Of a DNA stretch of 64,000 nt, positions 1 to 64,000 are shown in pieces. The DNA comes from Octopus sinensis (Eukaryota), in the NCBI RefSeq assembly GCF_006345805.1, contig NW_021829832.1, positions 248,001-312,000 on the forward strand, given 5' to 3'. The position numbers and the translations under genes are program-made. The notes under the pieces are model-generated. The model worked only from the letters and a program-made list of their open reading frames with translations, was not told where the DNA came from and searched no databases. Positions within the stretch are counted from its first letter, which is position 1, and every line of letters starts with the position of its first letter.

Positions 1-2170
1 TTTAAATTAACAAAAAGGAACCCTCGGCTTGTTTCTTCATAAAAGCCTTCTCACACTCATCTGCTTTCCTGACAAGGATTTCGAACTATTCCCTCAAAAC
101 GATTCCACTAACCTGTTCCCGGTGTAATTTAGCCTGGTCCGCCATTTTCTTTTTATCTACCAGTCTTTGGAGACAGAATTGGCCTCCCCCGCTGTAAATC
201 ATTCCAAACAACTTTTTCAGTTTTTTCTAAATATCCCAAGTTTTGACAACCATCGTGGCGGTTCCATAAACACGATACAGCGGCATCACCTCCAACTTCA
301 ACACACGTGGAAACCCGTCGAATTCCCTAAAATAATAAAAACACGCCAAAACAAACAAATCCTCCTTGGTTGTCTTTGGCATTTTACCAAAGTGGAGAAA
401 ATAGGCAAAACGATCCACAAATTGATTCTACTGGCTAAATCATGACACTCCACCGTAATTTGAACTCCGTGATGATTTCCCAACTGGTCATCAATCTCTC
501 TTAGGTTGAACAAATCGACTAGTTTGTCCACGGAGACATACTCATCCTAACATGTTAGAACACCACCCACCTCTTCTAATAATTTTTTCCAAAATATACG
601 ACTTTCTGTCATTGTTTCCACCGGCACTGGATCTGGACATGTTTTGTAAATTTTATCAAACAAGCCTATTTGTTGACGATGGAAAAATACTTTGAATTCG
701 GATTTGTGTTTTTCTTTTATTTCTCTTAGCCAGTTCTTGCCTGGTTACTTCTTTGGTTAAGATATCTGTGGGTTAAGACTGGACATACCTTTTATATCCT
801 CCTCAATTTCCTCTTCTATATTATCAATAAAGTCCAATAACCTTTCCGCATTGCGAGATCTACCAAAATACTCCCCGTTTTCCCAAAATTCCCAAAAGTT
901 GTGGTATCTAGCACTTCTAAACACGGCAAAACCTCCAATCGTTCTATTTCGTCGAAAAATATCGCTGGTTTGATCAATGCTTGCTCGCGTGCTGAACACA
1001 CGCCTACTCAGTGTCCTCGAATTGTCACCATATGAACAATAATTGCCATATTTAGACACATTTTGAGTGTAATCTCCAATCTTTAGAACATCACATCAAA
1101 CCATAAATTCGAGTCAAATCCACGTGACCAAAACTCGAGGAATCTGACTAATTCAATAACACAACCACAAACCGACTCTTTTCGAGATTTCAACCTCTTC
1201 ACTCAATTGCCGGGACATGGAAACCACTGTTTGGTCTTAGAAATGAGAGAATCTACAAAACCACTATTCCGTCCTTCCTCATGGTCTCCTCTTGAGAAAT
1301 CGAATCTACAAATACCACAATTTGTCGTTTTAAACTGTTTAAATAACTTTGATGTGACTGAATGAGTTCTTTCAGTTATTAAAACGTTAATACCAGAATT
1401 CATAGAAGCGATTCTGTCCAATTCCTCAATCAAAACTACGACAAGTTTTGAATCAAAACAAACCACTGGAAGGTGAATCCTCGTCCATAGAAATGTCTGA
1501 AATAACTACATTCCGACACATACCCATATCCTCCTGGAAATCCGGCATCACTGGGCTCTTGGTCTGTCCAGTCCTCGCTGTGTCTGAATTTAATATACAA
1601 ATATAACCAGAGGATGTTGCAGTTCTCATTATCGCAGTATCTCCATAGTCTAAAGTTATAAAAATGTAAAAACTGATAGTTCCACCGTAAGATAGACCGG
1701 GATATGTTTTTTTACTGTTAGAATTCTCCTGTTGATTCGCTGTAGACTTGAGACCTTGGAATAAGAAGATGACATACCCCGTCCTTCCGTGGATGAACCA
1801 TATTCCCCCATTAGGATTGTATTGTTGGACAATTTGTTATTTGATGAAGTCTCGTCAGGGTCACTTCTGTTGTCCTTACTCGAGAGGATAGTGGATGGCA
1901 TATATTTTGAAGAGTGACTGTTGTTTATTAGGCAATAAAGCACCTCAATTGGTCTTTTACAGGCGTGGAATGTTCATGTTCGGTGAAGTTGAGATCAATT
2001 GTTTGGTAGGTGAAGGGTAGTAGATTATTAAAGTCTTTTCTTTCGGGAGATTCCTTAGTGTCGGGATGGAAACTCACTCTTCTTTCAGATTTAAGTACTT
2101 TGGTTTTATTTAAATTTTTCTTAAAAATTATTTTAAGTATTTAAACTTGGGTTTCTTTATTCGGATTCAT
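1..2170 (-). CDS. Multi-exon protein of unknown function, runs off the left edge; possible SH2-like motif at the edge
   Basis: ATG at 2170. Exons can be joined across 23-29 nt GT-AG introns. The last visible residues EECEKAFMKKQAEGSFLL resemble the start of an SH2 domain. Exon phasing is only partly resolved. Confidence 0.55.
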
Positions 2171-2475
2171 AACAAGAGACTAGTTAACAACAAATAGCGC
2201 GTAATTATAATTTATTTTATTAGTAAATTAAATTTATTAATTTTAAAATCACATTATTATAATTAAAGCTCCAAACAATTTAATTTTAATACTATATAAA
2301 AAATCAAGAGTCACAAATAGCGTATTCGACAAGTGCAGTAGAGTGATCACCTTCCAGTCTTTGTTTAGACAAATTAAAATGTTCAACAAGACAATAGAAT
2401 TAATAAAACTTTAATTATTTAAAATAAAAATATTATTAAATATTAAAAAAATAATTAAACACGTTTAAATAATAA

Positions 2476-3037
2476 ATGGTTTGTGGTGCATTTCTATTAT
2501 ATCATAGTCCCTAGTAATCACAGAAGACTTCCAGCACATAATTCGTTTGTGCAACTCAAACATCCAAGGAAAGAGGAAGATCGTCCACGCCCTAATCGGA
2601 ATAAAAGTACCCCAACCACTCACTCCCAGGGAGTCGGACGTAGAATTGCCTACGCAGTCTGTAGACTGGCCAAAGTGGACATGACTAAGCGTGCAGGGGA
2701 AATGAATCCCGACGAGGTCCCCGAACTGGCTGATTCCGTAGCTCAAGAACATAGCCGACATTCTGAGTGACCCCGTGAAGTATGGCCTCCCCGAATGGAT
2801 GTGCAATCGGAGGAAAGACCCCAAGGACGGCACCACAAGCCAGGCGTTGGCCGATAAGCTGGAAATCAAATTCCGGGAGGATTGTGAGGTTATGAGGAGG
2901 TCGGGCTGTCATCGATCCTTCCGTCACCGTTTTGGGTCCTTCTGCTCTCCTCACTCTCTAGACTCCGAATGCGTGGTCAGCAGACCAGGACAACTGGCAG
3001 GAAGGGTCGCACTGTCGGTGTTATAAGGAAGAAATAA
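2476..3037 (+). CDS. RPS18: 40S ribosomal protein S18
   Basis: Removing 29, 23, 25 and 26 nt introns gives MSLVITEDFQHIIRL...KGVGRR...KRAGE...GLRMRGQQTRTTGRKGRTVGVIRKK. The coding part of exon 1 is only ATG. Confidence 0.97.
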
Positions 3038-3082
3038 TTTGTTTTGGTTTTTTTTAGTCAAAAATGATGTTTTAATAGGAAA

Positions 3083-3442
3083 TTAGTGAATTATTGAATT
3101 TAAGGGTTCTGCACGGAGGGTTAGTTGAGGGTCGAGTTCTTCGTCTACTCCGGCGACGATGGCACTGGGAAATGAGTTGGGACTTACACATTGTCCCCGC
3201 GGATTATGTAGAGTCCCAGAATTACTTCTTCTATGTCTTTTTCAGAGCTGAATATGCGTTCGTAGCTGTCGTTTAGGACTAGATTTATTGTTTGGTCGTA
3301 GCCTATGAGGATTCCCTGGGTAATGAGCGGGGGGGTTAACCATTATTATTCGGCCGTCTGAGGTTACTACACATACTTTCTCTATTACAAATTTATGTAA
3401 ATAAAATATACGATTTTTGTATTTCTCAAGGGTAGACGACAT
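3083..3442 (-). CDS. LSM8: U6 snRNA-associated Sm-like protein LSm8
   Basis: Removing 30, 25 and 23 nt introns gives MSSTLEKYKN...VCVVTSDGRIIMGILIGYDQTINLVL...LGLYIIRGDNVAIVAGVDEELD...RAEPLNSIIH. Confidence 0.93.
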
Positions 3443-3685
3443 AACAAGAAAACTCGTGTTTAAAAATGTTTATTTAATTATTCTTATTAAAAATATATAT
3501 AATATATTTAAATAAAGAAAACATTTTTTAATTTATTATGATATTACTCATAAGTTTTGGATTACTCACTAATAATATTAGATTTCTATATAAACAGCTC
3601 AAAAAATAAATAGCTCAGAATAAATTTTATATTATTAAAAATTTTAATTTTATTATTTAATTTAAATCAATAAATAGTATTCTCT

Positions 3686-4313
3686 ATGGCAACAATGACT
3701 TCAACATTGCAGTCTGCTTCTCGCCTTGACTATTCATTCAGAGATTTTGCATCCCTTTCTGGTTTTATACACGTAAAAAAGCCAAAATAGACAGCACAAA
3801 AAATGACCCAAGAACACCCCCAGGAGCAAAAAAAATCTTGAAAACTGAGGGAAAATGGGTCTCCAAGTCAGTCTCCTTCAGCAACAACTGCATCTCCACC
3901 ATGGAAGAACTCCCCTCAGTCATATCCCAACTTCTGGCATATCCCAGCGAACTAACATGGCTGGATCTTTCCTTCAACCGAATATCGTCAATCTTGCCTG
4001 TTTTATTCCCAAATGTTCATTTCCAGTTATTTTCTGATTTTCCGAATTTGTATATTTTGTATCTTCACGGAAACGAGTTGTCGAGTGAATCCGACCTGAA
4101 ACACCTCAGTGACATCAGGTCTCTTCGAAATTTAACTTTGCACGGAAACAAGATCTGTGAGTTGGAGGTATGTGGGCTGTTTCACCGTTTTAGGGGTATC
4201 GAGAAAAGGTTTTGTGCAGACTACCGCAGCTGAAAAAGTTGGATTTTACGACTATTACTTCAAAAGAGCGACAAAATGCTGAAATTTGGATAAAATTGAA
4301 TTCTAAAAAATAA
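3686..4313 (+). CDS. LRRC51: Leucine-rich repeat protein 51 (ciliary)
   Basis: Motifs LDYSFR, WLDLSFN, LYLHGN, LTLHGN and GYREKVLCRLPQLKKLDF; three introns of 29, 27 and 26 nt. Confidence 0.85.
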
Positions 4314-4667
4314 ATATTAAAAAATCGATTAAAATTTATTTAATAATAAAATTGTGACCTTTTCTAGTCCATTGCTATTTTTTTACCCCGAGAGTGACAG
4401 TTGGATATTTTTAAAAGCTATTCAAGTCGGGATTTATAAATAACATCTCTTAGTAAGATCGTATGGAAGCGAATTACTATTCCTGGCTATTGAAGACGAC
4501 TGCTTGTTCATGTCGGATTAAAAGTGTCTTTTATTTTTGTTTGATGAATAAATTTTATGATGAAATTTTACATTCTGATTTAGGAGATATTATATGAATA
4601 GTTCATTATTTGATTAATTTAAAAGACAAGTTCATTTGTTATAATTAAGAACATATATTAATTGTAA

Positions 4668-5726
4668 TTAATAGGTTTTAGTATTTACATCTATTTGATC
4701 GGGAATTAAGCTATCAGGTTTTCGATTTCGACAATGACAAAATATTGCTGTGATTAATTTAATAGCAAAGAGGACAGTTCCACTCGCCAGAATTGCGATC
4801 TGCAGATTGTACTGCTCAGGCCACGTTCCAGCGTAGTACCGAGGACATTCTAAAAGTAGGGCGGATCCGACAAAAACTACACAAAGGTAGTGTGAAATAG
4901 AATTTTTGAAGAAGCGACTCAAAAATATCATTTCAATCAAAAAAACGATGTAAATCCACGTTAAATACGAGACTGCGAAAATAATTGCAGATTTTTCTGA
5001 ATACTGACTTTGCCGTTGCTGCAGAGCTGCAGCAAGACATGTTAGTCCAAGAAAAGTCGTCCAAGATGTGAGAAAAGCCATTCCATTTATCCCAAATACT
5101 CGTAAAAACCAAACGTCTTGATTTCTGTCAATATCAACAAGTGTTTGTCTGCATTTTTCAGTACGAAAGGCAATGAGAGAATAATTAATAATAGCAAGAA
5201 CGGCGATCAAAAATGCAAGTACTGACAATACAAGATACTCCTCAAACCGGGAAAACCAAAAAAAATAATCGTCAAAACACATTTCAGAATTATCAAACAA
5301 TAGTTGATTAAACTCAAAAAACCACATTTTGTGTATCGGTACAAAAAAATTTGTTTCTCAACGTTCACAGTCCTGTAGAAAGTAGAAAAGTCAAATCCTA
5401 GAAAGAGGGTTAACCAAACGCAGCTGATGACCCACATGTAATCTATCCAACTTTGAGGCGCATATAAATTCTGTTTTGTACATTTTCTATTAGCTTCAGC
5501 AATCGCCTTTGAGATATTTGGTTTATAAATGATAAAAAAGACACAGGCGATTACGATCAAAACCACCGCAATTGATCCGAGTATTTCTAAATGGGTTGAC
5601 CTTATTCTTTTTTTCTGATATTTGAGAAAAGTATGGTTACCTTTTCAAACACCTCCATTTCCAGCGAAACAGTGTAGGACTAATTTAAAGAGAGTTAACC
5701 GCCGTTAAATTCTTGATAGTTGTCAT
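4668..5726 (-). CDS. Uncharacterised multi-pass membrane protein; frame join unresolved near 5258-5265
   Basis: Two overlapping hydrophobic ORFs (4668-5327, 5207-5566) plus two spliced 5' exons. The motif WFLRVFGINGMAFLTSWTTF resembles an uncharacterised animal membrane family. Confidence 0.6.
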
Positions 5727-6229
5727 TTTATCAACTAATTTTATTTAATCAGAAACAATTAGAACCACTGACTTAATCATTTTCTCCCCAAACCTAAAAG
5801 TCTTAATTGTAGTAGTGACATCGAAGACACTTGTTTTACAAACAACAATTGATTTTTAATTAAATAAACCATGAAAACTCCTTGGTATTTGTGGTCTAAT
5901 TTAATTGTCATTAATAAATGTATCACCAAATCCATTTGCTTCGGTTATTTTTAAAGCCGGAAAAATATTTCAAATAAAGTTTGAAAATTAAATTTGTACT
6001 CAGAAAGCTTTGATTTTAACCAACAGTAAATGAAAATATTTTAATTTAGTTAGTTAAAAGCTCTTTCTAGTTTCCCTAGAAATGTTTTGCTTGAGCCATG
6101 CTTAGAGCCATCCTCCCTGGCATCTTCGCCCACGCTCTTTTGTTTCTGGAATTTATTAATAATTAAGATAATTAAAAATTCACATATTAATTAATTAAAC
6201 TTCTCTTTCTGGTCGCTACATCCTCTATT

Positions 6230-7000
6230 CGCAAAGTGATTCAGGTAAGCAAGTCCGCCTCTTTCCCTTCGAGGTACAGACAGGCACTGTTGATGTTGAA
6301 GACACACTTATTTTGTAATAAATCTCGTTTATTCTTTTGTCCAGTTCAAGCGTTCTGTTTTTATAAGAAACAATCGTGCTCTCAAGGGTTTTCTTTATGA
6401 TGAGTGATCCAATGTATACCTGCGTTCTTTCACTGATGTTAAGCGAACGTGCATATTGTAGGAATTTTTAAGTAACCAGCCATTCCCATGTACTATTTTC
6501 ACTCTCGCATGATAGATTAATTCCAGCTCTTTGGATAGGAGGTCATATTTTCTAATTTTTTCGATCTCAACTTGCTTGGGAAGATGTTATCCCAACTTCT
6601 ACCAACAAAATTTGATTCTTTATATTGTCGAAAACAAACAAATTGGGTTTTTTATGTTGATGTCGGTCTTTATAAATGTGTTCACTATTATTTTAACCAA
6701 ATGAGTTTTTTCCTGCACTTTGGCCTGAAGAATCGAAAACCTTTTTTTTACAGATACCACTTCGGTTTTTTAAGTCCGTAAGGAATCCAAAAAGCATCCG
6801 TTCACTTAGAAGAGAAATTGAGCTCAATCCTCTTCCAAAATTGTTACGGGGGAGGTATAATCTCTGTTTGTTCGCCAGTCGAAGGTGTATCTTGTATTCT
6901 ATTAATTGTGCCCGGATCGTATTTCCACCATTTTATATTCAAATGGCTCAATATCGACTAATCCAATGTAACAGGAAATTGTTTGAGTAATATTTCAATA
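6230..7000 (-). mobile_element. Degenerate non-LTR retrotransposon 3' part (R4/Dong-like, RLE type)
   Basis: Frameshifted peptides RLYLPRNNFGRGL, ILLVEVGITS, KLRKYDLLSKEL and IGSLIIKKTLES. Confidence 0.65.
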
Positions 7001-7186
7001 GTCCAGTCAGATTCAACTTTGATCTCTGGAGAAGTACGTCAACTCCAAAATTATCCCTAAAGATTTCCCGAACTATTCCTATTTGAGGACCTCGCTAAGG
7101 CAATCATGCAAAAGTGACTTGTTTAATATGAATTGGATAATCAATTTACAAAAATGTTATACATTATTTAATGAATAAATATTTAA

Positions 7187-9836
<2,650 letters not shown>

Positions 9837-10355
9837 TCATCCTGGATAATTTAATAGATTGTTTACAGTTTATAATTTTTAAACAAAATATTAAAAATTT
9901 CACTCTTTCATTCTACCAGTAAATTAAAATAGAGCAATCAATCACGGATATAATGATTGAACATTTTTACAAAGTTAAGAAAAAAATATGCTTTTTAATG
10001 CTTTATCAATTCTTTTTCAGTGGCTTACATAAATTCTGTCATTGACTATTGCTTTATTTTAACTTATCAGAAAGAAACTTCGACGTTAAAAATATGTGGT
10101 TTTCTATCAGTCCTTAACTTGATAAATTTTGAATATGCAGAAACTATTTCATTTTAAGAAGGATCGCTAATTCAAATCAATGAAAATCCTTGAACAAATA
10201 AAATTCGATAGTATCTGTTTTAATATAGTAAATCTAATATCGAAACATATTTTTAATTTCAAAAGAAACACATAAAATAGGTTTATACAAAAATATTACC
10301 CATATGAAAAATTTATCATTTTAACAGATACTACAAATTAATGTATTCAATAAAG

Positions 10356-10922
10356 TCAATTTTTGAAAAAATTGGGGTCTTTGGTGATTTTGGTCATCAG
10401 AGTATTAGTCCATTGCTTGAATCTTTCTATCGGAATGTAGCCGTTAAAGTCGACAAAAGAATAAATATAATTCTCCAAATGAGTCAGCAACTTCTGTGCC
10501 ACTCCCTGAATGTCGTTGATTGTAGGACATGTGTTGATAGCCACACTGGGAGTAAAATTGACTACCTCGTTAATCTTGGAGACCGTGATTTGAAGTCGTG
10601 CGACTTTTGGAAAATGAGGATTTTCCTTGGAGTAAATAAGTTTCGACAAATTGAAAATATTGCTTGGATGATGGTTAGCAATTGCTCCCAAAAAGTGCTG
10701 GTTCAGGCCCTCTACGTCGGGCAGGATTAAATAAATTGATCCACAGAGTCCTTCGGGAAATAGTACTTGGCCGGTCATGAAGACAACAAGTTGTTCAGCC
10801 AAATGAATTCCATCAATTTCGGTCAAAAAATTATTGGGATCGATTTGTTCAAAATTCACAAATAACTAGAAAGAATAACTTTTATTATATACCTGTCGAC
10901 CTGGAATTATATATCCGAACAT
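10356..10922 (-). CDS. HIKESHI: Hikeshi (Hsp70 nuclear import carrier, Opi10 family)
   Basis: MFGYIIPGRQ, a 27-nt intron, then VVFMTGQVLFPEGLCGSIY...ANHHPSNIF...KDPNFFKN. Confidence 0.85.
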
Positions 10923-11259
10923 TAACAACACGTTATAAATAATAATTTTTTAAAATATAATAAAATTTGAATTTTTATAAATATTTGATATTTTCCGAAC
11001 TAATAAATATTCAAGATTAAAATTTGGAGTGACTTTAGTCTATTCTTTATAATGGTGTATGCGAGCATTATCTATCATCATAAATAATAGATTATTTCAA
11101 CGGTAGTATCAATATTTTCCCTTGGTATATTTGCACAATTTGTTTCAGTGTATAGTAAAAGTCTTTAAGATATCTTTAATTGTATCAGACTGATCCAATA
11201 TTGAGAAAACAACCCGTCTTTTAACTTAATCGACCAAACCAAAAATGTTTTGCTTGTGT

Positions 11260-11440
11260 AAATAATTTCGAGGTTTGCTCTCAAAATCTTTGGATTTCCT
11301 CCATTGACAAAGGATTCTGTTTATTGAGGCATATTTAGATAGTCACTTATTTCTTTGTTAGATTTTCCATTAATTGAATGTTCAACAATAAGTTTTTTAA
11401 TTGAAAGGGATGTTGTATTTCGTTTTTTCTATATTTAGCT
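11260..11440 (-). mobile_element. Tc1-like transposase N-terminal HTH remnant
   Basis: KKLIVEHSINGKSNKEISDYLNMP..INRILCQWRKSKDFESKPR with a frameshift. Confidence 0.4.
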
Positions 11441-11784
11441 CTTACTTTAACAGAGTTTTTCACAAAACGTTAAAGCTTGCTTATATGCAGTTTAAGAATT
11501 ATGCTTGAAGAATCAACACTAACGTTAAAGCTCGGAAAATCCTATAAGTAAAATTTAAAATACTGACAAATATTAATCTTAACGTCATCAATTCTTGGAG
11601 ATTATTTAAGAAACGTATTCAGTTGTCGATTAAGTCAGTCACCTGTCAGTCAGGAGTTTATTCCTTAACTGTATTGATAAAATCCTTAAAGTATAAATCT
11701 ATAAACAAAGTTCATCAAACTATGCAAGCATTTGCTTAGTGTTAAAAATTATTTAAAAATATTGAGTGTTATTAATTGGTCAAT

Positions 11785-14700
11785 TTAGGTGTTAAGATCT
11801 TGAAGTAATTCTATAAAAGTTGCCATACTCCAAGCTTGTATCCGACAACTTGGGGCACAAAACTTGGAAAAATAATAATTAACATTTTACAGTTCCATTC
11901 TCATTAGTTAACTCGTCCAAACCACACCAATCGGATTCATTCAATGCGTTGTAATGATTTAGAATATATTTTTTAATACTTTCCTGAGTAGCCCTGACGA
12001 TTCCAGGATTTTTAGTCTCCATCATTTTAGCCACGGTCATTTTTGCCCGTAAAAAAACTCCACAAATCCAAATCCACTCCTAAATAAAATATAATCCACG
12101 AGATATAACAGGTCCCTGATGGTAATTAAATCCACAAGACAGTTTCGGGTCTGTAGAAACGTCAGAATTATATATTCCATTATAATTCCAATCCCTAAAC
12201 ACGGAATATCACACTTTAAAAACTCGGGGTCCAATGTCTTTATTCCAAGAGAGCTCAATAATTTATCTTCTACAATTTGCAGGGCATTCCAGGCATTGAG
12301 AGGTTCAAATAGTTCAGGAGCCTATTTTTATAATCAAAACATATTCAAACATGAACTATAGACAAACAAAAATTTGGACGAAGCTGATAGTCTGGCCAAC
12401 ATTGGACACTCCCGAGACAGTCTTTGTAAATGCCGCGTCTGAAAACGTGGACTGAGTCGTCCACGGAGTCTGGCGAAATATAAAACGATTTTTCAAAATT
12501 TTCCTTAATTTTCTGAGCCCAGTCAGACCAAGACCAGACAAGTTTAGTGTCTAAATAATCTGACACATCCAAACCACTATCAACGTCCATCTCGACTCCA
12601 CTGTAAGGATATTTTCCGTGAGAATAAAGCGTGGCCAACCAATTTACAGTCGAAAAACACAATCCCACTAATTCAACTGCCGACCCATCTCTCAAAAACT
12701 CAAACTAAAAAGTACCGAGGACTGGCTGGAATTCCTTTATTGCCAGATAGCTCACATGAGCCCATTTTATCCATCCACGTGCCACAGTTGAAGGAATTGC
12801 CTCCAAACACAAAACCAGTCGATTTTGATATTCCGGCGGTAACATTGAATCCTAGAAAAATCCACAAACTAAACATACCCTCAGAACTCATATTCTCGTC
12901 AATTTTCGGTCCCGCGTTTAATTCACGGAAGGAAATCCCAACAAAATGTCGAGTCAGTGTTTCTTGTATTGTGTCACAGAGACGTTGAATCTTTTCAAAT
13001 CATGATTATATAATTACTTGTGGTTCCTGGCCTTGTTCGTCTAAAGGATAAAGTCGAAGAACGGGATCGTATAGAATATCGAGTCCCACGTCTTTCCGTG
13101 AACGAATGTAGTCCTGAATGGCCTGTAGCCAATACCAAACCGCATCCCGAGCATTATATCGACAGCACACACCCTCTCCAAGTAAATTTGGAATTAGTCC
13201 ATGGCGAAGTGTCCCTGCATATCCAAGGATAGTAGCTCTACCGTTTAATACTATTAAAAACCTAGCTTCTTCAAACCTCCCAGTAAGGAGTAGTAGTCCC
13301 CGCAAAGATATAAACGTGTCCCGTCCCCAATTTCGAAATATCCCATTAGAAAAATGCGGAAAACCTTGAGATTTCGATAACAGTCGAAAAAACCTGCCGC
13401 CAAACTTGGCCGATTATCCAAGGAAACGGCGAGTGGGGGAAGACCCGAGCCTTCGACCTCCCCAAAAAGAGCAATGGAGCCCAACTTTAGCATCTTCATG
13501 AACTCCCCATCATGTGGCCCGTTATAACTAGTAAGAAATACGTAACTAGTCCAAACCATTTCAGCATAATGTGACACCGCCTTATAATAAGTCCATAAAG
13601 ACCTGATATGACGTAGAAATACCTCGAAGGTACCGCGGATCTTGGGAATTCTGAGATCACATCAATCACCCTCTTCAACCAATCAGCAATCTAATATGTA
13701 TGTTGCAGGAACAAACCACTGTGAACCCCAGGTTAGAGAGTCTATTAACGGTGTGGTACATAAGCCAATTTCCATGTCTCAGATTACAGCAAAGAGGGTG
13801 TGTTTGGTCGTTAGAAAGCACGATTTTATTAATCAAACTGATTTGGCCTAAAGATTCAAGCTGCATTAAAATGCCTTGGAGTCCGTTATAGACGAAGGGC
13901 CCGTAATTTGGAATATCGTAGGAATTTGAACAAATTTCTTCAGAGCGATATCGGAATAGAATTTTATTCATGTCCAAAAGAGACAAAGTGGCAATATAAT
14001 TCTCCAATTCAGCAGTTTTGGAAAATAAAAAATCCTTTGAAGTCCCAAAAATTTTTGTTTGCAGATTCAAAAGGTCGGCTGGCATGTCGACTCTATAAAC
14101 TGTTAGATTTGCAAATTATTACTTACCGAAACACGACGACAGAACCTTGTCTGAAATTAGAACTCAATTTAATCGAGTTTTGTCCTTCAAACATAGAAAT
14201 TTCCAACATTTTTGAATCATCGGGAGAGATGTCTGTTGCACAGGCTACACTGATGTTAGCAAGTCCATTAATATAAGACTCGTTCTGAACAAAAGTATAG
14301 TTATCCTTAAAATCCTCAGACACCGACGCCTCCAAAAGTATTTTTGACACATTTCCTAACAAAAACTGCCAATTTGTGAACCTTGAACGAGCAAAGGCGC
14401 ATTCGGTAATTCATGTCGGTCTCTCCGATCGAATGAGTTATAAGCTATCATTATGACAGTGTTCAGGCTTTTAGAGGACCGACGTGTAATGGCGACAATA
14501 TCACAAGTCATGCTATCCACAAAAATCTAAAAACAATTTAAAATGATTAAACTTCGTCATAGCCTTCAATGCTAAGGAAATTGTGAAGAAAATTTAATAT
14601 TCGTCGACATCGGTAGAGATTTGACGTATTGCCACAACCAACGTCATAAAGTCGCTTTTCTGAAACAATGTCAATCTTGAAAATAAAATAGAAAATCAAC

Positions 14701-16884
14701 TTGATGTGGAACATATTCATCATAACAACGCGTAGACCCGATAGCACAACCCCCCATTGATATGATTGCAGTCGTCGGGAGCAAATATCGCACCGAACGT
14801 TCTTTTACAGGCGAAGGATTGTCGTGAGTGATGTCCATGAGCATGGCATGTGGAAGGGAAGGGACCAAATTGTTGGAAAATGGAAGATAGAATGAACCAA
14901 TGGGGGTCCCTCCGAACTTATAAAGCAGTCTCCCAAGCTCGTGTGGATCCCAAGCATTGTACGCCTCTACAATATTTGCAATTACTTGACCTCGGACGAG
15001 AGAAGTGATTCCTAGAGAATTGGAGAAAAGACTGTCGATCTGTTCAGAGCCCGTGAACAATTCTGCCACAATGTACAAATTTGGATTTATCCGTCTCATC
15101 AAGTCGACCATGTGCTAATTTGTCAAATTTTATAAAATGCCTGAGCCACGTGAAGAGGAGTGCTATGACAGTTGTCAAGTCTGATTCCGTGGAACGTCCG
15201 TGCTACTGTGGACACATAGTCTTCGATTCTGTTCCACAAATAAGGCGAATCGGTTTGACAGGTCCCATATCGAAGTTTCACAGAGTCACCCCAAACAACC
15301 AGTTCTCGTCTGAGATAGACATTCGAGTCTAAATACGCTTTGATTGAAATAATGCAAACCTGGGCCTGCAAAGTCTCTGAGGGGGTCCCAACCCATGACC
15401 CAGCCATTTAGGGATACCACAAATTTGGAATTTTCCGAAAAAATGTTGGCTTCCTCTTCAATTAGAGACATTTTTGAGTTTTGAATGTTCATAAAATAAC
15501 TGTCATTATTAGTCGGAAATAACAACAATCTCATTATCGGGGTTTCTTCGCTTATTTTTGTCCATTTCATTCCGTTCTTGGCAACAAAATTGTAGCGAGC
15601 GTTTGCTACGCAGTTACAAATGGCATGTTCTAAATGATCCCTGACTTGACTGGTCTTTTCCTCGTTTAGTTTCTCCAATTTGGCTCTCAGCCCAGCAAGG
15701 TCGGGATTCTTTCGCAACTCAGTTGGTCCATACAGCATAATGGCCAGGGAAATATTGACTTTGCTTCTGTTGCGACGGAATTCTTGGTCCTGGATTATAT
15801 TTAGTGTCCCTTCGGCATTTTGAGGGACAAAACCTAAAACATCAAATTGGTATAAAAAGGTCACCGTCAGAAATTAAGGTAGAAAACTCGTCGAGTGTTC
15901 TTTCTACGTCACAGCAAAACATTTCATGAATTTTTAGAGGAAGTATAATTTTATTCCTCAAAATATTCTCCAGAATTGCCAAATGAGCTTCTGTTTTTAT
16001 TTCTGGGCCAAGTCCCTCACATTTCCAACTCCCCGCCCCAATTTGCTCATTAAAATGAAAAATAGCTCGATCTAGTAAATACGCAGGTCGAAGATATGGA
16101 CATGTCTTTAAATTATAACTAAATAAGTTGAAAAGACAACAAGGAACCAGCTTTCTGGGTGCTCTGCAATCCAAGGAGAACACACAGAGGCATGATTTAG
16201 AACAATGTCACTTATAGTAAGAATATTCCACTCTTGGCGAATAAATTCGACCAAATTAGCAAGTTCTTGGAAGTTTTTGCAATCAAGGGTTGAATTGAGA
16301 ACAAAATAGTCACGAATGCTGTAACTCGAGTTGGAAACACCGAGTTGTTGCACAGGAGTTAGATGAATCATGTTGAATCCACACATCTTTGCGATTTGCA
16401 ATCTGAAAAGCTATAAAATTGCAAATATTTACCTAGATAACCAATCCTTGATTGGTCCGAGGGATTTTACGATATATGTCTGGGAAGATACCTCCTCGGG
16501 CCTGATCCGGATGTTTGACTGAGGTCCCACCAAAAGCTCAGGGTCCACCACAAAACAGCCCTCCGTTAGCAATTTCGAGCTATAAATAGTCAAGAAAATA
16601 TATAACCTGGAAAGGTCAGAAATCTTAAAGTTAAAGGCTCCGGGAAGACGTAAAAAAATAGAATAAGTATTATCTTTTCGTGGGACTTTGTAATATTTAT
16701 TTCGAGTAAATCCTTCAATTTTTTCAGTCATTGGCATATTTGTTTCGACTTTGAGTTCTTTTAATGCAAGACTTTGGCCTAAATGCAAGCGAAGTACAGT
16801 TCCTTTGGAAATTCTGTAGTGCTTGGTCCTACAATCCCCGTCACTGTGCACAATCAGGTCGTATACTTCACAACCAAGACTCAT
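11785..16884 (-). CDS. AGL: Glycogen debranching enzyme
   Basis: [104 protein letters not shown] and C-terminal QAWSMA; more than 20 micro-introns. Confidence 0.97.
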
Positions 16885-17448
16885 AACTACTACAGAATTA
16901 GAATTGATTGGAATAATATGAAATTCTAATCAATGTACTATAATAAACGTTTAAAATAAATATATTATTAATAATATTGAAAATTTTGGAGAATAAAATT
17001 TATTAATACAATTTGAATTTAACTATGGAGTTTATAGCTCATTAAATAATAATACTATTTAATCTGAATAATCAATTATACGTACTACTGTTTTATAAAG
17101 TTGAATAATCAATTTATAATACGCAGAAATAATTTAAATATCCATTTTCTGGCCAATAAAGTCAATATTTTTTCGATAAGACCACTCCAATTGGAAAGAC
17201 AAGTAGAAATAATTTATTTATATAAAAAAATCTTGTTTAGCAATGATCTTAGAGATTAATGAATTCTGAATTACAATCCTCTTTAAAGAAATGGATATAA
17301 AATTATTTTTATTATTTTTTATTTTAATATTATTTAAATAAATGCCTTGTAGATTAATTAAATTTGATACATTTAAAATAATTCACCAAAGTTTGTTTTG
17401 TAGTCTGGTTAACCTAACCAAATCAAATTTAATTTTTAGCACAAAAAG

Positions 17449-17936
17449 ATGTCAGATACTCAAATGTCAGATACCCAAACAGAAGTCGACAGACTCAAAG
17501 CTCTAGTCCGAAGACTAGGAATAAAAGATACCTCCTCCGATTCATCTCGTCATTCCACAAATAAATCACACCCTGACATAGAATCACTTTCAGACCCAAA
17601 TTTGCCATTTCTAAACATCCCCGGAATCCCTGATTTGACCGAAAACTCAGTAGAAGACCCCTCACTATCATCCCTTTCAGACCCCGAAACTTGGTTACCC
17701 ATTTTGTGATTATTTTGCAGGCTGACGACGACTGTCATGCCTCCTTCTATTCACGACTCGGGATTTGACTGGGCTGTGTCCTTCCTGGATGACCCCTCTC
17801 CCAGAGTGAGAACTATAATTTCAAACTTCAAAGAAAATATTTCTCAAAGTGTCTTTTTATCAACAATTTTATAGATCATGGCAATTCTAATGTTTCAAAG
17901 AGTTCTCAATCTACCAAAAAACACAGTAAAAATTGA
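17449..17936 (+). CDS. Small SLAIN-motif-like protein
   Basis: Spliced product has EVDRLKALVRRL, ETWL and FDWAVSFLDDPSP, resembling the conserved N-terminal blocks of SLAIN proteins. Confidence 0.4.
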
Positions 17937-17962
17937 ATAAATTTTTTTAGCTTTAAAATCTC

Positions 17963-18570
17963 CTACCAAATCGGCCGTAGAAGTAACCAGAGAACTAAAA
18001 AGAGAATCGGCCCCCACAAGTACGCCGAAAGTGCAGATTCCTCGACGTTTTTTGTAATTTTTGTATTTTTAGAAACGTCGGTGTCTTCTTCACTGAACAC
18101 AACCAGACTTGCTGTTAGTCCTGTGGAGGTCCCATCCCAGGTTTCGAACGTTGGGAATAACACGGCTTATCGGCCAAAGATTAATAAAACTCTTTCGTCT
18201 GCGGCGTCGATTAGTTCACTTAAGTACGTAATGGGCATGTAATGACTAGTGTTCCTGGTAATCCTTACAAATTGAAACCACCCAGTCGGTTTAGACTGCA
18301 AAGACCGTCTTCTCTTTCGAGGTTTCCTTGATTGAGGGGTCGATTGTTTTGTTTCTATGTTTTCCTGATTTGTAGTTTAAATATTAGAGTTTAATGATTT
18401 GTTGATTGTAGATTGCGCAACTTTTTGGGTATTTTGATTAATATTTTGGGTGGTTTATATTTGTTTATTTACTCTTAAAACGGTTTTTGTTAGCTGAGAA
18501 TTAAAGTTTTTTGTTTTTTTACTGTTAAGAAATTCGCCGTTTCCGAAGATTGTAAACATGCCCATATTAC
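17963..18570 (-). CDS. Hypothetical protein with C-terminal hydrophobic tail
   Basis: ORF 17963-18163 ends AYLWGPILFLVLWLLLRPIW. Upstream exon structure and start are unresolved. Confidence 0.35.
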
Positions 18571-19001
18571 AACTGGTGAGTTAGGATTGATAATCGATGC
18601 TGGTTTTGTAATTAAAAATAAGTAGATTGGACAGTTAAAATCAAATAAAATTTAGTTAGTTTATGAAAATTCTGATTGATTTATCCCATCAAAAATTGTT
18701 TAATATTCTAGTTTTCAGATCAAATTGATGTTTAAAATTGTCGAGATTAAAATTATAAATTTCGGTTTTTAATATTTTTTACTTTTAATTCGTGTTATTC
18801 TAAAACATTTAGGAAAATTTATAACAAAAATTAGAAGCTCAAAATTTTATTAAAAGCAATGGTGGTTATTGAAACAATATTCGGATAATGAGTTATGTTT
18901 TGAATTTCTCTGAATATTCGACTTTTATTTAAATTTGTTAAATCAAAAAAATGTTGGTTTTATACAAAATTGATTACATCAAAGTACGCATAGCAACAAA
19001 A

Positions 19002-21821
19002 ATGTCCCATTGGTTAGTCGTTGTATCATAATAAACAAGTTACTATAACGATCAATGGTCAAAAGCACAATCAGAACTCAGAGACACCTTGCATGACGAG
19101 ACGAATTTCAAAAAACATAACGTCATTTTTTATGTTGTTTTATTCGTTTAGACGCACGAAAGTCTGTTTGGCAGCATAGCTTCTCTGTACATAAAATATA
19201 TCCAAATTTACACAAAATTAAATGAATGTCACGATCAGATAGTTCATCCCCAGAAACGAATACTACTCAAGTTATAATCTCATTTAAAGTCAAGACACGT
19301 GATTGAAGGGACAATAGGAAGAATCCTTGACTTGAAAAATGATCTTGTAAGACTGAACATGTCCGAATTCCATTTCATGGAAGACATTTTGTGCGACATG
19401 AAATTGACACCTGTTACGTTGATAAAAGTCATTTTTAGGATCAAATTGAGCTGCCGATTCCGAAATATTTTGTGAGGGAACGAAGAGTCGAATTAGACAG
19501 CAGAAATAGAATTTTGGATAAAATTCTCTCCAAAATTGGTCCTCAAAAAATTCCGGTTGTTATTTATTTTTTATGCTCAGGATGAATTCGAAATTGAACT
19601 AAGCATTGAAGACGCTGTAAAAATAATTCAGACCAACGAACGAGCCCGCCAAGCTAGAATTCGCGCTAAATTCATGATCGAAATAAAAAAACAAGAAAGA
19701 CAAGAAGCCTTTGCCAGAAAGACTACAAATAAAATATTTTCACTAAATCAGGCGGGCTCGATTATTCAGAAAGTACAATATTCATGTCTAATTAGATTTG
19801 GAGGGGATACATAACTCGCAAAAAAGTGATCGAAAGTCAAAATAAAGAGGAGATCTTTCTTGGAATGGTAATATTTATAACTCTACAATTTCAGGTCAAA
19901 ACCGAGCTTGAAGACAAGGAACAAAAAAGGGCTTTGGAAGTCGAGGAAATTCGAAGAACTGTTCAGGATGCCAATGAACAGCAATATCAAGAAGCTCTGA
20001 TTAAAATAAAGGACATTTTGGTAAATACTGAAGGTTCAGAACTCAAAGAAAGCATGCAAGACAGCATTCGGCAGTGGTTTATTGAAGTCAGGTAAGTAGT
20101 TGATGACATTTCTAGAGATGCTGTTGGGAGATTTCCCGACTATCCGTCGGTCGAGGAAGGAGGGTCGTTAAAAATCTTTACGACCAACTCTCCCGATGAA
20201 GTTGAAGAACAACTGAATAATAAAGTTGGTTTTAAAATTCATATTTTAGCCAGAAAAAGGAAAAGCCGAGAAAAAACCAAAAGAAAATAAAAAAGAAAAG
20301 GACAAAAAACAAAAAGTGAATTACTCGAACTAAGTTTGATAGAAAAACGAAGATTCTTTTGAAATGACAGATTCTAAATTTTTGAACACGTTAAAAGAAA
20401 CTTCTCTAGAATACGACAGTGAGAACTAATTTTTATATAACGCAGATGTTTGGCTTGACAAAAACGAGGATTACAACATCAATCAGCAATATGACATTGA
20501 AATGGTCAAAAAATCAAAATGGAAAGAAATGGAGGAAGAAATTCGACTTCAGGTGGATGAACTCATGCGAGAAGAACTTTCGAATTTAAAAGAGGTTTGC
20601 CATTTAAAAATTATTCAGGCCGTCGACAGGCAAAGAGCTGGTAAGAAAAAAAACAAAAAACCCAAAAAACGAAAAAAAGGTGGAAAAAAAGGTCGTAAAG
20701 GAAAGGATTTGACCGCCAATCGGTTCCAAATCTGTAAGTATTTTTAGAGAAATTTCTGATCTTTACGAAGAGCTCATCACCCAGGGAATAATAAAGAAGC
20801 CCTTAAACTGTCGAATCAGTGACTACATTGGTGATTTCAACTATTTGGGAATGACTTTGAGAAATTTCAATTTCGAGCCAATGCCCTCACTAAGCGACGT
20901 TCGTAGAATAGTAACAGAATACGCGATTTTGTCAATGGGTAAATTCATATCGATATAGGAAGGATCTGCCTCAATTAGAGCTTCCGCCCCTTTGATAAGA
21001 TCAATGATGTTGGCTGGTCCAAAAGGAACAGGAAAAAAAATGTTGGTTCATGCAATTTGCAACGAACTTGGAGCCAATTTATTTGACCTGACTGCCAGCA
21101 ACATTGCAGGAAAATACCAGGGAAAAAATGGATTGAAAATGTTGATGCATTTGATTGACAAAGTGGGAAGGGCAATGCAGCCATCAATCATTTTTATTGA
21201 CGAATGTGAAAAAATGTTCAAGAAAAAAATACCAAAAACTGATACTGTTCATTGAATGCTTAATTCGACATAGACTGAACCGAAACGACTCAAAAAAGAT
21301 ATGATCAAGTTTTTTAAAGGAATCAAAGGGGCTGATCGCGTAATGATCATAGGGACGTCTAGTTGTCCGTGGGATGGCGAAATCAAAGCATTGACAGGAT
21401 TTTATCAAAAGTTGATTTTGATTCCGAGACCTGATTTCCCGTCGAGACAAAGTAGCGTTTAGAACTGAATTTTAGTGATTTGGGAAAATAGTATTAAAAA
21501 ACTGAACGGATCAGTGACTCGGCATTTTGATTTGTGTTTACTTGGAAAAATAAGCGACGGATTTTCTCCAAAAAGTATTGTCAAGGCTTGTGAGCAAGTA
21601 TTAATAACACATATAATTATCGAGGTATTGGTGGAGAGTAGAGTGGCCCAATTGCAAAGAAAGCCTCTTAAAGCCAATGAGTTTATCGAACCACTGTCTA
21701 CAAGTGAGCCAATATATAAGGAGGAAGAGGACATGTTCAAGGTTGGGGGTCATTAATCATTCAGGAATGGCACAAGAAAACACCAATTGGAAAGAGAAGA
21801 AATGCTCTTGAAAAAATCTAG
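19002..21821 (+). CDS. IQCA1: IQ and AAA domain protein 1 (DRC11, motile cilia)
   Basis: [16 protein letters not shown] motif, LAGPKGTGK Walker [10 protein letters not shown] and C-terminal [12 protein letters not shown]. Confidence 0.92.
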
Positions 21822-22159
21822 ATTTCAAAAAATCACTAATAATGTAATTCTAGTTATTGGTGTTTGATCATAAATAACACACTTAATTATTTTTGTTTTT
21901 GATAGAAATAAGGTAAGTAATTTGATTCACCTATTAAAAATTAAATAAGTAAGCGATTATTCCAAAATATATTTTTGAAAATCTCGATGTTAAGTAAATA
22001 TTACCAAGTTTTAGATTCCCTGTGAAAATAATATAGGGGAACCCACAAATATTAAACATGCCTAGAAACCAAGTTAATACTCGACAAAACTATTAAGAAA
22101 TCTAAAATAATGATAGAAAACATAATCAACTGAATGAAAAATAAAATAAAAATATAAAG

Positions 22160-24235
22160 TCAGTGAGGACTACTTTTGAGAACAAAGACAGAATCGAGAG
22201 ATGTGACGAGTTGTTCAGCATTATCACTCCCACATATGGAGGACAACTTCATGACATCAAAATGATCAAACAAAGCAATCACCCCACCACTCCCCCCAAC
22301 CATCCCACAAAACTCGACATAAAACTGAGGATATGTGGGGAGTGAGTAGAACACCACCGAGTCCACTCCCCGCAATTTATACCTAACTAACACAACAACA
22401 ACCAACCGGTGATAAAAGTGGAACCTCTCCGTGACCACCAACAACTGTACTTTACGGTTAAAAAACATATCCCTCGACTTGTGGACACGTTCTTCACTCG
22501 AATATCTACACCTCAAACACACAAATCACTCAGAAATGAAGGCACAACTCGTCTTCTCCCCCACACAGTAATTCCTAACACGAGTATAGTCGAAATATGA
22601 GGCAACAAACACCACAAACTGCTCCCCCGAACGAAGACACAAAGAAGGCAATATTTGGTCAGTAAAACACCCAAATCTATTCTCCGCCGATTCCATCAAC
22701 GACCCCTTCTTCAGGCGTTGAAAAACATGTTTCAAATCACCTGCCGTCTGCCCAACCACCCCTCCTCTCCTGGGCACACGCACAGCAACACTCCCCTCAT
22801 AATCTACCAATTCATCCCCACAACCAACTGGTCGAAAACTGAGCAAACAAAGTGGTCAGTTCGAGGAATGGCTGAGCCGACAACACCACGAGTTGTCTGT
22901 ACTGGCGGTTTCTACTGATATGAGTGGAGTACTACAGCTGGTTGAGTTGCCACTCGTGGATCCTCATTATATCGACTCCGTGGAGGTCCTCGACCTGGCA
23001 ATTCGTCTTATTCAACACATTCTCGAATATATAAGGGATATATACCAGGAGATGTGCCCAATTCTGCATGTACATCACATCCGCCTGGTCAACCACCACA
23101 ATCTCCACCGACGACAGGAAATCGACCGACCCCTTCCGACTAAACACGTGTTTCCAGACACACAGACCCTTCCGCGATGAGGGTGACCAGTCCGAGGGGG
23201 GATGCCACCAAAATGTCCGCGGAATTGTAATCAACGTACAATTTTAGTTTGTTCTTCCCCACACAAACTCCCACTCGGAAATGATCGTCACAATTTCCCT
23301 CAAAAATGGCGCGAAAATCCTCTAAAAGTGACTAAATAGGCAAACCTGGCTTATTTTTCCCGCCATTACATTTGGCGCCAAATTCCTCATCAAATCTTCT
23401 TTTCCCGATTTTGTAGGCCTAAAAATATATTTTAAACAAACTTGATTAGCAGGGGCTATTAGCAACTCGAATAGATTTATTATATGGAGAGCAGAGTTGC
23501 GAAATGGGAGGAGAATGAGAGCTCGTGTTCTCGTAAAGCCTTGATCCCTCTCCTCAGTGTCCCCATTAGCAGTCATTATGGAATGGGCCCTTCAATAAAT
23601 GGCGGGAAATACTTGGTGATGTGGTTAAGAATGTGCATGCAATAGCATGTCTGAAGAGACGCCACTTTAGTCCCACATCGATCAACATATAAAAAATCCT
23701 ATATTTATTTAAATAAAAAATATATTTTATAATACAATATAATTTTGAAATATTGAAAGTAAACTCCGCTCAAAATCTCCAAACTGTCCATTCTCTATCA
23801 ATGAAGCACAAAATATACTGAAGGGAGTGTTGCACACGACTGGAAACACGTTTGAAAGAGTTTCTGAGAATTCTTCAGTCACATTCAGATTTGTATTTGC
23901 CAACAAGTCCTCAAAATCTGTGCTTTTCTGGGTCTGGGAGGAAACCAGTGCGTCTCCAATGTGAGCAATCTACACTGTATGGCGGGAAAAACGTTAATGT
24001 CATGTGCTGTCTTGTTATTGGCCATTTTCTCTGGGTTGATTAGTCTCATGTAGTGTTCACGGTAGGTTTCTGTGGGTAAATAAGACGAGGGTTACCGACT
24101 GTCCCATAGAGAGCGTTGGGTTCTGGTTTGTTTGTTATTTCTGACTCATTTTTATGTGATGTTTCTATTTTTCTTTTTCTTTTGGTTAATAATTAGTTTT
24201 TACAGGGGTTTTGGATGATTTGTTTGGGTCAACAT
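22160..24235 (-). CDS. UTP25: U3 snoRNA-associated protein 25 (DIEXF/DEF)
   Basis: RDQGFTRTRALILLPFRNSA, FEGNCDDHFRVG, DFLSSVEIVVVDQADV, SYFDYTRVRNY, VTERFHFY and SLPTYPQFY. Confidence 0.92.
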
Positions 24236-24524
24236 GAACTTGAATTGAACAGACAAATCACGTTTTTAAATTACTGTTTTTAATAAATTTAATTATTTTT
24301 AAAAATAATTAAAATAATTTTTAATTGGTTTCATGAATTATCTCTTAAAAAAATTTGTTGATTATCTTGTCTACTATTTTTAATAATTTCTTGTTTAATT
24401 TGTGTCAATTAATAAAAGATTTTATGATATTTAATTATAATATTATTTATTATTTAAAAATTCATTAAAAATTTTTAAAATTATAATAGTAGTTTTTATT
24501 TCATTTATCGAATTGTTTATTGTG

Positions 24525-24998
24525 ATGCTCGTTCCTATCGAACAAGAACTTGATTCAACCGTGAAATTTATTGAAACAAATTTGAAAAATCGGTTAAAAA
24601 AACATATTTTAAATAATTTTACAAAAAATCTAAGAGCCATTCTTTATGAAAAGTTCACAACCATTTGGAACCCAAACAACCCATATCTTGGAAGTGCATT
24701 TCGCTGTATCCGAAGCACCCGCCTACAACAAGACGAATCTATCCTACAGGCTTGTGAAAGAGTCCAAATGTCTAAAAAAGACCAGAAAATAATATCAGAA
24801 TCCCTCGGCGAGATCTCTATTTGGACAGACCCCAATTCCGTCGTGTTCCTCAACGTGGAGGGCAAGCAAGTGAATATATACAAGCCGATAGAAATGCCAT
24901 ATTACGTCCCCTATTGTGTGTATTCTCAGGACGTGTATTCCTATGAAGACTACTATAATTTGTACGGATATCCTACTTGGGATGCTGTCGATGTCTGA
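24525..24998 (+). CDS. BTG/Tob family antiproliferative protein (intronless)
   Basis: Box A WNPNNPYLGSAFRCIR and box B EISIWTDPNSV. Confidence 0.85.
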   Translation: MLVPIEQELDSTVKFIETNLKNRLKKHILNNFTKNLRAILYEKFTTIWNPNNPYLGSAFRCIRSTRLQQDESILQACERVQMSKKDQKIISESLGEISIWTDPNSVVFLNVEGKQVNIYKPIEMPYYVPYCVYSQDVYSYEDYYNLYGYPTWDAVDV

Positions 24999-25085
24999 TT
25001 AGATTATTTAATAATTTTGCTGTTTTGAATTGTTTTTAATTATCATTGATTTTTTATTGTGTTTATCTTAATAATAAAATGGTAT

Positions 25086-25118
25086 GGTGTGTGTCTGTCT
25101 GTGTGTCTGTCTGTCTGT
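25086..25118. repeat. (GTCT/GTGT)n microsatellite
   Basis: gtgtgtgtctgtctgtgtgtctgtctgtctgt read directly. Confidence 0.9.
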
Positions 25119-25154
25119 GCACACCCACATTCAATTGTTACAAACCAGATCAAT

Positions 25155-26953
25155 AAAAAATTATTTTCTGCGTTTTTGTTAAAATGAACAACAAGAAAGT
25201 CCTCGACTCACATGATGTGGTCCCCCAAAACTTCAAGCCAAAAAATTAAAAAAAATTATTTTCTGCGTTTTTGTTAAAATGAACAACAAGAAAGTCCTCG
25301 ACTCACATGATGTGGTCCCCCAAAACTTTCAAGCCAAAAAATTAAAAAAATTATTTTCTGCGTTTTTGTTAAAATGAACAACAAGAAAGTCCTCGACTCA
25401 CATGATGTGGTCCCCCAAAACTTTCAAGCCAAAAAATTAAAAAAATTATTTTCTGCGTTTTTGTTAAAATGAACAACAAGAAAGTCCTCGACTCACATGA
25501 TGTGGTCCCCCAAAACTTTCAAGCCAAAAAATTAAAAAAATTATTTTCTGCGTTTTTGTTAAAATGAACAACAAGAAAGTCCTCGACTCACATGATGTGG
25601 TCCCCCAAAACTTTCAAGCCAAAAAATTAAAAAAAATTATTTTCTGCGTTTTTGTTAAAATGAACAACAAGAAAGTCCTCGACTCACATGATGTGGTCCC
25701 CCAAAACTTTCAAGCCAAAAAATAAAAAAAATTATTTTCTGCGTTTTTGTTAAAATAAACAACAGAAAGTCCTCGACTCACATGATGTGGTCCCCCAAAA
25801 CCTTCAAGCCAAAAAATAAAAAAAAAATTATTTTCTGCGTTTTTGTTAAAATGAACAACAAGAAAGTCCTCGACTCACATGATGTGGTCCCCCAAAACCT
25901 TCAAGCCAAAAAATTTAAAAAAATTATTTTCTGCGTTTTTGTTAAAATGAACAACAAGAAAGTCCTCGACTCACATGATGTGGTCCCCCAAAACCTTCAA
26001 GCAAAAAATTAAAAAAAATTATTTTCTGCGTTTTTGTTAAAATGAACAACAAGAAAGTCCTCGACTCACATGATGTGGTCCCCCAAAACCTTCAAGCCAA
26101 AAAATTAAAAAAATTATTTTCTGCGTTTTTGTTAAAATGAACAACAAGAAAGTCCTCGACTCACATGATGTGGTCCCCCAAAACCTTCAAGCCAAAAAAT
26201 TAAAAAAAATTTTTCTGCGTTTTTGTTAAAATGAACAACAAGAAAGTCCTCGACTCACATGATGTGGTCCCCCAAAACCTTCAAGCCAAAAAATTAAAAA
26301 AAATTATTTTCTGCGTTTTTGTTAAAATGAACAACAAGAAAGTCCTCGACTCACATGATGTGGTCCCCCAAAACCTTCAAGCCAAAAAATTAAAAAAAAT
26401 TATTTTCTGCGTTTTTGTTAAAATGAACAACAAGAAAGTCCTCGACTCACATGATGTGGTCCCCCAAAACCTTCAAGCCAAAAAATTAAAAAAATTATTT
26501 TCTGCGTTTTTGTTAAAATGAACAACAAGAAAGTCCTCGACTCACATGATGTGGTCCCCCAAAACCTTCAAGCCAAAAAATTAAAAAAATTATTTTCTGC
26601 GTTTTTGTTAAAATGAACAACAAGAAAGTCCTCGACTCACATGATGTGGTCCCTCAAAACCTTCAAGCCAAAAAATTAAAAAAATTATTTTCTGCGTTTT
26701 TGTTAAAATGAACAACAAGAAAGTCCTCGACTCACATGATGTGGTCCCTCAAAACTTCAAGCCAAAAAATTAAAAAAAATTATTTTCTGCGTTTTTGTTA
26801 AATGAACAACAAGAAAGTCCTCGACTCACATGATGTGGTCCCCCAAAACCTTCAAGCCAAAAATTAAAAAAAAATATTTTCTGCGTTTTTGTTAAAATGA
26901 ACGACAAGAAAGTCCTCGACTCACATGATGAGGTCCTCCACAACCTTCAAGCC
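25155..26953. repeat. Tandem array, 19 copies of a ~95-96 bp unit
   Basis: AAAGTCCTCGACTCACATGATG counted 19 times; units differ mainly in A-run length. Confidence 0.98.
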
Positions 26954-27669
26954 TCGTGAGGCCATTAATTAGCTTAGCTATCTTTTTTCGATGACATAAA
27001 TTCTTTTTTGTTAAATTTTCGTTAAAAAAATAAAATAAAAGCTCTAATTGTTATCGACCATGAATAGACTGTGCAATTATCAGATTTTGAAAACCACTAA
27101 AAAGGAAAAAGCAAAAATTATTAGAGATTTACATAATTGATTCTTTTTAACTGCCGAAACTGACAAATTCGATTATGCTACTGTTTAGATTTCTTAAAAG
27201 ATAGAGGCAAATAAAATTTAAATTAGTCATGTAAATTTCAATTTGCCTATATTTAAATCTCCTTGATTTAACAGGCTTTAATTTTTTTCCTTATAATACT
27301 ACAAAGATGAAGCTGATTATCATTTTCTTTACCGAAACAGACAAGTTCGATTATGCTAAAGTTTCAATTCCTTTAAACATAGAGGCAATTAAGTATAATG
27401 GCTTTGATTGGATAATACACTTTACATAAATTTCACTAAATAAATTTACGTAGAAAATTTAATATAAATTACTGATTCGCGTTTACAAAATCATAAGCAT
27501 GTCCTATAAAGAGAGATCTGAGAATGTTAACAAACAAGAGAATATGAACCATATAACAAAAAAAGAGAAACGAGGGAAGATGTGCTTAAATGGTGAGGGA
27601 ACTTAGACAACAGCTGAACAAGGTCAGGACTGCTGTTAGACTCAACTACGGGTAATAGAATTATGCATT

Positions 27670-28470
27670 CTAGGTTAATTGTTTGGGATGAATGTACGAT
27701 GGCTCATAAAGGCGCATTCAAGCAGTTGACCGAACATATAGAGATATCAAGAATTGTAGCGACCATTTGTTTGGGGGAGCATTAGTTGTATTGGCAGGTG
27801 ATTTTAGACAGACGCTGCCAATTATTCAAAGAGGAACGCCTGCGGATGAATTGAATGCCTGCCTCAAATCGTCATATTTGTGGACACACGTGAAAAAGGT
27901 AAGCTTAGATGTAAATGTACATGCACATTTACAAGGCGTTAATAGCATATTCCCACAAATCCCTCTAGATATTGGAAATGGGGCAATCACTTCAGAAATG
28001 CACGACCAGAAAATTAGGCTACCGGAAGAATTATGTATTTTCGTAGAAACAGCAGAAGAATTATTGAATGCCGTCTATTCCGAACTATCTGAACACTACG
28101 TGAATTTCGACTGGCTGCGTGAACGAGCTATATTAGCTCCACTTAATGATGAGGTACTTAATATAAATTTAGATTTATTAATGAAAATCCCTGGCAGAGA
28201 AAGAATATATAAATCGGTCGACGTTATTATGGACCATGAAGGGCCTGCGATAGATTTAAGAGACTACAATTTCCGCTGAAGATAAGTTTTGCTATGACAA
28301 TAAACAAGGCCCAGGGACAGTCTTTAAAGGTAGTAGGCTTATTTTTAGAGAACGAGTGCTTTTCACATGGCCAGCTGTATGTGGGGTGCTCAAGGGTAGG
28401 TAGAAGAGAAATTTATTTATATTTGCCAAGGATGGACGGACTGCAAACATCGTTTATCCACAGGCCTTAG
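27670..28470 (+). pseudogene. Helitron PIF1-type helicase C-terminal fragment, internally deleted
   Basis: [47 protein letters not shown] and [13 protein letters not shown], with stops. Confidence 0.88.
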
Positions 28471-28879
28471 AATAAGGTTATATCAAAGCAGGTCGCATTT
28501 ATATATCTACATAAATTTATAGTTATTTAAGGAAACTGCGAGCGTAGCGAGCAGGGCCTCCGCAGGAGCTAGCTCGCAGTGAGCGAAGCGAACTGCTGAG
28601 CTAGTTGTTGATAAACATTGAGTGTGGAGATGGTCGGGTCAGCTGTATTGGACTATTATGGAGTTTTAGGGTTTGTATTTGTATAATTCTTTTTACTAAG
28701 TTTGTGATTTAAACAGGTATTTTTGAGTAAGTTTTAGGTTGGGCTTTTTGGAAATAAATGCGGATTTTGACATGTATTTATAATTTGTGGTTTTCTATTC
28801 TGATAAATGCAGTCATTGGTGATTATAAAGCATTTTGAGTTTTTGATTGATCTATTAATTAATGGGCTGTCAATGCGGC

Positions 28880-29115
28880 AGCTTTTCTGGAGCCTCAAAA
28901 GGCCGAGGAAGCCAAACGGAGGAAGTACGCGTCCCTTCCTGACGGATACAACTTTGTTCCATTTGCTGTGTACACAAAGGTGTGATTAGATCCCCTTAAA
29001 GATTCTGTCAATAATTAGGAAACTCATCGGAAAGACTTTTGACCACCAGGAAACCAATTAGAGAATATTTAGTTTGCTATCCGCAGTGCAGCCATTTGCA
29101 AATCCTAATTGTTTT
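28880..29115 (+). mobile_element. CRE-like non-LTR retrotransposon 3' (RLE) remnant
   Basis: KAEEAKRRKYASLPDGYNFVPFAV. Confidence 0.6.
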
Positions 29116-29225
29116 CCCCTTAGGAATAATGTTTATTTGTCTCTATTATTTATTAAAAATAATAAACAATACATTTATTTTGTTTTCGATCAATGTGTGA
29201 CAATTCCTCATTTAGTGAAGCTACA

Positions 29226-29938
29226 ATGAGTAGCGTGGAACTAAATAACTTTGTAACATATTTAACTTAAAATTAAAAGATAGTCGCCTCCAGACCTATT
29301 GCTAAACGTGCCAAAAACTTTTCCGTCATGAAAATCGGCAGAAAAATCAAAACTCTCAAAGAAAAGTACCAATTCCCTATATCAACCCAGACCTGGATCT
29401 TCTCCCACAAAAATCGCATATTTCCAGGCTCTCATTCGCGCCATTAAAGTCATCATAAATTATCGATTTTTAGTCATTGGAATGCGATTCTCTGATTGGT
29501 CAATTACTGTCCAATGAGTACAGTACCCCAAACTCCTCAGTCGAGACGAGAGAGACACTCCAGAGAGCTGCCTTGGCCGTTATTTGCAGAGAAAAAACTC
29601 TTCAGGACTTTAAAAAGGAGTTTGAGAAGAACCACCCCGACCACCAGTCACTCGGAAATTTTTTGTGTTCCCGCCTTCGGGGAAGAAGAATGACTAAATC
29701 AGCCAAGGCCAGTCGGAATAGGAATGTGAAGAGTCGTCGGTCTATGAGGACCCTTAGAAGGGCGAGACAGCGGGTGGAGGAGAGGGAGGATGTGTCCTTT
29801 GTGGGTGGGGATAATCCTACTGCTTATGTTGGCCGTGTGTGTATGGAAAGTGATGAAATGGTTGTCCCGAAGTGTCCTCTTCAAGAGGAAGGGCTTTCTG
29901 TTGAGAATTGTTTGGATGATGATTTTTTTGTAAATTAA
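29226..29938 (+). CDS. SRFBP1-like (N-terminal domain) nucleolar protein
   Basis: Three micro-introns give MSSVELNNFIVASRPIAKRAK...KIGRKIKTLK...ALIRAIKSL, followed by a basic tail. Confidence 0.45.
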
Positions 29939-30239
29939 TTGAATTTGATAAAGAATTTATTATAGTAAATTGACTAATGTGATTTATAAGTGGCTGTATT
30001 TTGAGAGAGAATTTTCCTAAAGAAATTGGATTTAAAATATTTGAGATTATTTTTGAACATTTAAAATATTTAATAAATTATTTTATCTAAGTGATCGAAC
30101 CTCATCTTCTGGACAAACTGTATTTATTGAATTGTAACTTTCATCAGAACTATTAATATATAAATTTATTAACCTTGAATTTGTTACGCTATAACTCTTG
30201 CTCGGATCTAGCATTGTATACATGAGTTCTCGGAATTGC

Positions 30240-31998
30240 TCATTTTCTGCGAATTAAGGACCAATTAAGAGAACCAGTCATTTTCTGACATTCTATCGAC
30301 AGTTCTAACTGTTTCTCAATACTTTGTATTTTCTCTTCCTCACTGTCCCCCTCGTCGTCTGCCATGTGGTCTATAGTCATTGTTTGTACTCTCATCACCA
30401 TTTTCAGAACTGAATTGTGCAGAGTCCACACTCTTAAAGACGTCGATATTTATTTGTTCTAAATTCTAAAATACTTTTTTAAAATTACATCATTCGACAG
30501 ACCCTCAAGCGAAAATGAAAACGTGGTGATATCCCTGGACTTTTTTTCACATAACGAATTTTCTGCAACCTGATTTGTTTCTTCAGTTTGTTCAATAAAG
30601 TCAGTTTTAATTTCCATCGTTTTGTCACGTGACCATGACTTTGGGGACAGTTTATAAACTAGTCACTCAAATAAAGTAGTAGTTACATGAATAAGACAAT
30701 TTTTTAGCCACGGCCTGAGATGTTGGATTTGGTTTGGCAGTGTTGGAATAAAATTTCGAGAGGTTAGACAGCCTGTATTTGCACACGTAGTTATAGTCAA
30801 TGTCGGGAGTGATATTTGCTAATTGGTTCTGAGAATTTCTGCAATTTAGTTTATTTGAGGAAACTGAAACCCCGTCGGATTTTTGGTTTTAGTTTGACGA
30901 TTTTTTGATTGAAATGACTTGACCGAACAGTTTGAATTTTCTCGTGTAAAATTAATCCTATTTTGAATTTTCTGTTCACAGTAGTTTTCAATAAAAATTT
31001 CATTTTTTGCCATATCAGTTTGGTTTGTAGATTTGAAGCTTTTGACAGGTGGATCTGGCATTGTGGGAAAATTTAAAAGTGATTTGCAAAACTTGACTGA
31101 TTCGTCATCGCTTAAATCGTCGATCAAAGTTTCTTCAGTCTCTGCTGCAGGTGTTGGGTGGTATTTTGGAAGAGTTTTGAAATCAGATTTTTTTAGATTT
31201 TGAAGCAACATTTTTTGTGCGTATGTCAGTCCGTTCATTTTGAAATCAAAATTCAGTTTTTCCGGATCCTCACATTGTTTGGTTTCCGTACTTTTGTCCT
31301 CGATTTCAATTTCAGCCGTCGAGAACGAACAATCAATTTTGACTGGATTGCTCGTTTCCTTTTCTTGTTGACAATTTTTAACTTGTCTTAAAAATTAGGA
31401 AACTTTGACTAACTTTGTTGCATGATTCTAATTACTAAGTATACTAAATGTACCTCCAATGAAGTAGCCGAGTGTTTGAGCATGTTGCCTTTTGAGTGCA
31501 TCGAGGAAAAACACGCATTACAAAAATACTCAAAACATTCATTACAAATCTGTTTCTGCTTACAGAAATAAAACCATTCGAGCTGAATTTGAAGAACATT
31601 GTCCGCAAAGAATTGTTTCCCGGGGTTTTTCGATTATTTTTGGGAGTTTGCTGTAAGGCTCAAATGGGGTTTCGACTATATTTGGATTGGTTTTGAGCTT
31701 GTTGGTTTTTGAATCACGGAGGAGTTTTATTTTTGCGTTCTTTTATGATAGAAATGTCGGCTTACTTTGAAGTTGACGGGTGTTCTTTCGGGAAGTTTTT
31801 GTTTGGTTGTGTCAATCCATTTTGTGAACGAATTAGATGTTGGTTCATATTTAATTTGTTTTTTATAGTCGTCCAAAATGTTTTGCAGTTTTTGAGTATC
31901 TTTTTCTATCAACGTTAAATCGTCGATTCGATTTTTTGTTCTATTTGTAAATTAGAATAAATAAACATTTCATGCTGGTTGTGAGGTCCTTTAAACAT
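30240..31998 (-). CDS. ZBBX: Zinc-finger B-box protein (ZBBX-like, ciliary)
   Basis: Spliced LCGQCSSNSARMICNECFEYFCNACFSSMHSKGNMLKH matches the ZBBX B-box; also LTYAQKMLL. The 3' end is approximate. Confidence 0.68.
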
Positions 31999-32092
31999 TT
32001 GCTACTATGGAGTTATAATATTTTAGATTTAATTTTTTAAATATTTATATAAATTAATATTTTTATTAAAACATTTTTTCATACACAAACTC

Positions 32093-33900
32093 ATGAAATC
32101 TTTACAAAACTGGCCCAAGATGCTAATTCTGAAGTCATGGGACTCACTATTCATACCTCCAATGGAATTATTACTATTGGAAACTTATATATTCCCACAC
32201 CGGGGTCATGCACCAAGGGATTTACTGTTGATCTGTCTAGCCTTGATAATGTGGGCAACTTACTGCTTTCCGGAGATTTTAATGCCAAAAACCCTCTGTG
32301 GTTTCAGAAACAACCGGCGGATGCGAGAGGAAACCTCATTATTTTCCAATTCAAAAGACTGTCCATTATGAACGATCCAAAGAAAAATACAAGAACGCCA
32401 TATAACGGAAAAAAATCGACCACATCCCCAGACTTGTTCCCCGAAATTAGCACCAATTATTTTTTGGACGGTAAACTATGACCTACAGAGTGATCACAAT
32501 CCAATCATCATACGGATAAACTGTTCTCCAATGACCCGAGAGAAACATGATTCCTACTACGATTACAATAATGCAAAATGGTCGGCTTATAAGAAATACG
32601 TCGATACAAAACTTTCCACATTCTATCCGGGACCCAATTCCCTCAATAGGGCAGCCCAATACTTCAATAAAGTGATACTGAGGGAAGGAAATTATATGTC
32701 CATAAACGTTTCCGGAAAATATCAAAAAGAAAACAAAACCCAGAAATTACCAAACTGATAAAGGAAAGAAACTTCCTCAAACGCAAAAAATTTCTAACCA
32801 AAAAAACAACTAAGAGAATAAGGACACTGAATATGGCGATCCGGAGCAAGGTAGACAATCAAGCAAGAAGCTGGGGAGGACATCATCAGCTATGAAAAAA
32901 AATAGTCCACTGTCTAGGATGTAAAAGATGCTACGTCAATTTCGGGACTACGATGCACAGACAGGTGTGGAACCTGGTGACTCACTGAATTTAAACAAAT
33001 TTATGAAGCACTGTGTCTCAATCAGCTACAAACCATATCAGAAACACAATAGGCCACCAAATTCTGGGCCCTGTAGCTATCACGGCATTAACGGCCATCT
33101 ACAGCCAGACAGTAAATGAAAACAGTATTCCAAATATATGGAAACAATCCAAAATCCATCCAATCTCAAAACCTGGGAAGGAGAGGAACGAACCAGGATC
33201 ATACAGGCCAATATCTCTATTATCTGCCCCCTCGAGAATTCTTAAAAAGTTGATTCTTGGCCGTATTCGAAATTTTATTCTTCAACATGGCTTCAAGAAA
33301 GGACTGTCAACTTCTTCTCATTTACTGTTCCTGAAACAAATTATTACAAAAGGGTTGGAAAGGAAACCTGAACAGGAAAAAACGATTGTATGCTCAATTG
33401 ATATCCACAAGGCTTTGTCGATAAATGTGACCATGGAAGAGAAATCAATTCCTCAAAATAAAACTCTAAAGATACTAGAGATCACCTTTGACACCTTTCT
33501 AACCTTTACTCCCCATACGGAAAACGTGTTGACGAAATGCAATAAGAAACTCAACTTTCTTAAAGCATTTCTTGGAAACTTGGAAGACGCCAAAAGAACT
33601 TACGGATTAGAGTCTCTATACACTTAATACATTAAACCGACAATTGGTTACGGATGTACAGTATGGGGAAGCAATCTAGGATATACAAATGTCAAAAAAA
33701 TCGACAATATTTAAATGGAGATTGTGAACCTCCTAGCAAATATCACGGGGAACAAAATTCAACCAAAGGGAATAAAAGAAATCGTGAAAGAAAACAGTGG
33801 AGACCTCAGGAAAAAAGTCCATGTTCGGGATCCCCGATCTCTTAGACAATGCGCTGTAGAACAAAAAGAAAAGATGCGAAGGAAGGTTTCTAAAAGAGGC
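32093..33900 (+). mobile_element. Degenerate LINE (APE endonuclease plus RT, jockey/I-like), RT core deleted
   Basis: LLLSGDFNAKNPLW, WKQSKIHPISKPGK..SYRPISLLS, QHGFKKG and IDIHKAL joined directly to IPQNKTLK; no YADD motif. Confidence 0.85.
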
Positions 33901-34536
33901 TAGTACCACGTGGTCATCCTTGTTGTTCATTGACGGGATAAATCCGTGATTTTTCATTGTTCATTTTTGTTATTAATCTGATCGTTCACTTTAAAAGTTT
34001 GGAATATAGCCCTTTATTTCACCGTATCGTCCTCCCTACATATCGGTGGTCTTTAACTCGAGGCAGTCAAGTTTGGTCCTAAATTAGTTCAGTTTCCGCT
34101 AGAAAATTGCTTTATTAATTGAAAAATTTATTTATTTAATATATTTTGAGAGTTTACTCTGAGTGTCCACTTGTTATTTCAAGTTTGGCCAAACCTGAAT
34201 TAACTTTACAATAAATTTTGTCCCAAATGAGATTATTCAATTTGGTGAGGACTCTTATATAACGAATGTACAATTCTATCAGAGCCATCGAGATCTTCCC
34301 ACATATATATTTTAGTTTTTTCAAAGTTTTTAGTTTTTCAATTTTGTTCTTCAAGTCGATCATTTGTTTATAATCAGACTACAATAAACATGTACAATTA
34401 GATCACCATTTTGTTACGAAATAATATTTTATTTATTTTATCAAGCACTAAACAATTTAAAAATCACCTATGACAATCTAATATAACATTACCCTTTTAT
34501 TCATTAGTGGTCATGCCAAACAAAAAAAATCTAATA

Positions 34537-35707
34537 CAGTGAATACCCCCAAATTCGCCTTTTTTTAAAAAATTATAGTTTCAATGGAAATTCACCAATT
34601 CTGAAATTTGTCACAATTTTTTAAAATTTTTAAATAAAAAAATATTGATAAATGGCGCAACGTGGATTTAGTACTAATTACAGGCGACTTACAATACAAC
34701 AAAAAATTGAAATTTTGCGATATAAGGATGAAAATAAACAATTATCCTGTCAGAGAATTGCTGATAGAATTTCTCATTTGTTTAAAGTAAAGATTTCGAG
34801 GAGGAAAATTAACCATATCTCGAAGATGCGTAAAAGGATTTTCGCACAATCTAAAAGCGTCAATTCTTCTACAAAAACTTTAAAACAGCTGAAATATCCG
34901 GAACTTGATGAAAAGCTTGTTGAGTGGATGGATCTTATGGAATCGAAAGGTATTTTTAATATTTTAAAGTTTTAAAGTGCATTACTAAATGATGCCTTAA
35001 TATCCAGCAAGACCGAAATTTTTGCTCGATATCTTTCTCTCGATAATTTTAAGAACTCTGCCGGATTCTTGTTCAAGTTTAAAATAAGACATGAATTCCG
35101 TCTGAGAAAATTGCATGGGCAGATGAAAACTGATAAAAAAAAAGTTGACACCGAAGGATTTTTAAATGAATTTCAAAATTTATCCAAATCTGTTTTTTTA
35201 TAAAAAATGGCTTGGGAAGACATATGCTTGAAAACTATTGAAAATTGCTTCAAAAAACTGAAAAAAATAGATTTTGATGAACAATCTACAGATAAAAATT
35301 TTCCTTCAAATGAACAAACAATAGTTCATCTCACTAGAAATGATATTGGTGTAAAATTAAGAGAAATTGAGAAGTCATTAATCGAAATTGTCGAAAACGA
35401 AGATGTGCGTCTAATTACTTCAATTCGAAGATTCGAAGAAAAAAATCAAAATATAAAAAGACAAGAAATGGGACTGGAATATTACTTTGATAAAAAAGTA
35501 TAATTATTTGTTAAAATAAAATTAATTTTTTCAATTACGTCAATTTTGGCTATTTTCGAATTATTAAACAGTTCTACTCACATTCAAAAATTATTGATTA
35601 TATTCTGAAATTCGCCATTTCTCAAATTTGCCGCAAAAAATGACGGTACCAAAAATCCGCCAGATTTTGCCGATCCCCGAAATTGGCGAATTCGAGAGAC
35701 TTTACTG
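34537..35707 (+). mobile_element. Internally deleted pogo/Tigger DNA transposon
   Basis: TA-flanked imperfect TIRs CAGTGAATACCCCCAAATTCGCC / GGCGAATTCGAGAGACTTTACTG. CENP-B/Tc5 HTH (YPELDEKLVEW, FKFKIRH); DDE domain absent. Confidence 0.82.
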
Positions 35708-36049
35708 TATTTACTGTATATCGCGCCCCACGCTGGCGACCAAAGCGACCTTCATTGTTGACAGGGTTGACAGAGTGACCTACATTTCGTGAAAAATGAC
35801 ATTGAATACCAAAATCTTATAAATGTACTACTCCAAAAACCCATGCAAACCACATCTAAATACAAAAATACAAACTTATAAAAAAAGAGAATCAATTTAT
35901 GATAATTGATGATCGGTATACTTTCAATTTCTAATTCATAGTCTTTCTCTAAAGGACAATACAGTATAACCTCCATTTGGTAAAAACATTTAAACATGTT
36001 TTACACCAATTTTATTGATAGTTAGAGTATGTTTTAAGTAGACAAATTT

Positions 36050-37400
36050 TTTTATTTTATTACACGAAAATAACCTGTTATTTTATTTCCTGTTGCAGAT
36101 TTCTTCATATTTATGCCCAATATTTTTCTGAAATTGTAATAGTCTTTTAACACATGGGGAAACAAACAGTGAATATTCTCTTCAAGGTTATTCATTGCTG
36201 TTATTGTGTCCAAGTGTGAACAGTTACATTCAGTTCGGTCATATATTGACTTGTCATCATTTTCTTCTCCATTTTTAGCAATTACGCCGTGTCCAAATTT
36301 TTTTTTTCACTGTCAGCTAACAAATTCATTCCCCTGGCTTTTGAGACCAGTGGGATAATTGGACCCAAAGCCCTCAAACTCCTCTTAGAGATTGGTTTAA
36401 TCATCTCGAGGAGGAGTCACGACAGTCGTGAAACGAGCTGGCTTTTTCAGCGGATATCGTTCGCGATATTACGTGGAAATTGCCTGTCCATCCGCTCGGC
36501 GACTCATCTAAATTAGTTAACTTCTCTTCTCTATTTTTCTTGTTTAAAAAAAAACTAACAAATTTGAACTAGGAATCTGTTGCCGACAGTTATTAATTGT
36601 TTCCCAACAATTCGGTATTGTTTCAGGATTTAAATTTTGCCATGTTTTTCCAACAATTATTATGACATGACGAAGATTTATTTTTTTAATTAACCATTTT
36701 TAACTCAGCGTCCTCAGAATAAAGAGTAAAATCCAATAAAGCGTTAAGATAATTGGACTTGAAAGATTTAATAATACCCATGTCTAACGGTTAAATTAAT
36801 GAGGTTGTATTTTTGGGAGAAAAAACAATTCAATGTTGGAAAGATGGATATATTTGTGACATCAAGTAACGAAACAATTTTTCTCTTTTGCTTAATCATT
36901 TGTTCATTTTTAATGGTGAGCCATATAATAAATATTTCTGATGTCATCCAACTGTTTTCAGATGATAAATATAAAACTCCATGTTCTTCAGGGTTAAAGT
37001 TTTTCATATAACCCAGTTTCGTCGCAATTAAAAATATTTTAAAGACCATATTTTTTTACGTATTCATCATACTTGGAAAAAAACATATCAAGCAATAAAC
37101 ATCTGAAGAGTTTTTCTCTCCACTAATTGTCTTAAATTACAATTGATGTCTTCTTAAATTTTTCCAAACAGCCATTGGAGCCTTTGAACGCCGAATAATT
37201 CAGCATCCTTGCTACTTTGGAAGGAATATTATTTAAAAGAGGACCGCACACATGAATAAATTCTTCCCTTGTCTTGGTGAAAGTCTCAAAAACAATTTTA
37301 TCTAATTTTTAGATAAAGTATGAGGAGAGCGTTAAATATTTCTGGGAAAATCTGTTTGAACAGCCCCAGTATTGACAAAAATTGAGATATTTTTTTAATA
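36050..37400 (-). mobile_element. Degenerate pogo/Tigger transposase, interrupted by a CRE-like insertion
   Basis: FKGSNG, NSWMTSEIFIIWL, KRKIVSLLD, KTWQNLNPETIPNCW and C-terminal NKITGYF. Confidence 0.7.
36280..36540 (+). mobile_element. CRE-like non-LTR 3' (RLE) fragment
   Basis: FIPLAFETSGIIGPKA...WLFQRISFAILRGN. Confidence 0.75.
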
Positions 37401-37779
37401 GCGTGTCAGTTGGAAAATTCTCTTACCTTCCGGTCTTAGCGTGGCGTTATGGGGTCCACCATGTCAGTTGGAAAATTCCAATCGGATATGGCAACGCTCA
37501 GGAGGCATTTAATGCCTACTGAAAAAGGACTTCTAGCTCTCAGACCCTGGGACATCGTCGTCTCAGGCCGATCATGCGGGCAGGATCGAACCTTTCAGAA
37601 GGATCTCCCTCGTTTGGATCGGCAATCACGGGAATAACTATAATTAACTGGCTTTGCCCGTGTTTGGTCTTTAATAAATAAATAAAATAAATACGTGACA
37701 CAGCGCCTAAAAACTTACATTAATAAACAAACTTTACTAATTTTGTACTTATCTAATATCTCGTTCAGTAAGATGTTTA

Positions 37780-38110
37780 TTTTCACTTAATTCCTTTGCC
37801 ATTTTGATCATTAACTCAAGACTAACTTACGACCCACCGCTATCGGCACCACAAAAAACTCATCCGAAAGGGCAGAATATTTGGTTATCTTTAAATCTAG
37901 CCCTCTTAGCAGCAGATTTAGCCTTCTGAGCACATGAAGTTAGATGTGAAGCAGAAAAAGTATCCCAGCAGGTTGCGTCCCATACGAGGCCTTTTCCGCC
38001 CTCAAAAGGTGAAAAAGGTCACCGCGGTCAAGACCCGGTGGTTCGAGGACCGAAGGAAATCTCGCCGAGTCAAGGGCCCTCCGTATGATGTCATTCATAA
38101 AATCACTGTC
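37780..38110 (-). mobile_element. CRE-like non-LTR RLE remnant
   Basis: EPPGLDRGD, GKGLVWDATCWDTFSASHL and KYSALSDEFFVVPIAV. Confidence 0.65.
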
Positions 38111-38293
38111 TCAACCATTAACTAACACGTTCAGGTGATTTCGACACTTCTCAACAGTCGAGCCATCTTTTTACGATGTTCAGACCGTGACCCCACACAC
38201 TTTCTGTATGTACGGTGAAATTTTTGTGGTCCATCTCCACGATCCCCCCCATTTGCCTCTACGAGAGACTCCAGTGTTCTATGGACAATTTCC

Positions 38294-39076
38294 CTATCGG
38301 TATGGTCCTTCAGTAGATTGATAGATTTTTCTTGGATTTTTTCGATTTTTTAGCTGGTTCGTTGCCGTCAGGTTACAGCCCCAAGCAGCACATGCATAGC
38401 CTATTGTTGGCTCGATATACTGCTTGTAAAGGGTCTCTACCCCTGGCGGATAAGTTCTCCCACAGTTCCAAAGGAAGGCTTTTACAAAATTGATCTTCTT
38501 TATACAGGTTGACACGATCGATTCTACGTGAGGTGAAAAACAGAGGAAAGTGTCAAACGTTACTCCCAATATCTTCTGTGTTTTGTTTTGTGGTATTGGG
38601 ACTCCATTCAGCGTGACTTCAATAGTTTTCGTCCCCATCTTCCTATTTTTCGTGAATAGAGTGACTGCTGACTTTTCAGAACATGCATGTAGTCTGTTTT
38701 CATATAGCCATCCATATAAGTCGTCCAGTATTCTTTGTAGTCTTTCCTTCGCGTATTCGACATTTACATCCCTGGATGCGACAACTATGTCATCGGCATA
38801 GGAGAGTAGTATGTCATTATTATCCATAGGAACCGGGAGATCATTCAGAAACAAGTTGAAGAGGGTCGGGGATAAAGGAGAACCCTGGGGTACACCATTG
38901 GACAATAATCGTGATCTTGAACTCTCGTTCCCGACGCACACGTTCCCGACGCGACCACGACGTCCGCTCAAAAAATTCGCTATCCATAGCTTCATAGGTG
39001 TACAAATTTGTGTACCAAATATCTTTTGAATTAGGATCTTCCTTGGGACGGAGTCAAACGCTTTGCCAATATCCAA
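38294..39076 (-). mobile_element. 5'-truncated LINE reverse transcriptase, same family as 32093-33900
   Basis: DIGKAFD, GVPQGSPLSPTLFN, YADD and ILGVTFD. Confidence 0.9.
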
Positions 39077-39900
39077 TTTGAAATTTTTTTAATTTATTTC
39101 CAACTTCTAGAAGTAAATTTTAAGTTTTACAGATTTATTCTTTAAGGATTTTCAGACTACGAATTTGTTGTAACAATAAAATTAATTAAAAAAACTATGT
39201 ACAATTTTCAAAAATGTTTTAATCTTCTATTTTTATCATTAAAACTCTAAAATACAAACCGGACTACAGCCGGATGATTCAATGCGAATATTTTCCCCTA
39301 TACGCCTTCGGAAACGGATCATTTGTAACAATGGCACAATTATTTCATAATTAAGTAAATATGGAACAAAAAAACACAGAACCAACTCCATAAATATTAT
39401 CAGTTAAAGTTTTTTTACTCTGCTAATATGTATCATTTGGTCTTTTTCATCGTCTTCATTAATTATCGTTACGAGTTCTTGATCCCTATTTTTCACAATA
39501 TATTTTTGTGCAGATATTTCGTCGTATAATGGGTATTTTCTATAACCCGGGTTTGCATCCCCATCATGGCGTATTAAAATTTCATCGCCACTTTTCACTT
39601 CATCATATTTCCATTTTCAAAGCCACCATACATTGTGAGTGTCAATAAACTGTACAACCTATCACGTCCAAAGTGATTAAGATTGTGTTGAACCTAATTT
39701 AAATAGACAAATATACTACTTCAATGAATTTTAACTTAAGTTCAGCGTCTTCAACTTTGAGCCATTTTTATTAATTTAGATTTTGTTTTCCTTGAAAGTG
39801 GATTTTTTGGCATATATTTGTATTCGTGCCCTTTCTTTCGAACTCATAGAATCATTCAAGTGGCCTGCTTCTAAATATTCCCTAATTTTTTTCAGGGGAT
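39062..39900 (-). mobile_element. Rearranged Ginger/Gin-type integrase fragments
   Basis: KKIREYLEAG..KERARIQ, HNLNHFGRDRLY (His part of HHCC), C-terminal KSGDEILIRHD..HISRVKK, and a core piece matching 44217-44329. Confidence 0.6.
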
Positions 39901-42852
39901 CAGTTTGAAATATTTCTGGATAATATGCGCTTTTTACAGGTCGTCTAAATCTTTTTTATATACTCTATTCTGGCATTTTAAAATTTTCAGCAAGATTTGC
40001 TTAATTATAAAGATTCCTACTCAGTTCTCCACGTGTGTGATATCAATCGAGCTCATTTTTTCAGGGGATCAGTTTGAAATATTTCTGGATAATATGCGCT
40101 TTTTACAGCTCGTCTAAATCCTTTTTATATACTCTATTCTGGCGTTTTAAAATTTTCAGCAAGATTTGCGTAATTAAAAGATCCCTTCTCAGTTCTCCAC
40201 GTGTGTGATATCAATCGAGCTAATTTTTTCAGGGGATCAGTTTGAAATATTTCTGGATAATATGCGCTTTTTACAGCTCGTCTAAATCTTTTTTATATAC
40301 TCTATTCTGGCTTTTTAAAATTTTCAGCAAGATTTGCGTAATTAAAAGATCCCTTCTCAGTTCTCCACGTGTGTGATATCAATCGAGCTAATTTTTTCAG
40401 GGGATCAGTTTGAAATATTTCTGGATAATATGCGCTTTTTACAGCTCGTCTAAATCTTTTTTATATACTCTATTCTGGCTTTTTAAAATTTTCAGCAAGA
40501 TTTGCGTAATTAAAAGATCCCTTCTCAGTTCTCCACGTGTGTGATATCAATCGAGCTAATTTTTTCAGGGGATCAGTTTGAAATATTTCTGGATAATATG
40601 CGCTTTTTACAGCTCGTCTAAATCTTTTTTATATACTCTATTCTGGCTTTTTAAAATTTTCAGCAAGATTTGCGTAATTATAAAGATCCCTACTCAGTTC
40701 TCCACGTGTGTGATATCAATCGAGCTCATTATTTCAGGGGATCAGTTTGAAATATTTCTGGATAATATGCGCTTTTTACAGCTCGTCTAAATCCTTTTTA
40801 TATACTCTATTCTGGCGTTTTAAAATTTTCAGCAAGATTTGCGTAATTAAAAGATCCCTTCTCAGTTCTCCACGTGTGTGATATCAATCGAGCTCATTTT
40901 TTCAGGGGATCAGTTTGAAATATTTCTGGATAATATGCGCTTTTTACAGCTCGTCTAAATCTTTTTTATATACTCTATTCTGGCTTTTTAAAATTTTCAG
41001 CAAGATTTGCGTAATTAAAAGATCCCTTCTCAGTTCTCCACGTGTGTGATATCAATCGAGCTAATTTTTTCAGGGGATCAGTTTGAAATATTTCTGGATA
41101 ATATGCGCTTTTTACAGCTCGTCTAAATCTTTTTTATATACTCTATTCTGGCTTTTTAAAATTTTCAGCAAGATTTGCGTAATTAAAAGATCCCTTCTCA
41201 GTTCTCCACGTGTGTGATATCAATCGAGCTAATTTTTTCAGGGGATCAGTTTGAAATATTTCTGGATAATATGCGCTTTTTACAGCTCGTCTAAATCTTT
41301 TTTATATACTCTATTCTGGCTTTTTAAAATTTTCAGCAAGATTTGCGTAATTATAAAGATCCCTACTCAGTTCTCCACGTGTGTGATATCAATCGAGCTC
41401 ATTATTTCAGGGGATCAGTTTGAAATATTTCTGGATAATATGCGCTTTTTACAGCTCGTCTAAATCCTTTTTATATACTCTATTCTGGCGTTTTAAAATT
41501 TTCAGCAAGATTTGCGTAATTAAAAGATCCCTTCTCAGTTCTCCACGTGTGTGATATCAATCGAGCTCATTTTTTCAGGGGATCAGTTTGAAATATTTCT
41601 GGATAATATGCGCTTTTTACAGCTCGTCTAAATCCTTTTTATATACTCTATTCTGGCTTTTTAAAATTTTCAGCAAGATTTGCGTAATTAAAAGATCCCT
41701 TCTCAGTTCTCCACGTGTGTGATATCAATCGAGCTAATTTTTTCAGGGGATCAGTTTGAAATATTTCTGGATAATATGCGCTTTTTACAGCTCGTCTAAA
41801 TCCTTTTTATATACTCTATTCTGACGTTTTAAAATTTTCAGCAAGATTTGCGTAATTAAAAGATCCCTTCTCAGTTCTCCACGTGTGTGATATCAATCGA
41901 GCTAATTTTTTCAGGGGATCAGTTTGAAATATTTCTGGATAATATGCGCTTTTTACAGCTCGTCTAAATCTTTTTTATATACTCTATTCTGGCTTTTTAA
42001 AATTTTCAGCAAGATTTGCGTAATTATAAAGATCCCTACTCAGTTCTCCACGTGTGTGATATCAATCGAGCTCATTTTTTCAGGGGATCAGTTTGAAATA
42101 TTTCTGGATAATATGCGCTTTTTACAGCTCGTCTAAATCCTTTTTATATACTCTATTCTGGCGTTTTAAAATTTTCAGCAAGATTTGCGTAATTAAAAGA
42201 TCCCTACTCAGTTCTCCACGTGTGTGATATCAATCGAGCTCATTATTTCAGGGGATCAGTTTGAAATATTTCTGGATAATATGCGCTTTTTATAGCTCGT
42301 CTAAATCTTTTTTATATACTCTATTCTGGCGTTTTAAAATTTTCAGCAAGATTTGCGTAATTATAAAGATCCCTACTCAGTTCTCCACGTGTGTGATATC
42401 AATCGAGCTAATTTTTTCAGGGGATCAGTTTGAAATATTTCTGGATAATATGCGCTTTTTACAGCTCGTCTAAATCTTTTTTATATACTCTATTCTGGCT
42501 TTTTAAAATTTTCAGCAAGATTTGCGTAATTAAAAGATCCCTTCTCAGTTCTCCACGTGTGTGATATCAATCGAGCTAATTTTTTCAGGGGATCAGTTTG
42601 AAATATTTCTGGATAATATGCGCTTTTTACAGCTCGTCTAAATCTTTTTTATATACTCTATTCTGGCTTTTTAAAATTTTCAGCAAGATTTGCGTAATTA
42701 AAAGATCCCGTCTTAGTTCTCCACGTGTGTGATATCAATCGAGCTCATTTTTTCAGGGGATCAGTTTGAAATATTTCTGGATAATATGCGTTTTTTACAG
42801 CTCGTCTAAATTTTTTTATATACTCTATTCTGGCGTTTTAAAATTTTCAGCA
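39882..42852. repeat. 168/169-bp satellite, about 17.7 copies, with 673-bp higher-order period
   Basis: GGGGATCAGTTTGAAATATTTC counted 18 times. The ORF track shows a variant recurring at 39905, 40578, 41251 and 41924. Confidence 0.98.
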
Positions 42853-42869
42853 TTAACTAAATAGTTTAC

Positions 42870-43060
42870 TTTCAGGATCATGATAGAGATCCTCTGAAAC
42901 ACCATAGCGTCACTTTTCTCTCCACTGTAAGTTTTGAAATCATGCTTCTGATTTTCTTAAAAAGTGCATTCTTCATCCAGATGACACCACTTGTCTCAAA
43001 CTCAAGTGGAACAAATTCTAAACTGTTAAGAAAAAGTGGGTACTCCCGCCAGGAACCTAA
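42870..43060 (-). mobile_element. CRE-like RLE remnant
   Basis: FVPLEFETSGV. Confidence 0.45.
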
Positions 43061-43152
43061 TGATCTAAAACAAATAATAAATTTATTTTGTTTCTCTTTT
43101 TAATATTTAATTTTATTTAGTTTTAATTTTGTATTCAAAAATACAAGTATTA

Positions 43153-43758
43153 TGTCGCGAGCGCAGCGCGCGACCGAGCGCTAGACGCGACTTTGACACC
43201 TAACAAGCCTATCATCAACAAATATATTTATTAAATTATTTAAAATTTAACATGATTTAAAATTAAAATTGAAATAACTTAAGTTTTCCATTGAATCCCA
43301 TAAAATAATTTATAAGTAGACCTTAATAGAAAAAGTAAAATCAATGAATACTGAACGCTAATTTGGTTTAGGTTGTGAGGGGGGTAATAATTTGACAGAT
43401 CTCATTGCTATTTTTTCGTTTTAATCTCTAAAATTAGGTCTTCTAATCAAAAATGAACTGTGCAGACAGGCTTGCTCCTTCAGAAGATTCTTGTTTTGAC
43501 ATTTTTATAAATTATGAAGCATTTAGATTTTTTCTCATTATTCTAAAATATCAATTATAAATTTTAAAATATTATTTTTATTTATGAAATCGGTTTTAAA
43601 GCTCATTCTGCTTTGGCATCGATTTTAATTTTTGTTATCGAATATATTTAATCCCAAATACAACCTGGGTATTTGTCAATTTATAGATTTTTTGATTGAT
43701 CGGATCTAGAAATTGAGTGGTCGCTCGCTGCGCTCGGTCGCTCGCTGCGCTCGCGACA
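43153..43758. mobile_element. 606-bp MITE with TGT...ACA ends and 5-bp TSD
   Basis: TIR TGTCGCGAGCGCAGCG(C/A)GCGACCGAGCGC; TATTA at 43148-43152 and 43759-43763. Confidence 0.85.
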
Positions 43759-44129
43759 TATTATGTTAAAATAGTATTTAGTTGTTGTGGTAGTTTCTAA
43801 ATTTGGAAATTACCGTATAAAAATTATATCTTTTTCAAACTACCCCAAAAATAGAGGTTTTCCAAAAATAGAGGTTCCTCAAGCCAGAGGTCTGCCCCAA
43901 ATGAAGATTATACTGTAATAACCAAAAACAGCTTGGAAAATGAAATGGAGATGAAGAAACTGGCATTTGTTATTCACCAAGAACGCCAGTTGGGAATACT
44001 AAAGCTTAATAAGAAGAGCAGTGAATTTTATTTTACTGTGAAACGCCTTATTATCAAACAAATTAAAAAAGACTGAGATATTTGTAAATTTGCTTGGCTA
44101 TTAAAGGTATTTTGGAATAAATATCCGAT

Positions 44130-44520
44130 TCTAATTACCATGTAACGGCAGAAGTCTTATTGATGTTAGAAGATATAAAGATTTTAACGATGTTGGATAT
44201 TAACGATTATTGACATTTACAACAAATTCGTAGTCCGAAAATCCTTAAAGAATAAATCTGTAAAACTTAAAATTTACTTCTAGAAGTTTGAAATAAATTA
44301 AAAAAAATTTCAAATTGGATATTGGCAAATTTTGCAAACAGACGACGGATTGGAATTCCAAAATCAACTGATGGATTAACTATGGGAAGAAAATAAAATC
44401 ACACATATTTGTGGAAGACCAAACCATCCTCACAAGTTTATAAATTTGAAATAAATTAGGGTATATTTGAGTTCATTAATCAAACATTGACACGGAGTAT
44501 GGTAAAACTGATTGATAAAG
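44130..44520 (+). mobile_element. Degenerate rve integrase core (Ginger/Gin-type)
   Basis: WILTIIDIYNKF...LKNKS...ILQTDDGLEF...ITHICGRPNHP with stops. Confidence 0.7.
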
Positions 44521-44920
44521 AAGAAACTAAAAATTGCAAACAATTTTTAAACAAAGTTATCAAAATGTTTTAGAACAATTTATTTCAGCCACTCAAATTA
44601 TGTTCCGCGATCCAATTTTTTAGACATAAAATAGTCTCCCAGTTACTTTGCAGTTGACTACGGTTACTTTGCATGATATTTTTCCCGATTGTTAATGACT
44701 AACCCACAAGAACACAAATAACAAAAATAATAAATCATATCATTGCTTTCCGTGCCACTACTAGATTATTTATAGCACTTTTATTTTATAAATTGTGGAA
44801 CTGGTTCGCCACTGAGGACATAATTTATCGCATCAATTAAAATATTCAAAATAAAATTTATTTAATTATTTTTTTATTAAAAATTAAATTTTTAAATTTA
44901 TTGTTGATGTTTGTGATATA

Positions 44921-45868
44921 ATGAACAGAAGAAAAGTCGGCGTCTCTGCAGTCAAAAGCAACGATTTATTAAAAGTAATTTAAAAATAAAATTTCTGAAA
45001 AAATTCCAAGAAAAAAGCACGGAATTCCACGAGAATGAACTCCAGGAGGTAAATTCCACGGAATTAACCAAAAGCTCACAAAACAGACCGAAAAGTTCAA
45101 AGAAAACCTCGAAATTTACGCGAAAAAACACGGAAACGAAATCAAAAAGAATCCCCAACTGAGAAATGAATTCCAAAAAATGTGTGCCTCAATCGGCGTC
45201 GATCCTCTCGCATGTTTCTCAGCCAATAAAATACAAAATTATAGCCTCCAAGGGTTTTTGGTCAGAGATTTTGGGTGTTGGGGACTTTTACTATGAACTG
45301 GCGGTACAAATCATTGAAATCTGCCTGGCAACTCAGAAATTTAATGGGGGTTTGTATTTTTAGATATTTGAAGGAATTTTGAGTCTTGGTGAACTGATAA
45401 ACAAACTCCACGTGAACAGGGGACGACATCAGGATCAAATAAATGAGTTTATATTAAATTTAAAAAATTATTAATTTTAAAAATATATAACTTATAGAAA
45501 TGATGTTCGAATTGCAATTTCAAAAATTTCTGTTCTGGGAAATGGTTTCTCTCTGATTGAGTCAAAGGGCGTGACATTTGTCCGGTCTGTTTGTGTCGAG
45601 TTGTCAAATGACCACAATTTGGTACTTTCCCAAGCAAATGTTGATTATTTGAACTCCCGATTGCCTAGGAACGCGGATATTTGACAAAATCTGATTTGCT
45701 TATTTCAACCGGGTGGAATGAAGAGAGAGTGCTCAATATATTGGTTTATATTTTGTGTTCTGGAATTGAAAGAATTCATTCGTAGAAGGTGGAATGGTGT
45801 GGATCGATGAACAAGGGGATGAGGTCCAATATTGGTTTCCTGGCTTGACTAGACTCAAAAATGATTAA
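44921..45868 (+). CDS. SNF8: ESCRT-II subunit SNF8/VPS22
   Basis: [43 protein letters not shown] and YWFPGL. Confidence 0.95.
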
Positions 45869-46049
45869 TTTTTTGTTTTATTAACTTTTGATAATCCACT
45901 CTTCTCCCTTTAATTTATTTTGTCGATAAAATTTGTTTTATAATATGGGAAAGATATCAATTAAAAATGAGAAATAATATTTTATTTTCCAAATGGAACA
46001 AATAAAGTCACGTGACCCCGACACGGTTTAGGAGGGTCTGTGAGTTTTC

Positions 46050-46800
46050 TCAAGTGCGTCCCAAGGCTCTAATTGAATCGGTATTCTTTCCACTGGATTG
46101 TACAACATACTTTAATTTGACCATTGGTTTGAGTTTGCTATCAACATAACTGAGTTTTAGTTAATTTTTCCATTCTTAATTTCCTAGTTAAAACACATTT
46201 TGAAATCAGCACTATTACCGAATTTCAGTCGATTTATGCCATCTTATGTCCTAATTGAGAAACACATTTTTGATTCAGAATTATCGGGTTGCAGTTTTTA
46301 AAAGCAAGACGTAATTTTTGCTTATGTGACAATGACTAAATGATAGAATTATGCAGTTTTAGGCTTTAATTTCGGGGAAAAATCCATCCTATAGATTTTT
46401 CTGTGGACTTTTGAGAATAGTGATAATATTTTTTACTAGTTCATTTGAGTATTCGTTTTGTAGAAGGTCGGTAAGACTTGTTCTAACACACTCTTAAAAT
46501 TTAATCTTCTTAGGTTCATTCCAAATGAGTTCTCCAGTGGCGAGCCATTTCTTTATTTAAACTGACTTGTTATAACAGCGATATTTAATATTTCCTCTGT
46601 AGAAATACATCCTCTACATAAACGTACGTCAATAAGTAGTTGCTATAGGGGGCATAGAAAATAGTCAATCATATTGTATATTGTAGTTACATCTCCATTT
46701 TCATTCTTTCTTGATCCAGTCTTGATCGTTTTGTGCCTTGTAGAATGTTAAAGCAGTGTTGCACAATAATAACTTTCTGTTCTAATTAAACTGACGGTCT
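46050..46800 (-). mobile_element. Degenerate RTE-like LINE endonuclease region
   Basis: CNTA..HSTRHKT...IYNMIDYFLC with many stops. Confidence 0.5.
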
Positions 46801-47028
46801 TGGAAAATCAAAGTCCAAATGTTTTTAAAATACATCAATTTTATGGCAGGTAGTAATCAAGTGTGGGTGTTCTCGTTTAATTTTAATATACCTAAATAAA
46901 AAAACACATTCAAACATAAATAAAAACCAATTTTAAACTTTCCTATACAATCGTACAATCAAAATGAAAAAAGAAATTATTTGGTTAACCACAAATGATA
47001 AAATTCCAATAGAAATTAATATTTCGGA

Positions 47029-47941
47029 TTAAATGTCATTCATTTTCCCCAAGTACTCTTCGAAGGAAAATTCGAGATTTTTCACCTCCTCTCTTTTTTC
47101 GGCCAAATAGGCTACATATGAACTACACAGACATACATTCACCCTCAGAGATCTTGTCCTCCAACGAAATGTTCTCTCTTTCTAATTTTTCTATTCTTTC
47201 ATCCAACTGAAATTAGTTCAGCACTCTCTAACCTCCTCATTTTTTGCGCATAAATTTTCCAAGGTATCCGAAAGTCTAGTTTCGTTACAATTCATCTAAA
47301 TTCCGATCAATCACTTCACCTGTTCGCATTTGGCTCGCAGACTTGATTTCTCCTGCAGACAAGTATCCATTTTATCCGTCAACTGTCGAAGAGTCCTTAC
47401 AGTTAGTTCTTAAAAAAACGTGGCCAAGCAATTAACTTCGTCCTCTGATCTCGAAATGGTCTCATCTAAGGTCGTGTTTCTCTGAATTGACTATGTTATG
47501 TGTTTTTGGTATATTTTACGAGATTATAGGCTTGTTCGCCGGATTCAATTTTTTGTGTCAATTCGGCAATTTCTTGACTCATTTGCTCGTTTTTTTGAGA
47601 CAAAAATTCATTTTTTACATTATAAATTGATATTTTTCTAACAAGTGGATTTTATAAAAGAACCTGCTGGCCTCTTCAATCTCGTTTTCTTTATCAGAAT
47701 ATAAGTTTTTTGTCGCCCGTATTTCGTTCATCAGTTCGTCATTGGAATTTTCTAATTCGTTTATTTTGGACTCGAATTGGGCAAATTCTTGTTTTTTTGA
47801 TTCATTTTCAGCTATAAGACTATCGCAGTCAGACTTTTGTTTGGCATATGCTAATTCAAGTTCCTGTTTTTCCGACCGCAAACATTCTATTTTTTGGCGT
47901 AGTTTTTCCACAATTGCCGACGAACCAATGGCACTGAGCAT
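47029..47941 (-). CDS. Coiled-coil protein, possibly a divergent tropomyosin
   Basis: Heptad-rich multi-exon product ending VKNLEFSFEEYLGKMNDI. Confidence 0.5.
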
Positions 47942-48599
47942 TTCGATTCAAAAACCAAACTTTTATTTTTTATAAAAATTTTTAAAAATTTAAAATTATT
48001 AATTAATAAATAATAATTTTTCTATAGATTAAATAATTTATAATTGATAGATTTTGTCAATCATCTTAATGAACACTTTGTCCTTTTAATTACACTAATT
48101 ACACGTCTCAAGTATTTTGTCGTGCTAACAACGGTTGCTTATTACTACGCTTGTAGCCAATTAGTCAATTAAATTAAAAATTTTAAATTGATTATTTTGA
48201 ACAATTTCGTCAATTTATTCGATTTTTTGATTAGGATACATCAAAGTCGTCAAAAGAAGCAGTCTAAGATCACGAGAATGCACAAGTCGACGACTTTATT
48301 TGACACAAGGAGCAAAAAAACAACAAATAATAGTCTATCCTGAGTTTTTCAAAAAGAGCTATTTTATAAAGAGCTATCCTGAGCTTGTCAAAAAGAGAAA
48401 ATGTGAAGAATGTTTAGCATTATTAGCTCAATTATGTGTGGTGTATTTCGAATGATAAATTATTAACATTAACCACAACTATTTAAATAATATTTTCAAT
48501 AACTTAGCCTTATCGCTTGAAGGTTGGAGACTTTGATTGTTCGAAAATAAATCATCCAAATTGTTAAACTAACATTTTTGATATAACAGTGGAAGTCGG

Positions 48600-48850
48600 A
48601 CCAGGCCTCATCTGGGTCCGGAAACGTACATCTACTTGTACAGAACCTATGTACAGACAGTCCTCATATGGCTACGAGGGCTGGTTCTGTACGAAGGAGA
48701 ATGACTACCCTATCAAACAGTTGGAAAAGAGAAGACGTTTCTCATTGAAACTTGCTTATGGAATACAACTTTACGGAAGACTTAGAAGAATCCTCTGTGC
48801 CGGATGGAGAAAAGTTATAATAAGTAATTGGGGTTAGCATGGAAAGAGAC
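48600..48850 (+). mobile_element. RTE-like LINE 3' remnant
   Basis: YGYEGWFCTKE motif in a broken frame. Confidence 0.4.
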
Positions 48851-49037
48851 ACTTCGGTGCCTTGACCCCGTTAATGACATTTCCTTGTTTGTTCCTTTTC
48901 CTAAAACAAAAAAAACTATTCAATCCAATAATTCCCGGAAATATTAATGTACTTATTTATACATTAACAACATTCCAAACAAAGCAAAAAAACAGTAGTT
49001 AAAATATAATCGACAAAAAAGGAAATAAATTAGTAAA

Positions 49038-50054
49038 CTAAATCAAGGCACCAAACCAGTCAACAGTCCCGAACGACCCTTCGAAGCCAACTCGTCCTTA
49101 GCCCGATACATGGAAGCCCCCATCATCCGATAATTCCTATGCACCTACCCAATCAAACCACCCAACCCACCTTAATAATCGTATAAATCTGCACGGCAGC
49201 CATCAAAGTCAACAAAAGTGCACAAATCAAAGCCCCCACTCCAATCGACTGCGATTTTGCGAGAATGCTAATTCCGTTGATCCACCCACTGCGAATAACC
49301 ACCGAAAACACCTCGAGGCACCCCCAGGAATCCCCAAGGCCATAATCGCCGTCACCACAATCTGCGAACCGTACACAAAAAAGAAGAAAAAAAAGGAAAG
49401 GGAAGAATCCACTCGGAATGCCTTATAGAGTGGCCGATACCACAAGAATATGGACATGACGGGCAGTCCAATGGCCACAATTATCGAAAGCCCAAAAGAA
49501 ATGGAAGTCTGACTGTTTTTGACATCAACAGCGAGCATGGCCAAACATATAATCGCATTATATATCAAAATCAGGAAGTAGACTGTTCTAAAATAAATAA
49601 ACCAATCATCAACCTAACATTCCGTAGTACACCAGACGCACAGTCGCCTGGAATTGAGGGGAAATGTCCCCCGAAATGTTGTGGTAGAAACATTTTGGAC
49701 AGAAAGGGAGAGGAGGCCAGTTGTTGAGGGGTGTCCCGCCTCCCATTTTCTGTTCGAGTTCCTGTTCCTTTGCCTGCAGTTGGGCTGCCTTCTTTTCCAG
49801 TTCGATGTATCGGAGTTTGTTCTCAATGTCGGGCTGTGGTTTTGTGGGGACGGAATTGAATTCCTGGAAGGCGAATGGACTGGACGAAGGCTGGGTCATT
49901 GGCTGGAATGGAACTGGGTTTGTGGACACAGGCTCGATTTCTGGACTGACTGGGTCGGTTGTGGCTTTATTGGCCAGTTCTTTCTAATTTGGTTAAGAAT
50001 TGTGTTTGATACAGCCATTGGAATTGGATCAGCGAAAGGATTGAAATCACCCAT
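49038..50054 (-). CDS. SCAMP: Secretory carrier membrane protein
   Basis: MGDFNPFADP, NNWPPLP, CFYHNISGDI, FLWYRPLYKAFRVDSSLSFFFFFF. Confidence 0.93.
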
Positions 50055-50151
50055 TAAACACAACTAATCAATTAATTTAAAATAATATATATTTGTAAAT
50101 TATTAAATAAATAATTTTAAAAATATAATAATTATATTTAAATTCATTCAA
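50055..50151. promoter_or_regulatory. Putative bidirectional promoter between SCAMP and TEX261
   Basis: Only 97 bp, almost all A/T, between two divergent start codons. Confidence 0.55.
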
Positions 50152-50778
50152 ATGATAGTTGTGATAATATCATGTCTCGGAATCGCAATCCTAGCCACTG
50201 CTGCAATAATCTCCATAAGTAACATAACCTATCACAGTCCTAGTCATAACTCTGAGCTACGCCACTGACTTTGCAGAGGAAAACATATCCCAAACCCGTC
50301 GTCTGACTCTCCTACTACTCACAGTATAGTCCTAGACACACTCTAGACATCCACTATTTGTGTCCTAATGCTACTCATTTCCAGAGATATGCCACTTTTC
50401 TCAGGATTTGTAGGCCTGTTGACTAATTTGTGTTATTATTTGGTGATCAAGTCCCCCAACTACCCAGTCGTCCAGGTCTCCTCAGTGAAGACAGTGTCCA
50501 CGATTGGTTAGTGTTGACTGAGATGGTCTAGTTTTGAGTCTGATTAATTTTTTCTGTCATATTTCGAGTTCGTCTTATCAAGAAGGGGTTTTCCAGGTAG
50601 ACTTGTGGTATTGGAGTGTTAGTTTGTGGGGGTGTTGGTTATTATTTGTTGGATGGTCCCTTTGGTGTTGATTGTGTCCGTCATTTTGGAATCGGACTGT
50701 CTCCCTCTGACTAACGCTCAAAAACCTGCCACGTTTAGTGCACGGGATGCCCTGGATTGGATTATCCGAAAATTCTGA
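50152..50778 (+). CDS. TEX261: TEX261/Svp26-like ER-Golgi cargo adaptor
   Basis: Four introns (25, 23, 25, 26 nt) give YATDFAEENISQTRR...GLLTNLCYY...IICWMVPLVLIVSV...DCLP. Confidence 0.75.
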
Positions 50779-52419
50779 TTATTTTTTTAATATTTCTGTG
50801 TTTTTAAAATGTCTTAATTACTCACAATTTAACAGTTTTTAACTGAATTTACATTTTAGGAACTTTTTTTGGAAATACATTTTTCCTATTCTGGGAAATA
50901 ACTTGCATAAGCTTGGCTAAAAAATAATTTATGATTCACAAAATAATCACAGAATTTATTATTGTGGCAGAATCTATAGATAATCGAATCTTGAATTTGA
51001 ATAATGTTTAATTTATAACTCAATAAAGTTACTTATTAGCCCCGAATTTACAGTCATGACAATATTAGAAAACATGCTACACTTTCCAGAGAGATTTCTG
51101 ATGTTGAAAATGGATGTTTTAACAAGAAGTAAAATGAAGGACGCCATATTTGAGAAAGTTACATTTTAGGCAAATCGGATTACCATAATGAGCATGTTTG
51201 GAAATGTAGGTTCTTAAAGGTTTATCTACAATTTCCACGGAAGATTTATCAATCGGGGTGATTGATATCTTGGGGCATCACTTTGGCTAATTGGAAAAGC
51301 ACATAATGCACTCGCCATAAGTCGATATCATTTTTAGTTTGTTTTCATAACTGTTCGGCTGTCCCAAGATGAGATGATTCTGGAGAGTTAGCGAGGAACT
51401 GAAAGGATTGTTGACTTTCAGTGAAAGTGGTCTCTGGGGGTTGATTGTAGAGATCCATCCATGTTTTCTGGAGGCTGGTTATTGTGGATAGCTTGCTGGC
51501 GTTTATTTAGAATACTTCTTCAAGAATTGTATTCTCGTAACCTTTTGATGTGACCCACATTGATTATTATTAGCACTTTCACAAGAGCCATAATATTTAT
51601 AACTCTGCATGTGCAGCAAAAAATATTAGAGAACGAATTAAGTCCTCAGACCACAAGTCAAAGAGAAACCCCCCTGTTAGCCAGACCAAGTGAAGGCGGT
51701 CGAGGAACGTGAGCCTGAAGAGGACAACTTTATTTGGCGTGACCCACTCGTATTGTCGGACGACACAACGAGGTTAGGGTGTCTGTCCACGTTTAGGGAG
51801 GAAGAGTTTGATGACTTTTTTGCTGACATGCTTGTGTGAGCTTTAATATGGTTTGTACGCTTCGTGTTATAAGTACATTCAAAGATAGCAGCGGATTATA
51901 TTGCGATTGTTAAACATGTAGTGTAGTGTATATGCTTTGACTAGCCCCATAATTGATCCTGTTTCATCAATTTCATGTCATTGCCATTATTGTAAGTCTT
52001 TATTAGGGAACGTTTAGTTAGTTAGTTAGTTGATCCCCGGTTTCGATATTTTTAAAAAACCAACAGCAAGTAAAGGTCTTGAAGCCCGACGAGACAATTG
52101 GAATGGCTTATGGAAGAGAAAGGTCTCGGGGAGTAATTCGAAAACTTCAATAATCCGAATTTTTTTAATTGAAATTGTAAATTTTCTAACATTTCTTTCC
52201 AAATTTGATTCAATTCTCCGAAAATTATATAGTCCGCATCCGAATGCTAGGATTGATATAATTTCGGATTATTTGTTTATTATTATAAAAAATTTCAAAT
52301 TAATTAACAGCACGCTTTTCGTAATTCTATGGCTAGAAAAAGGACTGAAGTCAAAATTCATCTAAAAGACAGATTTGTAAAATTAAGGATTCGAGGAAAA
52401 TGTCGCCGAATGAATTGTT

Positions 52420-52790
52420 TAATTGTCAGAAGAGATTAAACCTGGACCTAAAATTCTACTTTATCTGAAATTTTGAAAAATACAGAACAGTGGAAAAATA
52501 GTGAGAGCTCAAACACTTTCTATAGACAAGCTTCTAAAATCATTATCTGTTTGAGAATCATTGATAGAATGAATATCTCGAATGGATGCGATTAACGGTT
52601 ACCTGACTGATGAAATTATTATTACTAAAGCATAGGAATTTGGACAAAAGCTAAATATTGAAGATATGCAATTTAGCAAAGGATGACTATATAAATTCAA
52701 AAATCGTTCAATTTGAATTGAAAGTTTCTTTATGGAGACAAATTCAATGAATAAAACACTATACAAAGACTTATTCGATTTTTTCAATAA
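52420..52790 (+). mobile_element. pogo/Tigger HTH remnant
   Basis: STLSEILKN, LTDEIIITKA and QFSKG.LYKFKNR with stops. Confidence 0.55.
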
Positions 52791-52889
52791 TAATTTTGAT
52801 TATAAACAATTAGTAATTGGATCACTAATTTAAGCATTTATCTAACAATCATATCAATTTAGATTCCTTCATTAGTCGATTTGAATTTT

Positions 52890-53690
52890 TCGGATTAACG
52901 AGGGTTGACTGTAATTAGATTGCTCCAAGCTCTCTTGTTCTTAGCTAGATTCCTTAGAGAGACCAGATCGTCACCAGATGCCAATTTCTTTACGGTTTTC
53001 AGATTGTTTTGTAAAACAAGGGTAGTTCTCGGTCTTCCACGAAAGCATCCTACATTAGAAGAGGGGTAGTAATCCTCCATTTACATGTTCGGGGAGGATG
53101 TCGGGTTTAACCTCAGAATGTTTCTAAAAAGTCTCAAACTAATGATCTCACGACTTATTGGCGTACAGTCACAAATATTGTACAGTCCACTTCGCAAAAT
53201 CCTGGATGGCCACGACATTGCAGTTATGTTTCTTAGATGATTCTTGTGAAACAAATCGAGCCTCTCCAATTCCTCTTTTGTGTGCCCCAATTCCAGAGTT
53301 GTATAGAGGATTGGTTTGATAAATGTGTCGAATAGCATTATCCATTGTTTTATGTTATTCCCTTTCTGTTTTAGGTTATTCAGTCTGTCTAATGCCGCGT
53401 TTGCCAGGGTTTTCTTCGTATGATATCTTCACTGTCTCCTAACAGGAAATCTCCGGGAGGAGTGTCTGTGTTTATTTCAAATTTCCTTTAGCAGGTTTTT
53501 CCAACTCTCGCAAGGAGCTCTGTGTTAGACAGAAGGATTTGGGCCATTTTTAGACTCGATTCGTCAATAATCCCTTCCAGCAGTGTCATCAGTTTGACCG
53601 AGTCAGAATGCGGGTGGCATTGCAATATCTTTGGTCTGTCGCATATCTCCATCTGTTACTGCATCAGCTGTTGATCTTCCTCCACATTGA
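52890..53690 (-). mobile_element. RTE-like LINE 3' part
   Basis: FIKPILY, LDLFHKNHLR and FRGRPRTTL...LAKNKRAW. Confidence 0.7.
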
Positions 53691-53775
53691 TATTAAGTTA
53701 ATTAATTAAAAAGTTTTAAATAATAAACTTATAAAATTACTTTAAAATATAATATATAATTTAAATATATTATTT

Positions 53776-54817
53776 TTGAAAATTTCACGTACAGAAAAAT
53801 CATTTTCTAATTTTCTCATCTCCGGGGCAGTCAGCGGGTTTCTAACCCGTTTTGCAACTCAACCCTTTGATGTCCTAAAAATCAGATTTCAGGTCCCTTT
53901 CTCTAATCACAGCAGCTCCAACATGAGCCAATATCAAAGAATTGCCCGTCCGCTCACTACCGCGACATAATCCAGGCAACCAAACTTATCCTCAAAATCG
54001 AGGGAATCCGCGGATTCTGGAAAGGACACGTCCCCGCTCAGTTCCTCCATGTGGCCTATAACTCAACACAAGTACTCCAGTCGTAGTAATTCGATAGTTT
54101 TGTGTCGTCGGGTGTCTACAAAATAACCAAAATTGTGAGAATTGCCCTGCAAAACACTTTTTGTTTGGAGCCGTGGCTGGGATTTGTTCTTCGGCGATAT
54201 CTCAGCCATTCGACATTTTAAGAACTCGGATTGTGAGTCAGCACAGACATAAGGTGGGGATAGTCAATATATCCCAGCACTACAAATCTCTATTTTCTGG
54301 TTTTTGTGATATTTGGAGGCTGGAAGGCTACCGAGGGTTTTATCGGGGGTTCCTCATGTCCCTCACTTCCAACGTCCCCTCCTCGATGCTCCATTTCGGG
54401 ATCTTTGAACTTTTAGTCAAAGCCTTGTCTGGTCATTCCCCGCAGAATTTGAGGATTGTGGGGATAAGCGGGGCTGTGGCTGGTCTTTCTGCTAAACTGA
54501 TTCTCTATCCTGTTGATATGCTTAAAAAACGAATGCAAATTCAAAACTTTTCGGTTCTTTCACGTGTGGAGTCTGGGAGGGTATATCACTACGGTGGGTT
54601 GGTGGATGCTGTTGTGAGTATCGTCCGACAAGAAGGGTTGCTGGCCTTCTATAAGGGGCTGGCCCCAAGTCTTCTGAAAGCTGGGGTTGTTTCGTGTATT
54701 CAATTTGTTTCATACAACTTTTTTTTGAATGTTTTTTCGAATGTTTATTTTATTTTTATGGACGAACGTGAGATGAAAAGGTTATCTTTTCTTTGCCTAT
54801 TCCGGATGATATTGTAG
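53776..54817 (+). CDS. SLC25A19: Mitochondrial thiamine pyrophosphate carrier-like; no ATG found
   Basis: PFDVLKIRFQLQHE, GFWKGHVPAQ, PFDILRTR, YPVDMLKKRMQ and FYKGLAPSLLKA; introns of 23, 26 and 24 nt. Confidence 0.85.
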
Positions 54818-54877
54818 TTAGAAATTTTGTGAGTATTTGTTAATCAGATTTTATTATTCTTTGGGTCATTCTAGTGG

Positions 54878-55090
54878 ATGGGTTATATGTCTAGAAAGCA
54901 GTCTTTACTTTGGAAGTACGACTTCATTATGTCCAGGGGCGATAGGATATATTTAACTGGTCCCCAGGCATTTAGATTTACACGTAGTCTGCAAGTTGTT
55001 GGTGTTGGACTAGTTTTATTTTGTATGTTTCTGTACTATTATGACACATTCCGTAGGTACATAAACAAAGTTATAATCCCACTCGTGTGA
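54878..55090 (+). CDS. Hypothetical 70-aa single-TM protein
   Basis: Open ATG ORF with hydrophobic VVGVGLVLFCMFLYYY; no homology recognised. Confidence 0.35.
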   Translation: MGYMSRKQSLLWKYDFIMSRGDRIYLTGPQAFRFTRSLQVVGVGLVLFCMFLYYYDTFRRYINKVIIPLV

Positions 55091-55099
55091 TAAGCGAGG

Positions 55100-55760
55100 A
55101 AATCTATGAACCATCCAGCCCCCTCTGTTATGAGCGAGAGCCAGTAAAGAATTCTGGTCATCACCGTTTTCTAAGTTCTTGCCAAAAAAAGTTAAGATCT
55201 TTTCTCAAAACTCCCGGGAGAGTAAATCTCGGTCGTCCAAAATATTTATAGCCATATTCTAGAAGTATTTTTCCACTGCGGGATGAGCGGAAGTGGCTGT
55301 GTCCACTGCGGGCAGCCGTGTAGCGTGTTTATAAAATGATTGATTATAGCAATCAAGTCTGTTTAAAAGGCTTGTCAGCTTGCAGTGAAAAGAGTCTTCA
55401 GTTCAGTATCCCCCGAGGAATTATAAAGTATAACAGGTTTCACGAAGACTTTGTAAAGCCTTATCTGTTAATGTTGGATAGTCTTTCACAAGGCAGTTTG
55501 AAACGAATGTCGGGACACTCCAAGAAGACTCTCTCTTGCCTCTGTTGTTTATCATTCAGAAAATCTGAGGACTTTCTACGATGGCTTTATTACCGAAATT
55601 GTCTATCCTGACGATGTTGACTTGTTTCTGATAACAAAAATGCTCTAATCAATCTTTTAAACAATTCTCTGAGAACACTTAATAAATGGTTTCTCACAAT
55701 CAACACTTTTAAAACCGAATTCACTGAAATAATTCAAAAAAATTTGCCAAAATACGCAAA
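55100..55760. mobile_element. RTE-like LINE fragment with internal inversion
   Basis: Minus strand 55470-55100 reads IRLYKVFVKPVILYN..GRPRFTLP. Plus strand 55470-55740 reads FETNVGTLQEDSLLPLLFII..YPDDVD. Confidence 0.6.
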
Positions 55761-55853
55761 ACAGCTCCAAGTCGGACCTGTAAATCGCCAACTCAGTTTT
55801 GTATAGAGAAACAAAATTTAGTTATTGAGTAATGTGACATTAAAAGACCGTTT

Positions 55854-56819
55854 TTATTTAACCATCGACTTAATAAGTTCCAAGGGAACTGGAAATAATA
55901 TTGTCGAGTTATTTTCCGCAGAAATTCGTGTAAGTGTTTGCAAGTACCTAAGCTGGATAGCCCCCGGAGCGCTCGAAATCATTTCCGAAGCTTGTTGCAA
56001 AGCCAATGCCGAATCCTTTTCTCCTTTGGCAGAAATAATCTGACAAATAACGCCCACAAACATTCTACTTTAGCCTGAGCCCCTCTGAGAGCCTCGGCTT
56101 CTGCTGCCATCGACCGCTGCATATCTTTGGGGATTCGAACATCTTTTCTACAACTATTAAAACTAAAATTAACATTTCCAAACTCTGCACATTCATTCCC
56201 CACTTGTCAGTCACCTCGTCGAGTTGTTTCTCAAATAGAAATGCAGACTTACGGATATTTCCAAGGATATGTTCTCCTTTTCTCGCAAAATGTTGGTCAG
56301 ACTGTACATTCCCAACACATTTCTCAGAATCGAACTGGCTAGAAGTTGGGTTGAGACTTTGACGTTCTCAACTTTGGTGACGGAGGCCTCCGGGTCGGAT
56401 ATATTGTAGAAGACCACGGCATCCACTGCCACGGCGACTGCATCTTTTGTGAGTATCTGGACGTATAAACTAAATGGGGACCTCCTGGGGAGGAACGTCG
56501 ATGGAGACTGTCCTCAAATCGACAATTCGGAGGTCATCCAGACATGGAATTATACAAAATAGGCCTTTGGTTGAAAATAGGAGGCCAACCTGGTCCTTTG
56601 GGACCTCCGCTAATCACTCGACCCAGACGGAAGATGATGACACGTTGATATTCCATTACAATTCTTAAAATACAAAGCAGAGAAATCGGGAAGGTGGCGA
56701 TTATTACTAACACACAAATAAATTGCATAATTAGAGTGAATGCGTTTTCTCCTGACTGGACTATTGCTTTATATAATTTGGGTGTGTTTACTTGTGGTTT
56801 GTTGCTCCCTTTGGTCCAT
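55854..56819 (-). CDS. STOM: Stomatin/band-7 (MEC-2-like) protein
   Basis: VMEYQRVIIFRLGR, GPKGPGLFCIIP, VDAVVFY, QRSMAAEAEA and LQLRYLQTL-like IQLRYLQTL. Confidence 0.9.
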
Positions 56820-57028
56820 TAAAAACTGTCTATCGCTCTATCCACGAATATATATAATATATATTAATCAATATTCGCATAAAAATTAATAATGCACTCT
56901 AAAATGATCAATTCATTATTATAAGTAAAAGGTAGCCTTGGCGATTATTTATTCAACCACAAGTCTATATTTATTATTTTTAAAATAAAAAGATATCAGA
57001 ATAAAAACCCAAATATTACTCAAAAAAG

Positions 57029-57717
57029 TCACTGTGTATGATCAGATTGTATTTGAAATCCAAAAAGTCTAAAAATCAAGCCACAAAAAAACGTGGGGAC
57101 ATATGTGGTCTCCACTTTGGGAGGTTTCCTGTCAGTATAAGTAAGAAAGATCATATGAGGAAGTCCCGTCCCAAAATAAGCCCCGTCGACCTTCCGGTGC
57201 TTCTCCGACTTGGGAGTATAAATATCCTCACAATTAGGACAGTATAATTTGACAAAACAAGTCCCCACCACGTCGGACAGTCCAATGGGGAGCAAATTCT
57301 GTTGTCCGCAGTAATATCGAGGACACACCCCAAACACCCCCGTCTGCCATTTCTCCACCAAAAAACGTGAAATCACCAGGGTACCATCTTGGCCATTCCT
57401 CGGGTGGTCAACACAAATCGGGCGTGCATTTGGCCGTACAAATCTTCGGCGAAGGACTCGAGAGAGGAGTCGTCCATCATGTCGAGGCATGAAAAGTCAT
57501 CTTTTGGTAGGGATTGGGGGGTACCGTCGTAGTTGAGGATTATTTTGAGGGCGTTGTGGTAGTTGGGGAGTTGGGTTAGTCCTATGCTGTTGAAGCGGTC
57601 GCCTAAGTAGTCTGCGTCGATCTGGGGTTGTGGAATTATGAAAACCTCACAAAAATACTCGTTTCCTGATTGAGTGCAAAATGATTTTATCCACGACACT
57701 TGATCGGAACTTGTCAT
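57029..57717 (-). CDS. CSNK2B: Casein kinase II beta subunit
   Basis: VSWIKSFC..GNEYFCE, LYGQMHARFVLT, FGVCPRYYC, VKLYCPNCEDIY and VDGAYFGTGLPH. Confidence 0.97.
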
Positions 57718-58210
57718 TCCACAAATTTATTTATTATTTAAAATTTACCACACAAAAAAGTTTTAAATTAAATAAACTAATACGTTTTTTTAATTAATTC
57801 AGATTTTATAAATGTCCCCATAAAGACCAGTAACTCTTAAATTTCTTAACAATCTTTATTTTAAACAATGTGAGAATTGATTTTATAATTTCGGGACTTT
57901 TTAAAGTACAGACTATCATAAATAGGATTCCACTGTTGGCATCTGAAACTTGAAAAATATTCTGTTTGGCCCAACAATTTCCAAGAAATTTCTCAACAGA
58001 ATCTAATTCGAAAATGGAATTCGATTTCGGGGAATCACTGAACCCCGTGGGAACTGGGAAATTCGATTGCTCAGGGAAATGACATTGTTCACTTAAAATG
58101 GTTTTTTAGCAATTAAAAATTGGTGACATAAATGGACATTCTGTTGGAAATTAGAAACACTAATTTAAAAGATAAACGACGTTTCTTTACTTTAATTATT
58201 TTGTTCCGAA

Positions 58211-59075
58211 ATGAATCATAATCAAAAATACGAAAATTTGTCATCAGAACTACAAGAAGAAACCGAATTTGAAATCACTGTTAGCCAAAAAGTCAATAAA
58301 CAACTTTAGAGACAAACAGATTCCAAAATCGAGGAATTAATCTCCTCAGAAGAAAAGTTTCCAATATATTTTATATTGACAGAATTACTGAAACGAATAC
58401 TGAACAAGATGTCGTTTCTTTCAGTTAGTTTTATTAGTTTTTTACACATAGCTCGAATAATTAATAAATTGGAAAATCTATGCGATTATATAGAAGGCAA
58501 TCTGATTTAAAAATATAGTTTAGAGCCCCTTCCAATTCAGACAGTTTTTCCAACCCAAAACGATCAAAATAACAAAATAGAAACAGCCAAAGCAGACCAA
58601 CTTGCTTCCAATGATTCTATTCCGCGGACGAATGCATCCTTGGAACATGGCTCCATCAATTCAGCTCAGAGAACAAACACATCTTTAGAGGTTGCATATA
58701 ACAATTCAGTTCCAATGACAAATAAATCTTCGATGCCTAAATCTAGCGATTCTGCTAAAATAATAAATATTCCAATGGAGTCTGAACATGATGAATCAGA
58801 AATGATAAACAACCCCGATTGTTTGTCAAAATGTTGTACTTTCACGATTATGTTGATACTTATCGGTATTTTTACTGAATGTCAATTTTAGTGGGGATCG
58901 TTACATTAATGGCATTTTTAATAAGTGCTAATGCCAAAAGTATCAAAAAATTGGAAGCCGAATGGTAGTTAGTTATTCAAATTTCACGATAATTAATTAT
59001 TAGTTTACAGATTTTTAATTTAAAAATGTTCATTAAAAGTCATTTATTTAATTATCGAGTCCCCATACAACTATC
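58211..59075 (+). CDS. Hypothetical protein with C-terminal TM helix
   Basis: Exons phase correctly across 26-30 nt introns, one of them GC-AG, into ORF 58640-58891. The 3' end is uncertain. Confidence 0.5.
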
Positions 59076-59580
59076 AAGATTATGAAATAAATATTTGTTT
59101 GCCCTTCAAAATGCTAGTCCTAAAGACCACTTCTTCCTTTATCCGAACAAGACTCTCTGCATTTTCGTAAAGTATTAGAATTTCAAATGCCAAATTGAAT
59201 GCACATTTCACAAGTATGACAATAAGTAGCGGTGAAACAATTATTAATCGTTTTAGTCGTGGTTTCCAAAGAACTCCAAGACATCAGGTTAAGTACCTGT
59301 GTTAGGAATAACTAAAAATGTAATATATAAGACCCCATTTGATTATTTTCTTAACACGTTGGGGACCCCTACCACAAGGATTGCTGTTGGTATAGAGAAG
59401 TCTATGTTCAGTCAACAGTTATTAAAAGGACTTTAGAGAGTATCTCGTTTAATTCTCCAGTTCTTTCCTGAGAGCCGGTGGACTGCCCATTCTCGAAATT
59501 CTACCGAAACATAAAAAGAGCTGTAGAGACACCTTGTTAACTCCAAACTATTAAAGTCAAAACAATCTTTTATTATTAAA

Positions 59581-60754
59581 CTAGAAATCATCATCAACAA
59601 TAGCAGTAACAAATTGTTTGTATCGACTCATAACAGAAGCTGCAAAATACTCCAAATGAATAATAGGTTTGTTTCCCTTGTTGAGTCTACACTCCACAGA
59701 AGCAGCCAATACAGCCAACTGGCATATGAGTTGGTCATCACAGTACTTCTCAAACACACACATCATCTCCTACCAATCACCCCCCCACACAACCTTAATA
59801 ATAACACTGGGAGGTATCAAACGTGCCAAAAGCTCGTAAAAACGTTTTCTAACTTCAACAAGACTGATAATACGACTAATTAACAAACCATTTAACATTT
59901 TGTTGTTTTATTATCATTTCTGCAGTAGCGTGGAGATATCTCTGCCACTCCCCTCGATCAACAACATCAGCCTTCCTTTCCATCAACAAAAATAAAACAA
60001 ACTCATTCAAAGCTTCACAAGCCAAAAGTGCAAGCCGCAAATTTCCTTGTGCCATTTTTGCAATTTCAAAAATACACGGCCGACGGGAAATTTGTTCAGA
60101 ATCACAAACTGTATTCAAAATCCTAACAACCTACCAAATCAATCCACAAATTACGTCGTCATCGGAAGGACAGGGAACCCTCAGAGGAAGAGTCCGAGAC
60201 CTCAATGGGGAAATTATATTGCAGAGAGTCTCCGCACAGAGAATCAGTCTACAAGCAGAAGAGTACTTTTCCATTGTCCGACGGAGAGCATTCTGAGCTG
60301 AACGAGACAGTTGGTCCACTTGGTTTAAGACGATGACTATAAAAGTCAGGAGAGGAAAAATGCCTTTGAACTTTACAGAGCCCTTCCGAATGGCCTGTGT
60401 CTGGGCGACGGATTTAATGACGTCCTGCACGACGAGACGGTCGTTGAATTTGCCGACTTGGCTGGGAGTCAGTTCCAGGTGATAGGCAGAGCCAATGGAG
60501 TGGAATTCTATTTTCTTTTCTGACGGTGTTTCAATGTGATGGACTTCGTTTTTTACTACTGAACTGCCAGGGCCGTAAAGTTCTCGTAAAATGGCTGCAA
60601 TTCGAGTTGACTTTCCACTTCCGCTTGGGCCGTGGATTAGTAGATTGGGGAAATCGTGAGATTGGACTAATTGTTTGAGAAATGAGGCTTGTTTTTTATT
60701 GTAGTCCAGTTCGTCTAAGGTTGATGGACGGTATTTGTCAATCCAAAGAGCCAT
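59581..60754 (-). CDS. RFC3: Replication factor C subunit 3
   Basis: MALWIDKYRP, LLIHGPSGSGKST, AQNALRRTMEKY, ISPLRSR and KPIIHLEYF. Confidence 0.96.
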
Positions 60755-61409
60755 TTATTGGGACTGAACAGTACAACGTCAACCAGTACAAATAACCGGT
60801 AAATATATTTTTATTCTTTTATTTAAGTCGCAATAAAATTTTTAAACTTCCATATACTCAATGATAGGGATTTATTGTTATCTAACAAGCAAAAGACCTA
60901 TATTTGACTCTTAGTCTTGTGGTCAATTCGTGTTTCAATTTCTGTTGCTTTAATTTCATTTTTTAGTCAAATTAATTACTAGTGACAATTCATCCATGCA
61001 GTGACGATAACCGAGCTTTTTTGGATACGTCCTGAGAGGTTTTGGAAGAGTAATTTAACCATTGTGTTGGGTGTCCCCTCACATTGGTCCATTTGAGAAC
61101 ATTCTCGACTACTGTAGGGAATCACCCAGTGAGGGACATGATTACTCAGGCCAAGTTTGGAGTAGTGTCAGACTTTTAGACCAAATCAAAGACTTAAAAA
61201 ATGCCTTTTCAATATATAAATATAAAGTGTTAGAGTGCAGCCATTTTAGAAAACAAAATTCTGTAATGATCTTCTTCCTTTCATATCACAAAGTTTTAAA
61301 TCAAAGATATAAAAATATTGCTTTTTGAAACGTCTGATTTCCAAAGAACAACTTTCATTGACAAAAAGTATTCTTTTACGTAATTCAACAACATTCTTTG
61401 TGGCATGGC

Positions 61410-62941
61410 ATCCGCGTAACACATTCAATCGTGTTACAAACGTGACCTATATTTTGTTATATATGACCTATATTTGACACGAATAATTCTTGATATTAAT
61501 CCTGTAAAATTAAATCGCTGAACCCAATTCACTGCGCATAAAAAAATTAATATCACTAAGCTAAATAATTTCATTTTTTTATATTTTTGATTTCTATTAA
61601 AGTCCTTTACGATTGAGACCAAATCTCCAATTTCTATTGGCTTATTGTTTAAATTTCTTTTCCTTTTAATACTTTGATAATATTTTTCATTGTTAAGTTC
61701 AACATCTAAAATAAACATTTTTCGATATACCTTGATTTTATTTAATTTTAAAATCATCTTCACAATTTTTTGTTCGTTTTGTTCACAATTCAAGTTTGAT
61801 ATTTCTTTTTTCTTATCTTCACCAATATCTAAACATTATAATATTTAAAGTCACTTTCAATCCGCATAAATGTATTATACCCTTTAGTACAGTGAAATAA
61901 GATAAACGGTGAGTTTTTCGTTGCTGAATGAATACTTATATTGGAATAAATATCGATTATGTTAAAAATATGTTTGAGAATATGATTTTCTTCAGACCAG
62001 CGACTCAAATCTACCATATCCATCTTGTAACGCTCTCTTGGAGCTTTTGCTTTAATATTTATTAAAGGAATATGTGCTTTTAACGACTGACTTTAAGCAC
62101 AGACTACACATTCAGCACAAACTTTTTGAATAATTAACTTCTTAATACTAATAAATAGTTTTCAGAATATTCTTTCATTTTGTTTACTCCATAATGCGTT
62201 GTCAAATGTGAATTCAGACTTCATAGTTTCCAAATCATCTTGAGCAATTACAATTTTTTGCTCCATCATTTTTATTAGCCTAGGGGTCGGCAGAATTTCA
62301 GACTTCACGGACCGGATTATAAAAAATTATTGGTCTGCGGGACGAATAATTTGTTTTATTTATTTAAGGCTAATATTAATTAAGTGAATAAAACTTTATT
62401 TAACCTAACAACGAGTAAATTTTATTTTAATTGAATTTGCTGTTTAATTTTTCATATACTGTCGTTTATTGTTCGAGAGTTCATCGATATTAGGTGCATA
62501 GGTCGTGGACGCTAAAATTAAAACATCATTAAGATGATTATCCGTAATTCTTGTTCTATGATTGTTTTTCGTGTTTATCATTTTTGAAATAACTGTTCGC
62601 ATACAAAAGTACTTCCAAATAAAGATATCATTTTTTTGGAATAGTTTACTAACAGCTGATATTTTCCACACGGTTGAACATATTTCTCATAAAATTCCAC
62701 AATGTTACAAGATTTGAATAAAAAATCGTTTTAAGAACATGATCAGACTGCAAATCTATAAATTCCAATTGATAGATTTCATTCGCTGAATTGATTTCTA
62801 CATCGAAAGGTATAGAAAAATCTTAAATTCGTCCGAATGAGCTTTAAAGTCCACAAATCAAGATGAAAATTGGGATTCAGATCAGAATCTAGGTCACAAT
62901 ATAGGTCACGTGTGTAACACGATAAAATGTGTAACGCGGAT
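61410..62941 (-). mobile_element. Internally deleted Ginger/Gin-type integrase element with TIRs
   Basis: Inverted ends ATCCGCGT(A/T)ACACATT..CGTGTTACA.ACGTGACCTATATT. Peptides CAECVVCA..APRERYKMDMVDL..IIDIYS joined to IHSATKNSPF, and EIGDLVSIVKDF. Confidence 0.75.
62281..62870 (-). mobile_element. hAT (Buster/SPIN-like) 3' fragment nested in the element above
   Basis: RTRITDNHLNDVLILAST..PNIDEL; terminus TAGGGGTCGGCA at 62281. Confidence 0.65.
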
Positions 62942-63209
62942 GGCGGCGACATTCTTCATATTTTTTTATTACTGAAGTTATTTAAAAAAGTAAAAAAATG
63001 AGGACTTTTAAAAGAGAATTTCCAAACAATACTTTATAAGAACGATCCCTATCCCTTTAAGAACAGTTTTCTGCATACAAGTCTATACACCCAGCAGTAA
63101 CCCTCGTGCTATTGGACAGCAAGTAACCAACTCGAATAATTTACACAGGGAAATATAATGAACTAATGAGAAAGTAATAAGTATGAAATAGTCATGTGGG
63201 AGTAATACT

Positions 63210-64000
63210 CTAATCATCATCCGTACTAAATTGAGATTCAAAAGAGTCGTCCTCACTCGAGGATTGCAAATATTTCGACATGAAACGCAACTTTTTATTC
63301 TTTCCATTGTAAACATGTTTGACCTTCCTGGGTTTCTCGGAAGCAAACTCCATCAAATAGGGGTACAGCCGGTCTAAATCAGCCTCAATCTTCTCCACCG
63401 TCACCCCTGCAACAGTGAGACCCCACCACAATCAACCCGTGGCGGAAATACTCCCAGTGGCGAATATTATGAAGGACACTGAACTATCCTTGAAGGAATA
63501 AGTCGCCCCTGGGTGCATCTCACTCTCAAACTCCCTCCTCCCACTATCCACAACCATTTATGACACTCAAATTACAAAACAGAGTCATCTCGAACATGAC
63601 GGGCATGGAACGAGTATATATCAATTCCGAACGACAGAAAAGTCGAAATAAACACATTTACAACACGGTAGCGTCCAAATCGGACAGGAAAGCCCATTTT
63701 CATCAGACAACGGGCCACTTTCCGGGATGCCTTGTGAGCATTCTCCAGACTAGCCAATCACCCCACAACACACACCTGTTTGACCCAATACACGTGATTT
63801 TCCCAGTGGATGATATATTCGCTGTGCAAAACGGATTCCGAATTTTTTTGTAACAAATCTGGGAATATAAAATCAAAAAAACTGAGGATCCCGGCTTGAG
63901 TTCCACATGATGTCCATATCGGGCCAAATATCGGAGATCAATGCCACATCGTGTTGAAAATGTGCAGATTACGTTGTTTATTTCAATTTGTGGCGGAGAT
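63210..64000 (-). CDS. TBPL1: TBP-like factor TRF2/TLF, 5' end off the window
   Basis: INNVICTFSTRC, ISSTGKITCIG, SRKVARCLMKMGF, EMHPGATY and IFATGSISATG. Confidence 0.85.

Follow-up and report, generated by a model that had tools for sequence, protein, structure and literature searches.

A candidate GT-TG micro-intron at an ancient intron position of SNF8 in a dicyemid-like contig of the Octopus sinensis assembly

Few signals in eukaryotic genes vary as little as the AG that closes U2-type introns. To our knowledge, introns with a GT donor are documented to depart from it only at rare TG sites of mammals, which serve as alternatives and depend on a nearby AG. In the window analysed here (the whole stretch of 64,000 nt), a gene for the ESCRT-II subunit SNF8 appears to carry a 23-nt first intron that begins with GT and ends with TG. 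This raises the question of whether the TG could be a working 3' splice site, or whether the gene or its assembled sequence is damaged. The window is part of a 959-kb contig (VCDQ01004456.1) of the Octopus sinensis assembly GCA_006345805.1, which was made from PacBio and Hi-C data. Coordinates below are those of the window; addition of 248000 gives the position in the public record.

The gene starts at 44921 on the plus strand and has eight exons that encode a product of 244 amino acids. This product was matched by Pfam EAP30 (PF04157) with E=1.3e-51, residues 6-226 covering profile positions 1-219 of 219. A protein search returned 1,464 homologues, the best named of which were animal SNF8/VPS22 proteins at approximately 50% identity; identity to Argonauta SNF8 is 47%. 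The full-length profile match, the orthologue-level similarity and the shared gene structure identify the predicted gene as SNF8/VPS22. Introns 2 to 7 are all GT-AG and lie at 45049-45074 (26 nt, phase 0), 45214-45244 (31 nt, phase 1), 45350-45373 (24 nt, phase 1), 45447-45497 (51 nt, phase 2), 45640-45668 (29 nt, phase 0) and 45744-45772 (29 nt, phase 0). The last exon extends from 45773 to 45868, with a TAA stop at 45866-45868.

Exon 1 (44921-44974) consists of ATG and 17 further codons and was defined by alignment with 19 homologues and by an SNF8 HMM. It is followed by the candidate intron 1, GTAATTTAAAAATAAAATTTCTG (44975-44997, 23 nt, phase 0), which was delimited by spliced alignment and by the conserved intron position. 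The GT is at 44975-76 and the TG is at 44996-97, where AG would be expected; the critical base is the T at 44996 (record position 292996). The original prediction had described 18 codons followed by 23 nt with an in-frame TAA. This is exact, and the exon-1 frame read into the 23 nt meets three stops in all (TAA at 44981, TAA at 44987 and TGA at 44996). Exon 2 (44998-45048, 17 residues, placed by homologue alignment) opens with AAA AAA TTC CAA GAA AAA AGC ACG, or KKFQEKST. The proposed junction LLK|KKFQEKST is colinear with vertebrate LAE|AKYKERGT, a correspondence that held when a toad sequence (P0042) was included in the alignment. Residues 1-40 align without gaps to the 19 homologues, with M1, R3, G7 and A10 invariant.

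We also confirmed what had been said about the AGs downstream. The first (45009-45010, 13 nt beyond the TG) and the second (45016-45017, 20 nt beyond it) give introns of 36 and 43 nt and shift the frame, while the first in-frame AG (45032-45033) demands an intron of 59 nt and the loss of 12 conserved residues. All four GT dinucleotides in exon 1 are in phase 0, so other GT-AG pairs cannot restore the SNF8 frame. An alternative upstream first exon was rejected: upstream of exon 2, its frame reaches a stop at 44914 without passing an ATG, and exon 1 clearly encodes the N-terminus of SNF8. A U12-type intron, a known home of non-GT-AG termini, was also rejected, as GTAATTTAAAAATAAAATTTCTG has neither the 5' [AG]TATCCTT motif nor the TCCTTAAC branch box.

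A protein-to-genome spliced aligner was written for this analysis and applied to SNF8 loci from five animals. The candidate intron follows K18 in phase 0, at alignment column 19. Intron 1 of SNF8 was found at the identical column and phase in Oscarella (a sponge), Clytia (a cnidarian), Asterias (an echinoderm) and Argopecten (a mollusc, the scallop). Introns 2 to 7 lie at columns and phases (36,0), (82,1), (117,1), (144,2), (194,0) and (221,0) and are likewise shared with the compared animals. Counting the candidate, all seven positions and phases coincide with those of Oscarella, and six or seven coincide with those of Helobdella, Asterias, Clytia and Argopecten. Exon 2 starts with SKFAEKGTE in Oscarella, QRFAAKGTE in Clytia and AKYKDKG in Asterias, compared with KKFQEKSTE here. 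In these three animals, whose loci had both boundaries resolved, intron 1 is GT-AG. By its position and phase, the 23-nt segment is thus the orthologue of an ancient phase-0 spliceosomal intron of SNF8, and the shared position means that its 3' edge must sit at 44997|44998. In the leech Helobdella robusta (locus L003, 568-771) the first SNF8 intron is at column 23 in phase 1, 13 nt downstream, an apparent intron displacement.

To score the possible 3' edges, we trained an HMM on 116 SNF8 proteins of animals; all of them are gap-free over residues 8-40. Removal of 23 nt with the TG end gave 335.1 bits, compared with 330.1 bits for 20 nt (TT end), 328.6 bits for 26 nt (AA end), 320.5 bits for the 36-nt AG intron with one extra A and 305.0 bits for the 59-nt AG intron. 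The 20- and 26-nt versions were discarded as 5-6.5 bits worse, and 20 nt is also shorter than any intron in the census described below. Exon 1 contributes 21 bits: 200 shuffles lowered the real 335.1 bits to a mean of 317.1 (SD 1.9, z ~9.5). Residues 19-30 contribute approximately 15 bits (shuffled mean 319.7, SD 2.9, z ~5.3). The sequence on either side of the 23 nt is therefore coding, and the two sides are adjacent in the protein. With TG allowed as an acceptor, the spliced aligner chose exactly 44975-44997 with 19 of 19 homologues; the gain was +33 (13-34 across the 19 homologues) and always above that of TT or AA ends. The general Pfam EAP30 model did not separate the isoforms (177.7 bits for the 36-nt isoform, 175.9 bits for the TG isoform). 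The original prediction of a GT-TG micro-intron in SNF8 thus stands as far as an intron with these boundaries is concerned, on position, phase and homology, while the TG remains a candidate RNA acceptor.

To see what introns in this DNA normally look like, we carried out a census of the window. Homologues were taken from protein searches and PDB alignments (a search by sequence for a PDB relative of UTP25 found none), and the aligner was restricted to GT-AG. A gene finder based on codon usage and dynamic programming over open reading frames proved too weak: SNF8 escaped it, CK2beta and stomatin came out as one gene, and in-frame introns were passed over. It was replaced by the spliced aligner; the introns of SCAMP were read by hand. 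Besides the SNF8 candidate, we found 81 distinct GT-AG introns in nine genes of the window: 22 in glycogen debranching enzyme, 15 in DRC11, 14 in KAP3, 11 in UTP25, 6 in SNF8, 5 in stomatin, 3 each in CK2beta and RFC3, and 2 in SCAMP. All but one, of 51 nt, measure 22-37 nt, with a mode of 24 nt; six of the 81 are 23 nt long. Donors are, by falling frequency, GTT, GTA, GTG and GTC, with GTA in 19 of 64. The acceptors of the first 64 introns are TAG (35), AAG (13), CAG (12) and GAG (4). In every census intron an A is found 5-12 nt before the 3' end. In 52% of the 81 there is an A at -8, followed by a T-rich stretch from -7 to -3. The enriched A at -8, which is position 17 from the 5' end in 24-nt introns, is likely the branch adenosine, held at a near-fixed distance; it agrees with the weak A signal reported for introns of Dicyema japonicum.

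Measured against this census, the SNF8 candidate has a GTA donor, a length at the short end of the range and a 3' context at the 78th percentile by PWM. Its nearest upstream A is 6 nt from the 3' end, and there is an A at both -7 and -8, followed by TTTC. The 3' context of the AG at 45010 is at the 30th percentile, and an intron of 59 nt would be longer than the longest of the 81 (51 nt). Among the canonical features of a U2-type intron, the GT, the length, the internal signals and the frame and position are all present in intron 1; the AG at the 3' end is not. As a separate observation, a length divisible by three is found in 28 of the first 64 introns of the census (e.g. 57622-57645, 14967-14990 and 8164-8187). 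Thirteen of these 28 contain no in-frame stop, and their retention would silently add 8-9 residues. Stopless introns of this kind are reported to be depleted among ciliate micro-introns, which differ in this from the introns seen here.

The original prediction had also called for a census of non-AG acceptors, genome-wide; we ran it within the window. AG plus one of the 15 other dinucleotides at a time was allowed in all census genes except SCAMP. In well-conserved regions this brought no improvement. In poorly conserved regions single events gained no more than approximately 10 units, and the gains did not agree from one homologue to the next. TG accounted for the two highest gains from a single event, +33 in SNF8 and +18 in CK2beta; the next was approximately +10. 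For none of the 81 other introns did a non-AG ending align clearly better, and all of them are GT-AG. In 26 of the 81 there is a TG in the 3' part of the intron that, according to homology, is skipped. With an AG close by, a TG would thus be no more than a weak site, because all 81 introns end in AG and 26 of them pass over a TG. An in-frame 24-nt stretch of RFC3 (60345-60368, minus strand, encoding FKGIFPLL; gene 59608-60754) that is missing from human RFC3 was considered as a third odd intron. It lies just before the Walker B strand and would end GT..CT or TT..TG, neither a canonical intron, and it was set aside as a probable real loop insertion.

The second outlier lies in the CK2beta gene (57050-57717, minus strand). 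Homologue alignment points to GTACCCTGGTGATTTCACGTTTTTTG (57384-57359, minus strand), a GT..TG candidate of 26 nt that ends in TTTTTTG. A canonical alternative of 32 nt, GT..GAG, uses an AG 6 nt further on (57354-57353, minus strand). The TG reading, RGMAKM|VEKWQTGVFGVCP, is colinear residue for residue with human RGIAQMLEKYQQGDFGYCP, with no indel, while the AG reading deletes two residues. Pfam CK_II_beta scored the TG isoform at 215.8 bits (residues 8-189 against profile 1-182) and the AG isoform at 205.2 bits, a gap of 10.6 bits. The 3' context is at the 77th percentile of the census for the TG and at the 9th for the AG. The nearest A is 9 nt from the TG end and 15 nt from the AG end, the latter outside the 5-12 nt of the census. 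This candidate makes genuine use of TG more plausible, without proving it. The arrangement resembles tandem (NAGNAG-like) acceptors in that a TG is paired with an in-frame AG 6 nt downstream and two isoforms could result; it is unlike them in that one member of the pair is a TG. SNF8 departs further from such acceptors, as its downstream AGs at 45010 and 45017 are out of frame.

We infer that the T at 44996 is genuine and that splicing takes place at the TG. We put the probability that SNF8 intron 1 is removed there, in at least part of the transcripts, at about one half, judging from the genomic sequence. According to this explanation the local copy of an ancient intron carries a T where the A of the acceptor should be, and in at least some transcripts the ordinary U2-type spliceosome would still remove it by cutting at the TG. 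Its GT donor, its A-rich middle, in which a candidate branch A lies 6-8 nt before the 3' end, and its short T-rich stretch ahead of the junction resemble those of normal local introns, and the terminal G of the acceptor is retained. In introns of 22-37 nt the 3' cut is probably set mainly by the distance from the branch point, and TG could then substitute for AG. Splicing to the AGs 13 or 20 nt downstream would yield frameshifted SNF8 mRNAs. Among the points that count against splicing at the TG, the AG 13 nt downstream is in a usable context, and CK2beta has a legitimate in-frame AG alternative. A wider proposal, which we put forward tentatively, is that in a few percent of their 22-37-nt introns (2 of ~83 here) dicyemid-type spliceosomes may cut productively, and perhaps constitutively, at a TG. 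The cut would be set by the distance from the branch adenosine rather than by AG, and annotations limited to GT-AG could be missing several hundred such introns.

The T could also be real but unused, the result of a recent AG-to-TG mutation that left a null or weak SNF8 allele. This allele would be masked by an intact one in a diploid, largely clonal parasite, or else the gene would be in early decay, and in its transcripts the intron would stay in place or end at the AG at 45010, 45017 or 45033. We regard this as the most serious rival, though an unlikely one. Human AG-to-TG mutants behave in this way, with neighbouring AGs activated (PMC2374985). Dicyemids are heterozygous and largely clonal (PMC6736024), and D. 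japonicum has a heterozygosity of 1.24% (PMC6736024), which allows a damaged allele to end up in an assembly. A recently mutated canonical site would be just as likely to show the favourable 3' context of this TG, and CK2beta could be a similar mutation, rescued by its in-frame AG 6 nt downstream. CK2beta is highly conserved, however, and its AG isoform loses the 10.6 bits given above. The remainder of SNF8 is intact (seven exons, no stop, conserved residues kept), which argues against a defective allele. Furthermore, both independent hits among the ~83 acceptors are A-to-T changes at -2, the single change known to leave an acceptor some activity, and none was found at other splice-site bases. 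A repeated A-to-T change at -2 is unexpected for random damage but is expected if TG is tolerated.

An error in the base call or consensus is improbable to a greater degree. In this case the true sequence would be TTTCAG, and an A at 44996 would indeed produce a typical 23-nt GTA...CAG intron. CAG accounts for 12 of 64 census acceptors, a 23-nt CAG intron exists in SCAMP, and the assembly is PacBio-based, with the contig a probable contaminant in it. PacBio consensus errors are mostly homopolymer indels, and a substitution of T for A next to a C is not typical of them. Against such an error there is also the quality of the surrounding sequence: ~4,500 codons (~13.7 kb) in eight genes of the window contain no frameshift or premature stop relative to homologues. 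A second error of the same kind would be needed to account for the TG in CK2beta.

A different assembly error, which we consider very unlikely, would make intron 1 a 36-nt GT-AG intron (44975-45010) and place a one-base undercall in the A run at 45011-45016. The protein would then read ...DLLK|KKSTEF... and be four residues shorter, and the transcripts would lack AAAAAATTCCAAG. The length is within the census range, the context of the AG at 45010 is acceptable, a homopolymer undercall is a typical PacBio error, and the general EAP30 model does not penalise this product. The animal SNF8 HMM, in contrast, lowers it by 14.6 bits, and none of the 116 homologues has a gap at that point. The residues that would be dropped, KKFQ, correspond to SKFA, QRFA and AKYK, with which exon 2 opens in other animals. 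The required assembly error is without another example in the window.

The chance that the 59-nt GT-AG intron (44975-45033) is the normal one, with a product that lacks 12 residues of the N-terminal helix, is slighter still. It is the sole GT-AG pair that keeps the frame, and the AG-restricted aligner makes such a link with a few homologues. This product nevertheless scores 30 bits lower in the SNF8 HMM, the 12 codons that it discards are significantly homologous, its intron exceeds every one in the census, and the 3' edge of the intron would depart from the conserved position. It is barely credible that SNF8 mRNA stays unspliced and that the ribosome, by a -1 or +2 shift upstream of the TAA at 44981, translates the 23 nt: the exon-2 frame is open back to 44917, but A TTA AAA G does not fit the slippery pattern X XXY YYZ, eight extra residues (SNLKIKFL) would be inserted where 116 homologues have no gap, and the segment is intron-like and sits exactly at a conserved intron position. 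A programmed ribosomal frameshift site was accordingly rejected, with no slippery heptamer and a product that is not colinear with the homologues.

To place splicing at the TG among known systems, we compared the site with the GT-TG introns of human genes. Among non-AG acceptors, only TG has been shown to function in human U2-type introns with a GT donor (PMC2374985); GNAS and TSPYL2 are examples (PMC4176328). These human acceptors are preceded by a pyrimidine (-3), followed by a purine (+1) and lie within 28 nt of an AG (PMC2374985). The SNF8 site shares with this class (Szafranski et al. 2007, PMC2374985) the GT, the TG, a C at -3 and an A at +1. The nearby AG is also present, at +13 and +20 nt in SNF8 and at 6 nt in CK2beta. 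In its sequence features the SNF8 site therefore belongs with the human GT-TG class, and use of its TG is a candidate case. In human genes, however, a TG acceptor is found only where a nearby AG can be used instead, and constitutive use of TG was judged impossible; when human AGs were mutated to TG, neighbouring AGs were activated and not the TG (PMC2374985). In SNF8 the nearby AGs shift the frame, so that the TG would be the productive, and possibly the main, site. The introns also differ in size, 23 nt here against hundreds or thousands of nt in human genes, and the SNF8 intron is predicted from genomic sequence.

The nearer comparison is with the micro-introns of dicyemids (Ogino 2010; Lu 2019, PMC6736024; Zverkov 2019, PMC6543705; PMC13644364). 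The SNF8 candidate is like them in its length of 23 nt (the published median is 27 nt), its minimal GTA 5' signal, the A-rich patch before its 3' end and its ancestral position. It is unlike them in its TG end, as AG is the only 3' signal reported in D. japonicum. The published splice-site logos of D. japonicum have AG at the 3' end, and the annotations behind them could only hold canonical sites (PMC13644364, PMC6736024). In the published dicyemid work, genes were modelled with AUGUSTUS and introns mapped with TopHat (PMC6736024), and TG introns of dicyemids would therefore have gone unseen with tools limited to canonical junctions.

The consequences depend on which explanation is correct. 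By default, AUGUSTUS and TopHat handle essentially only canonical junctions; if TG is used, gene sets of dicyemids, and perhaps of myxozoans, may lack or mis-model genes as a result of canonical-only predictors and read mappers. Use of TG for a conserved and otherwise intact ESCRT-II subunit would imply that the requirement for AG can relax as introns approach their physical minimum. The animal concerned has some of the shortest introns known, and the case would bear on how the site of the second catalytic step is chosen. It would be a concrete instance of relaxed 3' splice-site definition in animal micro-introns, with a TG that carries gene function. Should the T prove to be a damaged allele or an error, the locus would still flag a large dicyemid-like contig in the RefSeq octopus assembly and offer a convenient locus for tests.

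The contig itself looks like a dicyemid-like contaminant within the Octopus sinensis assembly, because its genes are not cephalopod-like (~50% identity to molluscan orthologues) and all its defined introns are 22-51 nt. Among animals, introns this short have been reported only for dicyemids and myxozoans (PMC13644364). D. japonicum lives in O. sinensis, and its genome has 36.7% GC, many LINEs and a mean intron length of 38 bp (PMC6736024). Searches for proteins or transcripts of the same species came up empty: a protein search with full-length SNF8 returned nothing above 52% identity, the N-terminal 68 amino acids of SNF8 had no matches, and a chimeric UTP25+DRC11 query found distant UTP25 only. 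Exact look-ups of window ORFs returned the source contig itself or nothing, and an exact DNA scan of metagenome contigs was empty.

Several other features of the contig were observed along the way. The window contains two cilium genes, KAP3 (7214-9754) and DRC11/IQCA1 (19218-21741). A further one lies just past its end, in a neighbouring segment (L002 1-7100, corresponding to ~63650-70750), where ORFs with DM10 domains resemble EFHC1/Rib72; this EFHC1-like sequence aligned only in fragments and added no junctions to the census. A TBP-like ORF in the same segment was judged by eye. Also by eye, the ORFs at 27767-28279 (plus strand), 32137-33627 (plus strand) and 38294-39076 (minus strand) were read as a PIF1/Helitron-type helicase and as fragments of non-LTR retrotransposon endonuclease/reverse transcriptase. 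The retrotransposon-like ORFs fit the LINE-rich genome of D. japonicum.
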